Shown: in pieces, positions 1-64,000 of the stretch
Layout of the letters: each line of letters starts with the position of its first letter
Numbering within the stretch: the first letter of the stretch is position 1
IMG/VR virus record: IMGVR_UViG_3300035181_002522
Coordinates: 32,001 to 96,000 of that record
Origin: a virus
Reading direction: 5' to 3' (one strand)
DNA length: 64,000 bases
Made by a program: the position numbers and the translations under genes
The notes under the pieces: model-generated
Told to the model about the DNA's origin: nothing
The model's database searches: none
What the model saw: the letters and a program-made list of their open reading frames with translations, nothing else

Positions 1-198
1 AGCCTTCAAGCTTGTTTTTTTCCAAAGCTCGATGCCAGTATCATCTTTAAATTCAGCACTAATTTTTAATAAGCTAGAATAAATGTTATTTGCAGCTTTA
101 ACTCGATCGGCTCTTGTCAAGTCAATTGCTTGTGCAATGTGCCCTTTTATGACAGCGTTACCACCTTCTAAGAGAAGAAACTGTTTGAATGAAATCAT
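1..198 (-). CDS. Hypothetical protein, partial (runs off window); possible internal head protein
   Basis: Manual translation from ATG at 198: MISFKQFLLLEGGNAVIKGH..., open to position 1. N-terminus resembles T4 capsid-targeting leaders. Confidence 0.6.
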   Translation of the reverse strand, partial: MISFKQFLLLEGGNAVIKGHIAQAIDLTRADRVKAANNIYSSLLKISAEFKDDTGIELWKKTSLKA

Positions 199-512
199 TT
201 TTTAGTTTCCTCATCTTTGAGGTATTTTCCAATTAGGTGTAAACCATGAAAATAATGGTGATGAATATCAGCGCTTGGCTCGAAGGTCGTTAAAAGATGA
301 GTGCTTTCATAAATTCTGCCGTTTAAGGTAATCTTATAAGTTTTACCATTATGCATGAATATTAAGTTTCCCTTCGCTAATTCAGTGTCAGATGATTTTA
401 ACTTAAAGTGTTCAGAATTAAAACTAGAACCTTCAATGACTTTTCTAATCGAATAGATTAAATCATTACTAGTATGTTTTGGAGTTGTTTCAAATAATTC
501 AGTTATTTTCAT
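195..512 (-). CDS. Hypothetical protein
   Basis: 105-aa ORF with MKITELFE N-terminus; its stop overlaps the start of the next gene. Confidence 0.6.
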   Translation of the reverse strand: MKITELFETTPKHTSNDLIYSIRKVIEGSSFNSEHFKLKSSDTELAKGNLIFMHNGKTYKITLNGRIYESTHLLTTFEPSADIHHHYFHGLHLIGKYLKDEETKK

Positions 513-558
513 GGTCTAGTTTAAGTAGAGGGATTAACTAAATTATTTATTTTGAAAG

Positions 559-1185
559 TTAGCTTATACGCAGTGTCTTATCATTTTCATTACCAACAAA
601 ATTCTTTTTTAAGAATTGTTTAATCTCAGAATATGATACTGGAGAGAAATTCCAATTGTCAACACCAACATCTACTCGACGGAATTTTGAATCGAATTTT
701 AAATTACCATGTGTGTGCCCATGTAAATGCCAGCTGTGATAATACATTTTATCCCAGCTCAAAAGTGGATAATGACACATTTGAATAAATTGAATTCCAC
801 CAGCGGCATCAGAATCAGGAACTGAAATTGTCAGCATATCGTGCACTGATGTAAAATAATTGTGCAAACCGTTTAATGGCGCATCATGATTTCCTTTAAT
901 TAAGTGAATATTTCCATTTAACTGCTCAAGCAGCTCTTTAACCTTTGGTTTTGCTGAAAAAGCAAAATCACCTAAAAAATAAACAATGTCATGTGGTTTT
1001 ATCTTTGCGTTCCAGTTATTGAGCATGGTGCTATTCATTAGCTCAATGTCTGGTTCTGGAATTCCTCTATCATTAAATTTACCTGGAATTGTAAATGGTC
1101 TTTTGCAATAATTAATGATATTACCATGATAAAAGTGTGTATCTGAAACCCAAAAGATTTCTGGTGAATGTTCTTGTTCTGTCAT
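559..1185 (-). CDS. Calcineurin-like metallophosphoesterase
   Basis: Motifs SDTHFYH, LGDF, GNHD, HYP, HGHTH, VGVD. Confidence 0.9.
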   Translation of the reverse strand: MTEQEHSPEIFWVSDTHFYHGNIINYCKRPFTIPGKFNDRGIPEPDIELMNSTMLNNWNAKIKPHDIVYFLGDFAFSAKPKVKELLEQLNGNIHLIKGNHDAPLNGLHNYFTSVHDMLTISVPDSDAAGGIQFIQMCHYPLLSWDKMYYHSWHLHGHTHGNLKFDSKFRRVDVGVDNWNFSPVSYSEIKQFLKKNFVGNENDKTLRIS

Positions 1186-1192
1186 AAATTCC

Positions 1193-2013
1193 CTAATATT
1201 TTGCTAATACCCAAGTTCTATTTAAATCAATAAGTGGAGCATTTACTGGTTGACTGTTGATAACCAATACCAAAGAACACCAAGTCACATCATCAAATTC
1301 TGCTGCTATCCCTTGATATAAGTAGCAATCTTGAATATCAACCATTCTCTCTGCAGTCCAATGAGAGTACTTGCCAACTTGCGTTTTAGTTTGGTGATAT
1401 AAAATTTGGTGTCGTTCTTTGTTAAATGTAATTTCAATAATTGCAGCTTTTGACTCATTTCAATTCAACAGCATGTATGATTTATCATCTTTCCTGCAGA
1501 AATATGATTTGATGTTTTGTTCAGCATTCAAATTTTCTTTAAATTCGGCTTGGTTTACTGGCTGGAATCTGTATTCAATTTCCAATTTTGAACCGATGAA
1601 GCAACCGATGACTTGATGTTCATTTTTGAATTGTTTAAATAAATTTAGTCCAATTAATCGATTAAATTCAGCAGCTTTTGCCGGTTTATCAAATGGAACG
1701 TCAATTTTGCTTTTGATAGAAGCGATTTTTGGTGAACTGATGTAATAATATTCGTTAGACACTTTGTCACGAAAAACGTATCGTTCTATAACATCTCTTG
1801 CTAAATTGATACCGTTTAAGTGCCTGTATACTTGACGATTTTCATTAATGATGGCATGGATAAAACTGAACTTGCCAAGATATTCGACCTCATTGAGTAA
1901 TTGAACAACTGAAACAGTATCACCAAGATTGACATCTTTTAGTGAAATTTTGTTAGTAGTTATTGCTTTTGTCAATATATTAGCTTGTTGATAAATGCTT
2001 ATTTATCGGTCAT
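1193..2013 (-). pseudogene. Interrupted hypothetical gene (ORF 1460..1975 plus an in-frame extension to 1193)
   Basis: The frame stays open for 88 codons after the TGA at 1460-1462 and ends at TAG 1193-1195, just before the next gene. ATG at 2013 joins this frame if one A is added to an A-run. Confidence 0.5.
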
Positions 2014-2014
2014 G

Positions 2015-2641
2015 TTACTGATCACTGATTATGCCTGTTGCTTCCATGAAAATGTCGCGCGTTGATTTGTATCCGCCATTTCCATTTGAAACATCTATGA
2101 TAACTTTATGTTTAAAATCAGATTTTTCAAATGCAGTAACAAAATCTTGCTGTTCTGCTTCTTTCTGAAAGAAGTCAAAGCTTTGACCATCATCTTGAAT
2201 AAATGACCAATTAGAAGTTGTTAAAAGAATTAACTTAACGTGGTTCCAGCGATAGACTTGATGCTCATATTCTAAATTGAACACATAGTGCCCTGGATAA
2301 TTCCGATATCGATTAGCGTAAACAAATTCACCAAGGTGAAAACGATCAAAGATTAAGTTATTATCAGGAGATTTTAAAAGTCTAAAGCCATTTTCAAATG
2401 ATCGATATTGAAAAGTTTTCAATGGGTCATTTGCCGCAGTATGATACGCTGGAAGATAATTATGTCGAACATAATAATCTAGTTTTTCAGGCTTTGCGAA
2501 GTGCATAACCTGAAAAAAACCAAACTGCTGTTTAAGCTCATTGATAAGTGAGGTTTTTCCCAACCTGTCTACACCTTCAACGATAAATGAACTATACACT
2601 GAATTGATCTCTTTAGATTTTTTAGAGGTATATTTTATCAT
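2015..2641 (-). CDS. Thymidylate/dNMP kinase-like P-loop kinase
   Basis: Walker A IVEGVDRLGKT and the IFDRFHLGEFVY motif typical of phage dNMP kinases. Confidence 0.8.
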   Translation of the reverse strand: MIKYTSKKSKEINSVYSSFIVEGVDRLGKTSLINELKQQFGFFQVMHFAKPEKLDYYVRHNYLPAYHTAANDPLKTFQYRSFENGFRLLKSPDNNLIFDRFHLGEFVYANRYRNYPGHYVFNLEYEHQVYRWNHVKLILLTTSNWSFIQDDGQSFDFFQKEAEQQDFVTAFEKSDFKHKVIIDVSNGNGGYKSTRDIFMEATGIISDQ

Positions 2642-2951
2642 CTAAAGAGGTCATTTAACACTGATACTTCATAAGCCAATTTATGGCATTAGCAATGGTA
2701 TTCCTAACATCATATAAATCGTAAACGAAATATAGATGGGTATCATTGTACCCGCATAGATTTTTTCAGATTTTGAAAGTTGTTCAATCAAGCTTTTGGC
2801 CTTTTTCATTTTCAGTTCCTCTTGGATGTTAACTTTTGGTTAATTATAATGGATTAGATTGTAGAGTCCATTATATCATTATATATAAACAATGACATCA
2901 GTTTAGCACCATTATTCACAAATCTTGAGGAAAAATATCATTAACCCTGGG

Positions 2952-3152
2952 TTAATAGTCTTTGACTTTACATTCAATGGCATAACCTTCGTAGAAAAGT
3001 TCAGGCGTTTTTCCAGCTTTACGAGCTTCAATTAAATCACCTTCATGTATCCAAGCACTTAGCCACCAGATAAAGGCCATCAAAGCGATATACAGAGCAT
3101 ATTCAATAATCATTGCAACAAAGGTAAAATTTATTGGTGGAATGTTGACCAA
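2952..3152 (-). CDS. Small putative membrane protein
   Basis: 66-aa ORF with one hydrophobic segment; start uncertain. Confidence 0.35.
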   Translation of the reverse strand: MVNIPPINFTFVAMIIEYALYIALMAFIWWLSAWIHEGDLIEARKAGKTPELFYEGYAIECKVKDY

Positions 3153-3246
3153 CTAAATTTGCTGACATTAATAAACGAGCACGAGATAAACCTAAATGAG
3201 TTGGGAATATTTTAGCTAACAATTGATGTGCTACATAATTTTGCAT
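3103..3246 (-). pseudogene. HNH homing endonuclease remnant
   Basis: Manual translation MQNYVAHQLLAKIFPTHLGLSRARLLMS matches the 'H..AH.LL.KI(F/Y)P' segment of phage HNH nucleases and the fragment at 48.6 kb. Confidence 0.5.
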
Positions 3247-3312
3247 AATGGGCTTCCTATTTTAACTGATTTGACATCAGTTGAATATCAAAATAAAAAC
3301 TTTTATTATACA

Positions 3313-5031
3313 TTAAGAAAACCAAATAGAAGAATAATTTACAGAAAACTCATCTTGCCAAACATTTAATTTATTCCCCCAGAGCCATTTAGATGTTTCA
3401 TCTAAAAAATATGTTTTTGCCCAATCTTCACTACTTCTAACTGAACGACCTGCCCCCTGGACCATTTTTACTATAGTTTCTAATGAATATACATCACTAT
3501 GATTTTTAGCAATGTACTGTGTGCGTTTATCTCCTAATGAAGCATATGGAGTTTTTATGAAAATTTGAAATCTACTTAAGTCATCATCTAATGATAATCC
3601 TTCAAACATACTTGGCGAAATTAAAATTTTTAAAGATTGCTCATCTTTAAATGATTTGACTAAATCATTTAATTTTTGCCCTCTTTGATGAGAAAATATT
3701 TTTACAGTTTTTAAATTATTAAGCCCGTTTGTAATGAGTTCAGTAATTTCAAATGACGGAGTTAAAATTATGCCATTTTCATTATTGGCGCAATGTGATT
3801 TAACAATTTTATTGCATGCAGTAATTAATTTATCTCTGACAGGTTTTTCTTTTAAAGTATTATAATTTAACTTTGCGACATTACAGAAAATTATTTTTTT
3901 ATTTTCTTTTGCAAAGATTGGTGGCAATTTAATAAAAGCAGTTTCTGTTTGATCCAAATTTAGCATTTTTATTAATGAAACATCGTCACAAGTCGCCGAC
4001 ATGAATAATTGAAATTGTGAATTAATTAATTGCTCAAACATTTTACCAGCAAATATTGGCTTAACTGAAAGTTCTTTAGCCTCTATATTAAGCTCAAAGA
4101 TATGCTCATATTCATAAGCAACTAAATCACCAATCTTACAAGCTAAATCCCCATATTTTTTCCCAATCTTATTAAGCTTAGAATATTCTTTAAGGTCTTG
4201 AGTTAAAACTGATTCTGCTTTCTGTTTAAAATTAGCTTCAATCAATTTATAAATTTTGTGCAGCTCTTGAAGGCGTTCCCAATAGTTTTTATCAGTGATT
4301 TTACCTTCACTAATATCATTTTTTAGCCGCTTGAAAAAACCAAAAATATCTAAATCCGTGACAATTTTTAAATTTTCACTAACTTCTTGAATAATATTAT
4401 CAATTCTTTTGTCAGATATAAACACTGCGCAATGTTCAGCAAATGCGTTATTAATCGTATGAGCTTCATCCCAAACGGTAACGGTTCGATAAGCATGCTG
4501 GTTTGCGAATAACCTGTCAATAAAGAAATAGCTGTAATTTGTAATCACGTGGCGAGTGATATGCTTCAACTGTTTTAATCGATTAAATTCACATTTACCA
4601 CAAAACTTATCAACTAACTGCTCTAATTCCGGCTTTTTGGAGCGCTTCATATCGGTTCGACAACAATTATCCGCAGTTTCTGGAACAAACTTTGTTGATA
4701 AAGCTTCACATTCGTAGTTATTAGAACCTTTTACCTGAATAAAATCGCGAATGCCATCAAATGTTTCTTGATACTGTGTTGCAAGCATGTTTGTGCCAAC
4801 TAAGATAAAAGAAGCAAGTCGCTCTGGAATATCCATTATCTCATGTAAAACATCAGCAACTACGGCACCAATGATAGATTTACCAGCTCCAGTCGGTGCC
4901 GATAATACAACATTAGTTTTCCCTTCAATTAAATATGCTGATAGAACTTGGTCAATATCGTGAACTTGATTGCCACGCGGTGATTTACCTAATCGCTGAA
5001 AGCCAGCTAAAATTTCTTTTTCAAAGTTCAT
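3313..5031 (-). CDS. SF2 DinG/Rad3-like DNA helicase
   Basis: Walker A APTGAGKS, DEAH box, EGLSL and QGAGRSVRS motifs, Cys cluster. Start MNFEKE at 5031 is more likely than 5055. Confidence 0.88.
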   Translation of the reverse strand: MNFEKEILAGFQRLGKSPRGNQVHDIDQVLSAYLIEGKTNVVLSAPTGAGKSIIGAVVADVLHEIMDIPERLASFILVGTNMLATQYQETFDGIRDFIQVKGSNNYECEALSTKFVPETADNCCRTDMKRSKKPELEQLVDKFCGKCEFNRLKQLKHITRHVITNYSYFFIDRLFANQHAYRTVTVWDEAHTINNAFAEHCAVFISDKRIDNIIQEVSENLKIVTDLDIFGFFKRLKNDISEGKITDKNYWERLQELHKIYKLIEANFKQKAESVLTQDLKEYSKLNKIGKKYGDLACKIGDLVAYEYEHIFELNIEAKELSVKPIFAGKMFEQLINSQFQLFMSATCDDVSLIKMLNLDQTETAFIKLPPIFAKENKKIIFCNVAKLNYNTLKEKPVRDKLITACNKIVKSHCANNENGIILTPSFEITELITNGLNNLKTVKIFSHQRGQKLNDLVKSFKDEQSLKILISPSMFEGLSLDDDLSRFQIFIKTPYASLGDKRTQYIAKNHSDVYSLETIVKMVQGAGRSVRSSEDWAKTYFLDETSKWLWGNKLNVWQDEFSVNYSSIWFS

Positions 5032-5911
5032 TGTTGTGCGCTTTTCGTTTTGCAATAAAATCCATAACTGAAGTCATACCATTTTCCAGTTGTTCTTGAG
5101 TTAATTCTGGTAAAGAATCTGAACTGACTGAACAAAATGCAGGAAAATCATCCCATAAAGCTTGAATTGGAGCTTGGGCTCCAGTGATAGCTTTTTCAGT
5201 ATTATTCTGTGGTAATTTAGTTTCTTTTGCAACCTTTTCAATTAGATGAAAATGACGAGAATAAACATGCAAAGACATTGCATTCCAAATAACAGTTCCA
5301 AGTTTTAAATTTGGATATGTATCAAGTAAATCATTATAAAGTTTTGAATGAACAAAATCAATCCAAAATTTATCACCCTTATATCCAAAAATTGCGTCGC
5401 TTGAGCGAAAATTAGCTATTGAAATTAGTCCATTATCTCGAATAAAATGCTGAGTATTTTGACAACAAATAAAATCACTTCTGCCAATCAAATTCCATTC
5501 AACATGCATTGATGGTCGATTGTAAATCATTATTGCCTGTCTAGACGCTTGATCACTTTTTAATTTATTAAGAACGTGCTGATATTGATTTCCATTATTA
5601 TCTGAAAATATTAAATTTCCATAATTAGAATTGATAAACCCATCTTCATCAGCAATTTGCTGCCAAATTTTTGGAATTGGTGGTGGAATATCATTTACAT
5701 TCAAAGATTCTGACAAATACCAAGCTAATTCTCGATTATGCCATTCATCATTTGCAGTTCCAAAGATTGTTGGCTCATCAGCTATAAATGATGTGTTTAT
5801 AATTTCTATAACTTGAGTTCCATTTTTGTCTGGAACTATACCTTTACCTGAGGTATAGAGGTCAATAAATTGTTGACGAATATCCAAAACTTTTGTGCTA
5901 GTAAAAAGCAT
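5021..5911 (-). CDS. gp42: dCMP hydroxymethylase-like (thymidylate synthase fold)
   Basis: Colinear with T4 gp42 as recalled: IEII..SF.ADEP.IFG, REL.WY, PKIWQQ, INSNYG, IMIY.RPSM, SDF.C, RS.D..FG...D, SLHVYSRHF. Confidence 0.85.
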   Translation of the reverse strand: MLFTSTKVLDIRQQFIDLYTSGKGIVPDKNGTQVIEIINTSFIADEPTIFGTANDEWHNRELAWYLSESLNVNDIPPPIPKIWQQIADEDGFINSNYGNLIFSDNNGNQYQHVLNKLKSDQASRQAIMIYNRPSMHVEWNLIGRSDFICCQNTQHFIRDNGLISIANFRSSDAIFGYKGDKFWIDFVHSKLYNDLLDTYPNLKLGTVIWNAMSLHVYSRHFHLIEKVAKETKLPQNNTEKAITGAQAPIQALWDDFPAFCSVSSDSLPELTQEQLENGMTSVMDFIAKRKAHNNEL

Positions 5912-6007
5912 AAAATTAATCCATTAATTGTTTAAAACTGTCTAATTATATCATAATCATGTTGAAAAATACACTCTGTCTTTTGAGGTTAATATTGGTT
6001 GTAGGTA

Positions 6008-6014
6008 ATAAATA
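6008..6014 (+). promoter_or_regulatory. T4-type late promoter-like ATAAATA
   Basis: Lies upstream of the tail-fibre cluster; the same motif precedes many structural genes. Confidence 0.55.
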
Positions 6015-6065
6015 CAGGAAGTTAACCCTTCCTTCACATTAACACTATCAAAAAGGAATTCAAAT

Positions 6066-8102
6066 ATGATTTTTGACGGAGTCGAACTTCTCGAAGGTTC
6101 ACAGATCATCAATAGTGTGATCAACACTGGGGCTTCGTTTCCAGTTGGCCCTAATCACGTTCCAGACCAAGGCGAATTATTTTATAAAAATGATAATTCT
6201 GATTTACTCGGCGAAATTGGCATTTACGTTTATGATGGAGCAAATTGGGTTCCATTCGCTAGTCAAACTTTTGTAAATGACCAGCTTAATGGTCAAGTAA
6301 CGACTATTCCAGCTGGCGCAACGTTGCCAGCGACAAGTTCAGCAACCAATGGAGAATTGTTTTATAAAAATAGTGCAGCTGATACTATTCCAATTGGTTT
6401 GTATATCTACAGTTTTGCTGCTGCTGAATGGCAAGTGGTTTCAAGCTCAAGTAGTCATCCTATCATCTCAGCGGCAAGTTCAGTTGATAATAGTGGTGTT
6501 ACGTTTGTTCAAGATTTGACATTTGATTCATTTGGGCATGTGACTGGAACCGCAAGTGCGATGGTTCCAAGTGCATCAACCTCTCAAGTTGGTTTAGTTC
6601 AATTATCAGATAGCACATCGACAACAAGTTCAAGCCTTGCTGCAAGTTCAACTGCTGTAAAAGCCGCTTATGATTTAGCGGCGGCCGCATTACCAGCTAC
6701 AGGTGGAACATTGAGTGGTAGTATTACTATTTCTACTGGTAATCATATCACAATTTCAGATGCGCCAGTTAATGGAACAGATGCCGTTAATAAAATTTAT
6801 GTCGATGCAAACCTTGCTGGGTTGTCATGGAAACAGTCTGTAAAAACCGCTACTACAGCAAATATTACTTTATCTGGAACTCAAACAATCGACGGAGTTT
6901 CAGTTATAGCAGGCGACAGAGTTCTTGTTAAAGACCAAAGTACAGCTTCACAAAATGGTATTTACATTGTGGCTGCAGGAGCATGGACGAGAGCAACTGA
7001 TTTTGACCAAGCTTCACCGATTAATGAAGTTAATTCCGCGGCGGTTTTTGTTGAGCAAGGTTCATTAAATGCTGATACTGGTTGGACGCAAATTAATAAT
7101 GTTTCAACGGTAGGTTCTGATGCAATTTCGTTTACTCAGTTTAATGGCGCGGTTGGGGTAACGGCTGGGATAGGTTTAAGTAAATCTGGTAATACTTTAA
7201 ATGTTAACCTTGGCGCCGGTATCGCGCAATTACCTACCGATGAAGTTGGAGTTGATTTGTATTCTGGTGGTGGTTTAATGACTACTTCAGATGGAACAAA
7301 TTCAGATACATCAACTGGAGCTCAATTATCATTGGCATTAGTTGGAACAGCTGGCACATATAAAAGTATCACAACTGATAACTTTGGTAGAGTGACAAGT
7401 GGTTCAAATCCAACGACCTTAAGCGGCTTTGGTATCACTGATGCTCAGCCACTTGATGACGATTTGACAGCTATAGCTGCGTTAAGTGGTACTTCTGGTA
7501 TCTTGAAAAAAACGGCAGCAAATACTTGGTCTTTAGATACTAGCACCTATTTGACAGGTAATGAGACAATTACTTTGTCAGGTGATGCTTCTGGGTCAGG
7601 TTCAGTTAATATTTCAGTAACTCTTGCTAACTCTGGGGTTACAGCTGGTACGTATAATAATTCTACAACGGCGATAACACCGATTACGGTTGATGCTAAA
7701 GGTAGAATTACTTCAACTGGGTCAGCTGTAACAATAACACCTGCATTTAGTTCACTCACTGGTAAGCCAACTACATTAAGTGGATATGGTATCACTGATG
7801 CTCAACCACTCGATGGAGATTTAACCGCCATAGCAGCGTTGGGTGGTTCTGCTGGTGTTTTAAGAAAAACCGCGGCCGATACTTGGCAGTTAGATACTTC
7901 TGCTTTTGTTAATGTTGTTCAAGGAACAGCAAATCAAGTTACCGCAAATACCGCAAGTGGAACAGTTACTATTGGATTAGCAGCTAATATTACTGGAGTA
8001 AATACCATTACTTTAGGTCAGCAGCCAACAGCTAATATGCACGCTGTCACTAAGCAATATGCTGATACGATGGCCATGGCTTATGCCATTGTATTTGGAT
8101 AA
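6066..8102 (+). CDS. Tail fibre protein
   Basis: Ser/Thr/Gly-rich; contains ASTSQVGLVQLS, a WKQSVKTATTANITLSGTQTIDG domain, and a duplicated GITDAQPLD.DLTAIAAL repeat. Confidence 0.8.
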   Translation: MIFDGVELLEGSQIINSVINTGASFPVGPNHVPDQGELFYKNDNSDLLGEIGIYVYDGANWVPFASQTFVNDQLNGQVTTIPAGATLPATSSATNGELFYKNSAADTIPIGLYIYSFAAAEWQVVSSSSSHPIISAASSVDNSGVTFVQDLTFDSFGHVTGTASAMVPSASTSQVGLVQLSDSTSTTSSSLAASSTAVKAAYDLAAAALPATGGTLSGSITISTGNHITISDAPVNGTDAVNKIYVDANLAGLSWKQSVKTATTANITLSGTQTIDGVSVIAGDRVLVKDQSTASQNGIYIVAAGAWTRATDFDQASPINEVNSAAVFVEQGSLNADTGWTQINNVSTVGSDAISFTQFNGAVGVTAGIGLSKSGNTLNVNLGAGIAQLPTDEVGVDLYSGGGLMTTSDGTNSDTSTGAQLSLALVGTAGTYKSITTDNFGRVTSGSNPTTLSGFGITDAQPLDDDLTAIAALSGTSGILKKTAANTWSLDTSTYLTGNETITLSGDASGSGSVNISVTLANSGVTAGTYNNSTTAITPITVDAKGRITSTGSAVTITPAFSSLTGKPTTLSGYGITDAQPLDGDLTAIAALGGSAGVLRKTAADTWQLDTSAFVNVVQGTANQVTANTASGTVTIGLAANITGVNTITLGQQPTANMHAVTKQYADTMAMAYAIVFG

Positions 8103-8107
8103 ATTTG

Positions 8108-8139
8108 AAAAAGGATAAAGTAGTGTGCTTTATCCTTTT
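8108..8139 (+). terminator. Intrinsic terminator
   Basis: AAAAGGATAAAG-tagtgtg-CTTTATCCTTTT hairpin. Confidence 0.6.
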
Positions 8140-8193
8140 GCATAAATAGAGTTATCATCTCAAAATTAAATTTTCTTCTTAGGAGACAATATC

Positions 8194-8532
8194 ATGGCAT
8201 TTAGAAATGCAGCTGCCGCAATTGGAACCTCTTTGACTACGCTTTATACTTGCCCAACTAGCTATGAAACTGTTGTGCATTCATTGTATATTTCAAACAC
8301 TGATACAATTAATACAATTAGTGTTGATATTCAGGCGACTTTGACTAAAGCTGGTTTAGGTTCAAAATATTTAGCTCAGAATGTTTCAATTCCAGCTGGA
8401 ACAACTTTGGTTTTCGATAAGCCGATTAATTTAAGACCGACTGACGTCTTGAAAGTTAAAGCTTCGGCAGCAACTTGTGATGCTTTCGCGAGTTTGTTAT
8501 TGACCGCTGAAGATACTGTAGCGCCTAACTAA
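8194..8532 (+). CDS. Virion structural protein (tail-associated)
   Basis: AGGAG RBS and upstream ATAAATA; LYTCP...L.ISN...IPAG pattern common in phage tail clusters. Confidence 0.65.
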   Translation: MAFRNAAAAIGTSLTTLYTCPTSYETVVHSLYISNTDTINTISVDIQATLTKAGLGSKYLAQNVSIPAGTTLVFDKPINLRPTDVLKVKASAATCDAFASLLLTAEDTVAPN

Positions 8533-8546
8533 TAGGAGTTTTAAAC

Positions 8547-9074
8547 ATGGCATTTTTAGGACAGTATTCACCGAATACTTATCGCACGAATAACATTTTT
8601 ACAGCGTCTGCCGGTCAGACCGTCTTTAGTGCTGTGTATGACCCTGGTTGCGTTGACGTTTATCGAAATGGCGTTAAGTTAGTAAATGGTCAAGATTATT
8701 CCGCTTCAAATGGTAATTCAGTAACGTTGGTTTCAGCTGCGTCTGTGACCGATGTTATTGAGGTTGTTTCATTTAAAGTAAACTTGGCAATAAAAGATTT
8801 TTCTGGAGCCCCTATTGCGATTGGAGCTAATACAACTTTAGTTCAAGGTCAGCAATATTATTTGACAGCTTCAGGTTTAACAGTGAGTTTACCAACTTCA
8901 CCTTTAGCCGGTTGGGCGGTTAGAGTTTTTGATGTATCTGGTAGTGTGACAAATCAAGTATCTGGTAATGGAGCAAATATTCAAGCGTCAAGTTCAAATT
9001 TGACAATTGATATTGCAAATACTACCGTGACATTTGTTTATGTTGATGCTATTCGTGGTTGGTTGGTAATTTAA
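8547..9074 (+). CDS. Tail fibre-associated protein
   Basis: FTASAGQTVF...VDVYRNGVKL repeat, plus a C-terminal LPTSP..G..V.V.D...GW domain. Confidence 0.7.
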   Translation: MAFLGQYSPNTYRTNNIFTASAGQTVFSAVYDPGCVDVYRNGVKLVNGQDYSASNGNSVTLVSAASVTDVIEVVSFKVNLAIKDFSGAPIAIGANTTLVQGQQYYLTASGLTVSLPTSPLAGWAVRVFDVSGSVTNQVSGNGANIQASSSNLTIDIANTTVTFVYVDAIRGWLVI

Positions 9075-9087
9075 GGAGCTTATAACA

Positions 9088-9474
9088 ATGACTTTATTAA
9101 CGGTTCTTAGACAAGGTACCAACTTTGGTAGCTTAAATATCACCAATTTAACAACAAACGGCGCAACAGTAATCACTCCAGTGGCGTTAACTGAAGCATC
9201 TCCAACCACTTGGAATTGGGCAACTGCACAAAATGCTACATTATCTTTAACTGCAAGCAGAGTTATTTCAAATCCAACAAATGCAATTAATGGACAATAT
9301 GCATCATTGAGAGTTGTACGAACTGGTGCATTCCAGTTATCTTTTGACACTTTGTTTAAAGGTGTTTCTAGCATAAGTCAATCAACAACTTCGGGATTTG
9401 TCGATCATTTTGTTTTTAGATATAACGGCACGAACTTTGAACTTGTAAGTTTCAGAGCAAACATAGGAGCATAA
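9088..9474 (+). CDS. Virion structural protein
   Basis: GGAG RBS; beta-rich sequence in the tail operon. Confidence 0.6.
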   Translation: MTLLTVLRQGTNFGSLNITNLTTNGATVITPVALTEASPTTWNWATAQNATLSLTASRVISNPTNAINGQYASLRVVRTGAFQLSFDTLFKGVSSISQSTTSGFVDHFVFRYNGTNFELVSFRANIGA

Positions 9475-9475
9475 T

Positions 9476-12400
9476 ATGTCTCTATTTCATACCTTAGCGG
9501 TTGGAAATGTTGAAAGTAAAGATGTAATCTATGATGTTCCAAAAAGCTTAAGATTCAGAAGTAGTTATCTAAGTAGGTCAAATATCTTTGGGACTTCACC
9601 AGCTGATACCTCTACTTTAAAGAAAACTTTCTCAGTTTGGGTTAAACGTGGCTCATTGGGTTCACAACAAGCAATATTAACAAATGCTCTTAACTCAGCG
9701 AGTTATTGGTATATTGATTTTGATTCTTCAGATCGCTTAGCATTAGTTAGTAGCAGTAGTTCAACTATTGTTTTAAATAAAGTGACAACCCAAGTATTCC
9801 GAGATACTTCAGCATGGTATCATATTTGTGTTTTAGTTGATACTTCACAAGCTGGCGCTTCAGAGCGCGTCATTCTTTACGTAAATAACGTTCGCGTTAC
9901 CTCGTTTTCAACTGATGTTGTTCCAGCGCAAAATACCGCTGCACTTTCATTTTTAACTCCAACCTCAGGTACTTGGATTTCAACGTTTGGATATGATACT
10001 GGGGCAGCTGGCAGCAACTTAGATGGTTATCTAGCTGAAATTAATGTAATTGATGGTCAAGCTGTTAGCCCACTAAATTTTGGTCAAGTGAGTGCTGATT
10101 CAGGGCAATGGAACCCAATTCAATATACTGGAACTTATGGAACCAATGGTTTTTACCTGAATTTTAATGATACTAGCAGTGTGAGTGCGTTAGGGCTTGA
10201 TGCATCTGGAAATAATAAAACTTGGACTCCAGTGAATGTAAGTTTAACAGCTGGAGCTACTTATGATAGCATGTCTGATAGTCCAACTAATAACTTTCCA
10301 ACTTTTAACAATTTAAAAGTTTTTTCAGCCAACTTAACTGGTTCAAATGGATTGTTAACAGCATCTAATTCAACATCAGTTGTAACAACTAAAGTTGCAT
10401 CAATGGTTATCCCAAGCGTTGGCAGATGGTATTTTGAGGTAATGGCTGCTAACGTGCCATCAAGCACCGCAAATTTTATTGGGGTTGCTCCAGCAAGTCA
10501 GACTGATTTAAACACTGCATTTAACGCTGTTGGGTCATATAGAAGTAATGGAATAATTACAGATTTTGCCTCAGCTACACAAACAGCTGGTGCTTCTTAT
10601 ACTTCTGGTGATGTGATTGGTGTTGTTGTTGACGCTGAATTAGGAACAGTTCAGTTTTATAAAAATGGGGTTGCGCAAGGTGCTAATCCATCATTTACGT
10701 ATACGCCTGGTTTAACTTTAACTCCATTTGTAGCAACTGATAGTGTAGCTGGAACTAAAACATTTAACATTAATTTTGGTCAACAGCCTTTTGTTTATTC
10801 ATCAGCAGGTTATCAAAAGCTTTCAACAAGAAATTTACCAATTGCGTCAATAAAACGTGGCGAAACCGCAATGACGGTTGCAACTTATATTGGTAATGGT
10901 GGTAATCAACAAATTGGAGAATATCAGTTTCCAAGGTTTAATTATACCATTGGCAAATCGTTAAGGTTTAAAGGTGTTAACAGTTATTTGTCAAGAACCC
11001 CATCAGCTAATGGTAGTTTGACAACTTGGACTTGGTCCGGTTGGGTAAAACGAAGCGCTTTGGGAGTTATACAGACTTTATTTACAGCTAGCACGTCAAG
11101 TTCAAATTATACCGCTGCGGTATCAATTGACGCTGCAGATACTTTAACGTTTAGCCATAATGGTGGAGCTGGAGCAACGACATATAGAAAATCAGCAATA
11201 GCGCTTAAAGATACATCAAATTGGATTCATGTTATTGTAATTTCTGATACTACTAATGCCACGGCTCAAAATAGAATTAGAATGTTTGTTAATGGCAGTG
11301 AAATAACTTCTTGGACAACAAATACAACTGTCACTCAAAATACAACATGGTTGGTAAATTCTTCATCAGTTGCACATTCATTAGCGGCATTTAATGGTGG
11401 TAGCATAAGTAATTTACACAATGGCTATTTGGCTGAAGTTAATTTTGTTGATGGTCAGGCATTAACCGCATCGTCTTTTGGTGAATTTGACATTAATGGT
11501 TATTGGATTCCAAAAGCTTACACTGGCACCTATGGAACTAATGGTTTTTACCTGCCATTTTCAGATAATAGCGCATTAACAACCAGTTCAAACGTTGGTA
11601 TCGGAAAAGATTTCTCTGGAAATACAAATTATTGGACGACTAATAATATTAGTTTAACGGCAGGTATCACTTATGATTCAATGCTGGATACTCCAACTGA
11701 TAATTATGCAACGTTAGAGATATTGAAAGCATCAGGTATCGCTGCAACCTCAATAGCTCAGGGTGCTTTAGCATTTATAACGACAAATGCTGAATCTGGT
11801 TCTACATATGGAACTATTGCAATGACCGCTGGTAAATGGTATTTTGAAGTGCTTATCAGTGGCTCATCATCTCAGCCATCAATTGGACTAACTACAAACT
11901 TTGGTTCAAATACGACATATTTTGCTGCTTATAGTGGTGATGTGTATATTGGTACAACTTTGATAGCAACCGTAAGCCCTGCCGTATCTGGAGATGTTAT
12001 TGGAGTTCGTGCTGATTATTCAGCTCAGCAAATTCAATTTTATAAGAACAACGTGTTATTAGTAACATGTAATATTAAATTTGAAACATTATTACCGACT
12101 GTTAGTGATGTTAGTTCAGTTAGTTCCGATACTGCGTATTTTAATTTTGGCCAAAGACCATTCTTTTATACTCCACCAGCTGGTTATAATGGAATTTCAA
12201 TGAGCAAAATTGCTGAATACACAAATAACTTAGAATCTCCAGATTTTATTTGGGTTAAGTCTCGAACAAGTGCGGTGAGTAATGTGTTATTTGACTCAGT
12301 TAGAGGACCAACAAAATTCGTTTTTAGTAATTTAACTAACGCGGAAACTACGGATGCAAGCTCAATAATAAGCTTTAACAAAAATGGTTTTTATACTGGT

Positions 12401-13171
12401 AGCTATGGTAATTTGAATGCGTCGACCATTTCGTATGTTGCTTGGATGTGGAAAGTTAATGCCTCACAGACAACAAATAATGATGGTTCAATTCAAACAA
12501 CCGTGAAAGCCGATTCAAATTTTGGATTTAGCGTGGTGACTTACACTGGAACTGGGGCGAATGCAACAGTTGGTCATGGTTTAGGTATAGCTCCAAAATT
12601 TGTTATTGTTAAAAATTTAGATTCAGCTGGAACAAACTATGGCTGGCCAGCTTGGCACTCAGCCTTAGCTGGAACTGAAGTTTTAACTTTAAATAGCTTA
12701 AACGCCAGAGCGGCAGGCACAACGTATTGGAATAGCACTAGTCCAAGTTCTATGGTTGTTTCATTGGGAACAAACATTGCCCTTAATGAAGCTGGTAAAC
12801 GCTCAGTGATGTACTGCTTCTCTGAAATTGATGGATTTAGCAAATTTAGCACCTATACTGGTAATGCAAATGTAGATGGTCCATTTGTTTATTGTGGCTT
12901 TAAACCAAGGTTCATATTGATTAAGCGTATTGATGCAACTGATTCTAATGCTAACTGGTGGTTATATGATACCATTAGAGATAATACTAATACAAATGGT
13001 ATTCCGCTTTATGCAAACGCGTTAACGGTTGAGGCAACTGGTATTAACATTGACATTCTTTCAAATGGCTTTAAAGTACGAGACAGCACAACTTCATTAA
13101 ACGCAAGCGCTGGAATATATTTGTTTGCTTCTTTTGCTGAATGTCCATTTAAATATGCAACAGCACTTTAA
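9476..13171 (+). CDS. Large tail protein with tandem LamG/concanavalin-like and SPRY domains
   Basis: Two copies of KSLRF...(W/F)S.WVKR...GYLAE.N..DGQA...YTGTYGTNGFYL and G(R/K)WYFEV...GDVIGV...NFGQ.PF. Confidence 0.8.
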   Translation: MSLFHTLAVGNVESKDVIYDVPKSLRFRSSYLSRSNIFGTSPADTSTLKKTFSVWVKRGSLGSQQAILTNALNSASYWYIDFDSSDRLALVSSSSSTIVLNKVTTQVFRDTSAWYHICVLVDTSQAGASERVILYVNNVRVTSFSTDVVPAQNTAALSFLTPTSGTWISTFGYDTGAAGSNLDGYLAEINVIDGQAVSPLNFGQVSADSGQWNPIQYTGTYGTNGFYLNFNDTSSVSALGLDASGNNKTWTPVNVSLTAGATYDSMSDSPTNNFPTFNNLKVFSANLTGSNGLLTASNSTSVVTTKVASMVIPSVGRWYFEVMAANVPSSTANFIGVAPASQTDLNTAFNAVGSYRSNGIITDFASATQTAGASYTSGDVIGVVVDAELGTVQFYKNGVAQGANPSFTYTPGLTLTPFVATDSVAGTKTFNINFGQQPFVYSSAGYQKLSTRNLPIASIKRGETAMTVATYIGNGGNQQIGEYQFPRFNYTIGKSLRFKGVNSYLSRTPSANGSLTTWTWSGWVKRSALGVIQTLFTASTSSSNYTAAVSIDAADTLTFSHNGGAGATTYRKSAIALKDTSNWIHVIVISDTTNATAQNRIRMFVNGSEITSWTTNTTVTQNTTWLVNSSSVAHSLAAFNGGSISNLHNGYLAEVNFVDGQALTASSFGEFDINGYWIPKAYTGTYGTNGFYLPFSDNSALTTSSNVGIGKDFSGNTNYWTTNNISLTAGITYDSMLDTPTDNYATLEILKASGIAATSIAQGALAFITTNAESGSTYGTIAMTAGKWYFEVLISGSSSQPSIGLTTNFGSNTTYFAAYSGDVYIGTTLIATVSPAVSGDVIGVRADYSAQQIQFYKNNVLLVTCNIKFETLLPTVSDVSSVSSDTAYFNFGQRPFFYTPPAGYNGISMSKIAEYTNNLESPDFIWVKSRTSAVSNVLFDSVRGPTKFVFSNLTNAETTDASSIISFNKNGFYTGSYGNLNASTISYVAWMWKVNASQTTNNDGSIQTTVKADSNFGFSVVTYTGTGANATVGHGLGIAPKFVIVKNLDSAGTNYGWPAWHSALAGTEVLTLNSLNARAAGTTYWNSTSPSSMVVSLGTNIALNEAGKRSVMYCFSEIDGFSKFSTYTGNANVDGPFVYCGFKPRFILIKRIDATDSNANWWLYDTIRDNTNTNGIPLYANALTVEATGINIDILSNGFKVRDSTTSLNASAGIYLFASFAECPFKYATAL

Positions 13172-13236
13172 ACAATTAATATTACAATAATGCTCGTTAA
13201 ATAGAGTAGGTTAAACATTCAAAGGGAATTAAAACA

Positions 13237-13623
13237 ATGTTCATTAAAAACAACAAGAGATTTAATTTAATCGCTCTACTTGATGGAGTTTTTATTGATG
13301 ATGCAGGGATTCAACACCCAGGGTCTTTATTGAGAAATCCAGAATTTCGTGAAGCTCATGGTATTAGTGAAATAGCTGAACCGGCTCGCGGAGATTATGA
13401 AACTCAAGACACACAAGAAATTGATGTTGCTCCATGGGTTATTATCACGGATAAATCTCAAGAGCAACTCAATAATGCTTTCAATGCAAAGGTAAAAGCT
13501 GAAATTCTTGTAAAAGAACAATCACAAGATAGAGCAATTCGTGAAGCCATATTGGCTGGTGATTTGACAAAACTTCAAGCTATTGAAGCTGAGATTGTAG
13601 CATTAAGAGCAACTCTTCGTTAA
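13237..13623 (+). CDS. Putative tail fibre assembly protein
   Basis: Follows the fibre gene; charged helical C-terminus (RAIREA...I.ALRA.L). Confidence 0.55.
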   Translation: MFIKNNKRFNLIALLDGVFIDDAGIQHPGSLLRNPEFREAHGISEIAEPARGDYETQDTQEIDVAPWVIITDKSQEQLNNAFNAKVKAEILVKEQSQDRAIREAILAGDLTKLQAIEAEIVALRATLR

Positions 13624-13643
13624 ATTGAAATTGATACAAAAGA

Positions 13644-13671
13644 GGGGGGAAGCATGTGCTTCCCCTTTTTT
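13644..13671 (+). terminator. Intrinsic terminator
   Basis: GGGGAAGCA-tg-TGCTTCCCC followed by a T-run. Confidence 0.75.
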
Positions 13672-13741
13672 ATTTAAAATTTGTTAAATCTGTCATAAAT
13701 AGCTTAAAGCTTCTTTTTAATCTAATAAAGGAATTAAATCT

Positions 13742-14779
13742 ATGTCTAAAAATTCACAATTGGCAGATTTACTTAACAGTGCTCAATTATCTAACATTAT
13801 TGACAGTGGTGATTTGACGTTCTCCGGTGCAGCTCAACGTATTAAAGCTCCATTTGGTGGAGTTGTTTCAAATCGTTTAGCGTTTCAAAACAGTTCATCA
13901 AATGCTGCTACTTTAGTTGCGTCTATTCCAAGTGGAACAGCAACTAACGCTAATTTTATGGCAATAAATAGCAGTGATATTTCAAATGGCGCTTATATTG
14001 CACTTGATGCAAATAGCTCAGTTAATTCAATCATAAGTGGCACTCTTGGCTCTGGTTCAGCCCTTCCATTGGGATTCAATGTTGGTGGAGCAGAACAATT
14101 AAGAATTGATACAGCTGGTAATGTCACATTGACAACAACACCGGCGCAATTCGATAATACTACAAAAGTAGCATCAACCGCATTTGTTCAAAGAGCTTTA
14201 GGTAATCTTGCTGGATATGTCACCTATGCAGCATCTACTTCTTTAGCAACTGCCGATTTGGGAAAATATGTTAATGGGACTACCACAGGTATTACATTAA
14301 CATTACCAGATGCAACAACAATATCAGCTGGAAGCACGTATTACATACAAGCTAGCACCTCTGCAACTTCAATTACGGTTGCCTCATCAAATGGTAATTT
14401 TACTGGGCCTAATGGTCCAGCGGCCGCATCAATCACAATAAGCAGTGGTAATATGGTTCAATTTGTTTCAAATGGAACTGGTTGGATAGCGACAGGTGGA
14501 GCAGGGTATGCATCATTAACTACAAATGGCTATCAAAAACTACCATCAGGTTTGATTATCCAATGGGGTTCATGGACTTCAAGTGGTACAGCAGGTAATC
14601 CAATTGCAGTAACTTTCCCAATAGCTTTCCCAAATAATAGATTTAGTTTATCTACTGTTATGTATGGTGCTTCAACAACTACACAAAGTGCATGGGCTGA
14701 TACACCAACATTAGCTGGATTTAATGGAAGAGCTTCAACTATTTCAGTTGCATGTAATTATATTGTAATTGGCAACTAA
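13742..14779 (+). CDS. Tail fibre protein
   Basis: PAQFDNTTKVASTAFVQRALG and C-terminal NGYQKLPSGLIIQWG...VTFPIAFP. Confidence 0.8.
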   Translation: MSKNSQLADLLNSAQLSNIIDSGDLTFSGAAQRIKAPFGGVVSNRLAFQNSSSNAATLVASIPSGTATNANFMAINSSDISNGAYIALDANSSVNSIISGTLGSGSALPLGFNVGGAEQLRIDTAGNVTLTTTPAQFDNTTKVASTAFVQRALGNLAGYVTYAASTSLATADLGKYVNGTTTGITLTLPDATTISAGSTYYIQASTSATSITVASSNGNFTGPNGPAAASITISSGNMVQFVSNGTGWIATGGAGYASLTTNGYQKLPSGLIIQWGSWTSSGTAGNPIAVTFPIAFPNNRFSLSTVMYGASTTTQSAWADTPTLAGFNGRASTISVACNYIVIGN

Positions 14780-14787
14780 TAATCTTC

Positions 14788-14819
14788 AGAAAGGGAGCCA
14801 TATGGCTCCCTTTCTTTTT
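14788..14819 (+). terminator. Intrinsic terminator
   Basis: AGAAAGGGAGCCA-ta-TGGCTCCCTTTCT followed by T's. Confidence 0.75.
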
Positions 14820-14873
14820 GTCTGTAGATAAATAGACATATCGATTATCTCACTTTCTTTTGGAGACTAAATA

Positions 14874-15560
14874 ATGTCTTATATTGGCTCAGCGATAAAT
14901 TCTGCCGTCGTTAAAACAGAAAACACCGTTACTGCGACTGCAGGTCAAACCAGTTTTACTGGTCTTTCTTATAATCCAGCTGCACTTGAAGTTTACCTTA
15001 ATGGCGTCAAGTTACTTCCAGGCACTAGTTATACGGCAACTGATGGGACAACTATTACCTTAGCGGTTGCGGCAAATTTAGGTGATGTTTTAAACATTAC
15101 GTCAAATAATTCAGTTAATCCAACCTTATCATTGGTTAATTCAGTAGCTGGAACTACACTAAGTCGATTAGAAACTTCAGTTGCTGCTACTTCAGCTGGT
15201 CAAACATTATTTACTGGTTTCACATATACTCCTGGTTCAATTGATGTATTTTTAAATGGTGTTAAACTTCAACCAGCTGATTATATAGCGACAAATGGAA
15301 CTTCAGTCAGTTTAACCGCTGGAGCGTCTATTGGTCAAATCGTAACTGTATTAAGTTATAATCAAGTTAATACTCAAGCTGGTTTAGGTGGTGGAGCAAC
15401 AGGTGGAGCAGGTGATACTGTATTCTTTGAAAATAGCCAAGTTGTTAACAATAGCTACACTTTAACCGCTGGTAAGAATGCAATTTCAGCTGGCCCAATC
15501 ACGATTGCTGATACTAAAACAGTTGTTATCCCAACCGGAGCTAGTTGGGCAATTTGTTGA
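14874..15560 (+). CDS. Virion structural protein
   Basis: Two AGQT.FTG..Y.P....V.LNGVKL repeats and a C-terminal NAISAGPITIA...V.IP.G.SW motif. Confidence 0.7.
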   Translation: MSYIGSAINSAVVKTENTVTATAGQTSFTGLSYNPAALEVYLNGVKLLPGTSYTATDGTTITLAVAANLGDVLNITSNNSVNPTLSLVNSVAGTTLSRLETSVAATSAGQTLFTGFTYTPGSIDVFLNGVKLQPADYIATNGTSVSLTAGASIGQIVTVLSYNQVNTQAGLGGGATGGAGDTVFFENSQVVNNSYTLTAGKNAISAGPITIADTKTVVIPTGASWAIC

Positions 15561-15882
15561 TGGATCAAGAACCCAAATATTATGTCTATACGTATAGTTT
15601 TTCTAATGGGCAACCTTTTTATGTTGGAAAAGGTACCGGAAATAGATGTTTTAGACATTTATCATTAGCACGTAATAATAAATTATTTTCAGATGTAATT
15701 ATACAAACTAATGAAATTTTAAAATCAGATGAAGAATCTATCATTACAAAACTAATACAAAATATTGATGAAGAACTTGCATTTTTATTGAGGAAGAATT
15801 TATTTCAAAATATGGAAGAGGTTCTGCAATGAAAAGACATCATTTTGATAATTGTAAACAACATAAGGAGCTTGAACAATGA
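15560..15882 (+). pseudogene. Degenerate GIY-YIG homing endonuclease
   Basis: YYVYTY...PFYVGKGTGNR. A frameshift near the T-run at ~15782 restores EEEFISKYGR, joined directly to a terminal MKRHHFDNCK motif, implying an internal deletion. Confidence 0.65.
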
Positions 15883-17273
15883 GTTCATTAGCCGTTAAAA
15901 ATTTACAGGTCGGAGTATCACCAAAGTCAAGTGAAAATTTTCACTTGACTTCAGATGGCGCTGGCTCTCTTTCATTGAATCGTGGAACGACTGGCGCCGC
16001 AATTTCAACGGTGTTAAGTGTTGATAGCAGCAATAACGTCACGATTAATAACGATTTTACAAATTTAACTGGTAATTTTAAAGTAGCTACTCCGTTGAGT
16101 TCAGAGTTAACTAAAGCTGCAACAACAGCTTATACTAAAGCTCAAGCTGAAGCATTATATTCCTACAAAAAAGTTCTAGGAATTCAAAGCGCGGCAACAA
16201 ATGGTAATTTGGGAACGGCGTTGGCATTTGATAGTTCAGGCAATTTGTATTGGGCAGTTACTAATTATTTTAATGGAACAGCAAATACAGCGTTAACTAG
16301 CTATGTGTATAAAATTACTCCAGCGGGGCAATTGTCTACGTTTACCTCAGTATCATTAACAGGGGCGACTGGAACAGCATTGGCATTTGATAGTTCAGGT
16401 AACTTGTATTGGGCCGTTGCGCTGTATACAAATGGCTCTGGAACTTGGGCTTACACTTCTAACGTATATAAAATTACTCCGGCTGGCACTCAAACTACAT
16501 TTGCATCTCAAGCGACAACTGGCGCAACATCAACGGCATTGGCATTTGATAATTCAGGTAATTTGTATTGGGCAATCACCAATAATTACAATGGCAGCAC
16601 TTATAATTTAACATCGAATGTTTATCAGATTACTCCAGCTGGAACTAAAACGACTTTTGGCACCGCATCGACGATTGCTGGAGCTGGAACAGCATTGGCA
16701 TTTGATAGTTCAGGTAATTTATATTGGGCGGTAATTAATGGTGGTACCGCTGGTAGTTATTCTCAGTTGAGTTATATCTACAAAATAACTTCTGCGGGCA
16801 CACAAACAACTTTTACATCAATTACTTCAATTGGCGGTGCTGGAACAGCTTTAATATTTGATAGTTCAGGTAATTTATTTTGGGCGGTAATTAATAATTA
16901 TAACGGCTCAACTACAGCTTTAACTTCATATGTTTATAAAGTTTTAGCTAATGCAACGACAAGTGTTTTCGCTTCATTTCAGACGTCAAATGGAAATAAT
17001 GTTTCAATTGATAAAGATTCATCAAATACATTATATTTGGCAGTCACAAATAATGTGGTAGCTAATGTTGGTGCAACAAATCTTTTATACAAGCTAACTT
17101 CAACCGGAACAATTTCAATATTAGCCGCTCAGTCATTAGCCGGTTCAAAAGCTGCTGCAGTAAAATTTGACAATGTTGGAAATTTATATTGGTCAAATAC
17201 TGCGTATAATGATGGTTCTACTTTTAATAAAACCAGTTATTTAAACTGCTTGTATAAAACCCAAGTTAAATAA
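15879..17273 (+). CDS. Tail protein with 7-bladed beta-propeller (paralogue 1)
   Basis: Seven ~50-aa repeats TALAFDSSGNLYWAV.N..NG....TSYVYKIT after a fibre-like N-terminus. Confidence 0.75.
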   Translation: MSSLAVKNLQVGVSPKSSENFHLTSDGAGSLSLNRGTTGAAISTVLSVDSSNNVTINNDFTNLTGNFKVATPLSSELTKAATTAYTKAQAEALYSYKKVLGIQSAATNGNLGTALAFDSSGNLYWAVTNYFNGTANTALTSYVYKITPAGQLSTFTSVSLTGATGTALAFDSSGNLYWAVALYTNGSGTWAYTSNVYKITPAGTQTTFASQATTGATSTALAFDNSGNLYWAITNNYNGSTYNLTSNVYQITPAGTKTTFGTASTIAGAGTALAFDSSGNLYWAVINGGTAGSYSQLSYIYKITSAGTQTTFTSITSIGGAGTALIFDSSGNLFWAVINNYNGSTTALTSYVYKVLANATTSVFASFQTSNGNNVSIDKDSSNTLYLAVTNNVVANVGATNLLYKLTSTGTISILAAQSLAGSKAAAVKFDNVGNLYWSNTAYNDGSTFNKTSYLNCLYKTQVK

Positions 17274-17284
17274 GGAGCTTCTTA

Positions 17285-18682
17285 ATGAGTACAATAAAAG
17301 CAGCGGAAGCCCAATTTGGACATTCGCCTGATAATTTAGATAATTTTACATTATCTGCAACCGGCCAAGGAATTTTTAACCTGTATAATGGTAGCGCTGG
17401 TTTTTCAAACGGGAATGTACTGTCAGTTCAATCAACAAACAATATTACTGCAACTAATGATATTAGTATTGCCAGTAAGCTAGATGTTCCGACAGCAAGT
17501 TTAAGTAAGACTGGAAATAATGTAGCCAATGTTGCTTATGTTAACAATGCTATAAATCAATATTGCAAATATGTTGTCCCAGTTGCTAATTATAAGCAAA
17601 TAGCAACTAATGGTGGTCATTATGCAGGAATGGTATTTGATAGCGTAGGCAACTTATTCATTGCTGTTGCAAATTACACAGATGGAACAATATATAATGT
17701 GACATCTTATATCTACAAGATGACACCTGATGGTACAATTACGCAATTTGCCTCAGTAGTTGGCAATGGGGCTTATAATACCGCATTAGCAATTGACACC
17801 GCAGATAATTTATATTGGGCAATTACTAATGTTAGTAATGGAGCAACTTATAATACAACAAGTTATCTCTATAAAGTTACTTCTGGTGGCACATTAACTA
17901 CGCTAAATAGTATAACCACTAATCGTCCGTATGGAACTGCATTATTATTAGTCGGAACCAATTTATATTGGGCAGTAACTAATAATTATAATGGTACGAC
18001 TTATACTCAAACTAGTTACGTGTACAAATATGATATTTTAAACAGTACATTTACAACATTTGCTAGTACAACAACTTTAGGCGCATCATTTACTAGTTTA
18101 ATTAAAGATAGTTCAAATAATATCTACTGGAGCGTGGCAAATACTTATTCTGGTTCATCTTATTCTATTACTTCATATGTTTATAAAATAACTCCAGCGG
18201 GTTCACTTTCTATATTCAGTTCAACTGCAACTATTGGTAGTATTGGTAGTGCTTTAGCAATTGATGAAAATGATAATGTATACTGGGCCGTTGCAAACCA
18301 ATTCGACGGCGTATCTTATACACAACAAAGTTTTGTGTATAAGATAACAAGCGCAGGCGTTCAATCAACTATCGCAAGTAAATTAGCAACTGGAGCAACT
18401 GGAACATCTTTAGTATTTGACAGCGCAGGTAATTTATATTGGGCAATAGCACTTTCTAACAATGGGACGACTTCGAATCGAATTAGTTACATTTATAGGA
18501 TTGAATCAACTGGAGAAACTACAACAGTGTTTAATATTTCTACTAATGGAGTTTCTCAATTACCAATGATTGTTGATTTTAATGATAATATCTTTGTATT
18601 TGCTCCAAATTACTATAATGATTCAGTGTATACGCTTAATAGTACGCTAAATGTGTTATACGCCCACAACTACACTGCTTAA
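17285..18682 (+). CDS. Tail protein with 7-bladed beta-propeller (paralogue 2)
   Basis: Same architecture and length (465 aa). Confidence 0.75.
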   Translation: MSTIKAAEAQFGHSPDNLDNFTLSATGQGIFNLYNGSAGFSNGNVLSVQSTNNITATNDISIASKLDVPTASLSKTGNNVANVAYVNNAINQYCKYVVPVANYKQIATNGGHYAGMVFDSVGNLFIAVANYTDGTIYNVTSYIYKMTPDGTITQFASVVGNGAYNTALAIDTADNLYWAITNVSNGATYNTTSYLYKVTSGGTLTTLNSITTNRPYGTALLLVGTNLYWAVTNNYNGTTYTQTSYVYKYDILNSTFTTFASTTTLGASFTSLIKDSSNNIYWSVANTYSGSSYSITSYVYKITPAGSLSIFSSTATIGSIGSALAIDENDNVYWAVANQFDGVSYTQQSFVYKITSAGVQSTIASKLATGATGTSLVFDSAGNLYWAIALSNNGTTSNRISYIYRIESTGETTTVFNISTNGVSQLPMIVDFNDNIFVFAPNYYNDSVYTLNSTLNVLYAHNYTA

Positions 18683-18691
18683 GGGAATATC

Positions 18692-20089
18692 ATGAGTGTT
18701 TTAAAAACAACTAAAACCCAAATCGGATTAAGTGGCTCTGCTGTTAATAACTTTGTTTTAATAAGTGATGAAACCGTTGGGTCATTATCATTAAATCGTG
18801 GCACAACTAATACTGTATATTCTAATGTGCTATCAATTGATAGCACTAAAAAGTTAGCTATTACTGGCAATCTAACTATCAGCGGGAATGCTAAAGTGGC
18901 AACAGCGCCAATTAATGATAATTCTACAAAGGTTGCAAATGCCGCGTTTGTAAAAAGTCAATTAGATTATTCTGTTGCACAATATGGTCAACCACAGCAG
19001 TTAACTTCAGCTGCAAACAATGGAAGTATTGCCTCTGCTGTCGTGTTAGATTCAGCTGGAAACATTTATTGGGCAATTGGAAATTACTATAATGGTTCAA
19101 CATATTCATTAACAAGCTACATCTATAAATTAGCTGTTAATGGTACTTTATCTACATTTGCTTCAGTTGCGACGATTGGCTGTTATGCAACTGCTTTAGC
19201 GATTGATAGTAATGATGTTCTTTATTGGGCAGTTAGTAATTCTTATAACGGAACAACTTATACACAAACTAGCTATGTGTACAAGATAACTCCTGATGCT
19301 ACATTATCAACACTGGCATCAGCTACAACTCAAGCTGGAGTTAGTTGTGATTTGACGTTTGATAGTTCAGGCAATTTGTATTGGGCAGTTGTTAATTATT
19401 ACAATGGAACAACTTATGTGCAAACTAGCTATGTGTATAAGATAGATGTAAACACAGGAACAACCGTAACTTTCGCTTCTGCCACAAATACTGGCGCATA
19501 TGGTACGGCTATTAAATTTGATAGTTTAGGCAACTTGTATTGGGCAGTTTCTAATTATTATACTGGAAGTGGTTCAGTTTATACTCAACCTAGTTATGTT
19601 TATAAAATAACTCCTGGCGGCGTTTTATCTACTATTGCTACTACTACAACAATTGGAGCTCAAACTCCAAGCTTAGTATTTGACTCAGTTGGTAATCTAT
19701 TTTGGGGAATTCCATTTGCGACTGATGGTACTAATGTTGTACAAAATAGCAAAATATTTAAGATTGATAAAAACAATACATTGACTACATTTGCAACATT
19801 TACAACTAAAACAGGGTCAGCCGTTAAATTAATTATCGATCAAAATGACACTTTATATTGTGCAGTTGCAAATCAATATGATGGTACAACGTACACACAG
19901 AATGCAGTGATTTATAAAATAACGGCCGCTGGAAATTTAACTCAATTAGATAACACTATAACTCAAGGTTTAACTCGCACGGCAATTGCATTTGATAATA
20001 ATAAAAATATCATTTGGTCAATTCCAAATTATTTTAATGGAACTACTAGAGCTCTAACAAGTTATTTGAACATTCTGTATAGAATATAA
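18692..20089 (+). CDS. Tail protein with 7-bladed beta-propeller (paralogue 3)
   Basis: Same architecture; fibre motif DNSTKVANAAFV. Confidence 0.75.
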   Translation: MSVLKTTKTQIGLSGSAVNNFVLISDETVGSLSLNRGTTNTVYSNVLSIDSTKKLAITGNLTISGNAKVATAPINDNSTKVANAAFVKSQLDYSVAQYGQPQQLTSAANNGSIASAVVLDSAGNIYWAIGNYYNGSTYSLTSYIYKLAVNGTLSTFASVATIGCYATALAIDSNDVLYWAVSNSYNGTTYTQTSYVYKITPDATLSTLASATTQAGVSCDLTFDSSGNLYWAVVNYYNGTTYVQTSYVYKIDVNTGTTVTFASATNTGAYGTAIKFDSLGNLYWAVSNYYTGSGSVYTQPSYVYKITPGGVLSTIATTTTIGAQTPSLVFDSVGNLFWGIPFATDGTNVVQNSKIFKIDKNNTLTTFATFTTKTGSAVKLIIDQNDTLYCAVANQYDGTTYTQNAVIYKITAAGNLTQLDNTITQGLTRTAIAFDNNKNIIWSIPNYFNGTTRALTSYLNILYRI

Positions 20090-20128
20090 ATACAGCAATC
20101 AAAGTTAAAACACCAAGGAAATAAAAAC

Positions 20129-20545
20129 ATGGCAAAATTTATTGAAAATAACCAATGGGTAGAGCTACCATTAGAAGTGATTTATCGCTTATTTGATGAT
20201 AGCCAAGTTGGAATACTTCCAACTCAACCTAGAGTAGAGCCAATCACTCTTGAAAATGGCACCTTTATTGATGCTAAGGTTGCTAAAATTGAGTTAGCTA
20301 AAATTGCAATTCAGCGCCATTTAGATGCGTGGGCTAAAGATAAAGGATATGACAGTATCCATACAGCCGCTTTACGTGCGGCATATGATGGTCCTTATAA
20401 AGCTGAAGGTGTTGCTTTTGCGCAATGGATGGACGCAGTTTGGCAAAAAGCTTATGAATTATTAGAGCAGTTCGAAAATGGACAGCTTGTTGAATTAAAT
20501 GAGTCACAATTGATTGCGGCTCTTCCAGCATTTACAGGAGTTTAA
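20129..20545 (+). CDS. Tail fibre assembly/chaperone-like protein
   Basis: IQRHLDAWAKDKGYDSI...EG.AF..W.D.VW...LIAALP pattern of phage tail-associated proteins. Confidence 0.65.
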   Translation: MAKFIENNQWVELPLEVIYRLFDDSQVGILPTQPRVEPITLENGTFIDAKVAKIELAKIAIQRHLDAWAKDKGYDSIHTAALRAAYDGPYKAEGVAFAQWMDAVWQKAYELLEQFENGQLVELNESQLIAALPAFTGV

Positions 20546-20546
20546 A

Positions 20547-21350
20547 ATGTCAATTTCAATTTCATCACCAAATTCTAACACCGGCAAGATTCAAGTTAAT
20601 GGTGTTGATCGCATATCAATTGGGACTGATGGAGTATTGACTGGTTCAGCAACTCCTGCACAATTTGATAATAGCACAAAAATTGCAACGACCGCGTTTA
20701 TTCAACGTGCTCTTGGTAGTTATAGAGATGCATTTTCAGTATCAACAACGACTACACTTGATGCAAATAGCATTGGTAAAATTTGTCAAATTTCTAGCGC
20801 TGGTCCTTATACGGTCACATTGCCTTCAGTTGCTGATATTCCGACCGGTGGAGTTATCCAGTTAGTATGTACTGGAACAGGAACTTTTACAATTGCTGCT
20901 CAAGCAAGTCAAAATATTTCTTATGCTTTTAATAGCTCAATCTCAAGTTTTACCATGGTAGCTGGTGATACTGCTACGTTGGTTGAAGGTGGTGGTTTCT
21001 GGAGTATACAAGAAGGTTCTAAGTTGTTGCAATTTTTACCTCAGTTTGGAGCTTCATTAATTAGCAATGGTTATCAAAAACTTCCATCTGGTTTAATTTT
21101 GCAATGGGGCACTAACAGCAACACTGGTGCATCAACTGCCGTTACATTCCCTATCGTGTTTCCATCATTATGTGTCCATTTAAGCTATGGTAGTTTTGCT
21201 AGTGCACTAACTACGGCTGGTAACTATTATCAAATAGCGCATAATAGTGTAACAGCATCTGGATTTAACTGGGGGAGTTTAACATCAGCTGGCGCCGTTA
21301 ATACAACTGCAAGTACATCAACCTTGTCATGGTTAGCGATTGGATATTAA
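20547..21350 (+). CDS. Tail fibre protein
   Basis: Paralogue of 13742..14779 (PAQFDNSTKIATTAF; NGYQKLPSGLILQWG). Start MSISI at 20547 is more likely than 20514. Confidence 0.8.
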   Translation: MSISISSPNSNTGKIQVNGVDRISIGTDGVLTGSATPAQFDNSTKIATTAFIQRALGSYRDAFSVSTTTTLDANSIGKICQISSAGPYTVTLPSVADIPTGGVIQLVCTGTGTFTIAAQASQNISYAFNSSISSFTMVAGDTATLVEGGGFWSIQEGSKLLQFLPQFGASLISNGYQKLPSGLILQWGTNSNTGASTAVTFPIVFPSLCVHLSYGSFASALTTAGNYYQIAHNSVTASGFNWGSLTSAGAVNTTASTSTLSWLAIGY

Positions 21351-21374
21351 TTGATTTAAAAATAGAATACTTAT

Positions 21375-21710
21375 ATGACTATATTTTTTGCAAAATCAGT
21401 AAATGGTTTTTATGATGATGAGATTAATACGATAATTCCAGAGGATGCTAAAGAAATTTCCTCGGAATTTCATATGGCTTTAATTAACGCTCAGGGACTT
21501 GGTAAAATAATAACTTCTAATGAAGAAGGTTATCCAATTTTAGTTGATGCTCCTGAACCAACTGAAGAAGAAATTGCAACTGAAAAAGCTAAAGCTTTGA
21601 AAGCCGAGCTAGAAGCCATTAATTACTTATTTTATGATGAACAAGCTGGAGATGTTCCAGAAGGAACTTGGAAAACTAAACGTGAAGAAATTAAAGCAAA
21701 ATACAAATAA
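21375..21710 (+). CDS. Tail fibre assembly protein (Tfa-like)
   Basis: FFAKSVNGFYD...IPEDAKEIS...Q..GK.I....GYP.L.D. Confidence 0.8.
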   Translation: MTIFFAKSVNGFYDDEINTIIPEDAKEISSEFHMALINAQGLGKIITSNEEGYPILVDAPEPTEEEIATEKAKALKAELEAINYLFYDEQAGDVPEGTWKTKREEIKAKYK

Positions 21711-21724
21711 GTTAAATTAGTTTT

Positions 21725-21756
21725 AGAAAAAAGCCGACTAGTTCGGCTTTCTTTTT
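21725..21756 (+). terminator. Intrinsic terminator
   Basis: AAAGCCGA-ctagt-TCGGCTTT followed by T's. Confidence 0.65.
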
Positions 21757-21810
21757 GCCTAATGGTTGATAAATAATCATATCTCTCAATCTGATTAAAG
21801 GTTCTAACAT

Positions 21811-23001
21811 ATGTCAGTTCAACTACATGGAACAGCTGGAATTGATGGAGTTTCAATAAATTCATCAACTCCAAATTCTGGCAATTTCACCAGTGTTAAC
21901 ATTTCAACGGGTGTTTTATCGGCAACTACTGGACAAAATTTAAATTTATCAACAAATGGCTCTCAAAAGCTGCGTATTGATACAAATGGAAACTTAAAAT
22001 TATTGGCTGCGGCAGGTTTTCAAAATGCGACTAGTGACGCTTTTTCACCTTATGTCGGGCTTAAAAATAAAATTATCAATGGTGATTTTGACATTTGGCA
22101 ACGCGCAACTGTCCAATCTACTTCTGGTTATGGCAGCAATGACCATTGGGGAGATTATCAAGGTGGTTCAGTTAAAGTTCATTCACGCCAAACATTCCCA
22201 GTTGGGCAGACTGACGTACCAAATAATCCAAAGTACTTTTCTAGAACGACGGTAACTTCAGTTGCAGGAGCTAGTAATTTTATCTTAAAAAATCAATACA
22301 TTGAAGATGTCACTAAATCATCTGGTAAAACATATACTTTGTCATTTTGGGCAAAAGCAGATGCAAGTAAAAATATCGCTGTTGAATTTTTACAATATTT
22401 TGGAACAGGTGGTTCACCGTCAACCACTGTATCAGCACTTGGGATTACAACCTTTGCTTTGACAACAACATGGCAAAAATTCACCACAACTGTGACCTTT
22501 CCATCAGTTTCAGGTAAATTAATAGGAACGAATGGTAATGATGCATATGGAGTTAACTTTTGGTTTGATGCCGGTTCGACTTATAATTCAAGAACTAACT
22601 CATTAGGTCAGCAATCTGGAGTATTTGATTTAGCTCAAGTGCAGCTTGAGGAAGGTAGCGTCGCGACTCCATTTGAAAGTAGACCAATTTCATTGGAAAC
22701 TGCGCTATGTCAACGTTATTATGAACAAATTTATGGTGTGGCGGCTGATGGATTTGGAATAACGGCTAATGTTTCAGTTGGTTGTTCAGCATGGGTTCAA
22801 TTTAATACTCCAAAACGAGTCGTACCTTCAGTTTCAATTAGTGGAACCTGGGCAGTGGTAAATTGTGGTCAACCAACTGGGGCTGGAGCAACAACCACCG
22901 GCGCTAGAATATCAACAACCACTACCGCGTCATTATCACTGTGTTCATTTGCCTCAAATTCAACCGATGATTTTATCATCATTGATGCTGAAATTCAATA
23001 A
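21811..23001 (+). CDS. Tail fibre/receptor-binding protein with CBM-like domain (paralogue A)
   Basis: KNKIINGDFDIWQR...TLSFWAKA...AQVQLEEG.VATPFE.RP...LCQRYY. Confidence 0.75.
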   Translation: MSVQLHGTAGIDGVSINSSTPNSGNFTSVNISTGVLSATTGQNLNLSTNGSQKLRIDTNGNLKLLAAAGFQNATSDAFSPYVGLKNKIINGDFDIWQRATVQSTSGYGSNDHWGDYQGGSVKVHSRQTFPVGQTDVPNNPKYFSRTTVTSVAGASNFILKNQYIEDVTKSSGKTYTLSFWAKADASKNIAVEFLQYFGTGGSPSTTVSALGITTFALTTTWQKFTTTVTFPSVSGKLIGTNGNDAYGVNFWFDAGSTYNSRTNSLGQQSGVFDLAQVQLEEGSVATPFESRPISLETALCQRYYEQIYGVAADGFGITANVSVGCSAWVQFNTPKRVVPSVSISGTWAVVNCGQPTGAGATTTGARISTTTTASLSLCSFASNSTDDFIIIDAEIQ

Positions 23002-23013
23002 AGGAATTAACTT

Positions 23014-24216
23014 ATGACTTTAACAATTAATGGAACAACTGGAATTGATAATATTGCTGTTGATGCCAATGTAGCTAACACAGGTAATTTTACTACAATT
23101 AACCTATCAACTGGTGTACTATCATCTAACATTGGACAAAATTTAACATTTGGCACTGGTAATTCAAATCAATTACAAATTGATTTGAATGGTAATGTTA
23201 AGCTATTGACAAGTGGTGCCACTTTACAAAATTCAATTGGCCAGAATTATTCGCCATATCACTTAAAAAACAAAGTTATCAATGGCAGCTTTGATATTTG
23301 GCAACGTGGAACAACTCAAACTATTTCTGGTTATGGGTCAGATGACCGCTGGAATAATCAGCATTTAGGTTCAACTAAAACTCATACACGTCAAGCTTTT
23401 ACGTTAGGTCAAACTGATGTTTCTGATAACCCAAAATATTATTCAAGAACAACTATCACATCGGTAGCTGATTCAAATAATTTTACTGCCAAAAGTCATT
23501 CAATTGAAAATGTACTTAAATCAGCTGGTAAAACATATACTTTGTCATTTTGGGCAAAAGCAGATACAAGTAAAAATATTGCCGTCGAATTTTTTCAAAA
23601 CTTTGGAACAGGTGGTTCACCGTCAGCTCAGGTATCAGCGCTTGGTGTTACTACCTTTGCTTTGACGACGGCATGGCAAAAATTCACCACGACTGTGACC
23701 TTTCCATCAATCGCTGGAAAAAAGCTTGGGACTAATAATAATGACACCTTTGGTTTTACTATCTACTTTGAAGCCGGGTCAAATTATAACTCAAGAACTA
23801 ACTCATTAGGTCAGCAATCTGGCACTTTTGATATTGCTCAAACCCAACTTGAAGAAGGTTATGTAGCAACTGAGTTTGAAACAAGGCCTGTTGGATTTGA
23901 ATTACAGCAATGTCAACGTTATTTTGAGGTGATAGGTGGGGTCAATAATGCGTTAACTGGGATTGGATATGGGGCTTCTTCTGGTACTGGTGGTGCTCGT
24001 TGCAATATTTCATTTAAAGCATTAAAGCGTACAACCCCAATGGTTACCAAATTAGGAACCTGGCTTGTTAGCAATGTTGGCCAGCCAACAGCAAATTTCG
24101 TTAGCACTAGCAGCTTAACACTAGATGCTGTATCAACTGGAACAAGTGTTGGTTGTTCTTTTCAATGTGATTCAACCGACGATTTAATAACAATTGACGC
24201 TGAAACAAACGTTTAA
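23014..24216 (+). CDS. Tail fibre/receptor-binding protein (paralogue B)
   Basis: Same motifs as paralogue A. Confidence 0.75.
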   Translation: MTLTINGTTGIDNIAVDANVANTGNFTTINLSTGVLSSNIGQNLTFGTGNSNQLQIDLNGNVKLLTSGATLQNSIGQNYSPYHLKNKVINGSFDIWQRGTTQTISGYGSDDRWNNQHLGSTKTHTRQAFTLGQTDVSDNPKYYSRTTITSVADSNNFTAKSHSIENVLKSAGKTYTLSFWAKADTSKNIAVEFFQNFGTGGSPSAQVSALGVTTFALTTAWQKFTTTVTFPSIAGKKLGTNNNDTFGFTIYFEAGSNYNSRTNSLGQQSGTFDIAQTQLEEGYVATEFETRPVGFELQQCQRYFEVIGGVNNALTGIGYGASSGTGGARCNISFKALKRTTPMVTKLGTWLVSNVGQPTANFVSTSSLTLDAVSTGTSVGCSFQCDSTDDLITIDAETNV

Positions 24217-24229
24217 CAAGGAATAGAAT

Positions 24230-25429
24230 ATGACAATTCAACTTACAGGGACTGGTATTGATAATGCTGGAATAAATCCAATTACGCCAAAGAGTGGGCA
24301 ATTCACAGTGTTGAATACTACTGGCAGTGTTTCAGCAGCAATTGGTCAAAATTTTGTCTTTAATACTAATGGAACTAATAAAGCGCAAATAGATACGACC
24401 GGTAATTTAAAGCTTTTGACTTCAACGGCGGCATTTCAAAATACGATTGGTGATGCAATTTCTCCATATGGGGCATTTAGAAATAAAATCATAAATGGAA
24501 ATTTTGACTTTTGGCAGCGTGGTACAACTCAATCGGCATTTTCAGGATATGGAAGTGATGACCGTTGGGTAAATTCTCATGCCGGTTCTTCAAAGGTTCA
24601 TTCACAACAAGCCTTTACAATTGGCCAAACTGCGGTTCCAAATAATCCAAAGTACTTTTCAAGAACAGTGGTATCATCAATTGCGGGAGCTAGCAATTTT
24701 GTTGTTAAAGCTCATTACATTGAAGATGTATCAAAGTTGTCTGGTAAAACTTTAACTTTATCTTTCTGGGGTAAAGCTGATACAAATCGAAATATTGCAA
24801 TTGATTTTTCACAGTACTTTGGTTCAACTGGGTCACCATCAGCTCAAGTTAATTTTGGTTCAACTATATTTGCACTTACTTCAAGTTGGCAGAAATTTAC
24901 AACAACCGTTAGTTTTCCATCAGTTGCTGGTAAAACATTAGGAACTGACACAAACAATGATAGAAATGTCATCAATTTTTGGTTTGATGCTGGTTCAACT
25001 TATAATTCAAGAACTAACTCATTAGGTCAGCAATCTGGCACTTTTGATATTGCTCAAGTACAGCTTGAAGAGGGCAACATAGCAACTCCATTTGAAACTC
25101 GACCACAAGAAGTTGAATTTGCTTTATGCCAACGTTATTATGAAATAGTTGGTGGTGCAGTAAACACTGTAGCGGCAAATGGATACTGTGTTTCTTCAGG
25201 TTCTGGTGGAGCGGCACTTTGGATAAGCTATAGTGTTTCTAAAAGAATCACCCCAATAGTAACTAAAAATGGTACATGGTTTGTTAGCAATGTTAGTCAA
25301 CCAACGGTTAATGGAATAACAACTGAAGGATTTAAGCTTGGTGCTGTTTCAACTGCGACTAATACAGGCTGTACTTTTTATTGCGATTCAACAGATGACT
25401 TTATAACAATAGATGCTGAATTTGTTTAA
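24230..25429 (+). CDS. Tail fibre/receptor-binding protein (paralogue C)
   Basis: Same motifs as paralogue A. Confidence 0.75.
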   Translation: MTIQLTGTGIDNAGINPITPKSGQFTVLNTTGSVSAAIGQNFVFNTNGTNKAQIDTTGNLKLLTSTAAFQNTIGDAISPYGAFRNKIINGNFDFWQRGTTQSAFSGYGSDDRWVNSHAGSSKVHSQQAFTIGQTAVPNNPKYFSRTVVSSIAGASNFVVKAHYIEDVSKLSGKTLTLSFWGKADTNRNIAIDFSQYFGSTGSPSAQVNFGSTIFALTSSWQKFTTTVSFPSVAGKTLGTDTNNDRNVINFWFDAGSTYNSRTNSLGQQSGTFDIAQVQLEEGNIATPFETRPQEVEFALCQRYYEIVGGAVNTVAANGYCVSSGSGGAALWISYSVSKRITPIVTKNGTWFVSNVSQPTVNGITTEGFKLGAVSTATNTGCTFYCDSTDDFITIDAEFV

Positions 25430-25433
25430 ATGT

Positions 25434-25459
25434 AAAAAGGGCTGTTAAGCCCTTTTTTT
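25434..25459. terminator. Bidirectional terminator between convergent genes
   Basis: AAAAAGGGCT-gtta-AGCCCTTTTTT. Confidence 0.65.
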
Positions 25460-26005
25460 ATATAGTTGATTTATTGAATACTTCATTCCTTTATGCTCAT
25501 AAGGACCATATTCAATTCGTTTTTCCCAAACCCCATACTGATTAGGCTCTTCTGTCGATAATATTGGGAATGTAATATCACCAGCTGACTGTATATGAAC
25601 AACCGTTTCATATACAATGTCAACTAACCCATCAGCTAAGGCTTGTTCATAAATTATTCCACCACCAATTACAACCGCTTCATCATTAACGCTGTGAGCA
25701 ACGCTAATTGCCTTAGCTAGGGTGTCAACGGTGACGACTGGGATACGATCGTAGCCATAGCTTAAGTGGCCATTAACAAATGGAAAAATTTTGTCAGGGG
25801 AACGTGTGATGACAATATTTAATCGCGCGTCAAGTGGTTTTCCTAAAGAAAGAAAGGTATTACTACCCATGATGACAGGTTTATGCAGAGTCAATTCTCG
25901 AAAATATTTCAGGTCAGCTGGGATATGCCATGGGATTGAATTTGAAGTAGAATTACCAATATGCCAATCAAGGTCGTGTGCAACTACTAAACTTACTCGT
26001 TTCAT
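25445..26005 (-). CDS. frd: Dihydrofolate reductase
   Basis: IPWHIPADLKYFRELT, VIMG.NTF.SL.KPL..R.NIVITR, VIGGG.IY. Confidence 0.92.
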   Translation of the reverse strand: MKRVSLVVAHDLDWHIGNSTSNSIPWHIPADLKYFRELTLHKPVIMGSNTFLSLGKPLDARLNIVITRSPDKIFPFVNGHLSYGYDRIPVVTVDTLAKAISVAHSVNDEAVVIGGGIIYEQALADGLVDIVYETVVHIQSAGDITFPILSTEEPNQYGVWEKRIEYGPYEHKGMKYSINQLYKKRA

Positions 26006-26202
26006 ATTATGCTTGCTGTAGTAGGTGGCGCTGGAATTTCTAATTTTGTTGCTGAATCAGGTTGTGGAATTGCAGGAAGTTGCCTCCAACCTTTTTCATT
26101 TTGCCAAAGGCTCATAATCCAGCAAGTTCCATCATCACACAATGAAACAACTTCTCCATTATCAGCAATAGCAATATTAATTATTTTTCTCATCATTATC
26201 AC
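26002..26202 (-). CDS. Hypothetical protein
   Basis: LCDDGT.W...W..LP.IPQ small phage protein pattern; overlaps the DHFR start. Confidence 0.6.
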   Translation of the reverse strand: MIMMRKIINIAIADNGEVVSLCDDGTCWIMSLWQNEKGWRQLPAIPQPDSATKLEIPAPPTTASII

Positions 26203-26254
26203 TCATTATAATGTTATTTAATAAAAGAACTGCGTAAGTTCAGAAATAGTGCCT

Positions 26255-27013
26255 TTAATTCTTACCTTCGTCTCGTTTTCTTTTTCTAAATGATTGTTTT
26301 AAGTCAAACCCTTTTGAAACAATAAGGTCTTTATCGGCTATTGTAACAGGTGGAACAATATCTAGATTATCTTTTAAGATGTTCCCAAGATAATAATCTA
26401 GTTCTTGATAAAGCCTTTCCGCTGGGTATATTGCAGCAAAACCAAGTTCTGAAAGTCTTGGAATATCTTCATTCACGTAAACATAAACACCATTAGTTTG
26501 AACCTTATGCTGTTTAGAATAAGTGAACCCATTGCAAGTAATATATCCATCAACAAAAAATACTGGCTGTTGAAGTATTCTGCTGACTTCAACTAGTTGG
26601 TCATTCCATTTTGGAATGAAATCTTTTTCATTAATTGGAGACCACCACCAATACAATAATTCTTTCTTTACTATTTGAAATATTCCAGCATCTGTCTCTG
26701 GATTATAAATTTTCCAGGAAGTCCATTTGTCACTGATATCAAATTTTTGTTTGATATTTTTACGAAAACAAAGGTACTGTTTACCACAAACAAAAAGGTA
26801 TTTAATTTGGATATCTTCAATGCCACGGTTAAAATTTAACTTAAATTCTTGAACCTTTAAAGGAACTAGCAAATCATAGCTAAATTCAAAGTTTAATTGT
26901 TTTTTAGCTCCTTCTAAAGATATTTTATTGCGAAGGTAGACAGTGTTAGTGTCTACCCCGAATTGTGTCGAACAGTAATCATAGTAGTCTTTATATTTAC
27001 TAACAATTTTCAC
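26255..27013 (-). CDS. Conserved hypothetical phage protein
   Basis: 252 aa; MKIVSKYKDYYD N-terminus, KGFDLK.SFR C-terminus; AGGAG RBS. Confidence 0.7.
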   Translation of the reverse strand: MKIVSKYKDYYDYCSTQFGVDTNTVYLRNKISLEGAKKQLNFEFSYDLLVPLKVQEFKLNFNRGIEDIQIKYLFVCGKQYLCFRKNIKQKFDISDKWTSWKIYNPETDAGIFQIVKKELLYWWWSPINEKDFIPKWNDQLVEVSRILQQPVFFVDGYITCNGFTYSKQHKVQTNGVYVYVNEDIPRLSELGFAAIYPAERLYQELDYYLGNILKDNLDIVPPVTIADKDLIVSKGFDLKQSFRKRKRDEGKN

Positions 27014-27068
27014 CTAGAATTTCTCCTTTAGTTAAATTGCAAAGACTACCATGACACTGTTGAGGTGT

Positions 27069-28661
27069 TTACAGTTTGCCTGTAGCGAAGTTGCTAATCA
27101 GTTGCGGAACAGCTGAATCAAAACCAACAATATCCAAAGAATGGCTATCAGTTGGGTCAGCTACGGAAAAGTTAGTGACCGTAGTACCACAAATGACATA
27201 TCTAGCTTCTTTGTTGAATGAACCGCGGAACTGCTCCAATGCTTGACGTGGGTGGCAACCACGATTAACTTCATTGTCAGTGATTGACACGAAACAATCC
27301 ACTGGCAATTTATTTGCAATTGCGTAATCGACTGGAGCGGCCAAGTTGGTAGAGCTCCAATTAAAACGACGTACAACTTCCATTGCTTCATTCAAACTCA
27401 TTCGGTCATGAATGTTCAGCTCGCTAAAGCCAGTGCTAAAGCCACAGATAACATAGTTTTTCTCGGTTTTCATGATAGCCATCGCGATAACAGTAGCCGC
27501 TTCAGCCGCAGTGATGTTGTCCAAACCATATACGTGAGTGTTAAACATTGAGCCAGAGCAGTCTATGCCAAGCAAGAAATTTTTGCCGGTTGGCTCAACA
27601 TTTTTGAAGGCTTCATAAAAAGCTGCGTCCAGTGCACTAACGATACGTTGGTTTGGTTGCCAAGTCAAAGAACCTTTAACACTACGTCCAGAACTGTAAG
27701 TTTTCAATGCAGCCAATACGTTGATTGGGTGAATACGAGAGCGCTTCAGTAATTCAGTATCAGAAAGTAAGTTGATAACAGTTTTTGATGCATCAGACAA
27801 TGAGCCTAACATACCAATGCTTGACATACGACCAAGGTTACGTAGCAACGCGGTATAACCGATTTTTTCAATTAGTTTTTCCCAGATTTGAGAATTACGT
27901 AATAGCTGAGTTGGCAGCATTTCCCAAGTTAATCCGTCGTTTTCGATTGCTATGATTGCATTTTTAACCGTTGGGTTTGCATGCAGTTCAGAGAAGACGC
28001 GAACAATTTTAGGAGAAGTTTCAGTGACTTCTTTTGTCACTGCCCAACGATACGCATTTGAGCGCTCTTCGGTATCTGGTTTAACGTGAGCCAAGCGCAA
28101 TACGTCACGGTGTGACCAACCATCACGGCTTTGGTATTTCAGCATTTGGAAAACAACTTTGTCGAGTTCTTTTTTGTTGTACCAGGCAGAGATACCACGT
28201 TTTGCAACTGCATTCCATTTACCTAACTGATTAACCGTCTCAACGAATTGAAACAAGTGTGTACCGATGCGGCAAACTTTTGGCAGAGCGTCATATGCAG
28301 CTTTACGACCAGCTTCATCAGCATAGATGGAAGTCAATGCCAAAGCGAAGATTGCTGGGTCATTTTTAGGTGCGCGACCGCCATTTGAAATTTCAACGAT
28401 ACGGTTAACAACAGTGATTGCGTCTTGTTTGATGAGCTTAATTACATTTGTCGCGGCAGCTTCAGTCAGTTTTTTTGCTGAAGTGTAGTACGTTGGGCGG
28501 TCACTTCCCAATATCAAAAATCTGTCCAAATAGCCCCAGTCATCAAGCTTAAACGTATAGCCACCAGTTGAGTTGACAACCATTTCAGCTTCACGACCAA
28601 CGATAGAACAAGTTACTGGAGTATTTTGAGTTGCTTGCTTGAGGGTTTTTGCATATGACAT
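27069..28661 (-). CDS. rsr: Ro60/Rsr RNA-binding protein (TROVE + vWA)
   Basis: NSTGGY.F, LDRFLILGS...TYY, GRAPKNDP, RIGTHLFQF, KYQSRDGWSHRDVLRLAH, ALLRNLG, SRIHP, MIDAS D.SGSM, TDNE, GFD. Confidence 0.95.
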   Translation of the reverse strand: MSYAKTLKQATQNTPVTCSIVGREAEMVVNSTGGYTFKLDDWGYLDRFLILGSDRPTYYTSAKKLTEAAATNVIKLIKQDAITVVNRIVEISNGGRAPKNDPAIFALALTSIYADEAGRKAAYDALPKVCRIGTHLFQFVETVNQLGKWNAVAKRGISAWYNKKELDKVVFQMLKYQSRDGWSHRDVLRLAHVKPDTEERSNAYRWAVTKEVTETSPKIVRVFSELHANPTVKNAIIAIENDGLTWEMLPTQLLRNSQIWEKLIEKIGYTALLRNLGRMSSIGMLGSLSDASKTVINLLSDTELLKRSRIHPINVLAALKTYSSGRSVKGSLTWQPNQRIVSALDAAFYEAFKNVEPTGKNFLLGIDCSGSMFNTHVYGLDNITAAEAATVIAMAIMKTEKNYVICGFSTGFSELNIHDRMSLNEAMEVVRRFNWSSTNLAAPVDYAIANKLPVDCFVSITDNEVNRGCHPRQALEQFRGSFNKEARYVICGTTVTNFSVADPTDSHSLDIVGFDSAVPQLISNFATGKL

Positions 28662-28694
28662 ATTACGGCTCCATTTATTAGGGCAAAATATAAA

Positions 28695-29016
28695 ACAACT
28701 TAGACAGCAAGTAGTGAAATCGGGAATTTCAGTTTACACCCTATCTTTCCATGCCGAAACAGAGGGTAAAGTACCACAGAGGTCATAACCTATCCTCACA
28801 AAGGGAGTAAGGAATCCCGTCGACAATTAACGTAGTGTCAACTCACGCTTAATAATTCGCTACTAAAAGCTAGTTATGATTTAGCTCATAACGGCATCCC
28901 TGTCACCTGCAGGTCTGGGTGCTCTTGAAGTCGGTCATCCTTTCGAATCCAAACCTTGCAAAAGCATTTATTAGTGACAGTTAAGATAACCAATTTCGAT
29001 CGGCAATCTAAGTTGT
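28695..29016 (-). ncRNA. Long Y-RNA-like (Yrl-type) structured RNA, ~320 nt
   Basis: The ends pair (ACAACUUAGA/UCUAAGUUGU, then GAAAUUGG/CCGAUUUC). 5' GAUCGAA...GGUUAUC resembles the Ro-binding module. Several internal helices have G-U pairs only on the - strand. Directly upstream of Ro60. Confidence 0.7.
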
Positions 29017-29093
29017 AGTTTTTATCTGAACATTAAGTTCAAATTCGTTTCAAGCCAGAAAAGAGTAATTACTTATCAACCTGAAAAAAGGAT

Positions 29094-29143
29094 ATTATAA
29101 CACCACGTAAAATATTTTTACATTTTAGAACGTGGTGTTATAA
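29094..29143 (-). promoter_or_regulatory. Sigma70-like promoter (extended -10 TGtTATAAT) inside a 14-bp inverted repeat
   Basis: TTATAACACCACGT 29095-29108 / ACGTGGTGTTATAA 29130-29143; TATAAT on the - strand at 29094-29099. Confidence 0.55.
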
Positions 29144-29155
29144 CTTTGACAGGAA

Positions 29156-29719
29156 TTAAGCGTCTTTAGTCATCAGTACATCGTCAAACGCACCACCAGC
29201 TCCAAAATGAGCTTTAAGCTGATTATAAGCACGTTGATAAAAATTAAACATTTTGTCAATGTTCGTTTTTAATTTATTCATTGCCGTTGTATCACCACCT
29301 TTTGCGGCTTCTAACTGAGCACGCCATGCTTTCGCTAATGATGGGGCATGAGTTGCTCCAATATCTTGAAGTAGCTCATCAGCATTACGCTTTTCACTAA
29401 ATTCTTTGGGCGCATGCGGGTTATCTAAGCCGTCTAAGAATTTAAAAAAGTTTTTAGAAGCACCTGATTGGTCAATCTTAGAAAAATCGTCTATAACGTC
29501 ACGATCGTCTTTACGACCTAATAGCTGTAGCCCAGCTAGTGCGTTTGACATCTCGTCTAATTCATTATCTTCTAAACTTTCAAGTGGGTTTTCATTTTTC
29601 AAACCAAACTGCGCATGAAGATGTCCAAGGAACTTATCAACTCGTTCCATCAGAATAAATTCTTGCTTATGCTCGTCTCGAATGGTTTGCAACTCTACCA
29701 AGAGTTCAAGTGCAGCCAT
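29156..29719 (-). CDS. Hypothetical helical protein, late-expressed
   Basis: 187 aa; AAGGAG RBS; TATAAATA at 29784-29791 (-). Confidence 0.7.
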   Translation of the reverse strand: MAALELLVELQTIRDEHKQEFILMERVDKFLGHLHAQFGLKNENPLESLEDNELDEMSNALAGLQLLGRKDDRDVIDDFSKIDQSGASKNFFKFLDGLDNPHAPKEFSEKRNADELLQDIGATHAPSLAKAWRAQLEAAKGGDTTAMNKLKTNIDKMFNFYQRAYNQLKAHFGAGGAFDDVLMTKDA

Positions 29720-29804
29720 GTGTATCTCCTTTAAAAAGTATGTTTTTCAATTTGCAAATTGAGCTATAATTTAGCCATAACACTATTTATATGCTTGCAT
29801 AATG

Positions 29805-31222
29805 GAACTGCTACGAAAACTGACAGACTAAGGGTCTTGTCTCTGTCTCTGCGCGCTTATCTTCAGCTTTTCAAAAACGTAGCACTCATAAAAGGAGATT
29901 TAATTGCCTCTTTTTTATGAACTAATGAAGTACTATGAAAACTGACAGACTAAGGGTCTTGTCTGCGTCTCTGCGCGCTTATCTTCAGCTTTTCAAAAAC
30001 GTAGCCTTTATGAAATTCACTTCTATGCAATTTTAAAATTCAGCAAATAGGTTCATTTATAATTTCAATTAAAATTGCACAGAAGTGACCTGCGTCATTC
30101 AGATCAATCAAATTTCTTTTTTTCTTTTTGACTTATCTAGCATCATCTTTGTCTTTTTCCAAAACATAGCGTTTTTGAAAAGACGGATTATTTTGCCCTC
30201 TTTTTGTATCGATGAACTACTACGAAAACTGACAGACTAAGGGTCTTGTCTCTGTCTCTGCGCGCTTATCTTCAGCTTTTCAAAAACGTAGCACTCATAA
30301 AAGGAGACTTAATTTTCTCTTTTTTGTATCAGGGGAACTGCTACGAAAACTGACAGACTAAGGGTCTTGTCTGCGTCTCTGCGCATTTCTTTTTTCGTCT
30401 TTTTAAAAACGTAGCGTTCATGAAATTCACTTCTGTGCAATTTTAAAATTCAACAAATAGGTTCATTTATAATTTCAATTAAAATTCAACAGGGGTGACC
30501 TGCGTCATTCAGATCAATCAAATTTCTTTTTTTCTTTTTGACTTGTCTCGCATCATCTTTGTCTTTTTCCAAAACGTAGCGTTTTTTGTGAACTACTACG
30601 AAAACTGACAGACTAAGGGTCTTGTCTCTGTCTCTGCGCGCTTATCTTCAGCTTTTCAAAAACGTAGCACTCATAAAAGGAGATTTAATTGCCTCTTTTT
30701 TGGGACCAATGAACTGCTATGAAAACTGACAGACTAAGGGTCTTGTCTCGCTTGCAAATATTCTCTCTCTCGTCTTTTCAAAAACGTAGCCTTTTTAAAA
30801 ATCACTTCTGTGCTATTTTAAAATTCAGCAAATAGGTTCATTCATAATTTCAATCAAAATTCAACAGGGGTGACCTGTGTCATTCAGATCAATTGAATTT
30901 CTTTTTTTCTATTTTAACTTGTCTCGCTTGCAAATATTTCTCTCAGCTTTTTCCAAAATGCAGTGTTTTTGTGAACTGCTATGAAAACTGACAGACTAAG
31001 GGTCTTGTCTCTGTCTCGCAATTTCTTTTTTCGTCTTTTTGAAAACGTAGCACTCATAAAAAAAGAGACAATTAAGTCTCTTTTTTTTGAACTAATGAAG
31101 TACTACGAAAAAGGAGATTTAATTGCCTCTTTTTTGTATCAGCGAACTGCTACGAAAACTGACAGACTAAGGGTCTTGTCTGCGTCTCTGCGCATTTCTC
31201 TCAGCTTTTTTAAAAACGTAGC
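29805..31222. repeat. Hierarchical non-coding repeat array
   Basis: GAAAACTGACAGACTAAGGGTCTTGTCT starts at 29815, 29937, 30224, 30345, 30600, 30721, 30983 and 31154. Higher-order period is 376-409 bp. Confidence 0.95.
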
Positions 31223-31393
31223 CTTTCCTCATCGTTGTGTCCTAAATGACATCATTTAGCCAGTGATAAATAATTTACAATTTAATAAATTGCGTTTAGT
31301 GATGATTTAAATTGTAGTAATAGGTTCACATATCATTTAAATTAAAATTTAACTGAGGTGATCAGCTTCATTCAGAACAAATAAACTACACCT

Positions 31394-32101
31394 ATGAATA
31401 AATTTATTTTTACAATTTTAACATGTTTAAGCCTCAGTTCAGCATATGGATGTACGGAGGTTGATGAGCAGTTTTTACCAAAGCAAAACATTTCAACGAT
31501 TGATTTATGCAGGACAGACTATCAGGTTGCATATTCACTTGAGCTAAAAAGTCCGATATGGGTTGGAGAAACATTAACGGCTGAAGAGATTAGTGCCGCT
31601 ATAGTTCGCGTCAATATGTTTAGGGCCGACCCAACTTTAAATCATGGCGAACGCGCGGAATTGGCTGATTATTCAGATAGTGGATACGATCGAGGTCATT
31701 TATTCTCGGCTTTAGATTCAAGCTCTGAAAAGGCTATGGAAGAAAGTTTTTATTTGTCAAATATGGTTCCACAGTTGCCAGCAAATAATCGTGGCATTTG
31801 GAATCAGTTAGAGCGTAGAGTTCGAGACATGGCGGTTAAACAGAGAAAATTAATTATTTTTTCAGGACCAGTTTTTGTGAGAGATAATCGGACAATTGGC
31901 GATAATCATATTCCAGTTCCGATGGATTTGTTCAAGGTAATTTACGACCCAGCCACTCAAACCGTTTTAACTTTCATTATCCCAAATCAAAAAGTTTCAA
32001 ATTTTAAGCATTATGTCTCTAATTTAAAAACCTTAGCTGAAAAAACTGGATTGACCTTTTTTGCCGGTCAACCAGTTAAAGAACTTAATTATATTAACTA
32101 G
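31394..32101 (+). CDS. DNA/RNA non-specific endonuclease (NucA/Serratia type) with signal peptide
   Basis: GYDRGH, SFYLSNMVPQ, NRGIWNQLE, GPVF, IPVP..LFKV; hydrophobic N-terminus. Confidence 0.9.
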   Translation: MNKFIFTILTCLSLSSAYGCTEVDEQFLPKQNISTIDLCRTDYQVAYSLELKSPIWVGETLTAEEISAAIVRVNMFRADPTLNHGERAELADYSDSGYDRGHLFSALDSSSEKAMEESFYLSNMVPQLPANNRGIWNQLERRVRDMAVKQRKLIIFSGPVFVRDNRTIGDNHIPVPMDLFKVIYDPATQTVLTFIIPNQKVSNFKHYVSNLKTLAEKTGLTFFAGQPVKELNYIN

Positions 32102-32495
32102 GACGTTGATTAATATTAATCTGACGGGAGCGCTCATTCGTAATACCATCGATGTTAACATTTCTAATATAGAAAGTTCCATCACCATGAGCAGTTCCAG
32201 TAAAAACGATATTTTTAACTATTAGATTACAATAAAGATTTCTACCTTCTTGTTCAGTCGCGTATTCCTCAATCGCTTTAATTTTTACTAAGAACAACTT
32301 ATTAAGAGCCTCACTAACTTGCTCTAAATGCTTATATGATGGAAGCTTTTGAAGGTCTGGAGCAAATTGGTCAATTACGATGTCTACCTTAATTGGAATA
32401 GCTCTAGCATATAGAGAACTATTAATTGAGTCAACTAGATGCTGGCAATAAATGTAGGCTTCAGCCAATGAATGAAATGCTGTCATAGAATTCAA
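32094..32495 (-). CDS. Hypothetical protein
   Basis: 133-aa ORF. Confidence 0.5.
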   Translation of the reverse strand: MNSMTAFHSLAEAYIYCQHLVDSINSSLYARAIPIKVDIVIDQFAPDLQKLPSYKHLEQVSEALNKLFLVKIKAIEEYATEQEGRNLYCNLIVKNIVFTGTAHGDGTFYIRNVNIDGITNERSRQININQRPS

Positions 32496-32529
32496 AAATA
32501 GAGTTAGTTTAAACTAACTCTATTTAATC

Positions 32530-32826
32530 TTAACTTAAATCTGTTTCAAATTCCATGGATGAAAACCATTCTTCTGTATCTGCTCTAAGCTTAGTTTCAG
32601 CTTCATAACTTACGTGCGCGTTCAGTTCTTCAAGTTCACGTAAAATTTCAGTTAATAAAATTTCAGGTATTGGTTTGTCAAGAGTTTTACTTAGTTCAAA
32701 TAGAACTGTTAATTCAATATCATCTTCAAAGGTAAAAACTTCAGGAGTGAATAATTTTAGCTTGATGTTGATGATATTGTCATTTGACAATATTGAATAA
32801 TCGACTTGCGAGTGCTTCATTACCAA
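32530..32826 (-). CDS. Hypothetical acidic protein
   Basis: 98-aa ORF in a - strand operon. Confidence 0.55.
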   Translation of the reverse strand: MVMKHSQVDYSILSNDNIINIKLKLFTPEVFTFEDDIELTVLFELSKTLDKPIPEILLTEILRELEELNAHVSYEAETKLRADTEEWFSSMEFETDLS

Positions 32827-33239
32827 CTCCCGTAATCAGTAATATCTTCAATGGCTCCACATTCGCATGTAGCATATACGTTTTGACCAATTCCACTTTC
32901 AGAGGAAACATCGAAAGAAATTTTAAGAAAATTAAGCTCTGCACCAGCTGCTACCTCAGTACAAACCTTAGTGTGTTTTTTGAGCCAGTTTGCCACTGAT
33001 AATATCTCTGTAACGCTTAACGCTAATTTAGTTTCAATACTGACTTTGGGGGTATGTGTTTTCATTTTGAACTTTGTTGTGAATGGTATAGCGCCAATCA
33101 CATAGTTAGGGTAAGCTTTGTGAATAGCGCTATTTAAAGTGTTAACATCAAGTGAAAGCACAATGGCTTGAGTAGACACATCTATTATGTCTATCAAGCC
33201 AGGTTGTACCTCATTGATTTTCCAAGTTAATTCTGGCAT
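32820..33239 (-). CDS. Hypothetical protein
   Basis: C-terminal SGIG...ATCECG..EDITDYGSW phage motif. Confidence 0.65.
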   Translation of the reverse strand: MPELTWKINEVQPGLIDIIDVSTQAIVLSLDVNTLNSAIHKAYPNYVIGAIPFTTKFKMKTHTPKVSIETKLALSVTEILSVANWLKKHTKVCTEVAAGAELNFLKISFDVSSESGIGQNVYATCECGAIEDITDYGSW

Positions 33240-33245
33240 TTTCTT

Positions 33246-34010
33246 CTATTGTGTATTGTATGCCCTTATTATATCTCTAACTATGCCATGGCGTACAATA
33301 TCTTCTTCTTTAAACTCAACAAATCCAACATTAGCAACATTTCGCATACGATATAGCGCGTCTCGCAGGCCGGAGGTTCCACTAAGATCACACTGTTCTA
33401 AATCTCCATCAATGATAACTTTACAATTTTCATTAATTCTCGTCAAAAACATTTTCATTTGCTCAGGAGTTGTATTTTGAGCTTCATCTAAAATTACCAC
33501 GCAATCATTAAAGTTTGAGCCACGCATGAACGATAATGGCTTTGCGATAATTTGACCATGTGTCATGAAATAATTTACTTGGGATTTACCTAAGCGTTTA
33601 TTAAAGACATCTCTAAATGGCTCAATATATGGTTCATACTTTTCTTCAAGTTCGCCAGGTAAGAAACCAAAACTTTCACCACACTCTACAGCTGGGCGAG
33701 TAATAATGATACGCTCGATTTCACCATCTCTAAGCCGCTCAGCCGCGTGGGCCGCCGCAACAAAGGTTTTTCCAGTACCGGCTGGTCCTGTAGCAAATGT
33801 AATTACGTTATTTTTGATGAGCTGTAAATAAAGCTCTTGACGAGGAGTTAAAGCTTTTAAAGGCTTTACCTCTTTTTTGACTTGACTGATAGGTTGGAAG
33901 AATTCGTCATTTGAGAATTCTTCTGGTCTTAAGTGCAATTTTTGTTTATCCTTTCTTCTCTCCGATCTTATTTCACGTCTTGCGATTTTTCTAGATTGTG
34001 AGTTTTTCAT
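33246..34010 (-). CDS. phoH: PhoH-like ATPase
   Basis: GPAGTGKT, TRPAVE.GE..GFLPG, PLSFMRG, ILDEAQN, GD.EQ.DL, DIVRH. Confidence 0.95.
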   Translation of the reverse strand: MKNSQSRKIARREIRSERRKDKQKLHLRPEEFSNDEFFQPISQVKKEVKPLKALTPRQELYLQLIKNNVITFATGPAGTGKTFVAAAHAAERLRDGEIERIIITRPAVECGESFGFLPGELEEKYEPYIEPFRDVFNKRLGKSQVNYFMTHGQIIAKPLSFMRGSNFNDCVVILDEAQNTTPEQMKMFLTRINENCKVIIDGDLEQCDLSGTSGLRDALYRMRNVANVGFVEFKEEDIVRHGIVRDIIRAYNTQ

Positions 34011-34230
34011 AGCTTTCCTTTACTGAGTTAATGTTCCTCTACCCTCCATACCACCGAGGGTAGAGATCGAGTTTCAGTTATCAGTTCCATCTATAGTCAG
34101 CTAATATTATTTACAAGTTTTACGCTTAAACCTTCCCTTCAGAAATCAATTTTCAAATGAGCATTAACTAACGCCCTTGCTCTAGCGTTATCTTTAGCCC
34201 TCTCTGGCTCTGCAATACAAAGAGCCTTAT

Positions 34231-34515
34231 TTACTTTTGGTGCAATGTAGATAATGATGGCTCTATCTTTATTACTTCGAATTGCTTGTGAAATAGAAAA
34301 TCCAGTTTCAGCAAGAGAGACCCATTACCAAAAGTTTCAGCGGTAACTTGGAACAAGATAATTTCATCATTCACTAAATGCTCAACTTCAACATCAGCAA
34401 GCTTAGGGGGTCCAATCAGCAACTTGAGGGTTAAAATAATTAATTTGCAGTCGATCGTAATTGGATATAAACTCATCATACCATTTGCTACAACCACATG
34501 CTCCAAATAAACCAA
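34231..34515 (-). CDS. Hypothetical protein
   Basis: 94-aa ORF; start uncertain. Confidence 0.35.
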   Translation of the reverse strand: MVYLEHVVVANGMMSLYPITIDCKLIILTLKLLIGPPKLADVEVEHLVNDEIILFQVTAETFGNGSLLLKLDFLFHKQFEVIKIEPSLSTLHQK

Positions 34516-34526
34516 TTGTAGACATG

Positions 34527-34808
34527 TTATTCCTTTTTAATGGGGTTGATTGCAGTAGGCTGTTGAGTGCCTGAAGTAAGCTTAGCAGCTAGTTCTTTCA
34601 TTGCATCATTTCTGCCTTGATTATAGGCATTATTCAACAAAAATGTTACTTTATCAGCTTCATCACTGTCATAAAGCTCAATTACGACATTGGCCTCAGC
34701 TGCTTTTCGATAATTGACATCATTACCATTAGCAACATAAATTTCAACAAACCCATTAGCCACATTAGCAATGGCACGCAAGATTGTTAAAGCAGAAAAA
34801 TCTGCCAT
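34527..34808 (-). CDS. Hypothetical protein
   Basis: Start MADFSAL at 34808 is likely; the longer ORF-track extension overlaps a terminator hairpin. Confidence 0.6.
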   Translation of the reverse strand: MADFSALTILRAIANVANGFVEIYVANGNDVNYRKAAEANVVIELYDSDEADKVTFLLNNAYNQGRNDAMKELAAKLTSGTQQPTAINPIKKE

Positions 34809-34834
34809 AAGAATTCCAAATAAAAAAAGGGGGG

Positions 34835-34863
34835 TAAAAAGATAGGGAGGCATTGCACCTCCC
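34835..34863 (-). terminator. Intrinsic terminator after the vWA gene
   Basis: GGGAGG-tgcaatg-CCTCCC followed by TATCTTTTT on the - strand. Confidence 0.55.
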
Positions 34864-34885
34864 ATTAAGCTAGGAGAACAAACGA

Positions 34886-35992
34886 TTATTGAGCTGATTT
34901 GCCTTCTTTAAAGGCATGACCAACATTGGCCCAGTAAAGTACTTCAGTATTGACCGGAAGTTTACGATTTACAGAGGTAGATTGGATAAAAATTTCCCAA
35001 TCGCCAAGCGTTCCAGGGCGAACTTTTGCATCGCCATAACGTGGTAGACCAATCAGGTCTCTGGCGGCTTGGCCAGAATAAACTACCCCGGTATTTTTAT
35101 CGCGGATGATGACCAACTTACTGTCTTGAACTTTATCAGCTGATTTTTTACCGGCCACCAATTTGTAAAAAGCACCACCCTTTAACATTGGAGCTCCAAG
35201 TTTATGCTCGACGAACTCGCGAATTAAAGCACCTTCAGCTTCAGTCTGAACCGTCCAAATTTTAATTTGGCTGGAGATGTCGACCAATTGAGCTCTAACT
35301 TCGTCTTTTGACAAGTTTTTGATATCGGCATAGAAAGATTTTGTTGCCGTTTTACCTGTCGATCTTGCGGTAAAATAGCTTGAGACAGCCACGTTGGTTG
35401 AGGTTGAAGATTGTTCCATGCCACGAACTGAAGTTTCCCATTCTTCGATGTTACCGTTATAAAGGTTCAAACTTCTTACCAAGTTGCGAGCGTAGCCACG
35501 TGGTACCCTAAAGGTAAAGGTCCAACGGTCCGTAGCCTGAAGTTCTTTAATCTTGTTTGCAAGGTTGAATGCTGACCAATTGGCTGATGAATTTTCTTCA
35601 CCATCAGTAACGATCAACAGCAAAAAGGCAGTGTTTGGGTCATTAGCATATGGCAGCTTTTGAAATGATTCAATCAGCAAGCCAACGCTGTCATAAAGTG
35701 GAGTGCCATAACCATTTGCTTCATAGCTTTGAGGTTCAATTGTATTGATGCCAGTGATTGATGAACCATTGACAACTAGGCGGGCATTTCGAGTACTGCC
35801 ATAGCCACATTCGGCGACTGACACGATAACGTCTTGGTTGAATTCGATTGCATTTTGTTTGAATGATGATACAAGACCATTGTAGTCTTTTGCGGCGGCT
35901 GAAGCGATAGCGCGCATTGAAGCTGAGTGGTCACGTACAATACCGATAACGGTACGAATTGTTGGATTTTGTTCTGTCATAAAAGTTTCCAA
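34886..35992 (-). CDS. von Willebrand factor A domain protein
   Basis: MIDAS-like DHSASM, GTPLYD, IVTDGEENSS. Confidence 0.85.
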   Translation of the reverse strand: METFMTEQNPTIRTVIGIVRDHSASMRAIASAAAKDYNGLVSSFKQNAIEFNQDVIVSVAECGYGSTRNARLVVNGSSITGINTIEPQSYEANGYGTPLYDSVGLLIESFQKLPYANDPNTAFLLLIVTDGEENSSANWSAFNLANKIKELQATDRWTFTFRVPRGYARNLVRSLNLYNGNIEEWETSVRGMEQSSTSTNVAVSSYFTARSTGKTATKSFYADIKNLSKDEVRAQLVDISSQIKIWTVQTEAEGALIREFVEHKLGAPMLKGGAFYKLVAGKKSADKVQDSKLVIIRDKNTGVVYSGQAARDLIGLPRYGDAKVRPGTLGDWEIFIQSTSVNRKLPVNTEVLYWANVGHAFKEGKSAQ

Positions 35993-36014
35993 AGATAAAG
36001 CATTAAAAATAAAG

Positions 36015-36294
36015 TTAAAATAGCTTGCGCTTATCTATTTATAGATAAAATTATAGTGCCAAACATCTATTTTGTCATATTCGTTAAGCTCATATTTCTT
36101 ACTTTTGAACCAAACTTCAATTTGGTCGTGAGCGATATGACCTCTTAATATTAGAATTTTAAGCACGTTAAGCAGTGTATCAGACCCAATTCTAATTGGG
36201 GTTCTGGTGTATTGATAACAGATAACATAAAGTCAAATGCTTTATCATCTGGCACAGTGATACCATTAATTTGGTCACAAATTACGATTAACAT
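36015..36294 (-). pseudogene. Frameshifted third paralogue of the 36.5-37.2 kb pair
   Basis: MLIVICDQINGITVPDDK..., then in another frame IRIGSDTLLNVLKILILRGHIAHDQIEVWFK; aligns with both neighbours. Confidence 0.6.
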
Positions 36295-36504
36295 TACTTC
36301 ATAATCCAGGCTCGTTGAGAGGTATAATTATGAATCTTAAGAGCCTATGCTACTTTGTACAATGTCAAAGCCATGAGAGGATGAGTAATTATATCATAGA
36401 TTAAAGCCCAACCTAAGCGTTCTTCGTAGTGTACGCAGTATTGATTGGGGGTCTAACTTCATTTTTTCACCACTTTAAAATGCAAAGGCTGTTTAGTTGG
36501 GCGC

Positions 36505-36852
36505 TCATTGTGCAATATCCTCTTGAGTGTTAAGTAGAGTTAAATTAGCTCTACGAAATTTTAACAACCGATGAACCAACCGCGTTTGTAAATCGCAAAA
36601 CCCAGGTTGTGGATTAACTAAATCACCATTTTTAAGGTGCTGTACTTGTTTACCATTATACCAAAATTCTACATTTGATGGGTCCAAATTCCCTTCGGCA
36701 ATTTCCGCCCTAAAAGCTAGTATAAGTAATTCTGAACCAACGGTGACTTTAGCATTTCTGCTATGGTTGACAATGTAGCTCTCAACAAAGCTTTCGACAT
36801 CTGCATCTGGCACAATTTGCCCATGCTCTGGGTCATACACAATTTTGAACAT
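36505..36852 (-). CDS. DUF3696-like small protein
   Basis: VYDP.HG..VPD...VTVGSELLILAFRAEIAEG...KNGDL...PGFCD. Confidence 0.6.
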   Translation of the reverse strand: MFKIVYDPEHGQIVPDADVESFVESYIVNHSRNAKVTVGSELLILAFRAEIAEGNLDPSNVEFWYNGKQVQHLKNGDLVNPQPGFCDLQTRLVHRLLKFRRANLTLLNTQEDIAQ

Positions 36853-36884
36853 AATTACCTCACTAAAATTTTATTCTATCACAA

Positions 36885-37190
36885 TCAGAAAAGATTAATT
36901 AAACATTCTTCGTAGTAGTCACAGAAGCCTTCGGGCCATTGACTGAGCTTGCCTTTTTTGTCTGGTTGTAAAATAGTATCTTTGAATTTGATGATAACTT
37001 TTGTATGGTCGATGATGCCTTTATTAATTGCAACACGAACTCTCTGAATAAAGAGTTCGGTACTAACAGTGACGGTAAGGTCTTCTTGGTTTGCTTTTTC
37101 TACGATGGCGTAAACTACCTCTTTTGTTTTACCATCAGGATAGGCATCACCTTCAATTGGGTCGTAAATCACCGTCAACATTTTATTCAC
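36885..37190 (-). CDS. DUF3696-like small protein
   Basis: STELFIQRVRVAINKGIID...DKKGKLSQWPEGFCD. Confidence 0.65.
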   Translation of the reverse strand: MNKMLTVIYDPIEGDAYPDGKTKEVVYAIVEKANQEDLTVTVSTELFIQRVRVAINKGIIDHTKVIIKFKDTILQPDKKGKLSQWPEGFCDYYEECLINLF

Positions 37191-37362
37191 CTTTAATCAA
37201 CAGTTTGAGCTCTTTGCGGTTGATTGGATTACCATCTAAAAAGTATTCATCGCCAGCCATACTGAAGCGACCATGACTTGTAGTAAGGTACATCCCATTA
37301 AATTGGATGATGCTTATTCCAGCTTTATGAAACAAATTTTTCAATTGAGTTAAGTTGTGCAT

Positions 37363-37587
37363 TTATTCAGCCTCGGCGTGTTCATCATTGCAATCAGCAT
37401 ATCCATTGTTGTAGCCAAGCTCAATCAAGAATCTTGCCGCTTCAATATCGACTTGTGTAAGTTTGTCAAATGCTGAAATTGCTTTGGCTTTTAACTCTTC
37501 ATTGTCATTTTGTGTCCAATGAATGTATGAATAAACTTCATGAAATTCAGGATTTGCAGCCATGTCAATCTCCAATATTTTCAGCAT
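37363..37587 (-). CDS. Hypothetical early protein
   Basis: 74-aa ORF directly after an early-type promoter; alternative start at 37563 has a GGAG RBS. Confidence 0.55.
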   Translation of the reverse strand: MLKILEIDMAANPEFHEVYSYIHWTQNDNEELKAKAISAFDKLTQVDIEAARFLIELGYNNGYADCNDEHAEAE

Positions 37588-37593
37588 GGAGAT

Positions 37594-37622
37594 ATCTTAA
37601 CACCTTTTTAGCTTTTGTAAAC
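37594..37622 (-). promoter_or_regulatory. T4 early-type promoter
   Basis: GTTTAC-N17-TAAGAT with an extended -10 TG and an A-rich upstream tract. Confidence 0.65.
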
Positions 37623-37987
37623 TTTATTTTTGATAACTGATTAACAGTTTGGGACTATCCATTGTATAAAAAGTGTGATATTATAGAAGATACTCCGACG
37701 GTCACCACTTAAGAGAGAACTATTGTATTGAGTGGTGTCATTATAGATTTTTTAAAAATTGGAATCAATTGCAAGAATGGCATCATATTTGGGATGCTAG
37801 TTACAGTAGAATGTGCTGGAACCCTGAGTTGCTGTCATATAAAAAGGCGGATTGCATTAGTCGAAACATTAAAAGTTGAAGAATATTATGTTGAACAGTG
37901 AAAGATTAGGGATAAGTTGGTAACAGCACGTAAAGATTATCTGGAAAAAACTCAACCGGAACAAATAAGAAACATTATTGGAGATTA

Positions 37988-38323
37988 ATGGTGAACCCTG
38001 TTAAAATCAATGACATATTTCACTATCAAAAGTCTTACTATAAGGTCATTTCAGTTAAACAAATTAATCAATTTACTAAACACGAATTTTATAATGTTAT
38101 AAAGTGCAATAAAAACGGAGTTGAATTTTCAACAAAAACTAACTTTATCGCATCATTTGTAGAAAAGGCAGAGCGCTGGCGAGCTATCAAAAATGAAAAA
38201 GCATCGATGGCTAATAAAGACATCGGGGAAATGAAGCGACGAGTAAATTATCTAAAAGGCAAAATTAAAGTTTATTCTGAAGAACTTGCTGAACTTGAAG
38301 AACAGTTAAATTCAAGGCAATAA
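37988..38323 (+). CDS. Hypothetical protein with C-terminal coiled coil
   Basis: 111 aa; GGAG RBS. Confidence 0.6.
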   Translation: MVNPVKINDIFHYQKSYYKVISVKQINQFTKHEFYNVIKCNKNGVEFSTKTNFIASFVEKAERWRAIKNEKASMANKDIGEMKRRVNYLKGKIKVYSEELAELEEQLNSRQ

Positions 38324-38347
38324 AAAACCCGCCGAAGCGGGTTTTTT
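38322..38347. terminator. Bidirectional intrinsic terminator after the major capsid gene
   Basis: AAAAAACCCGC-cgaa-GCGGGTTTTTT. Confidence 0.85.
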
Positions 38348-38372
38348 GAACTTACTAACTTACGACTAACTA

Positions 38373-39584
38373 TTATTGGAAAGTTAAATTAGCAATATTA
38401 ACTCGTCCAAAATAGTCAGCTGAGTTACCTAACGATGTTGCAGTGTTGGTAAATGTAGCTTTCCCGTAACGAGTCATTAAGCTAACTTGTGGGTTGTAAG
38501 TAGTTGGATCGATGATTACGTTAGAGCTCATCAAAGGAACATATGGGCAATAGAAGTAACCGCTATCCATTTCACCATTACCACCTTTATAACCTAACAA
38601 GACTGGCTCTGAACCTTGGTCGTGGTAGATATAGGTGTAAATTTTGATAGAACCATTCAAAGTACCAATCAATTTGGTGTTGTTTGGACCTTCAAAAGAA
38701 CCACTAACTGCAGGTGCGAATACTGATTTTGAAGCAGATTGCAATACAGAAGCGATTTGAGGAGAAACAACTGCCCAATTAGCAGCGCCACGACGTGTTT
38801 TACGAGCGATTTCGTTTGCAACTTTGTTGATCAATACGCCAAGAACCGCGAAACGATCGCCAACATAGTTAGGAATACCAGTGAATGAGCCAGAAGCCAT
38901 GTCAAAGGTTTCAACTGTGCCAGCCAAACTAATCAAATCGTTAATGATTTCATTGTCAATCTCAGAAACGATCTCTGCAGAAAGAGCTGCAGTGATTTCA
39001 GCTTCCAAGTCTAAACCGTGCTGTGCAGATAAATCTTGCATAGCTTCAACAGTCCATTTAGCTTGTAACTTACGTGAACCAGCAGTAACGGTTTGTTTCA
39101 ATACTTCTAATTGCAATTGACGTCCGCCGTATGCCTCGAAATCAGAGGTAAGAGCAGCAAAACCGGTTGCAACGTTAGAACTATCTACACCACCAGAATA
39201 CCAACGTTTGGTTTTTGAGTTGTTTGAGAACACCTCGGTTGAACCACCAATGATATCTTCCGCACCAGCACCAGCAGGACTTACGTCTACGTTTTCAGAG
39301 AATAAGAAACGTAAAGAGTATGCCAAGCCAACTGGACCTTGCATTGGTTGAATACCAACAAGTTCAGTAGCAATTGTACCTGGAATGATACGACGAATCA
39401 TTGGGATAATGATTTTTTGGAAGTTACCAATTGCACCAGCTGCTGATACACCAGCTGCCGCGGTTTCCATCAAGTACTGTTTTTGGTTTTCCATCAAAGA
39501 AGCCATATAAGCTTTTTTGTTGGCAGGCAGTTCAGTCAAAAGTATTTCTTTTGTTTCTGCCCAGTTTTCAAATAAGTTTTCCAT
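38373..39584 (-). CDS. gp23: Major capsid protein (T4 gp23 family)
   Basis: IPMIRR..P..IA.ELVG.QPM.GP.GL, VTA.SRKL.A.WT.EA.QDL.AQHG.D.E, YCPYVPL, MTRYG. Confidence 0.95.
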   Translation of the reverse strand: MENLFENWAETKEILLTELPANKKAYMASLMENQKQYLMETAAAGVSAAGAIGNFQKIIIPMIRRIIPGTIATELVGIQPMQGPVGLAYSLRFLFSENVDVSPAGAGAEDIIGGSTEVFSNNSKTKRWYSGGVDSSNVATGFAALTSDFEAYGGRQLQLEVLKQTVTAGSRKLQAKWTVEAMQDLSAQHGLDLEAEITAALSAEIVSEIDNEIINDLISLAGTVETFDMASGSFTGIPNYVGDRFAVLGVLINKVANEIARKTRRGAANWAVVSPQIASVLQSASKSVFAPAVSGSFEGPNNTKLIGTLNGSIKIYTYIYHDQGSEPVLLGYKGGNGEMDSGYFYCPYVPLMSSNVIIDPTTYNPQVSLMTRYGKATFTNTATSLGNSADYFGRVNIANLTFQ

Positions 39585-39620
39585 ATTTGTCTCCTAGTTC
39601 AAAAAGATATTTGTAGTTAT

Positions 39621-40526
39621 TTATGAGCTAATGCCCGCAATTCGCTTGATTTGTGAAAATTCCACAGTTTTTTTATCAGAACCTTGCTCTTCAACCTTTT
39701 CTTTAATTACATCGCCAGTCGCTAAAGTTGTTTTTGGCTCTTCAACTTTAACTTCTTTAATTACTGGTTTTGGAGTTGAAGTGGCAGCATCTGTTTCTTC
39801 TCTTAAGATACGACCTATAAAATAGTTATAAGCCTCATCTAATTTTTCTGTTTCTACGTTTTGCAAAACGATAGCCATTTGTTCACGTTTTGAACCAGCC
39901 AATGGTTTTAACACTTGTTCTAATTTTTGCTCACGTACTAATAATGATTTGGCTTCTTCACTTTCAGATAAACGAGCTTCAGCATCAGCTAATTTGCTTT
40001 CTGTAGCTGCCAATTTAGTCATGATAGAATCTTCATCAATATACGATTTGCTAAATTCTGAAACAAATGCTTCAAAAACTTTGCGTCCAAATTGATTTTC
40101 TTTAACGATTTCGAGATCTTCTTTCATCTCTTCCATCTCTTCAGCTAAACGGATCTCCAAAAAGCTATCCAATTTATCAACAAGAGCGTCAATCTCTTTT
40201 TCAACTTCTTCAGCTAAACGCTGTTTCTCTTCAACTAATTTACCAGCGAATTCGGCTTCCAAATCACGGAAACGTTCAATATCGCCTTTAAGATCAGCAA
40301 GTTCGGCTTCTAGTTGTTCAGAGATGAATTTCTCTGTTTTTTCAACCAAAGCTTCACGTGCAGCAACGAATTGCTCAGCTAACTCAGCGCGTACTTCCAA
40401 AGTAACTTCCTCTCTGATTTCTTGACGAGTAGCTGCAACAGCTTCAGTCCAAGCTTCAGTGATTTCATTTTTGGTTTCTTCAGCAAGTAGCTCAGAAGAC
40501 AATAACTTTTCAAGTATTTCTTCCAT
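39621..40526 (-). CDS. gp22: Prohead core/scaffold protein
   Basis: Very Glu-rich coiled coil between the protease and capsid genes. Confidence 0.85.
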   Translation of the reverse strand: MEEILEKLLSSELLAEETKNEITEAWTEAVAATRQEIREEVTLEVRAELAEQFVAAREALVEKTEKFISEQLEAELADLKGDIERFRDLEAEFAGKLVEEKQRLAEEVEKEIDALVDKLDSFLEIRLAEEMEEMKEDLEIVKENQFGRKVFEAFVSEFSKSYIDEDSIMTKLAATESKLADAEARLSESEEAKSLLVREQKLEQVLKPLAGSKREQMAIVLQNVETEKLDEAYNYFIGRILREETDAATSTPKPVIKEVKVEEPKTTLATGDVIKEKVEEQGSDKKTVEFSQIKRIAGISS

Positions 40527-40579
40527 ACTGTTTACCCCCCATAATATACAATCAATGTTTATTTATTCATTTTGAGTTT

Positions 40580-41220
40580 GTCTTACATAAATATTTCTAA
40601 CTGATGAATAAGCAATATTAATGCCTAAATCTATCAACCATTTATGTAAAGATCTCCAAGTCATACCAGTGTTTCTTTTTTCAACTAATTTAGTTCTTAA
40701 TTCAGGAGCAAGTTTATTATGACTTTTAGCTTGCTTTCTTACAGCTTCAGAATTTTGTTTATTTCTTCCAGTGAATGTTAAACTTCACTTTTTCGCAGCT
40801 TCTACTAATAAGCCAGGTCTATAAGTTCTTTTACAATTTTTATTTCTTGGATAAAATAAAAAGAGTTATCCTTAAAAGTTTTATTATAAAAGCCATTATT
40901 ATGACCTGATGTATCACTTCCAAAAAACCCATTTTTTTGATGCTAATGCTTGATTTATAAAATCTGGATTTTTAACAACGTTAAATTCTTTATGCAAATT
41001 GAGTTCTTTATCTAAAGCTTCTTGCCATGTTTCAAAAACATATAAAATATCAGTTTTGAATAATTGAGAATTATTTTTATCTCATCATTCCAAATAGATT
41101 TATATTTTTAGAACAAACAGAACCTTTATATCCACTTTCAACTTTAGCCACTGAAGAAGATCCAATATAATATTTTGGTAATTTACTACCAAAATATTCA
41201 GTTCTATACACACAAAACAT
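40580..41220 (-). pseudogene. Degenerate GIY-YIG (Seg-like) homing endonuclease
   Basis: MFCVYRTEYFGSKLPKYYIGSSS...GYKGS, then frameshifted KYKSIWNDE and EALDKEL.LHKEFNVVKNPDFIN. The 3' limit is approximate. Confidence 0.75.
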
Positions 41221-41238
41221 AATTTTTTGTTCTGTTTC

Positions 41239-41246
41239 TATTTATA
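41239..41246 (-). promoter_or_regulatory. T4 late promoter TATAAATA
   Basis: Exact consensus upstream of the endonuclease remnant, gp22 and gp23. Confidence 0.6.
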
Positions 41247-41270
41247 CAGGTTGACTAAAAATGCAAGATT

Positions 41271-41459
41271 TTAGTCATCTGTATCACTGTTTTCATCATC
41301 AAACTCATCATCCTGCTCGACTGGAGCTGCCTTTTTGGTACCAACCAGTTCTTGCATTTTTGATGTAATTACTGGGTGCAAGTCAACTTGTGCTGCATCA
41401 GAATTATCTTTGATAAGATTCTGAATTACTGATCGAATAGCATCTTTTGTATCTGTCAT
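41271..41459 (-). CDS. Small acidic prohead core protein (gp67-like)
   Basis: 62 aa with an acidic tail, in the head operon; AAGGAG RBS. Confidence 0.6.
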   Translation of the reverse strand: MTDTKDAIRSVIQNLIKDNSDAAQVDLHPVITSKMQELVGTKKAAPVEQDDEFDDENSDTDD

Positions 41460-41501
41460 ATAAGTATCTCCTTATAAGGTTTTAAAAACTGTATTTAATT
41501 A

Positions 41502-42143
41502 CTATTTTTTAGTGCAAATAGCTTGCAAAAATTTAGCAATTTCTTTCTTAAAATATTTCTGTGCTTTATCGTCACTAACAACCGCTTCAGCCAAAGTAAC
41601 TATCTTTTGATTTTCTTGAGCTTCACGAACTAAGTTTGGATAGCAACCAGGACCTGATGGAGTAGAAACTACATCAACTGTGGTAAAGTTAAAGCCTTTT
41701 ACTCGACCATCTGGTCCTACTGAACCTGTACCACGTGATGATACGCCAAGTTTAACTCCACCTTCCATAATGCCTTTTACGATATTACCGGCTGGGGTGT
41801 TCAAAATTCTCATCTTACCAACAACACGAGTGTTGTCCATTTTCATCTCAGTAATAGCATGCGAAACATTTGCAAGGTTAATTTGCAATGAATTTGGATG
41901 CTCAAGCTCTCCCATAATTGGGCCACTTGAATTAATTTTTTGCATTGCTGCTTCAACAACTTGTTGCATTTCATTTAAAGCGTAAACACGACCATTACCA
42001 TTCTTCTCCTCAGAAACCATCATAGTTCCACTTAGATAATATGATTTATCGATGCCTTCGCCTAAAATGCTTTCAACAATTCCAGCTTCATCATAACTAA
42101 GGTCTTCGACCAATAGAATTGAATTTGTCATGTTTGTCTCCAT
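41502..42143 (-). CDS. gp21: Prohead protease
   Basis: N.NGRVY, GELEHP, NVSH.I, ILNTP.G, LGVSSRG.GS, D.V..PS. Confidence 0.93.
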   Translation of the reverse strand: METNMTNSILLVEDLSYDEAGIVESILGEGIDKSYYLSGTMMVSEEKNGNGRVYALNEMQQVVEAAMQKINSSGPIMGELEHPNSLQINLANVSHAITEMKMDNTRVVGKMRILNTPAGNIVKGIMEGGVKLGVSSRGTGSVGPDGRVKGFNFTTVDVVSTPSGPGCYPNLVREAQENQKIVTLAEAVVSDDKAQKYFKKEIAKFLQAICTKK

Positions 42144-42183
42144 TATTTTAGTAGTTTTTCTATTTATGTCTAACTACTCTAAA

Positions 42184-43848
42184 TTATAAGCTCAGGTCAC
42201 CTGCTCCACCACCTGCTCCACCGCCGATGTCTAAATCACCACCAGCTCCAGGTTGTTCAGGTGGTAATCCTGAATCGCCACCTAAATCATCTTCTGGAGT
42301 AGCACCACTGCTCATATCACCTTTTTCAAGCTGCTTTGGCTTCATACTAACTGGCTTTCTTGCTTCCATTTGAATAGGGTCATAAATCTGTCTAATGTCC
42401 GTTAAAGTTGGAGTTGATTCAATACCAAGCTCTTCTTTCAGCATTTTCTCATTCATTTGCAAATCATCCTCAGAAAAGCCAAGATATTTTTTCAATTTTA
42501 AACGAGTTGAAATAACTTTGCTATCTTCGATTGACTTGAAGGTATTAATCAAATCAGTATCTAAAGCGTTTTGACGTTGAAGAGCAAATGACTGTGGCTC
42601 TGGTAAACGTAGAACAAACAGCCAATGTTCAACGTTGATGTTGATTGCTTTTAAATACTTTTTAAACTCTGCATCCATAATACATTCAACTTTGTTTTGC
42701 AACCTTCTGATATAGTTAGCAAAACGCAGCTCTTCTTGTAAAGCCATGCCAACTTTACCATTATTCATTACTGCTGGCTGCTGTTGATCGGACATCACAA
42801 AATAAGAAGATGGAATACGTAAACCATCTACGATTTTAGTTTTAAAGTATTTCAATTCTTCAAGTTCACCAAGGTTCTCACCACCAGGTAATACCTCAAT
42901 CCTAGATGAACGACCTGATGAAGTTACTGGTATGAAATAATCTTCTGAGATACTTGCAGGATTGTATGTTCCATCGATGGTATCTTTATCGTTTGAGGTG
43001 TTTGGGATACGCTTTTGGCGTAAATCATTCTTCACGCTTTCAAGATATATCTTCACACGTTGTTGAGCCATATTACCAACGTCAACATAAAATATTCGAC
43101 GTTCAGGGGCGCGAACGATACGATAGATGATGACAGAATCTTCAAGCATTGAAAGTTGTTTAAATACCCTAAAGATTGGCTGTAAGATTGATTCTCCAAA
43201 TGGAGCTGCTTCGCCCATATCGTCAGATAATGTAAAGTGAATGATAGATTCAGCAGGAACAATCTCAACATCAGTTTGTTTTGAACCAAAGCCTAAAGCA
43301 CCACCTCCATCACCTTTTAAGTGATAAGCGACTCGATTTCCATCAGGGTCAAGTTCGATACCAATAACTTTAGAAGCATCTAGGTATTCCCATTTTTTAG
43401 TATCTTTTTCTTTCTTAAAGAAACAGTCGCCATATTTACACATGATGCGTGAAATTCGAAAGATTCTGTTATTTAAATCTTGAATTCTACTCCACTGTCT
43501 TAAGGCCGCTCTTAAAGTTGTCACAATGGTTTCAGATATTTCTTCATCATCTTCCGTTTGATATTCAATCTCAAATGGTAAATTCGTTGTGTCATCGTCA
43601 TTTGAAATTTCTTCAGCGATAATGTCAAGTGCGCGCGAAATTAAAATGTCATTATCCATACTGTCGTATTGGATATAACGTTGCATCCTTGAGCCAGCAC
43701 CTTTTAATACCTGTGAGTACCAATTAATGGTACTCATTGCAGCCCCACCAGCTGAATTAAAATTTTCGCTATCAGTAGCTAATTTGTTATGATTAGTCTT
43801 TCTGGCTGATGGGGTAATAATTCTATAATAGCTTTGTAAAATTGCCAT
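42184..43848 (-). CDS. gp20: Portal vertex protein
   Basis: QL.MLEDSVIIYRIVRAPERRIFYVDVGN, EDYFIP, LPGGENLG, EELRF. Confidence 0.95.
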   Translation of the reverse strand: MAILQSYYRIITPSARKTNHNKLATDSENFNSAGGAAMSTINWYSQVLKGAGSRMQRYIQYDSMDNDILISRALDIIAEEISNDDDTTNLPFEIEYQTEDDEEISETIVTTLRAALRQWSRIQDLNNRIFRISRIMCKYGDCFFKKEKDTKKWEYLDASKVIGIELDPDGNRVAYHLKGDGGGALGFGSKQTDVEIVPAESIIHFTLSDDMGEAAPFGESILQPIFRVFKQLSMLEDSVIIYRIVRAPERRIFYVDVGNMAQQRVKIYLESVKNDLRQKRIPNTSNDKDTIDGTYNPASISEDYFIPVTSSGRSSRIEVLPGGENLGELEELKYFKTKIVDGLRIPSSYFVMSDQQQPAVMNNGKVGMALQEELRFANYIRRLQNKVECIMDAEFKKYLKAININVEHWLFVLRLPEPQSFALQRQNALDTDLINTFKSIEDSKVISTRLKLKKYLGFSEDDLQMNEKMLKEELGIESTPTLTDIRQIYDPIQMEARKPVSMKPKQLEKGDMSSGATPEDDLGGDSGLPPEQPGAGGDLDIGGGAGGGAGDLSL

Positions 43849-43862
43849 ATGTTAGTGTTTCC

Positions 43863-46800
43863 TTACTGTTTCTGATGGCTAACCCATTTGCTACTTGACA
43901 TAAATGGGTCAGAGATGTATCGCTCTTTAATTCGCACTTCATCCATTTTTTGCATTGGAGAATTTGCTTTGACAAGTTTTTCCAACAGGTCAACTTGCTG
44001 TTTTTCAACCTCAAGAGTGCTACTGGCTGTAGTATTCAATGTAATCAATTGTTCAGCTAAAGCTTTAATTGTATCAGCATCAAGTTTTATGGTTTGAACT
44101 TCGTTATTAATTGATGAAGTTGCGCCGTTTGTAGATGTATTTAATAAATTAGAATTGATGCCTTTTCCAATTATCGTTGCTGAAGCTGTGGTCCCACCAT
44201 TTAAATTAGCTGCATTTAGCCCGCTCCATGCGGTCATACCTAAAGCTTTTGCTGTATCTATCGTTGCATCAGTAGCTTGATTTGTAGCTTCAACTACGGC
44301 CTGCTGTGTTTGTTTAGACTGATCGGCTACTGCAGTTGCAGTTTGTTTTTGTTTTTGTTGAATCTGCTGTTGTTTTATATGTGCATCAATAGCTGCTTCT
44401 CTAGTCGCTATAATTTGAGTTACTTCTGCATCAATTTTTTTCTTTTCTTGTTCTCTTAACTGACGCTCATCTTGTACAGTTTTATTAACCTTCCTAATAT
44501 CATCTACTGAATTATCGAAATCTGATTCAACCTGTGTCGCAAATTGACCTGCTGAAGTTTTAAAATTAGAAATAGATGTTAATAATCCTTCTGGTAATTT
44601 TTCTTTTAAGAAATCTGGGAGCATGTCAATAGCTCCTAATATTGCATCTGAAATTTTTGAAAAAACACTAACAAAACTGTTAGTCAATAATGATTTAATT
44701 CCAGAAACCCCAGAAACCCAACCTGCAATAATACTTTTACCGATATTGAAAATTTCAGATCCTGTTCCTTTTACATCGACCCAAGTTTTTTGTAAAAACC
44801 CGTAAAATTTAGAAATTGGATTTATAATTGCAGCTTCAATTTGTAACCATACTCCAGCAAAATCAATATTTGCTACTGTTTTTGTCCAATCATCTATAGT
44901 GTCATCTAAAAACCCAAAGGTTATAAATTTCAATAGACTTCCAATGCCAACTACTAATTTTTGAGCTACTGATGCAGTGCCTTCTTCTATACCTAATACA
45001 TCACTTGCATTAAACATATCAGTAAAAATTGAAATTGCTCCCATCATAATTGTCGCGATTTCGCCAACAACTGGAACTAATTTAGCAACTTTGCCTAATG
45101 CTGCGGATATTGGATTATTAATAAATGACTTTAGGAAACTGAAAATTTTAGAAAATATTCCTCCAATTTTACCTAATGCTCCAGCACCTTTTTCAGCAGC
45201 TGGTATAATTGATGATGTGGTAGAAATTGCTTCTTCAATTTTAGAAGCTGCTGAAATACCAGCTCTTCCAGTTTTTTTTCTGTCACTTACCCATCTAGTT
45301 TTTTTAGATGCAATAGATGAATTTTTTCCTGCCATAGTTTTTACGGCCGCATTAATAGAATTTTGCACTTTTGCATCAACTGCTAATTTCTCATTTATGT
45401 GCTGCATCTGAGCCAACTCATTATCAGCAGTTGACGCTATTTTATTGTTAATGTCATAACGTTTCTTAAACAGTGGTGACAGAATCTTAGGTAACATTCT
45501 GTATAATCCAGTAATAACTAATGCTATACCAGCTAAACCACGCAACATTGGATCGGTTATGATCTGTTTTAATTGACCTTCTGAATGTAAGGCTTTTGCT
45601 AAAATATCTGGTAATTTAGATAATTCTGTTAACGCTTGAGCAGTTTTATCAGACATTTCACCTACTGATTGCGCTCCAAGTTTTTGCTCTCGACCAGCGT
45701 CTAGCATAGACGCTAATGGCCCTTGCATATTATCAGTTAACACATTAGCAATATTTTCAGCGCCAAAGCTTTGCATTGACATCCTATCGAAAACTTGACT
45801 TATGTTACCCATGCTTTTTTGCAAAATAAGTTGCTCGTCAGCAGTTGCTCGTTTCCCCTTACGATAGATATCTCCAAGCTGCTTGGCGTTAGATAAACCA
45901 GCAATAGCGGCAGCTTGTTGTAGTTTAGCTGCTTGATCAAATCGTTCAGTTACTTTTTGTTTACCAATATCCTGGATTGCTAATAAAGCTTTCTGTGCTG
46001 ATTGAGCAGACATACCCATATTAGTAAATGTCTGTCTGAGTTTCATCATATCTTCAATTTTACTTTGGCGCTCATCTTCACTAATTCCATTTAATTGCTC
46101 TTGAACTGACGCACTATTAAGTAGTTCATCATTCATAGCTTTAAATTCAGCCATATTAATACCAGTAGTAGCACGCAATTTACCAAAAGCCTGAGTTTGA
46201 GCTAAAATTGCTTTATTTAATTTACTAGCATCTCTAGCATTTATTCCACTTTTTATGGTATTTTTAGTAAAATCACTAATTGCTTCAGCAGCTTGTTCTG
46301 GAGCCAAACCGAATTTTTCAAGATTCATTTGGCCAGTTCGTAAAATTTTTACAAATTTATCTCCGCCAATAGTGCCAACTAAACGAGCATTTTCTGTAAA
46401 AATTTTTGTAGCTAATTCAAAACTAACTCCAAGTTGAAATTGTGATTTTTTAATTTGAGCAAATGAGTTAATCATTCCACTGTCGGCAATAATCTTAAAT
46501 TGATCCCATGAACCCTTAACAGCGGATAACAACAAAACAAAACCTTCTGTTATTCTTCCTAATGGCGAAAGTGATCCTTGTAATAATTTTCCAAATACTC
46601 CAAATTTATCATTTATCCATTCATTAACCTTTATCATTTTGCTAGTGGTAGCTGCTAACTTTTGGAAATTAGTTATTTGAGTTTTTGTTTCAGAAATTAG
46701 TCCTTTTATCTCAGAGTTTTCTTTTCCGATCATTTCGTATCTTCTGGCAACTTGCAGAATTTCTCTTTCTCCAAGCGTTAAACTTTCTTTATCAATTGCT

Positions 46801-47390
46801 TCTTTCTTTATCAGATTATCAATTTGCTCTTTTACTTTCCCATTTGTTTCACGCATCATTCTTTCAAAAACGCCAACATCACTTGCCAATTTAGAAATAG
46901 ATCTTTCCATTTCCCAAGCTGAGTTAATAACCTTATCTGATTGTCGAGTTATTAAATCAAATGCTTTCATATTTTTATAAATTGATGATACTAATTTATC
47001 CTGTGCGTCATTAGAATAATCTATGCCCTCAATTAAACTTGCGGTATAAGAAGCTTGCTGACGAATTGTACCTTTGGTTAAAACATCTAATTTTGAAAAA
47101 CTACTATTTGCTCTATTAATGCCTTGACTATATTCTTCAAATGCTTTATTAATTGCAGAACTTTCACTTTGAATATACTTCGATGCAGTATGAAATGATT
47201 TTGATGCACCTTTCATGGCATATGATAAATCATTTGCTTGAGAGATTTGCTCATTAACTGCCTTTTTAAAGGCAGATTTTATGTGCTTTACGTGTAAGCC
47301 AGTTGCTTCATCGAGTGATTTAATATTTTTGGCAAACGCTGAAAATAATTTTTCAAATTGTTTTAAATCGACGTTGTTAGTTGCAGCCAT
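43863..47390 (-). CDS. Putative tape measure protein
   Basis: 1175 aa, Ala/Lys/Gln-rich and helical, with amphipathic G/I/F segments; adjacent to the gp26-like gene. Confidence 0.7.
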   Translation of the reverse strand: MAATNNVDLKQFEKLFSAFAKNIKSLDEATGLHVKHIKSAFKKAVNEQISQANDLSYAMKGASKSFHTASKYIQSESSAINKAFEEYSQGINRANSSFSKLDVLTKGTIRQQASYTASLIEGIDYSNDAQDKLVSSIYKNMKAFDLITRQSDKVINSAWEMERSISKLASDVGVFERMMRETNGKVKEQIDNLIKKEAIDKESLTLGEREILQVARRYEMIGKENSEIKGLISETKTQITNFQKLAATTSKMIKVNEWINDKFGVFGKLLQGSLSPLGRITEGFVLLLSAVKGSWDQFKIIADSGMINSFAQIKKSQFQLGVSFELATKIFTENARLVGTIGGDKFVKILRTGQMNLEKFGLAPEQAAEAISDFTKNTIKSGINARDASKLNKAILAQTQAFGKLRATTGINMAEFKAMNDELLNSASVQEQLNGISEDERQSKIEDMMKLRQTFTNMGMSAQSAQKALLAIQDIGKQKVTERFDQAAKLQQAAAIAGLSNAKQLGDIYRKGKRATADEQLILQKSMGNISQVFDRMSMQSFGAENIANVLTDNMQGPLASMLDAGREQKLGAQSVGEMSDKTAQALTELSKLPDILAKALHSEGQLKQIITDPMLRGLAGIALVITGLYRMLPKILSPLFKKRYDINNKIASTADNELAQMQHINEKLAVDAKVQNSINAAVKTMAGKNSSIASKKTRWVSDRKKTGRAGISAASKIEEAISTTSSIIPAAEKGAGALGKIGGIFSKIFSFLKSFINNPISAALGKVAKLVPVVGEIATIMMGAISIFTDMFNASDVLGIEEGTASVAQKLVVGIGSLLKFITFGFLDDTIDDWTKTVANIDFAGVWLQIEAAIINPISKFYGFLQKTWVDVKGTGSEIFNIGKSIIAGWVSGVSGIKSLLTNSFVSVFSKISDAILGAIDMLPDFLKEKLPEGLLTSISNFKTSAGQFATQVESDFDNSVDDIRKVNKTVQDERQLREQEKKKIDAEVTQIIATREAAIDAHIKQQQIQQKQKQTATAVADQSKQTQQAVVEATNQATDATIDTAKALGMTAWSGLNAANLNGGTTASATIIGKGINSNLLNTSTNGATSSINNEVQTIKLDADTIKALAEQLITLNTTASSTLEVEKQQVDLLEKLVKANSPMQKMDEVRIKERYISDPFMSSSKWVSHQKQ

Positions 47391-47401
47391 TTTTATGCTC
47401 G

Positions 47402-47430
47402 ATAAATAGTTCTATAGACATTATATTTAT
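47402..47430. promoter_or_regulatory. Face-to-face late promoter motifs
   Basis: ATAAATA on + at 47402-47408 and on - at 47424-47430, between the divergent tape measure and gp26 genes. Confidence 0.5.
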
Positions 47431-47452
47431 CATACAAACAATAGGACAGATT

Positions 47453-48241
47453 ATGACTGATCAACAAATTAACCCGCTTCTTTCTAAACTTAAACTTCCA
47501 GGTCGTATTTTTCAATTACCATCTAGAGGACTTTTTTATTCAAATGGAGAATTAGATGCTTCAGCTACAGAGGCAGAAGTGCATGTTCACCCAATGTCAG
47601 CTATTGACGAAATAAACTTAAAAAATCCAGATATGCTTTTTTCTGGAAAAGCAATAACTTCAGTTGTCCAAAGCTGTATTCCAGACATCAAAAAACCAAC
47701 TGAATTATATGGAAAAGATATAGATGCATTAATGCTATATCTTAGATTAGTAACGTATGGAAGCGATTATGATATTACTGTTATGCATACTTGTGAAAAT
47801 GCTAAATCGCATTCATACATTATAAATTTAGAAGAAGTATTGCACAATTTGATGTATTTGGATCCAACTATATATGATGATCTTTATAACTTTACTCTTA
47901 GTAATGGTCAAAAAATTTCATTACAGCCAATAAAATATTCTCATATTTTAGATATTTTACGCGCAAATGAAGGTAAAAAGGAATTGACAGCTGAAGATTT
48001 AAAAAATAATTTAATAATGAATTTATTGAATGTGATAAAATCTGTAGATGATATTTCTGATAAAAAAATGATAAAAGAATGGATTTTGGCTGCTCCAGCG
48101 CCATTTGCAACGAAAATAGCTGAAGCTATTGAAAAAACCAATAATTGGGGAGTTAACACTGAAGTTCAAATTCAATGTAAAGATTGTGGCGAAGTGTTTA
48201 CGATCGAACTTCCTTTAAATCCTGTAAATTTTTTCTCATAA
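47453..48241 (+). CDS. gp26: Baseplate hub assembly protein (gp26-like)
   Basis: LPSRGLFY, PM...DE, D.DAL...LR..TYG, two Cys/His pairs (HTCE..., CKDC). AGGA RBS before ATG 47453. Confidence 0.75.
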   Translation: MTDQQINPLLSKLKLPGRIFQLPSRGLFYSNGELDASATEAEVHVHPMSAIDEINLKNPDMLFSGKAITSVVQSCIPDIKKPTELYGKDIDALMLYLRLVTYGSDYDITVMHTCENAKSHSYIINLEEVLHNLMYLDPTIYDDLYNFTLSNGQKISLQPIKYSHILDILRANEGKKELTAEDLKNNLIMNLLNVIKSVDDISDKKMIKEWILAAPAPFATKIAEAIEKTNNWGVNTEVQIQCKDCGEVFTIELPLNPVNFFS

Positions 48242-48465
48242 ACCTCACGAGAAATAATCCTGCTGAAATAAGCAAGCTAATTACACAACTTGGGTATGAA
48301 ATACGCAATTTAATTAAAAGTTGCGTTGAACTAAGTTGGTTTTCTCGTGGGGCATGGTCCTATGAAACAGTTTTAAACATGAGTGCAGGGGAAAGAGATA
48401 TTGCTATCGAATTCATTAATAAACGACTTGAACAACAAGCAAAATCAAATTTTCCCATTTATTAA
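48226..48465 (+). CDS. gp51: gp51-like baseplate hub assembly ORF, possibly reached by -1 frameshift
   Basis: WF.RG.WSYE.VLNM...ER...FIN.RLE motif; no credible start codon; slippery sequence at 48226-48235. Confidence 0.65.
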   Translation, partial: KFFLINLTRNNPAEISKLITQLGYEIRNLIKSCVELSWFSRGAWSYETVLNMSAGERDIAIEFINKRLEQQAKSNFPIY

Positions 48466-48852
48466 AATACTATCATACGTAATCCCATTTATGATACTAA
48501 AGAATTAACTCAAAATCAACAAAAATGGCTATGGCATTATGAAAAACTATGTGAAAGAAGTAACGTTAGAGGGATAAACAAAAAGAAAATTTCCTTTTAT
48601 GTGGAAAATCATCATCTTTGGCCAAGATGTTTCGGCGGCCTGATTATAGACCATTGGAACAGAGTATTATTGACTGCTGAAGAACATAGGGCGACTCATC
48701 ATCTATTAGTAAAAATATTCCCATCAAATAAAAAATTAGTATTTGTTGCAGCAAGGATGAGTAAAGATGGGTTAGGTAGAAAGATAAACTTAACAAAATT
48801 GGCCATAGGGATAATTTATAGACGCGAAACTAAGCAGGGAAAATGTGCTTAA
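48466..48852 (+). pseudogene. HNH homing endonuclease remnant
   Basis: YVENHHLWPRCFGG...N.VLLTAEEH..THHLLVKIFP. The frame is open from 48466 with no ATG, and the C-terminus is short. Confidence 0.6.
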
Positions 48853-48953
48853 TTAAGAAAAATGATAATTAATTATCATTTTTTATAAAAAAGGATGTCT
48901 TCTTTTATAAAACTGGATAAAATATCATAACATTTTATAAATAGGAGATTGTC

Positions 48954-49460
48954 ATGACAGATTTAGATTTTAATAGATTTAACGACCGCCCAGTCTTTAC
49001 TGTATCGGAAGAAAAAATAAAAACACTTATTTTAAAAGCTAAAACGGCTGAATATTTCAAAAAAGCAAGTAGAGGGTGGGCTATTGTACTTTCATTTTTA
49101 ATAACTTTTGATGGAATTCCAGTAATATCAGAACTATTAAAAAGTTGGGGAGATTGGGGTATATTTGTTAGGTGTATATTAGTATTTTTATTTGGCTGGT
49201 TTTTGTTGCCAATTTTTTTCTATTTGACAAATTTACATTTTATTGATAGTATTAAAGATAATCTCATCTTAACTTCCAAATCAGATTATTACTGGGCAAC
49301 TTTAATATATGCATGCTTTTGGTTAACAATTTCATATTTTATATTCCCACATTATGGATGGACCGGGTTAATGATATTAGTTAGTATTTTAAACAGTGGA
49401 GCATATTTTACACGTATTAAAGAAGCTTTGCTTCAAGATTTTTTTACTTCAATTGGATAA
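48954..49460 (+). CDS. Integral membrane protein
   Basis: About four hydrophobic segments; AGGAG RBS. Confidence 0.65.
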   Translation: MTDLDFNRFNDRPVFTVSEEKIKTLILKAKTAEYFKKASRGWAIVLSFLITFDGIPVISELLKSWGDWGIFVRCILVFLFGWFLLPIFFYLTNLHFIDSIKDNLILTSKSDYYWATLIYACFWLTISYFIFPHYGWTGLMILVSILNSGAYFTRIKEALLQDFFTSIG

Positions 49461-49485
49461 TAGATAAGTAACATTCATCACACAC

Positions 49486-49512
49486 AAAAAAGGCCGCGAA
49501 AGCGGCCTTTTT
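49486..49512. terminator. Bidirectional intrinsic terminator
   Basis: AAAAAAGGCCGC-gaaa-GCGGCCTTTTT. Confidence 0.85.
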
Positions 49513-49518
49513 ATTTTG

Positions 49519-49824
49519 TTAAACTGGTTGTAAATCGCCAACAGGTTTAATTTTGCTTTTTGCAACTTTTTTCATTCGACGGTAAATACCACGAACGGTA
49601 TCATTCAATTGAATGTACGTTCCAGCGGCAACTTCAATAATGTCAAATGTTGGTTGATGGAATTCATTCAAGATCAATCCGCCATTTTCGTCACGTTTTG
49701 GCACAACTGATTTTTTGCGGTTCTTTTCAATTTCAACCACGGCTCTTTCAACAACTTCTCCACCTTTTACTTCAGCAATACCACGAGCTAATTTTCTTAA
49801 CTTTTTGGCTTGTTTCAAATTCAT
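49519..49824 (-). CDS. Basic hypothetical protein
   Basis: MNLKQAKKLRK...RGIYRRMKK. Confidence 0.65.
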   Translation of the reverse strand: MNLKQAKKLRKLARGIAEVKGGEVVERAVVEIEKNRKKSVVPKRDENGGLILNEFHQPTFDIIEVAAGTYIQLNDTVRGIYRRMKKVAKSKIKPVGDLQPV

Positions 49825-49860
49825 ATTCTTAATCCCTTAATGTTGAAAATAAAAATTATA

Positions 49861-50409
49861 TCACTCAGTTAACAGTTTTGACACCCAAAAATCTCGAAAA
49901 GGAAGTAAGTCGCTTAGTAGGCAAATCTTATCTCCGGATGGCAAAGTTAAAAACTTTGATATCGGAAGGTTGATGTTCGAACTAACGGCTGCGTAGTATG
50001 GAGTATTATTCCATTTGAAGATAACAATTCCTTGCTTATCTAGCTTGACACAATCTATCGCCACTTCTTCAAGCCATCCATAAATCGAATGTTTGCCTGT
50101 AAAGATTGAATCAAAACTGTCTGGAGTTTTGTAATGCTTACATTCAACTACAAAGTCAAATGTTTCACCGACATCTTCTTCGTTTATGCAGACTATATCT
50201 CCAACAAAGGTTTGCATAGCCGTCTTTGAAAACAAACCACCACGAGTGGCAAAGTTCTTACCGCCAACAAAGGCCCCACTTCCTGGAGTTTTAACAAATT
50301 GTAGAGGTGCTAAAGCGTTAGCTAAAAGCTTAGCAATACGTCTTTCATTTGTTGCACCTTTTGCTTTAGAATTGACACGTTTCTTTTTAACTACTTCAAC
50401 TGCGGTCAT
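49861..50409 (-). CDS. Holliday junction resolvase-like PD-(D/E)xK nuclease
   Basis: SKAKG...ER..A..L, TPGSGA, GDI, VECK. Confidence 0.75.
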   Translation of the reverse strand: MTAVEVVKKKRVNSKAKGATNERRIAKLLANALAPLQFVKTPGSGAFVGGKNFATRGGLFSKTAMQTFVGDIVCINEEDVGETFDFVVECKHYKTPDSFDSIFTGKHSIYGWLEEVAIDCVKLDKQGIVIFKWNNTPYYAAVSSNINLPISKFLTLPSGDKICLLSDLLPFRDFWVSKLLTE

Positions 50410-50449
50410 ATAATATCTCTTATTAGTATTCTTAATAAGGGTATTTAGG

Positions 50450-51085
50450 CTATGCTGCTAGACGATATCTTTTCTCAAAATGCGCTTTATCTAATCGTAT
50501 TAACATACGAGAATCATTCGATGGATAACCTAGGTAATCACCATGCTGAACTATAAATTGCAAACCTTTGTCATCTTTCAACTTAAGTGGAACTTGCTCA
50601 TTATATTCAAACGCAATCAACTGTCCTTTTGGAATGTACTTAACAAAACCCTCAGCATCTGGCTCAACCTCAGCAGTATCAGGCTCAAACTCAGAATCTA
50701 GCTCCTGCTTTGATAAAATCTTTAATTGAGTTGGGTTTTCTTCGTTTCGAAGAACAAATTCACCCTTTTTTGCTACACGAGTTTTTGGTACTTCACCTGG
50801 ATAATTTACCTCTATTTGCTCACCATCTTGAGCTGACCTTATTTGAACTGTTTCAGCTCGATCATATGCTACCAAAGTGCCGTCGCTTTTTGCCTTTGAA
50901 AACAATTCGACAATTTTGTCTTTAAAATCGTTTGGGTGTTTATGCTCAGTATCGTCTTCAGTTGGTTTTTTAGTTGAAGAATTAGCTTCAGGTTCATTAG
51001 CCTTTTTATCAGCTTCATCATCCAGCTTAAAGTTTAATTCATCTTCAGCTTCTTCAGCTTCTTTAACAATTTCATGCAATTTCAT
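50450..51085 (-). CDS. Hypothetical protein
   Basis: 211 aa, acidic N-terminus, internally duplicated G(E/D)(F/Y).....F...(F/Y) module. Confidence 0.65.
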   Translation of the reverse strand: MKLHEIVKEAEEAEDELNFKLDDEADKKANEPEANSSTKKPTEDDTEHKHPNDFKDKIVELFSKAKSDGTLVAYDRAETVQIRSAQDGEQIEVNYPGEVPKTRVAKKGEFVLRNEENPTQLKILSKQELDSEFEPDTAEVEPDAEGFVKYIPKGQLIAFEYNEQVPLKLKDDKGLQFIVQHGDYLGYPSNDSRMLIRLDKAHFEKRYRLAA

Positions 51086-51086
51086 G

Positions 51087-52874
51087 TCATGCTTCCTGAT
51101 TGGTTATAGATTTACTATTTAAGCCATCATTAAACTTTAATTCTAGCTGAGAAAAACCTTGCTTCTTATGGACAACTAATTCTCGTTCAAAACGATTTTC
51201 AACATTTTCACGATGCATCACTATAAAGCTAGTTAAATTTTCATCTTTTGTTTTCTTCTTAAGTAAAGCAATAACATTGTCAACGCCCATAAAGTCAAGT
51301 GAAGCATCAATCTCGTCAACAAATAACAAATTGATATTAGAATGTAGATGATGTAGCACATCTCTAAATGCAAGTGACATTGCTAAATTTACTCGCTTCT
51401 TTTCACCATTTGACAGGTTTCCAAAATCTAGCACTCGACCATACTCAGATACTTCACAGCTCATGTCATCCATAAAACTTATTGTGTGTGGCAAACCGAG
51501 TTGTTCAGCGTAATCGTTCATTTGCAAATTTAAAAATGGAACAGTCTTACTGATAATTCGCTTTCTGATAAAGCTATTTTTGTCAGTTAGCAACTTCAAC
51601 ATGAATTGTTGGTGCTCAAGTCGTTTCTTTGATTTATCAAGTTTTGAATAATCAATTTCGATTTTAGTTTCTTGTTCTAAAAGAGCATATGTTTCTAAGT
51701 GCGGATTTATTGATGCCTCTAAACCGTCAAGTTTTGCATGTAAGACTGCATGGTTGCTTTTAATTTCAAGTAAAGCTGGTAAATTTGAGTACTTAATCTT
51801 GCTATCAAGTTCAGAGAATTCACCACTTAACTGAGCTTCAGCTTCTTCAAGTTGAAATACGGTTTTAGCTTTTTCTTCAGCTTCTACTTTTTGATGCTTG
51901 ATAGCTGCTTTAAGCTCTGGTAATTTATCAGCCGCATTTGGCATCAACTGTTTACAATATGGACAGTTATTATCAGCTAAATGGCTATAACTTTTTTCAG
52001 CTTCAATGAGTGAAGTACTTAATCGTTGCAAAGCTCTTCGTTCAGCAGCCAACGTCGATTTAACTTCAGTCAACAGCTCTTTAGTTTCAGCCAATGAGTT
52101 AAACTGCTTTTCTTCAGCTGAAAAGTCAATGCCTTCAATAGAAGCTAATTGCTTCTTAAGCTGTTGTATGTTCCGAACATTATTTTCTTCCCAAGCAATG
52201 GCTTTTTCTTCAACATCAGCTAAACGATTTGCCTGCAGCTTATAGGCAGTTTCTTTTTCTTTTAAGATTGCTTCTTCAACTTTAATATCTGACTCAGTGT
52301 TTTGAATTGACCGTTTTAACTTTACTGCTTTTTCTGATAATAAAGAGATGTTAAAAAGTTCTTCGATATGAGCTCGCTGAAAAGCTATTGGAAGGTCTAA
52401 GAAAGGCGTCGTGTTACCAGAAAAAACCACACAACGAGTAAACATCTCATAGCTAAAACCATAAATTGATTCAATTAGAACATCGGTCTCATTAACACTA
52501 TCTGGAGTTATGTCAACTCCATTTTTTAATAGCTTTACACCATGAGCTTCACCACGTTTACGATGTATCTCATACGCATCAGCTCCCTTAGTAAAAGTCA
52601 CAATGACTTCCATTAAGGTATTTTTTGCAGCATTTGTACTATTGATTAGTCGTGGAAGTGATATATTGCTAAAAGCTTTATTATAAATTGCGTAAACGAT
52701 TGCTTCTAATATTGAAGATTTTCCACAACCATTTTTACCACCAGTATCATGATTTTCTCCAGAGATAAATGTCAAAATGGCGTTGAAATCTGTAAAGTTA
52801 ATCTCTGTCCATGCATTACCATAGCTCATGAAATTTCTAAAGCGTATGCAATTTAATGTAGTATCTAAGCTCAT
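51087..52874 (-). CDS. gp46: Recombination ATPase/exonuclease subunit (Rad50/SbcC-like)
   Basis: NGCGKS, CPYC zinc hook, LSNGE signature, LFVDE..ASLD. Confidence 0.93.
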   Translation of the reverse strand: MSLDTTLNCIRFRNFMSYGNAWTEINFTDFNAILTFISGENHDTGGKNGCGKSSILEAIVYAIYNKAFSNISLPRLINSTNAAKNTLMEVIVTFTKGADAYEIHRKRGEAHGVKLLKNGVDITPDSVNETDVLIESIYGFSYEMFTRCVVFSGNTTPFLDLPIAFQRAHIEELFNISLLSEKAVKLKRSIQNTESDIKVEEAILKEKETAYKLQANRLADVEEKAIAWEENNVRNIQQLKKQLASIEGIDFSAEEKQFNSLAETKELLTEVKSTLAAERRALQRLSTSLIEAEKSYSHLADNNCPYCKQLMPNAADKLPELKAAIKHQKVEAEEKAKTVFQLEEAEAQLSGEFSELDSKIKYSNLPALLEIKSNHAVLHAKLDGLEASINPHLETYALLEQETKIEIDYSKLDKSKKRLEHQQFMLKLLTDKNSFIRKRIISKTVPFLNLQMNDYAEQLGLPHTISFMDDMSCEVSEYGRVLDFGNLSNGEKKRVNLAMSLAFRDVLHHLHSNINLLFVDEIDASLDFMGVDNVIALLKKKTKDENLTSFIVMHRENVENRFERELVVHKKQGFSQLELKFNDGLNSKSITNQEA

Positions 52875-53941
52875 TTAAGTTCCTCATAAATCTCTATTAA
52901 AAATGATGGGTCAATTGTATTGGTAGCTTGAATGCCAGTTTCAATTAGCTTTTTAACAGTTTCATCTAATGAGGATAAATCTAATTCTTCTAACTCAGCT
53001 AAAGCGCTTTCTTCTAAGGCATGTTGGCGCTGTCGATGGTCTTCTTCTAACGTAAATTCACGAAGGTTAAACGCTTCAACAATTTCAGCTTTTAAAATTT
53101 GAGCTTCAGAATAACTAAGCGACTGGTCTAAAACACACTTCACCCGAGCATTTTCACGAATATCATAGCCGCCAACTATTTGACTTAGTTTTAACTTATA
53201 GTATGTTGGTCCAACATAATCGATAAAATCGACATTATCATTTTCAATATCTAACCAACAATATCCTCGCTCAAAATCACCAGCATCAGCATATGATGTG
53301 CCAAATGGAGAGCCAATATAGATAACATTTTCTGAAGCTTGTCTTTTGTGATAATGCCCTGAAAAGATATGCTTTGGACCATCGAATAGCTTGTGTAAAA
53401 AACCGTGATTAGAAATTTGGTTTGTCCCAGTTAAGTAGAAGTTCCGAAATTCAAAATGGCCAAAGACATATTCACTAGCATTTACTAAGTTTACTACCCG
53501 TGGATATTCATCGCTAAATAAGAATGGTAAAAATAAGTATTTGCCGTTTATCATCGTTGGTCGTTCAATAACCTTAACATACTCAAGCTCTTTGAAGATT
53601 TCAGCTGAATGAACTTCACGGTTGTGACGATGATATAAGTCATGGTTTCCAACTATGAAGAAGATTGGAATACCAAGTGTGTTAAGCTCACGCAGAGCTC
53701 GAATTGAGAATTTAGAGGTGAGGGTGTTTATAGCATTTCGACTTTCAAACCAATCGCCAAGAAAGCCAATAGCTGAAGCCTTTTTTGTGATACACTGTTG
53801 TTTGAACCAGCGAACAAATTGAAGGCAATCTTCATTATGAAGAATTGAGTTTTGTTTTGCGCCAAAGTGTATGTCAGTAAAAAGCGCAATATTATTAAGG
53901 CTAGGCAACTCTAAGTTGTCTAGTTCAAGTTGGTCTGTCAT
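52871..53941 (-). CDS. gp47: Recombination nuclease subunit (Mre11/SbcD-like)
   Basis: TDIHFG, LGDWF, GNHD, GHFE, SGHYH, YIGSP. Confidence 0.93.
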   Translation of the reverse strand: MTDQLELDNLELPSLNNIALFTDIHFGAKQNSILHNEDCLQFVRWFKQQCITKKASAIGFLGDWFESRNAINTLTSKFSIRALRELNTLGIPIFFIVGNHDLYHRHNREVHSAEIFKELEYVKVIERPTMINGKYLFLPFLFSDEYPRVVNLVNASEYVFGHFEFRNFYLTGTNQISNHGFLHKLFDGPKHIFSGHYHKRQASENVIYIGSPFGTSYADAGDFERGYCWLDIENDNVDFIDYVGPTYYKLKLSQIVGGYDIRENARVKCVLDQSLSYSEAQILKAEIVEAFNLREFTLEEDHRQRQHALEESALAELEELDLSSLDETVKKLIETGIQATNTIDPSFLIEIYEELK

Positions 53942-53950
53942 TAAAAATCC

Positions 53951-54457
53951 TTATTCTTCAAACATGTCAGAGTGACGTTGGCGATATTCGTCTCTTTCAT
54001 TTTCCATGTAGCCAAGTGAAGCATCGAAACCACTATCTAAGAGTAAATCATCTCTTATTTGACGTTGCTTCTTTTCATCTGCTATTACCTGCAGGCAGGT
54101 ATGATAGCAACATTGAGTATAATAACTGAATGGATTGTTTGATTTTTCAGGCTTAAATTTTAAGCCATTTTGCATTAGATTTAAAATGCTGGCCGCCACC
54201 ATATCTTCTCTAAATGAGAGGTGAGCATAATTCTTTGACATCGCGTATCTTTCCGCAATCTTCTGCATCATAATAGCAAGCTCTGGGGTAATCTTACCCA
54301 GTTCCTTAGCCCTTAGAACCTCTGGTAATAGCTGTGAGTTAGTGACATAACAGCCGCTGTCATTATTTCGTTTAGGTCGTAGTACTTTTTTTGTTTTTTT
54401 CTTTTCTGTTAAATTTGCTTTCGCTTCGTCAAATTCCAAAACTTGTTTTTTGGCCAT
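53951..54457 (-). CDS. gp55: Late-transcription sigma factor
   Basis: YV.N..LL, KIAE, REDM, F.PEKS.NPFSYYTQ, EKKQ; adjacent to gp47 as in T4-like phages. Confidence 0.88.
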   Translation of the reverse strand: MAKKQVLEFDEAKANLTEKKKTKKVLRPKRNNDSGCYVTNSQLLPEVLRAKELGKITPELAIMMQKIAERYAMSKNYAHLSFREDMVAASILNLMQNGLKFKPEKSNNPFSYYTQCCYHTCLQVIADEKKQRQIRDDLLLDSGFDASLGYMENERDEYRQRHSDMFEE

Positions 54458-54594
54458 ATTTATATCCCTTCCATAGGTTGTTGATAGATGGCCAACATAA
54501 TATAATTTAAATTATATCATTGCTGGACTAAAAATGACACTGTTAGATTAGTGATAAATACTAACATCTTAAGTACTCATCAAAATAAATCACT

Positions 54595-55293
54595 ATGGAC
54601 TATCTTTTTGAAGCTCTTCCTCCAATGCAAGCAAAGCGAGTTGCTTTTGCTATTGGAAGATTTAATCCACCAACTGAAGGCCATTATCATGTCATTAATA
54701 AGCTAAAAGAGTTTATTAGAAAAAATCCTGAGCTAAATCTAGAAGCAAGCCCAGTTATTGTTGTAGTCACAGGTGAAAAATCCAGCTTAGATAAAACTAA
54801 AAACCCATTATCAGCTGATGACAGAATTAGCTTTATGAAAGCTTCAGGCAGAGCTAATGGAGTTATTTTTTTAACCGCAAAAAATGGTAGTATTGCTTTA
54901 GGCATCATGCGTGATAATGGCTATGAACCGATAGCCATTGGTGCCGGTTCTGATCGAGCTCAAGGGTATTTAACGCTCTTAAAAAAGAGCTTTTTTAAGC
55001 CAAATGGTTCAGAGCTCGATCACACAATAGTTCCTGGTTTAGCTCGGTCTGATGACGCAGTTGCCACTAAAAAATCAGATAAAGAAACAGCTTTAAATTT
55101 GACATTGGATAAAATGAAAGCTGAACATGAATTATCACCTGAAGATATTAGTAGTTCATTAGCAAGGCGAGCGGTTGAGCTAGGGTATCTTGAAGAATTT
55201 ACTCAGATTGTTGGATTACAAAATAAGCCAAAGCTGGCAAAACTAATGTTCGACAAAATTAAAAAAGCAATTGGGGGTCAAATAGATGGCTGA
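54595..55293 (+). CDS. Cytidyltransferase-like (HxGH) nucleotidyltransferase
   Basis: GRFNPPTEGH, KNPL, GSDR, ISSS..R; ATAAATA at 54554-54560. Confidence 0.8.
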   Translation: MDYLFEALPPMQAKRVAFAIGRFNPPTEGHYHVINKLKEFIRKNPELNLEASPVIVVVTGEKSSLDKTKNPLSADDRISFMKASGRANGVIFLTAKNGSIALGIMRDNGYEPIAIGAGSDRAQGYLTLLKKSFFKPNGSELDHTIVPGLARSDDAVATKKSDKETALNLTLDKMKAEHELSPEDISSSLARRAVELGYLEEFTQIVGLQNKPKLAKLMFDKIKKAIGGQIDG

Positions 55294-56464
55294 TATAATT
55301 TCTGACCCAAGCTTACCAAAGTTAAATGGCTTTGCCTGGACTGAGGGCGGTCAATTAACTCCACTTACCGCAAGAAGTGAAACTAAGTTGACTGAAATGG
55401 CAACCGCTATAAATTGGGGGTCAAGTTCATTTAGCAATACCGCAAAAGCGATGCCAACTGATTTTGGCGCTTTGACAAATGGCAGCTTTAGCACCGCTAT
55501 GAATGATGCTTTAAACAATTTTGGAGACAGCATTAGTTCAAAATTTAAAAGCTTCAACGGCATGGGCGCAACTGAGATAGCTGAAATGTTAAATGGCTTG
55601 GGAGCAATTGGTGGTGGTGTTCAACGATTCGGCGTTAAATTAGTCTCAAAGGTGACCGGAGAGGAAGTTTTATTTAGGGTAATGCCAACCATTAATGAAG
55701 GTAGGCAGGCCATGTATGATGATGTGATGATGCCACATCACCCTGGGTTAATTGCAAAATATAATCATACCGGACCAAGAACTTGGTCCATCGGAAATAT
55801 TAAACTTATTTCAAGAACGATCGCCGAAGCTGACGAGAATCAAAAGATTATCAATACTTTACGTGGTTGGTTAATGCCTTATTATGGCTATGGCACTGAG
55901 AGCTCAACCCCTGAATTACTTGGCGCTCCACCAGATATCTTAGAATTTACTGCATATGGCGACCATAATATTGGAAAGATACCGGTTGCACTAGAAAGCT
56001 TTGGCTGCGATTGGCCAAATGATGTCGATTGGATTCATACCTCAGCAGGTGAACCATTTCCAGTAATTTTTAATATTGGTTCACTTACCCTTAAAGAAGC
56101 TTGGTCAGCAAGAGAGTATAGTGGTTTTGACCTTTCAGCATACCGCCGAGGTGATTTAGCAAATGCATATTATCCTGTAATAATTCCAAAGATTGGAACT
56201 GCTCCAGAAACATCACCTGCAAATAATACAAGTGACATAAGCCAAGCAACTCAATTAAGCCCAGCTAATAACGCAGTTGTCGCAAATGCTAATACAGTTT
56301 CATATACACCAAAGGATTTTAATTTAACTGATACCGGCTTAACATCGACGAAAAGTTCATTAAATAACACAGTTTTTTCTCCATTTACAAACAATACAGA
56401 TTTCATGAATCCAACCCAACCAAATTTTAACCTTTCAAATAAACCACGCTGGTTTCAGGAGTAA
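55286..56464 (+). CDS. Baseplate/tail tube initiator-like protein
   Basis: P.I.E.R...Y...PR.W...LRGW.MP.YG...GAPP..L.F..YG...IPV; position just before gp53. Confidence 0.6.
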   Translation: MADIISDPSLPKLNGFAWTEGGQLTPLTARSETKLTEMATAINWGSSSFSNTAKAMPTDFGALTNGSFSTAMNDALNNFGDSISSKFKSFNGMGATEIAEMLNGLGAIGGGVQRFGVKLVSKVTGEEVLFRVMPTINEGRQAMYDDVMMPHHPGLIAKYNHTGPRTWSIGNIKLISRTIAEADENQKIINTLRGWLMPYYGYGTESSTPELLGAPPDILEFTAYGDHNIGKIPVALESFGCDWPNDVDWIHTSAGEPFPVIFNIGSLTLKEAWSAREYSGFDLSAYRRGDLANAYYPVIIPKIGTAPETSPANNTSDISQATQLSPANNAVVANANTVSYTPKDFNLTDTGLTSTKSSLNNTVFSPFTNNTDFMNPTQPNFNLSNKPRWFQE

Positions 56465-56467
56465 TGT

Positions 56468-56839
56468 ATGACAACATCATCAGCGTTAGTTAAAACTGGT
56501 CGATATGTTCAAGGTGGCTTAACTGAGGTTGGTAAGCTCGGATTAGAATGGTGGGACCGCTATTCATTTGAACTAGATGAAACTGACCAAATCTTTACAG
56601 TTTCAAACAGTTATGTTAATCGAATTGATTTAATAGCCGATACTTTTTACGGTGAACCTCGTTTTTGGTGGATTATTGCTCAATATAACAATATACTAGA
56701 CCCATGGGCTGAGATTACAATTGGCAGGCAGCTTAGATTGCCAACGTTAAATAGACTTCAGCTGCTGTTTAACAAAAAAACAGGTGGCATCAAATCATCC
56801 CGCACTCCAGAGAGTGTTTTACCACCTATCGTTCTATGA
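56468..56839 (+). CDS. gp53: Baseplate wedge protein (gp53/LysM-like)
   Basis: RIDLIA..FYG.P.FWWIIAQYNNI.DP...G..LRLP. Confidence 0.82.
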   Translation: MTTSSALVKTGRYVQGGLTEVGKLGLEWWDRYSFELDETDQIFTVSNSYVNRIDLIADTFYGEPRFWWIIAQYNNILDPWAEITIGRQLRLPTLNRLQLLFNKKTGGIKSSRTPESVLPPIVL

Positions 56840-59001
56840 GCAATCCACAAAATAAACTCGATCAATATCGGTCTCATTCTTATCATTTTGTTATGGTTGC
56901 CGCGAATAATACTGAGGCTATCAAAAATCTTATCGATCCTAAAGTTGGGCAATCGACTAACTTTTTGGCGGCGGTTCAGGGCGTGCGTTTAGGCCAAGAG
57001 TTGTATAAGGATTCTGGAGCTTATCTAGTTTGTGATACACGACGTATATCAGAATTCATGATTGATAATGTCAAATTTACAACTTATGTCGGCGGCAATT
57101 CAAGCCCATCTGACCATACATCAATCTTAGGCACATTATCAATGCAGATAATCGACCCATCTGGTATTGGGTTTTTTAATTATATGAAATGGCTTTGTGA
57201 TATTGGTTTACAAACAGATATCACTGGCGTAACGTTTTTACTTCATGTTATGTTTATGGGGCATACGGATTCTGGTACAACTGAATTAGTTGACAGCATT
57301 AGTATTCCATTAATAATGGCTGGACAATTCAATTTAACACAATTTGGCACAGATGGCGGCCGATATGAATTGCAGTTTGTTCCAATATCTGGAATGATTG
57401 GTGATGATTTTGCCATTTATACTAACCTTTGGGCTGGTGAATCGATTAGTATTAAATTTAGTGATGGCCTACTTGGAAATGCTATTCAAGCCTTAGAAAA
57501 TAAGTTGAATAAAGCAAGTCGAGAATATTTCTTTAAGATGAATCCAATTGAAAAACCCACTGATGGCGTCGTAACTGAATCACAAGTACAATCTAAAAAC
57601 CCTCAAGCAAAGAAACATAAGAATGGCCGGCTTGTTCAATACATGATTACAATTCCAGAGCATTGGTTTTATTTTAAGGTAGATAGTCCAGCGGCAAAAT
57701 TGTATGAAACAAAATTTGAATCAGTTAAAGCTCAAAAACAGCAGCAAGTCGAAAAACAAAAGGCTGAAGTTATTGCCTCAGTAAATGACCAAACAGCTAA
57801 AGAGCCTAAAACTCCAGCGACTGGCTATTATGCTAGCGCGGCAAATATGACAATTCCAGATGTGCTTTGGGCGTTGTTAACTGCGTGTGATGAAGTCAAT
57901 AAGCTCTGCAATTTAGAAGCAAAATCACAGGGGATTGGAAAAATTTTTAAAGTATTGACTGGTATAACATCGGATAAAGATATAGTTTTAGTGCATTTTG
58001 ATATAGTTGAATTTAACTTGCCTGATACAAATGGGTCTGAAAGTGACGTAATTGACAGTAGAGTTCCAACAAAAACTGAAAATCCACCAGGAGCAATGAT
58101 ATTTGATTATGTTTTTTCTGGTAAAAACGAGGATATTCTTCATTTAGATATCGCTGTTAATAATTTAATGATGGGGCTTTTTAGTAAATCTAACGTGAGT
58201 GTATCGGCGATTCAAGATATTGTTGGTAAAAGTCAAGTAAAAAACAAAGATGAACCAGAAGTATTTGATAAACCAATGCTGTATAAAGTTAGACAGCTGC
58301 AGCCAATTGTTGCCCCACCTCCATCATATATTCAATACACGAATAACGCGGTATCAACAAATAAAGGTCAAGCAAATCCAGCAAAAAACTTTCAAAATAA
58401 GCAGGAATTTCATAGGTCATTATCTGATTTAGCGGCGGCTAATTTACAGCCGGTGGTAAAAATACGTGGTAATCCAGACATTTTTAAATCATTTGTCATT
58501 GATTCAATCGCGCCTCATGTTAATTTGACTGAATCAATTCAGACATATTTGAATAATGAAACAATTGATTTTAACAAGTTAACAGCTTGGGATTATTCAC
58601 GAGGAGATACAAAAACAAGAAAAACTCCGACAGCAAAAGGTGGAGCAACAATTGTTGCTGCTCACCTTGAACATAGAAAATGGGTTAAGGAGTTAATTAA
58701 GCCAGTTCAAGACCAGCTTAATTCAAAATACAAAGCATTTATTGCTGGTGGAATGTATGTCAAGATTAATATCTTTGGTCCAGCTGATTATCCATTTGCT
58801 GAGATGAATGCTGGTGATACTTATAATCCACTAAATAATTCAATAAGAACTCAATTATTCTATGATGGTTGGTATTTTGTAAGCGCGGTTCACAATGAAT
58901 TTTCCAGTTCTTCTTTTACGCAAGATTTACAACTCCATACTTGCGATCTCTATGGCGAGTATATGTACAATCAACAAGAAAATAAACTAGCAAACAGTTA
59001 A
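56836..59001 (+). CDS. Baseplate hub protein (gp27-like position)
   Basis: N.LD.YRS.SYH N-terminus; KIRGNP...YDGWY.V..V.NEF...F.Q.L C-terminus; precedes gp5. Confidence 0.6.
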   Translation: MSNPQNKLDQYRSHSYHFVMVAANNTEAIKNLIDPKVGQSTNFLAAVQGVRLGQELYKDSGAYLVCDTRRISEFMIDNVKFTTYVGGNSSPSDHTSILGTLSMQIIDPSGIGFFNYMKWLCDIGLQTDITGVTFLLHVMFMGHTDSGTTELVDSISIPLIMAGQFNLTQFGTDGGRYELQFVPISGMIGDDFAIYTNLWAGESISIKFSDGLLGNAIQALENKLNKASREYFFKMNPIEKPTDGVVTESQVQSKNPQAKKHKNGRLVQYMITIPEHWFYFKVDSPAAKLYETKFESVKAQKQQQVEKQKAEVIASVNDQTAKEPKTPATGYYASAANMTIPDVLWALLTACDEVNKLCNLEAKSQGIGKIFKVLTGITSDKDIVLVHFDIVEFNLPDTNGSESDVIDSRVPTKTENPPGAMIFDYVFSGKNEDILHLDIAVNNLMMGLFSKSNVSVSAIQDIVGKSQVKNKDEPEVFDKPMLYKVRQLQPIVAPPPSYIQYTNNAVSTNKGQANPAKNFQNKQEFHRSLSDLAAANLQPVVKIRGNPDIFKSFVIDSIAPHVNLTESIQTYLNNETIDFNKLTAWDYSRGDTKTRKTPTAKGGATIVAAHLEHRKWVKELIKPVQDQLNSKYKAFIAGGMYVKINIFGPADYPFAEMNAGDTYNPLNNSIRTQLFYDGWYFVSAVHNEFSSSSFTQDLQLHTCDLYGEYMYNQQENKLANS

Positions 59002-60257
59002 TGTCAGCATTCTCAAATATAAAACAAGCATGGCCATTTATCACTGATGGCTTTGTCATGGATACGGAAGACCCTGACCAGATGGGTAGACTTAAAATCT
59101 GGTGTCCAGCGCTCGATGGTGAAAATTATAGCATAGCAAATTTAGTTTGGGCGGAATACGCAACTCCTTTTGGTGGAGTCACGGTTGATTTTCCAGCAGG
59201 AAGAACTGGCGCAGTATCTCATGGCCCTGTAAGTTATGGTTTTTGGGCACTACCAAAAATTAACTCTCAAGTATTAGTCTTTCTGTTAAATGGCGATCCA
59301 AACCGTCGCTTTTACTTCGCTAGTGTTTTTGACCTACATCGAAATCGTAGCTTACCGGGTGGTAGAATTTCAAATAAAGATAGAACTCCAGGACCTTGGA
59401 CTGATAGCTATGACCCGCTAGAACCAGCAAGTTCAAATGCTAAAGCCGCTTTTGGTGATTTAACAGGAGCTATTGCTCAGACACGTGGGCCATTTGAACG
59501 TCAAGTAGCTCAAGATGCGGATGTCAAAGATGGAACAAATGGTTATGGTAAATCGCCAGCCGATAATACGTACTTAGACCCTCAAACTTATTGTTGGACT
59601 ACTCCTGGTCATCACTTTATCTCAATGTCAGATAATGTTGATAATTGCCGAGTTAGAGTTAAAACTTGTGAAGGCAATCAAGTTATCTTAGACGATACCA
59701 ATGAGCGTATCTACGTATCAACTGCGAAAGGTAATACTTGGATTGAGCTTGATGAAGATGGGCATGTACATATCTATGGAGCTAAATCAATTTCAGTCCG
59801 AGCTGAAGAAGATATCAACCTTGCAGCGAATCGAAATATCAACTTGAATGCCCAAGGAACCATCAACTTATTGAGTGAAGCTGATACCAACATCTCAGGC
59901 TCTGGAGTTCATTTGAAGGCTGGTGATCAATTAGCAGCATCCGGCTGTAAAGTTGACATCAATAGCACGGATACAAAAATATCTGGTGATCAAGTCAACA
60001 TTAAGAGTGAGAATACATTGGCAATGTCAGGACAGGATGTAAACTTAAAAGGTGATATGACTAAAGTGACAGGTAGTTCAGTACATCTAAATGGAAACAT
60101 CATTCAGTCAAATTTAAATATAACTGGAACTACAGCAGCAACTGAAGCCGCTCAAGCAGTTTGCGCGAATGCTGCAGCAGGTCCTTCTATTATTCCAGCG
60201 CATGAACCATTTGATCGCCCAGCAAATACTAGCAGAAATTTACACTATAAAGGTTAA
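59001..60257 (+). CDS. gp5: Baseplate central spike (gp5/VgrG-like, no lysozyme domain seen)
   Basis: DPDQMGRLKIWCP OB-fold, YGFW..P..N..VLV, TPGHH...M.D, beta-helix repeats. Confidence 0.8.
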   Translation: MSAFSNIKQAWPFITDGFVMDTEDPDQMGRLKIWCPALDGENYSIANLVWAEYATPFGGVTVDFPAGRTGAVSHGPVSYGFWALPKINSQVLVFLLNGDPNRRFYFASVFDLHRNRSLPGGRISNKDRTPGPWTDSYDPLEPASSNAKAAFGDLTGAIAQTRGPFERQVAQDADVKDGTNGYGKSPADNTYLDPQTYCWTTPGHHFISMSDNVDNCRVRVKTCEGNQVILDDTNERIYVSTAKGNTWIELDEDGHVHIYGAKSISVRAEEDINLAANRNINLNAQGTINLLSEADTNISGSGVHLKAGDQLAASGCKVDINSTDTKISGDQVNIKSENTLAMSGQDVNLKGDMTKVTGSSVHLNGNIIQSNLNITGTTAATEAAQAVCANAAAGPSIIPAHEPFDRPANTSRNLHYKG

Positions 60258-61474
60258 AGTTCAGCATCTATCATAAAATCAAAAAAACTAGAAATTGGTT
60301 TAGATAATGTAACTACGCCAGTAATTGCACTATTTAAAATTGCGTTAACGGTTTGAGTTTCAGATAATGTAATAGAATATGAAAAACCTGTAGTAGTAGT
60401 ATAATCTACGGTTGTTAGTAAATTATTTGAATTAAATATCGTAACCAAACCATTTTTAAATTTTTCAGTCTGAAAACAGACATGATCTATAAAAGTAGTT
60501 TCTAATCCACCTCCTGCTGAAAAATGAATTTTTTGTTGTTTTTCGAAATATCGTTGACAAAGAACAATTTCTAGCCCTATTGGTCTAAGCTCAAATGGAG
60601 TATAGATAAAACCGGGTTCTAATTGTACTTGCGCCAAGTCAAAAGCAGTTTTTGAAAATTCATTATAATGTTCATTTGCAGGTAAATTATAAGTGAATCT
60701 TATTCCATAATAATGATCATCGCCGTCAATAACCATATTTTCTAGAGATTCAAATTCAAGATTCAATACATATTGTGTCCACTGATTTGATGGAATTATA
60801 GCGACTTGTTGCTTGTTATCATTTAATAAATTTACAATTTTGGTTGGTGAAGCGTTAATTCCAGAGCCAAAATGTTGAATTAATTGAATAGATATAAATC
60901 CATCATTATTTAATTCCAGTTTATTGTGTTTTAACCAAAAAGACAACGTAAAATGCGAATTTGATGTTTTCGACAAATTGCTGAAATTATCGAGCTTTGA
61001 TAATTTTACATTTTCTATTCGCTGTTCTTTATAAGCTGTCACTAAAGTTGGCTGTTCTGTTTCAGTATCCAAAAGAAAATCATACTGTGGAGTGGTTTGT
61101 TCTAATATAGTTCTAGAGTAATATGATGGATTAAATGGGACATCAGATTGATTAGTATCAAATTTCATTTGCGTATTATTAGAACTGTTGAACCATCTAT
61201 CATCACTTCCATACCCGGGTATATTTTGTGAAGTGCCACGTTGCCAAATGTCAAAATTTCCATTTATCAATTTATTTCTAAATGTGAATGCTGAAAAATT
61301 ATTTTTACGGTTGTCTTGAACTGAAATGTTATCTTCAATAAGATACAATCCTGTTTTTATGCCAACATGGTCAACACAAATCATTTGCTCTAAGCCATAT
61401 GTCCATGGACGTATCCATTCATTAGATTTAAAAAAATGAAAATTTGATAAATTTTCAGTATTTGAAAATTTCAT
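60254..61474 (-). CDS. Divergent fourth paralogue of the CBM-like tail fibre proteins
   Basis: RNKLINGNFDIWQRG...GYGSDDRW...AQVQLE.G...TPFELRP...LCQRYF; TATAAATA at 61505-61512 (-). Confidence 0.7.
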   Translation of the reverse strand: MKFSNTENLSNFHFFKSNEWIRPWTYGLEQMICVDHVGIKTGLYLIEDNISVQDNRKNNFSAFTFRNKLINGNFDIWQRGTSQNIPGYGSDDRWFNSSNNTQMKFDTNQSDVPFNPSYYSRTILEQTTPQYDFLLDTETEQPTLVTAYKEQRIENVKLSKLDNFSNLSKTSNSHFTLSFWLKHNKLELNNDGFISIQLIQHFGSGINASPTKIVNLLNDNKQQVAIIPSNQWTQYVLNLEFESLENMVIDGDDHYYGIRFTYNLPANEHYNEFSKTAFDLAQVQLEPGFIYTPFELRPIGLEIVLCQRYFEKQQKIHFSAGGGLETTFIDHVCFQTEKFKNGLVTIFNSNNLLTTVDYTTTTGFSYSITLSETQTVNAILNSAITGVVTLSKPISSFFDFMIDAEL

Positions 61475-61570
61475 AGTTGCTATTCTCCATTAGCTTTTGA
61501 AAATTATTTATAAAATTTGAACTGTGTTTTTTATGTAAATAGATAAAACTGTTACTACTATGGAATAAAT

Positions 61571-61936
61571 ATGTTCTATCACGGACTTTCAACAAAAAAT
61601 TGGTTAAGTACAAAAAATCTTGGTATTAGTGATATTGAAGTCGTAAAACAAGATTTGCTCAATCACATTTACACGCCAATTGGATCTCGGGTTATGATGT
61701 CAAATTTTGGAACTAGAATACCTTTCATGGTATTTGAACCTAATGATCAGCAAACTCGTCAGATCATCGAAGACGATCTAAAAACCGTATTTGAATATGA
61801 TCCACGTGTTCAGCTTAAAGCTTTAGAGGTATTAAGTATCCCTGACCATAACATGATTGTGGCGCTGGCTGATTTATATTATGTTGAGTTTAAGGTGACT
61901 GATACTTTACACATAGAAGTTAAAACCGGTGGTTAA
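61571..61936 (+). CDS. gp25: Baseplate wedge subunit
   Basis: VKQDLLNHI.TP.G.RVM...FGT.I...FEP, YDPRV. Confidence 0.88.
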   Translation: MFYHGLSTKNWLSTKNLGISDIEVVKQDLLNHIYTPIGSRVMMSNFGTRIPFMVFEPNDQQTRQIIEDDLKTVFEYDPRVQLKALEVLSIPDHNMIVALADLYYVEFKVTDTLHIEVKTGG

Positions 61937-61979
61937 CAGAAACTTTTAACGATTTCAATATATAATTTAAATTATTTAG

Positions 61980-63587
61980 TTGAGAATGGTTAAAATGGAA
62001 AATATATTAGAAAAAATTTTTGATAAAAATAAAAAAATTAGTGCAGCAAGATTAAAAAATCTTTCGCAATCAGAAAAAGAAATATTGAATGATTTGGCAC
62101 CAGAATGTAAAACCGAAAATGTAATAGAAAAAATTTACTGGCATATTAATAATATTACAGATTACCCAAAACGATGCGAATGTGGAAAGCCAGTAAAATT
62201 TGAAAATTTTTCAAAAGGTTATGTTAAGGATTTTTGTTCGCTATCTTGTAAATCTAAAAGCAATTCAATTCAAGAAAAAATTAAAAAAACTTTACAATCT
62301 AAATATGGTAGCGAAATATCTAATTGTAGCCAAATACCAGAAATCAAAAATCAAGTAAAACAAACCTTATTAAATAAATTTGGCACTAATAAATTATTTG
62401 ATATTAATAAAGAAAAAAGAATAAACACTCTTAATGAGAAATATGGAGTCTCACATATTTCTCAAAATGAACAATTAAAAACAAAAAGAATTACCCAGTT
62501 TAAATTAAATTTTATTTCAAAAGTTTTTGAAAATATTAAAGAATTAAAAATTAGTCCTTTATTTTCAGATAAAGAATATTCTGAATTAGAGGGTTTAGCA
62601 AGTGGTATTCCACTTTTATGGAAATGTAATGAGCACAATACTGAATATTTAGCTTCAGTCAATAATATTTTGGCATTTGGCACACCATGCTTAATCTGCA
62701 ATCCACGTGATAAAAATAAATTAGAAAGTAAGATTGCTGATTTTTTATCTAGCTTAAACATAGCTTTTTTACGAAATACTAGAAAAATTATTGCTCCACT
62801 CGAATTAGATTTTTATATTCCAGATGCATCACTAGCAATAGAGGTTAATGGCGTCTATTGGCATTCTACATCAAGAAAATCCATAAAGCCAGTTGATAAA
62901 AAATATCATTTTGAGAAATGGAAAATTTGTCACGATAAAAAAATAAAATTAATTCAAATTTTTGAAGATGAATTTGATGATATTAAGTTCGAAAAAATAA
63001 AATCAATAATAAAAAATTCATTAAACAAAAATAAATTCAGATATTTTGCTCGCAAATGCAAAATATCTGAACTTTCGAGTAGAGAAAAAAATGAGTTTTT
63101 AATAAAAAATCATATTCAAGGTAAAGACAAAAGTTCTTTTTTCTATGGATTAACTTACAATGATGAACTTGTTGCAATAATGACTTTTATAAAGCCAAGA
63201 TTTACAAAAAAATATGAATGGGAAATTTCTAGATTTTGTTGTAAAATTGAATATTCTATAGTAGGAGCAGCATCAAAACTTTTTGCTTATTTTGTTAAAA
63301 AACATTTACCTAAATCTGTAATTTCATATGCAGATTTACGATTTGGCTCTGGAAATGTTTATCAACATTTAGGACTCAATTTTCAACATTTCTCATCACC
63401 TAATTATTGGTACGTCAATACGTCAACAATGACTAGAGTTAATAGGTTAGCATGTCAAAAACATAAATTGCCAGAAATATGCGGTGAAAAATTCGATGCC
63501 TCATTAACAGAACATGAAAATTTAACAAAAATTGGTTTATATGAAATTTATGACGCTGGTAATGCAGTTTATGCTACAATATTCTAA
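61980..63587 (+). CDS. Putative homing endonuclease (zinc fingers, KYG repeats, PD-(D/E)xK domain)
   Basis: CECG...FCSLSC, repeated T...K(Y/F)G, ELDFYIP..SLAIEVNGVYWH, ARKC, SYAD.R, IYDAG. Very AT-rich insertion between gp25 and gp6. Confidence 0.75.
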   Translation: MRMVKMENILEKIFDKNKKISAARLKNLSQSEKEILNDLAPECKTENVIEKIYWHINNITDYPKRCECGKPVKFENFSKGYVKDFCSLSCKSKSNSIQEKIKKTLQSKYGSEISNCSQIPEIKNQVKQTLLNKFGTNKLFDINKEKRINTLNEKYGVSHISQNEQLKTKRITQFKLNFISKVFENIKELKISPLFSDKEYSELEGLASGIPLLWKCNEHNTEYLASVNNILAFGTPCLICNPRDKNKLESKIADFLSSLNIAFLRNTRKIIAPLELDFYIPDASLAIEVNGVYWHSTSRKSIKPVDKKYHFEKWKICHDKKIKLIQIFEDEFDDIKFEKIKSIIKNSLNKNKFRYFARKCKISELSSREKNEFLIKNHIQGKDKSSFFYGLTYNDELVAIMTFIKPRFTKKYEWEISRFCCKIEYSIVGAASKLFAYFVKKHLPKSVISYADLRFGSGNVYQHLGLNFQHFSSPNYWYVNTSTMTRVNRLACQKHKLPEICGEKFDASLTEHENLTKIGLYEIYDAGNAVYATIF

Positions 63588-63630
63588 TCCATTAAATAGC
63601 TTAAGCATATTTTTTTGGAATTATTAACAA

Positions 63631-64000
63631 ATGGCTATAAGAAATCTATATTCTGCAGAATCTTGGACTAAAATTTATGAAGCCTTTAGTCAAGTAAATT
63701 TTAGTTCTTTTGATTATGATAGCATTAAATCAGCAATCATATCATATTTACAAATCTATTACCCTGAAAATTTCAATGACTTTATTGAATCATCAGAATT
63801 AGTAGCTTTAATCGAAAGTTTTGCGTATGTAGCTGAACAACTTTCATATCGTTTGGACATGTTAGCGCATGAAAACTTTATCACAACGGCTCAACGTAAG
63901 CAATCAATTTTAAAGTTAGCGAAAATTATCTCATATAAACCAGCTCGTAATTTAGCTGGTCGTGGGATAATGAAGATTTCGTCAATTTCAACGACAGAAA
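63631..64000 (+). CDS. gp6: Baseplate wedge subunit, partial
   Basis: Manual translation: MAIRNLYSAESW...FDYDSIK...YPENFNDFIESSE...AYVAEQLSYRLD...ENFITTAQRKQSILKLA..ISYKP. Confidence 0.85.
   Translation, partial: MAIRNLYSAESWTKIYEAFSQVNFSSFDYDSIKSAIISYLQIYYPENFNDFIESSELVALIESFAYVAEQLSYRLDMLAHENFITTAQRKQSILKLAKIISYKPARNLAGRGIMKISSISTTE

What the first reader, a model, noticed from the sequence alone, without database searches (positions are those of the whole stretch)
28695..29016. Oversized (~320 nt) Y-RNA-like RNA with a novel multi-helix domain, upstream of a phage Ro60
SEEN: on the - strand the two ends pair (ACAACUUAGA 29016-29007 with UCUAAGUUGU 28704-28695; an internal loop containing GAUC; then GAAAUUGG/CCGAUUUC). 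Inside are helices CUGUCAC/GUGACAG (enclosing AGGUUUGG/CCAGACCU), GUUAUGA/UCAUAAC, GUUGACA/UGUCGAC, UCCUUAC/GUGAGGA, AGGU/ACCU and UUUACCCU/AGGGUGUAAA. AUGCCG could also pair with CGGCAU in the last hairpin as a pseudoknot. Four helices carry G-U pairs that work only on the Ro60 strand. KNOWN: bacterial and some phage Ro60 genes lie beside Y RNAs of roughly 100-150 nt, built from a terminal Ro-binding stem (GNCGAA-type motif) and an effector module that is tRNA-like in YrlA. INFERENCE: a near-match Ro-binding stem here carries a ~260-nt non-tRNA-like domain, suggesting a new Y RNA class that tethers Ro60 to an unknown partner.
Basis: partly seen in the sequence, partly recalled or inferred. 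Interest (0 to 1): 0.92.

Follow-up and report, generated by a model that had tools for sequence, protein, structure and literature searches.

The report
Oversized Y RNA beside phage Ro60
The 322-base stretch just upstream of a large phage's Ro60 gene is a real, conserved structured RNA that carries the Ro60-docking stem of Y RNAs around an interior about three times the usual size. It belongs to a family of at least 30 such RNAs, which I found neither in Rfam nor in the papers I could search.

Summary
On the minus strand, window 28695-29016 folds as a closed RNA 34 nt upstream of a Ro60 gene (TROVE + vWA_Ro60).

I found 25 relatives by motif plus closing stem and 5 more by eye. They are 256 to about 400 nt long and always sit directly upstream of Ro60 genes 45-88% identical to this one, many on IMG/VR viral contigs of up to 359 kb.

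**Shared core, in order:**
- closing stem H1, a bulged C, then G and 3-4 nt
- helix H2, then UUAUC
- a lineage-specific 100-200 nt domain
- a hairpin, then a 7-bp hairpin (AS), UA and helix P_D
- YYGAA, H2', a U-rich strand and H1'

All four core helices covary: 86-95% paired against 48-73% when strands are swapped between sequences, 0 of 5000 permutations reaching the observed value.

Against the closest relative (70% identical RNA), 11 base pairs changed on both sides and stayed paired.

The order of parts matches the tRNA-like Y RNA YrlA, but T and D arms are absent and no Rfam model matches.

Best reading: an expanded Y RNA, co-transcribed with Ro60. What its large domain binds is unknown. 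It is a new variant of a known kind. This scan noted this same stretch once before.

The parts
28695..29016 (-). The whole 322-nt Y-type RNA, from the outermost pair of the closing stem to its partner
   Evidence: Homologues of 256-400 nt sit in the same place upstream of Ro60.
29003..29016 (-). H1, 5' strand of the closing stem (RNA positions 1-14). It pairs with 28695-28708.
   Evidence: Across 15 family members, 95% of cells are paired against 56.5% after permutation, 0 of 5000 as high. In the MAFFT alignment, 8 of 9 pairs show compensatory change.
28695..28708 (-). H1, 3' strand (RNA positions 309-322), preceded by the U-rich internal-loop strand CACUACUU
28997..29004 (-). Ro60-motif region GCCGAUCG. 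It holds the bulged C and then G-A, which can pair with the UU before H1'. It is a near-match to GNCGAAN0-1G.
   Evidence: Sequence; motif definition from Chen et al. 2014, PMC4201824. L012 has the exact motif GCCGAACG.
28990..28997 (-). H2, 5' strand GAAAUUGG (positions 20-27). It pairs with 28716-28723.
   Evidence: 90.5% paired against 72.9% after permutation, 0 of 5000 as high
28985..28989 (-). UUAUC, the conserved junction strand. It equals the 'YUAY' that opens the V loop in YrlA.
   Evidence: Present in nearly all Y-like RNAs next to Ro60 in the fetched loci. YUAY is described in PMC4201824.
28899..28913 (-). Block CCUGCAGGUGACAGG, identical in win, L005 and L006. It contains the 3' strand of helix P_a (GGUGA pairs with UCACU at 28973-28977). 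It resembles the conserved GUGAAAGACAAGC block of other lineages.
28928..28957 (-). Hairpin b: AAG, GU, UUGG, the 14-nt loop AUUCGAAAGGAUGA, CCGA, CUU
Evidence: Kept in L005 (U-G becomes U-A) and, with a similar loop, in L006.
28873..28892 (-). Hairpin c, GUUAUGA/UCAUAAC, followed by UAGC
   Evidence: Four pairs changed on both sides against L005, none broken. A hairpin followed by UAG is also present in L006 and L017 (by eye).
28849..28866 (-).
   Evidence: One double and one single compensatory change against L005. L006 has ACUUA/UAAGU with loop CCGAAC (by eye).
28819..28842 (-). Hairpin e, GUUGACA/UGUCGAC with conserved loop CUACGUUAAU. It stands where YrlA has its T arm but has no T-loop.
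   Evidence: Two double and three single compensatory changes against L005. Every family member has a hairpin here. No T arm was detected.
28793..28813 (-). AS: a 7-bp hairpin UCCUUAC/GUGAGGA with a 7-nt loop, directly followed by UA
   Evidence: Across 18 members, 86.5% paired against 47.6% after permutation, 0 of 5000 as high. It has the same geometry as the acceptor-like hairpin of canonical YrlA-type RNAs.
28724..28792 (-). UA, helix P_D (GGUU at 28787-28790 with AACU at 28731-28734), an inner helix with a UUCG-capped hairpin, then GAAAUUC leading into H2'
   Evidence: The second P_D pair covaries: G-C in 12 members, A-U in 5. Overall 88.9% paired against 66.4% after permutation.
28716..28723 (-). 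H2, 3' strand CCGAUUUC (positions 294-301)
28666..28687 (-). Leader hairpin between the RNA and the start codon: UUUG-CCC, a loop, GGAGC-CG. It holds the Shine-Dalgarno GGAG.
   Evidence: The element UUUGC, loop, GCCG is conserved before the start codon throughout this Ro60 clade. It is also present in L380 and L381, which lack the large RNA.
27069..28661 (-). Ro60 gene, 530 aa
   Evidence: Pfam vWA_Ro60 3e-46 and TROVE 2e-40; PHROG 850, RNA-binding protein
29017..29147 (-). Upstream spacer. It holds a long terminator-like hairpin with a U-run after the 187-aa gene (about 29086-29147), then about 70 nt with an inverted repeat TTGAAC/GTTCA (29025-29043) and an A/T-rich -10-like box just before the RNA.
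   Evidence: Sequence. No sigma-70 consensus promoter was found here. Homologues L013 and L012 have TTTACT-16-TATAAT and TTTATA-17-TATAAT with TG, ending 7-8 and 3-4 nt before H1.

Best explanation
This is an expanded Y RNA, the RNA partner of the phage's Ro60 protein.

**Shown:** it is a conserved, covarying, strand-specific structured RNA that sits directly upstream of Ro60 on the same strand.

**Shown:** its two ends form the Y-RNA docking module. This is the closing stem H1, a bulged C followed by G(A), a U-rich opposite strand, helix H2 and the UUAUC junction. The same module is seen in the 65-145-nt YrlA/YrlB-type RNAs beside other Ro60 genes.

**Inferred:** Ro60 binds this module on the outside of its ring, as in the Xenopus Ro60-Y RNA structure and as assumed for bacterial YrlA.

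**Shown:** the interior keeps the order of parts of YrlA but lacks T and D loops, and it carries 100-200 nt of extra, lineage-specific helices.

**Inferred:** this interior is the effector or adaptor module. It presents Ro60 to, or shields it from, another factor. The only precedents are PNPase with Deinococcus Yrn1 and host PNPase with Thermus phage phiLo Yrl RNAs.

**Inferred from layout:** transcription starts at the base of H1. There is no terminator before Ro60, so RNA and Ro60 are made from one transcript and the RNA is either cut out or acts while still attached. A conserved hairpin carrying a second CG-type motif at the ribosome-binding site may let Ro60 regulate its own translation.
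For: - **The gene.** It is Ro60.
- **No other family.** There is no Rfam or tRNA match.
- **The family.** 18 distinct large RNAs came from protein-guided loci. Seven more came from viral contigs and five were found by eye. All lie upstream of Ro60 on the same strand, 24-150 nt from the start codon in nearly all members (308 nt in L138).
- **Covariation, permutation tests.** H1 is 95% paired against 56.5%, H2 90.5% against 72.9%, AS 86.5% against 47.6% and P_D 88.9% against 66.4%. None of 5000 permutations reached the observed value in any case.
- **Closest relative.** 11 pairs changed on both sides, against 0-3 in slid controls, with 94.3% of cells paired.
- **The module is Ro60-linked.** The CG...RUUAUC motif recurs beside Ro60 in metagenomic, viral and bacterial loci, with closed sizes clustering at about 70 and 110-145 nt. 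One of these hits Rfam YrlA.
- **Published motif.** GNCGAAN0-1G and YUAY are described in Chen et al. 2014, PMC4201824.
- **Promoters.** Extended -10 promoters end a few nt before H1 in L013 and L012.
- **Phage precedent.** A phage Ro60 binds upstream Yrl RNAs and host PNPase in PMC12135203.
Against: - No expression, processing or binding data exist, and the host is unknown.
- The window's motif is GCCGAUCG, one mismatch from GNCGAA. Most of this clade reads RCCGNNNG.
- No terminator separates the RNA from Ro60, so a purely cis-acting leader is not excluded.
- No sigma-70 type promoter is seen in the window itself.
- The structure of the 5' half of the interior (P_a, hairpin b) rests on three or four sequences only.
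- MAFFT plus RNAalifold on the whole family recovers only H1. The core helices were therefore aligned by motif anchors that I chose, which could favour my model. The cross-sequence permutation controls address this only in part.
- The same genome also encodes canonical tRNA-like Y RNAs elsewhere, so this RNA need not be the main Ro60 partner.
Confidence: 0.72

Rival explanations
1. It is a cis-acting 5' leader of the Ro60 mRNA. The structured region and the hairpin at the ribosome-binding site are an operator that mimics a Y RNA. Ro60 binds its own message and sets its own synthesis, and no free RNA is released.
For: - Only 34 nt separate the RNA from the start codon, and no terminator lies between them.
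- GC-rich members have no U-run after H1.
- A hairpin flanked by UUU and CG overlaps the Shine-Dalgarno sequence and is conserved across the clade, even where the large RNA is absent.
- Several bacterial Ro60 genes show a hairpin followed by CGAA just before AGGAGG (L184, L154, L202).
Against: - Y RNAs of Salmonella, Mycobacterium and Deinococcus are also encoded next to or within the Ro60 operon and are nevertheless stable trans-acting RNAs (Chen et al. 2014, PMC4201824).
- A 260-nt conserved interior is far more than an operator needs.
- In several lineages a separate small Y RNA precedes the large one in tandem, as in known Y RNA arrays.
- The two readings are not exclusive.
Confidence: 0.2
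2. It is a different kind of RNA, such as a ribozyme, a riboswitch-like sensor or a decoy of a host RNA. On this reading it merely uses a Y-like closing stem, and its function does not depend on Ro60.
For: - The interior is large and has invariant single-stranded blocks, for example CCUGCAGGUGACAGG in three lineages and GUUGAAAGACAAGC in others.
- It matches no known family.
Against: - Every member found lies directly upstream of Ro60.
- The conserved closing module is the one shared with small Y RNAs.
- No copy was seen away from Ro60. A scan of viral contigs with the 15-nt block gave only chance hits.
Confidence: 0.05
3. It is a chance fold of an AT-rich intergenic spacer with no function.
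For: Both strands fold better than shuffles, so the energy alone proves little.
Against: - There are compensatory changes in at least eight helices.
- Size and position are conserved across Ro60 proteins only 45% identical.
Confidence: 0.02

Closest known systems
YrlA, the tRNA-like Y RNA of bacteria and mycobacteriophages (Rfam RF02553; Chen et al. 2014, PMC4201824)
   Same: - It is encoded next to Ro60 on the same strand.
- The ends form a stem with a GNCGAA-type motif.
- YUAY (here UUAUC) follows the second helix.
- The order of parts is the same: a variable region, a hairpin, a 7-bp closed 'acceptor-like' hairpin, UA, a helix, then the return strand.
   Different: - It is 322 nt long, against about 100-145 nt.
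- It has no T-loop or D-loop.
- It does not hit the YrlA or tRNA models at E <= 10.
- It carries 100-200 nt of extra helices in the variable region and a longer helix with a UUCG hairpin where the D arm would be.
- The motif reads RCCGNNNG in most of the clade.
YrlB and other small Y RNAs, including Yrl1/Yrl2 of Thermus phage phiLo (PMC12135203)
   Same: It has the same docking module of stem, bulge and stem with a CG(AA) motif, upstream of a phage Ro60. Small RNAs of 65-76 nt with the identical H1, C-G, H2, UUAUC and GAA frame occur in L008, in many other loci and in this same genome.
   Different: In those RNAs the apical part is a short loop. Here it is a multi-helix domain of about 260 nt.
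Deinococcus radiodurans Yrn1 (the Y RNA that tethers Rsr to PNPase)
   Same: It offers the same concept: a Ro60-binding stem plus a larger effector module that binds another protein (as described in PMC4201824).
   Different: Yrn1 is about 120 nt long and keeps a T-like stem-loop. No partner is known here.
tRNA-shaped Y RNAs of large phages
   Same: They use the same docking module, and the same phage encodes both kinds.
   Different: Those are complete tRNA shapes whose anticodon arm is replaced by the docking hairpin. The RNA studied here has its ends at the docking stem and no tRNA loops.
Large ornate phage-associated RNAs such as GOLLD and ROOL (recalled from memory; both are Rfam families)
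   Same: They are large, multi-helix non-coding RNAs found in phages and of unknown function.
   Different: No Rfam match was found. Those RNAs are not linked to Ro60 and lack the Y-RNA closing module.

Membership tests
Y RNA (Ro60-associated non-coding RNA, broad sense) | Encoded close to a Ro60/TROVE gene on the same strand (Chen et al. 2014 used 'within 4 kb, same strand') | tested here: met
   The RNA ends 34 nt before the Ro60 start codon on the same strand. The same holds in all 25 or more relatives.
Y RNA (Ro60-associated non-coding RNA, broad sense) | The 5' and 3' ends pair into a stem that carries the conserved Ro60-binding motif (GGUCCGA in vertebrates, GNCGAAN0-1G in bacteria) | tested here: inconclusive
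   The stem, the bulged C, G-A opposite UU and the second helix are all present and covary. The motif here is GCCGAUCG, one mismatch from the published form. L012 has the exact motif, but most of the clade reads RCCGNNNG.
Y RNA (Ro60-associated non-coding RNA, broad sense) | Physical binding to Ro60 and existence as a discrete stable RNA | not testable with these tools
   This is an uncultivated phage record with no transcript or binding data.
YrlA (Rfam RF02553) | Match to the covariance model at its gathering score (69 bits) | tested here: not met
   No YrlA hit appears in 28500-29300 even at E <= 10. None appears in L005, L012, L013 or L046 at E <= 0.1. Smaller Y RNAs give positive controls: L073 at 41 bits and L287 at 29 bits.
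YrlA (Rfam RF02553) | A tRNA-like domain with a conserved T stem-loop and D stem-loop | tested here: not met
   Pattern and pairing scans found a T-arm-like site in 2 of 25 large RNAs (both a chance AUUUC/GAAAU site) and a D-arm-like site in 0 of 25. The mid-size set gave 12 of 27 and 7 of 27. ARAGORN finds nothing.
YrlA (Rfam RF02553) | Order of parts: docking stem, YUAY, V region, a hairpin, a closed acceptor-like hairpin, UA, a helix, the return strand | tested here: met
   UUAUC follows H2. The AS hairpin has 7 bp and a 7-nt loop and is followed by UA and the covarying helix P_D. Compare the canonical examples.
YrlA / YrlB | Size of about 70-145 nt | tested here: not met
   This RNA is 322 nt and the family spans 256 to about 400 nt. 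Well-closed Y RNAs beside bacterial Ro60 cluster at about 70 and 110-145 nt.
Vertebrate Y_RNA, tmRNA, introns, riboswitches and all other Rfam 15 families | Match to the family's covariance model | tested here: not met
   No hit reaches a gathering score in the 64-kb window. In the region searched at E <= 10, only chance-level hits appear, the strongest (17 bits) on the terminator-like hairpin upstream; one 12.5-bit plus-strand hit (SCARNA13, E 0.99) overlaps the 5' end of the RNA.

The most novel reading that the evidence does not exclude
The roughly 260-nt interior is a new effector module of the Ro60 particle. On this reading a clade of large phages has rebuilt the tRNA-mimic part of YrlA into a bigger scaffold. 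That scaffold recruits a partner other than the known one (PNPase) or imitates a host RNA. Ro60 in turn controls its own synthesis through a second, hairpin-type docking site at its ribosome-binding site.
Probability: 0.3. Interest if true: 0.75.

Novelty: new variant of a known kind. Interest (0 to 1): 0.6.

Why it matters
Y RNAs are thought of as small adaptors of about 70-150 nt. Their variable part decides what Ro60 does: it gates the ring, tethers PNPase or mimics tRNA.

A conserved family two to three times larger shows that this effector part can be rebuilt. The family keeps the docking module and the skeleton of YrlA but has lost the tRNA loops.

It also offers at least 30 natural variants for asking what a phage wants from Ro60. 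The same phage encodes small, tRNA-like and tRNA-shaped Y RNAs as well, so one Ro60 may be programmed by several RNAs during infection.

The conserved hairpin at the Ro60 ribosome-binding site gives a directly testable idea for Ro60 autoregulation.

Tried and rejected
**Searches that found nothing useful**
- Rfam at gathering scores over the whole window, and at E <= 10 over the region: no family.
- ARAGORN: no tRNA or tmRNA in the window.
- blastn of the region against 50,697 phage records: no match.
- tblastn of Ro60 against the same records: only relatives at 43% identity or less, from actinophages.
- The pattern CCTGCAGGTGACAGG in viral contigs: 74 hits, none beside Ro60 or a docking motif, so all are chance.
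- The 5' docking pattern in viral contigs: mostly chance hits, but 4 lay beside Ro60.

**Alignments that failed**
- MAFFT plus RNAalifold on 8 or 4 full-length family members recovers only the closing stem, because the interiors misalign.
- MAFFT of the 3' modules was also too poor to write a structure on.
- I therefore aligned the helices by sequence anchors and tested them by permutation.

- Helix AGGUUUGG/CCAGACCU.
- Pseudoknot AUGCCG/CGGCAU.

**Neighbouring proteins, as possible partners**
- The 187-aa and 252-aa proteins are conserved in synteny. Pfam gives nothing and PHROGs gives nothing beyond an unnamed family.
- AlphaFold models have mean pLDDT 62 and 55, too poor for a fold search.
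- The protein atlas gave no usable hit.

**Other checks**
- RtcB, RNase PH/PNPase and CCA-adding enzyme families were not found in the 164 kb held. The record is only 46% complete, so this says little.
- The Annual Review on bacterial Ro60 (PMC10870794) is not held.
- Three literature searches found no description of Y RNAs of this size.

Full report
**What is there.** The window is bases 32001-96000 of a 164-kb IMG/VR virus record rated 46% complete, so it comes from a large phage. Its G+C content is 36%. The minus-strand ORF 27069-28661 encodes a 530-aa Ro60, with Pfam vWA_Ro60 at 3e-46 and TROVE at 2e-40. Between it and the preceding 187-aa gene lie 494 non-coding bases.

The plus strand folds as well (z -3.8). 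Energy therefore neither proves function nor picks the strand.

No Rfam family matches, whether at gathering scores over the window or at E <= 10 over the region. ARAGORN finds nothing.

**Relatives.** DNA search of phage records found nothing. The Ro60 protein, however, has relatives at 88, 65, 60, 59, 58, 57 and 54% identity in metagenome assemblies. Their contigs show the same gene order: non-specific endonuclease, a protein of about 186 aa, a long spacer, Ro60, a protein of about 235 aa, and DHFR.

Further Ro60 loci came from JGI metagenomes, GTDB genomes and IMG/VR. In these loci the motif CG, 9-14 nt, then RUUAUC recurs beside Ro60, often in tandem.

When each motif is closed by its best lower stem, well-supported sizes fall at about 65-76 nt and 95-145 nt. 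The second group shows plain T arms, a 7-bp closed hairpin and UAGCUCA..GGUAGAGC D arms. These are YrlB-like and YrlA-like RNAs, and one of them hits Rfam YrlA.

A third group of 256-364 nt has closing stems of 10-14 pairs. It lies directly upstream of every Ro60 that is 45% or more identical to the window's, with few exceptions. IMG/VR adds seven more, and five with UUACC or UUAAC variants were seen by eye. Several are on contigs of 343-359 kb.

**Common architecture.** The parts run in this order:
- H1, a bulged C, G and 3-4 nt, then H2 and UUAUC
- a variable domain of 100-200 nt
- a hairpin and a short linker, often RUAGNN
- a 7-bp hairpin (AS), often UAC...GUG, then UA
- helix P_D, which begins GR and encloses variable hairpins, often UUCG-capped
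- YYGAA and 3-4 nt, H2', C with 2-5 nt and UUU(U), then H1'

**Covariation.** I paired each sequence's own strands and compared that with strands swapped among sequences, using 5000 permutations:

| Helix | Own strands paired | After permutation | Permutations as high |
|---|---|---|---|
| H1 | 95.0% | 56.5% | 0 |
| H2 | 90.5% | 72.9% | 0 |
| AS | 86.5% | 47.6% | 0 |
| P_D | 88.9% | 66.4% | 0 |

The second P_D pair switches cleanly between G-C (12 members) and A-U (5 members).

Against L005 (RNA 70% identical), a hand-revised model gives 94.3% of cells paired. Eleven pairs changed on both sides, against 0-3 when partners are slid by 1-3 columns. Hairpins c, d, e and AS show 15 changed pairs, and all 15 are still paired.

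G-U pairs at a dozen or more positions fix the strand as that of Ro60.

- AGGUUUGG/CCAGACCU is broken at 3 of 8 pairs in L005. It is replaced by a local hairpin whose 14-nt loop is conserved (UCGAA.G.GGA, also in L006).
- The pseudoknot is broken at 4 of 6 pairs.
- CUGUCAC/GUGACAG is conserved only as UCACY/GGUGA.
- AGGU/ACCU competes with the family-wide P_D.
- A further hairpin, UUAGUA/UAUUAA, is supported.

**Relation to known Y RNAs.** Chen et al. 2014 (PMC4201824) define bacterial and phage YrlA by four features. These are a 5' GNCGAAN0-1G motif, a YUAY that opens the V loop, T and D stem-loops, and a closed stem between them that stands for the acceptor stem.

The window RNA has GCCGAUCG (one mismatch) and UUAUC. 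It has a 7-bp hairpin with a 7-nt loop, followed by UA and a helix. The skeleton therefore matches. There is no T-loop or D-loop in any of 25 large members, no hit to the YrlA or tRNA models, and a size two to three times larger.

I therefore file it as working like a Y RNA and descended from the YrlA layout, but not as a member of RF02553.

**Transcription.** In L013 and L012, extended -10 promoters (TTTACT-16-TATAAT and TTTATA-17-TATAAT, both with TG) end a few bases before H1. Transcription should therefore start at the foot of the stem.

The window and L005 instead have a conserved inverted repeat (TTGAAC/GTTCA) and an A/T-rich box, with no sigma-70 consensus.

No terminator lies between the RNA and Ro60, and GC-rich members have no U-run after H1. 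The RNA and Ro60 are therefore probably co-transcribed.

**Leader hairpin.** Just before the start codon, the clade conserves a hairpin flanked by UUU and CG. It reads UUUGCUGC, a loop, GCAGCCG in GC-rich members and UUUGCUUU, a loop, GGAGCCG in AT-rich ones, where it holds the Shine-Dalgarno sequence. It persists in L380 and L381, which have no large RNA.

Its flanks copy those of the docking module. This suggests, but does not show, that Ro60 binds its own leader.

**Function.** The partner of the large domain is unknown. The syntenic 187-aa and 252-aa proteins gave no family, fold or atlas lead. No RtcB, PNPase-type or CCA-adding genes occur in the 164 kb held. The only precedents are PNPase tethering by Deinococcus Yrn1 and host PNPase binding by phiLo Yrl RNAs (PMC12135203).

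**Novelty.** Three full-text searches and the papers I read describe Y RNAs of ordinary size, and "a tRNA-like partner" in jumbo phages (PMC7824862). Rfam 15 has no such family.

My verdict is a real feature and a new, expanded variant of a known kind of RNA.

Noticed in passing
window 28666-28687 (- strand); also L006, L008, L009, L012, L013, L015, L134-L141, L143, L046, L380, L381 just before the Ro60 start codon: A hairpin flanked by UUU on the 5' side and CG on the 3' side is conserved immediately upstream of the Ro60 start codon. In AT-rich members its 3' strand is the Shine-Dalgarno GGAG. It is present even where no large RNA precedes it. Its flanks copy those of the Y-RNA docking module, so it may be a site of Ro60 autoregulation.
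   Followed up: partly
L184, L154, L202 (bacterial Ro60 loci), about 10-30 nt before the start codon: Several bacterial Ro60 genes have a GC-rich hairpin followed directly by CGAA or CGG and then AGGAGG. That places a GNCGAA-type motif on the ribosome-binding site. This may be the same autoregulatory idea in cellular Ro60 genes.
   Followed up: no
L287:2546-2668 (own genome, G000:C1:110845-110967, outside the window): This is a complete tRNA shape with a 7-bp acceptor stem, encoded CCA, a D arm, a long variable arm and a T arm. Its anticodon arm is replaced by a 69-nt Y-RNA docking hairpin made of H2, a U-run opposite C-G, and H1 capped by GCAA. It scores 40.6 bits on Rfam tRNA. Two more units of this kind lie at L287:290-500. 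Earlier notes of this scan describe the same layout in other phages.
   Followed up: partly
L287:2130-2320 and L287:1945-2035 (own genome, about 110.25-110.62 kb): YrlA-type modules in the canonical order of T arm, closed hairpin, then UAGCUCAG..UAGAG D arm. One scores 29 bits on Rfam YrlA and has a long closing stem.
   Followed up: partly
L288:164-239 (own genome, G000:C1:118363-118438): A 76-nt small Y RNA with a 12-bp closing stem, bulged C, GCUGU, UAAUGGG, UUAUC and a U-rich return strand. The phage thus encodes small, tRNA-like, tRNA-shaped and large Y RNAs. Eleven tRNA genes lie at 114.8-133.4 kb.
   Followed up: partly
window 29768-31222: A repeat array between the 187-aa gene and the endonuclease gene. 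It has eight copies of a 116-nt unit at 121-287 nt spacing, interleaved with 80-193 nt repeats. It carries no Y-RNA docking motif and is absent from the syntenic loci.
   Followed up: partly
window 29025-29043 and 29086-29147 (- strand): A long AU-rich hairpin followed by UUUUUU lies after the 187-aa gene and looks like a terminator. Just upstream of the RNA, an inverted repeat TTGAAC-N5-GTTCA is conserved in L005 with a changed loop. It could be an operator or a small hairpin where a promoter is expected.
   Followed up: no
L136, L139, L141, L143, L137, L134, L372, L374 (about 110-130 nt upstream of the large RNA): In the GC-richer lineages a small Y RNA of about 60-110 nt precedes the large one in tandem, so the two kinds coexist in one operon.
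   Followed up: partly
L008:748-820 and L008:840-905: In one syntenic relative the spacer holds a tRNA (63 bits, CAU anticodon) and a minimal 60-nt Y RNA instead of the large RNA. The interior has therefore been gained or lost within one phage lineage.
   Followed up: partly
window 29156-29719 and 26255-27013 (- strand): The 187-aa protein (all-helical model) and the 252-aa protein (PHROG 4243) flank the RNA-Ro60 pair in all syntenic phages. The 187-aa protein is better conserved than Ro60 itself: 93% and 74% identity in L005 and L006, where Ro60 is 88% and 65%. Their functions are unknown, and they are candidate partners of the particle.
   Followed up: partly
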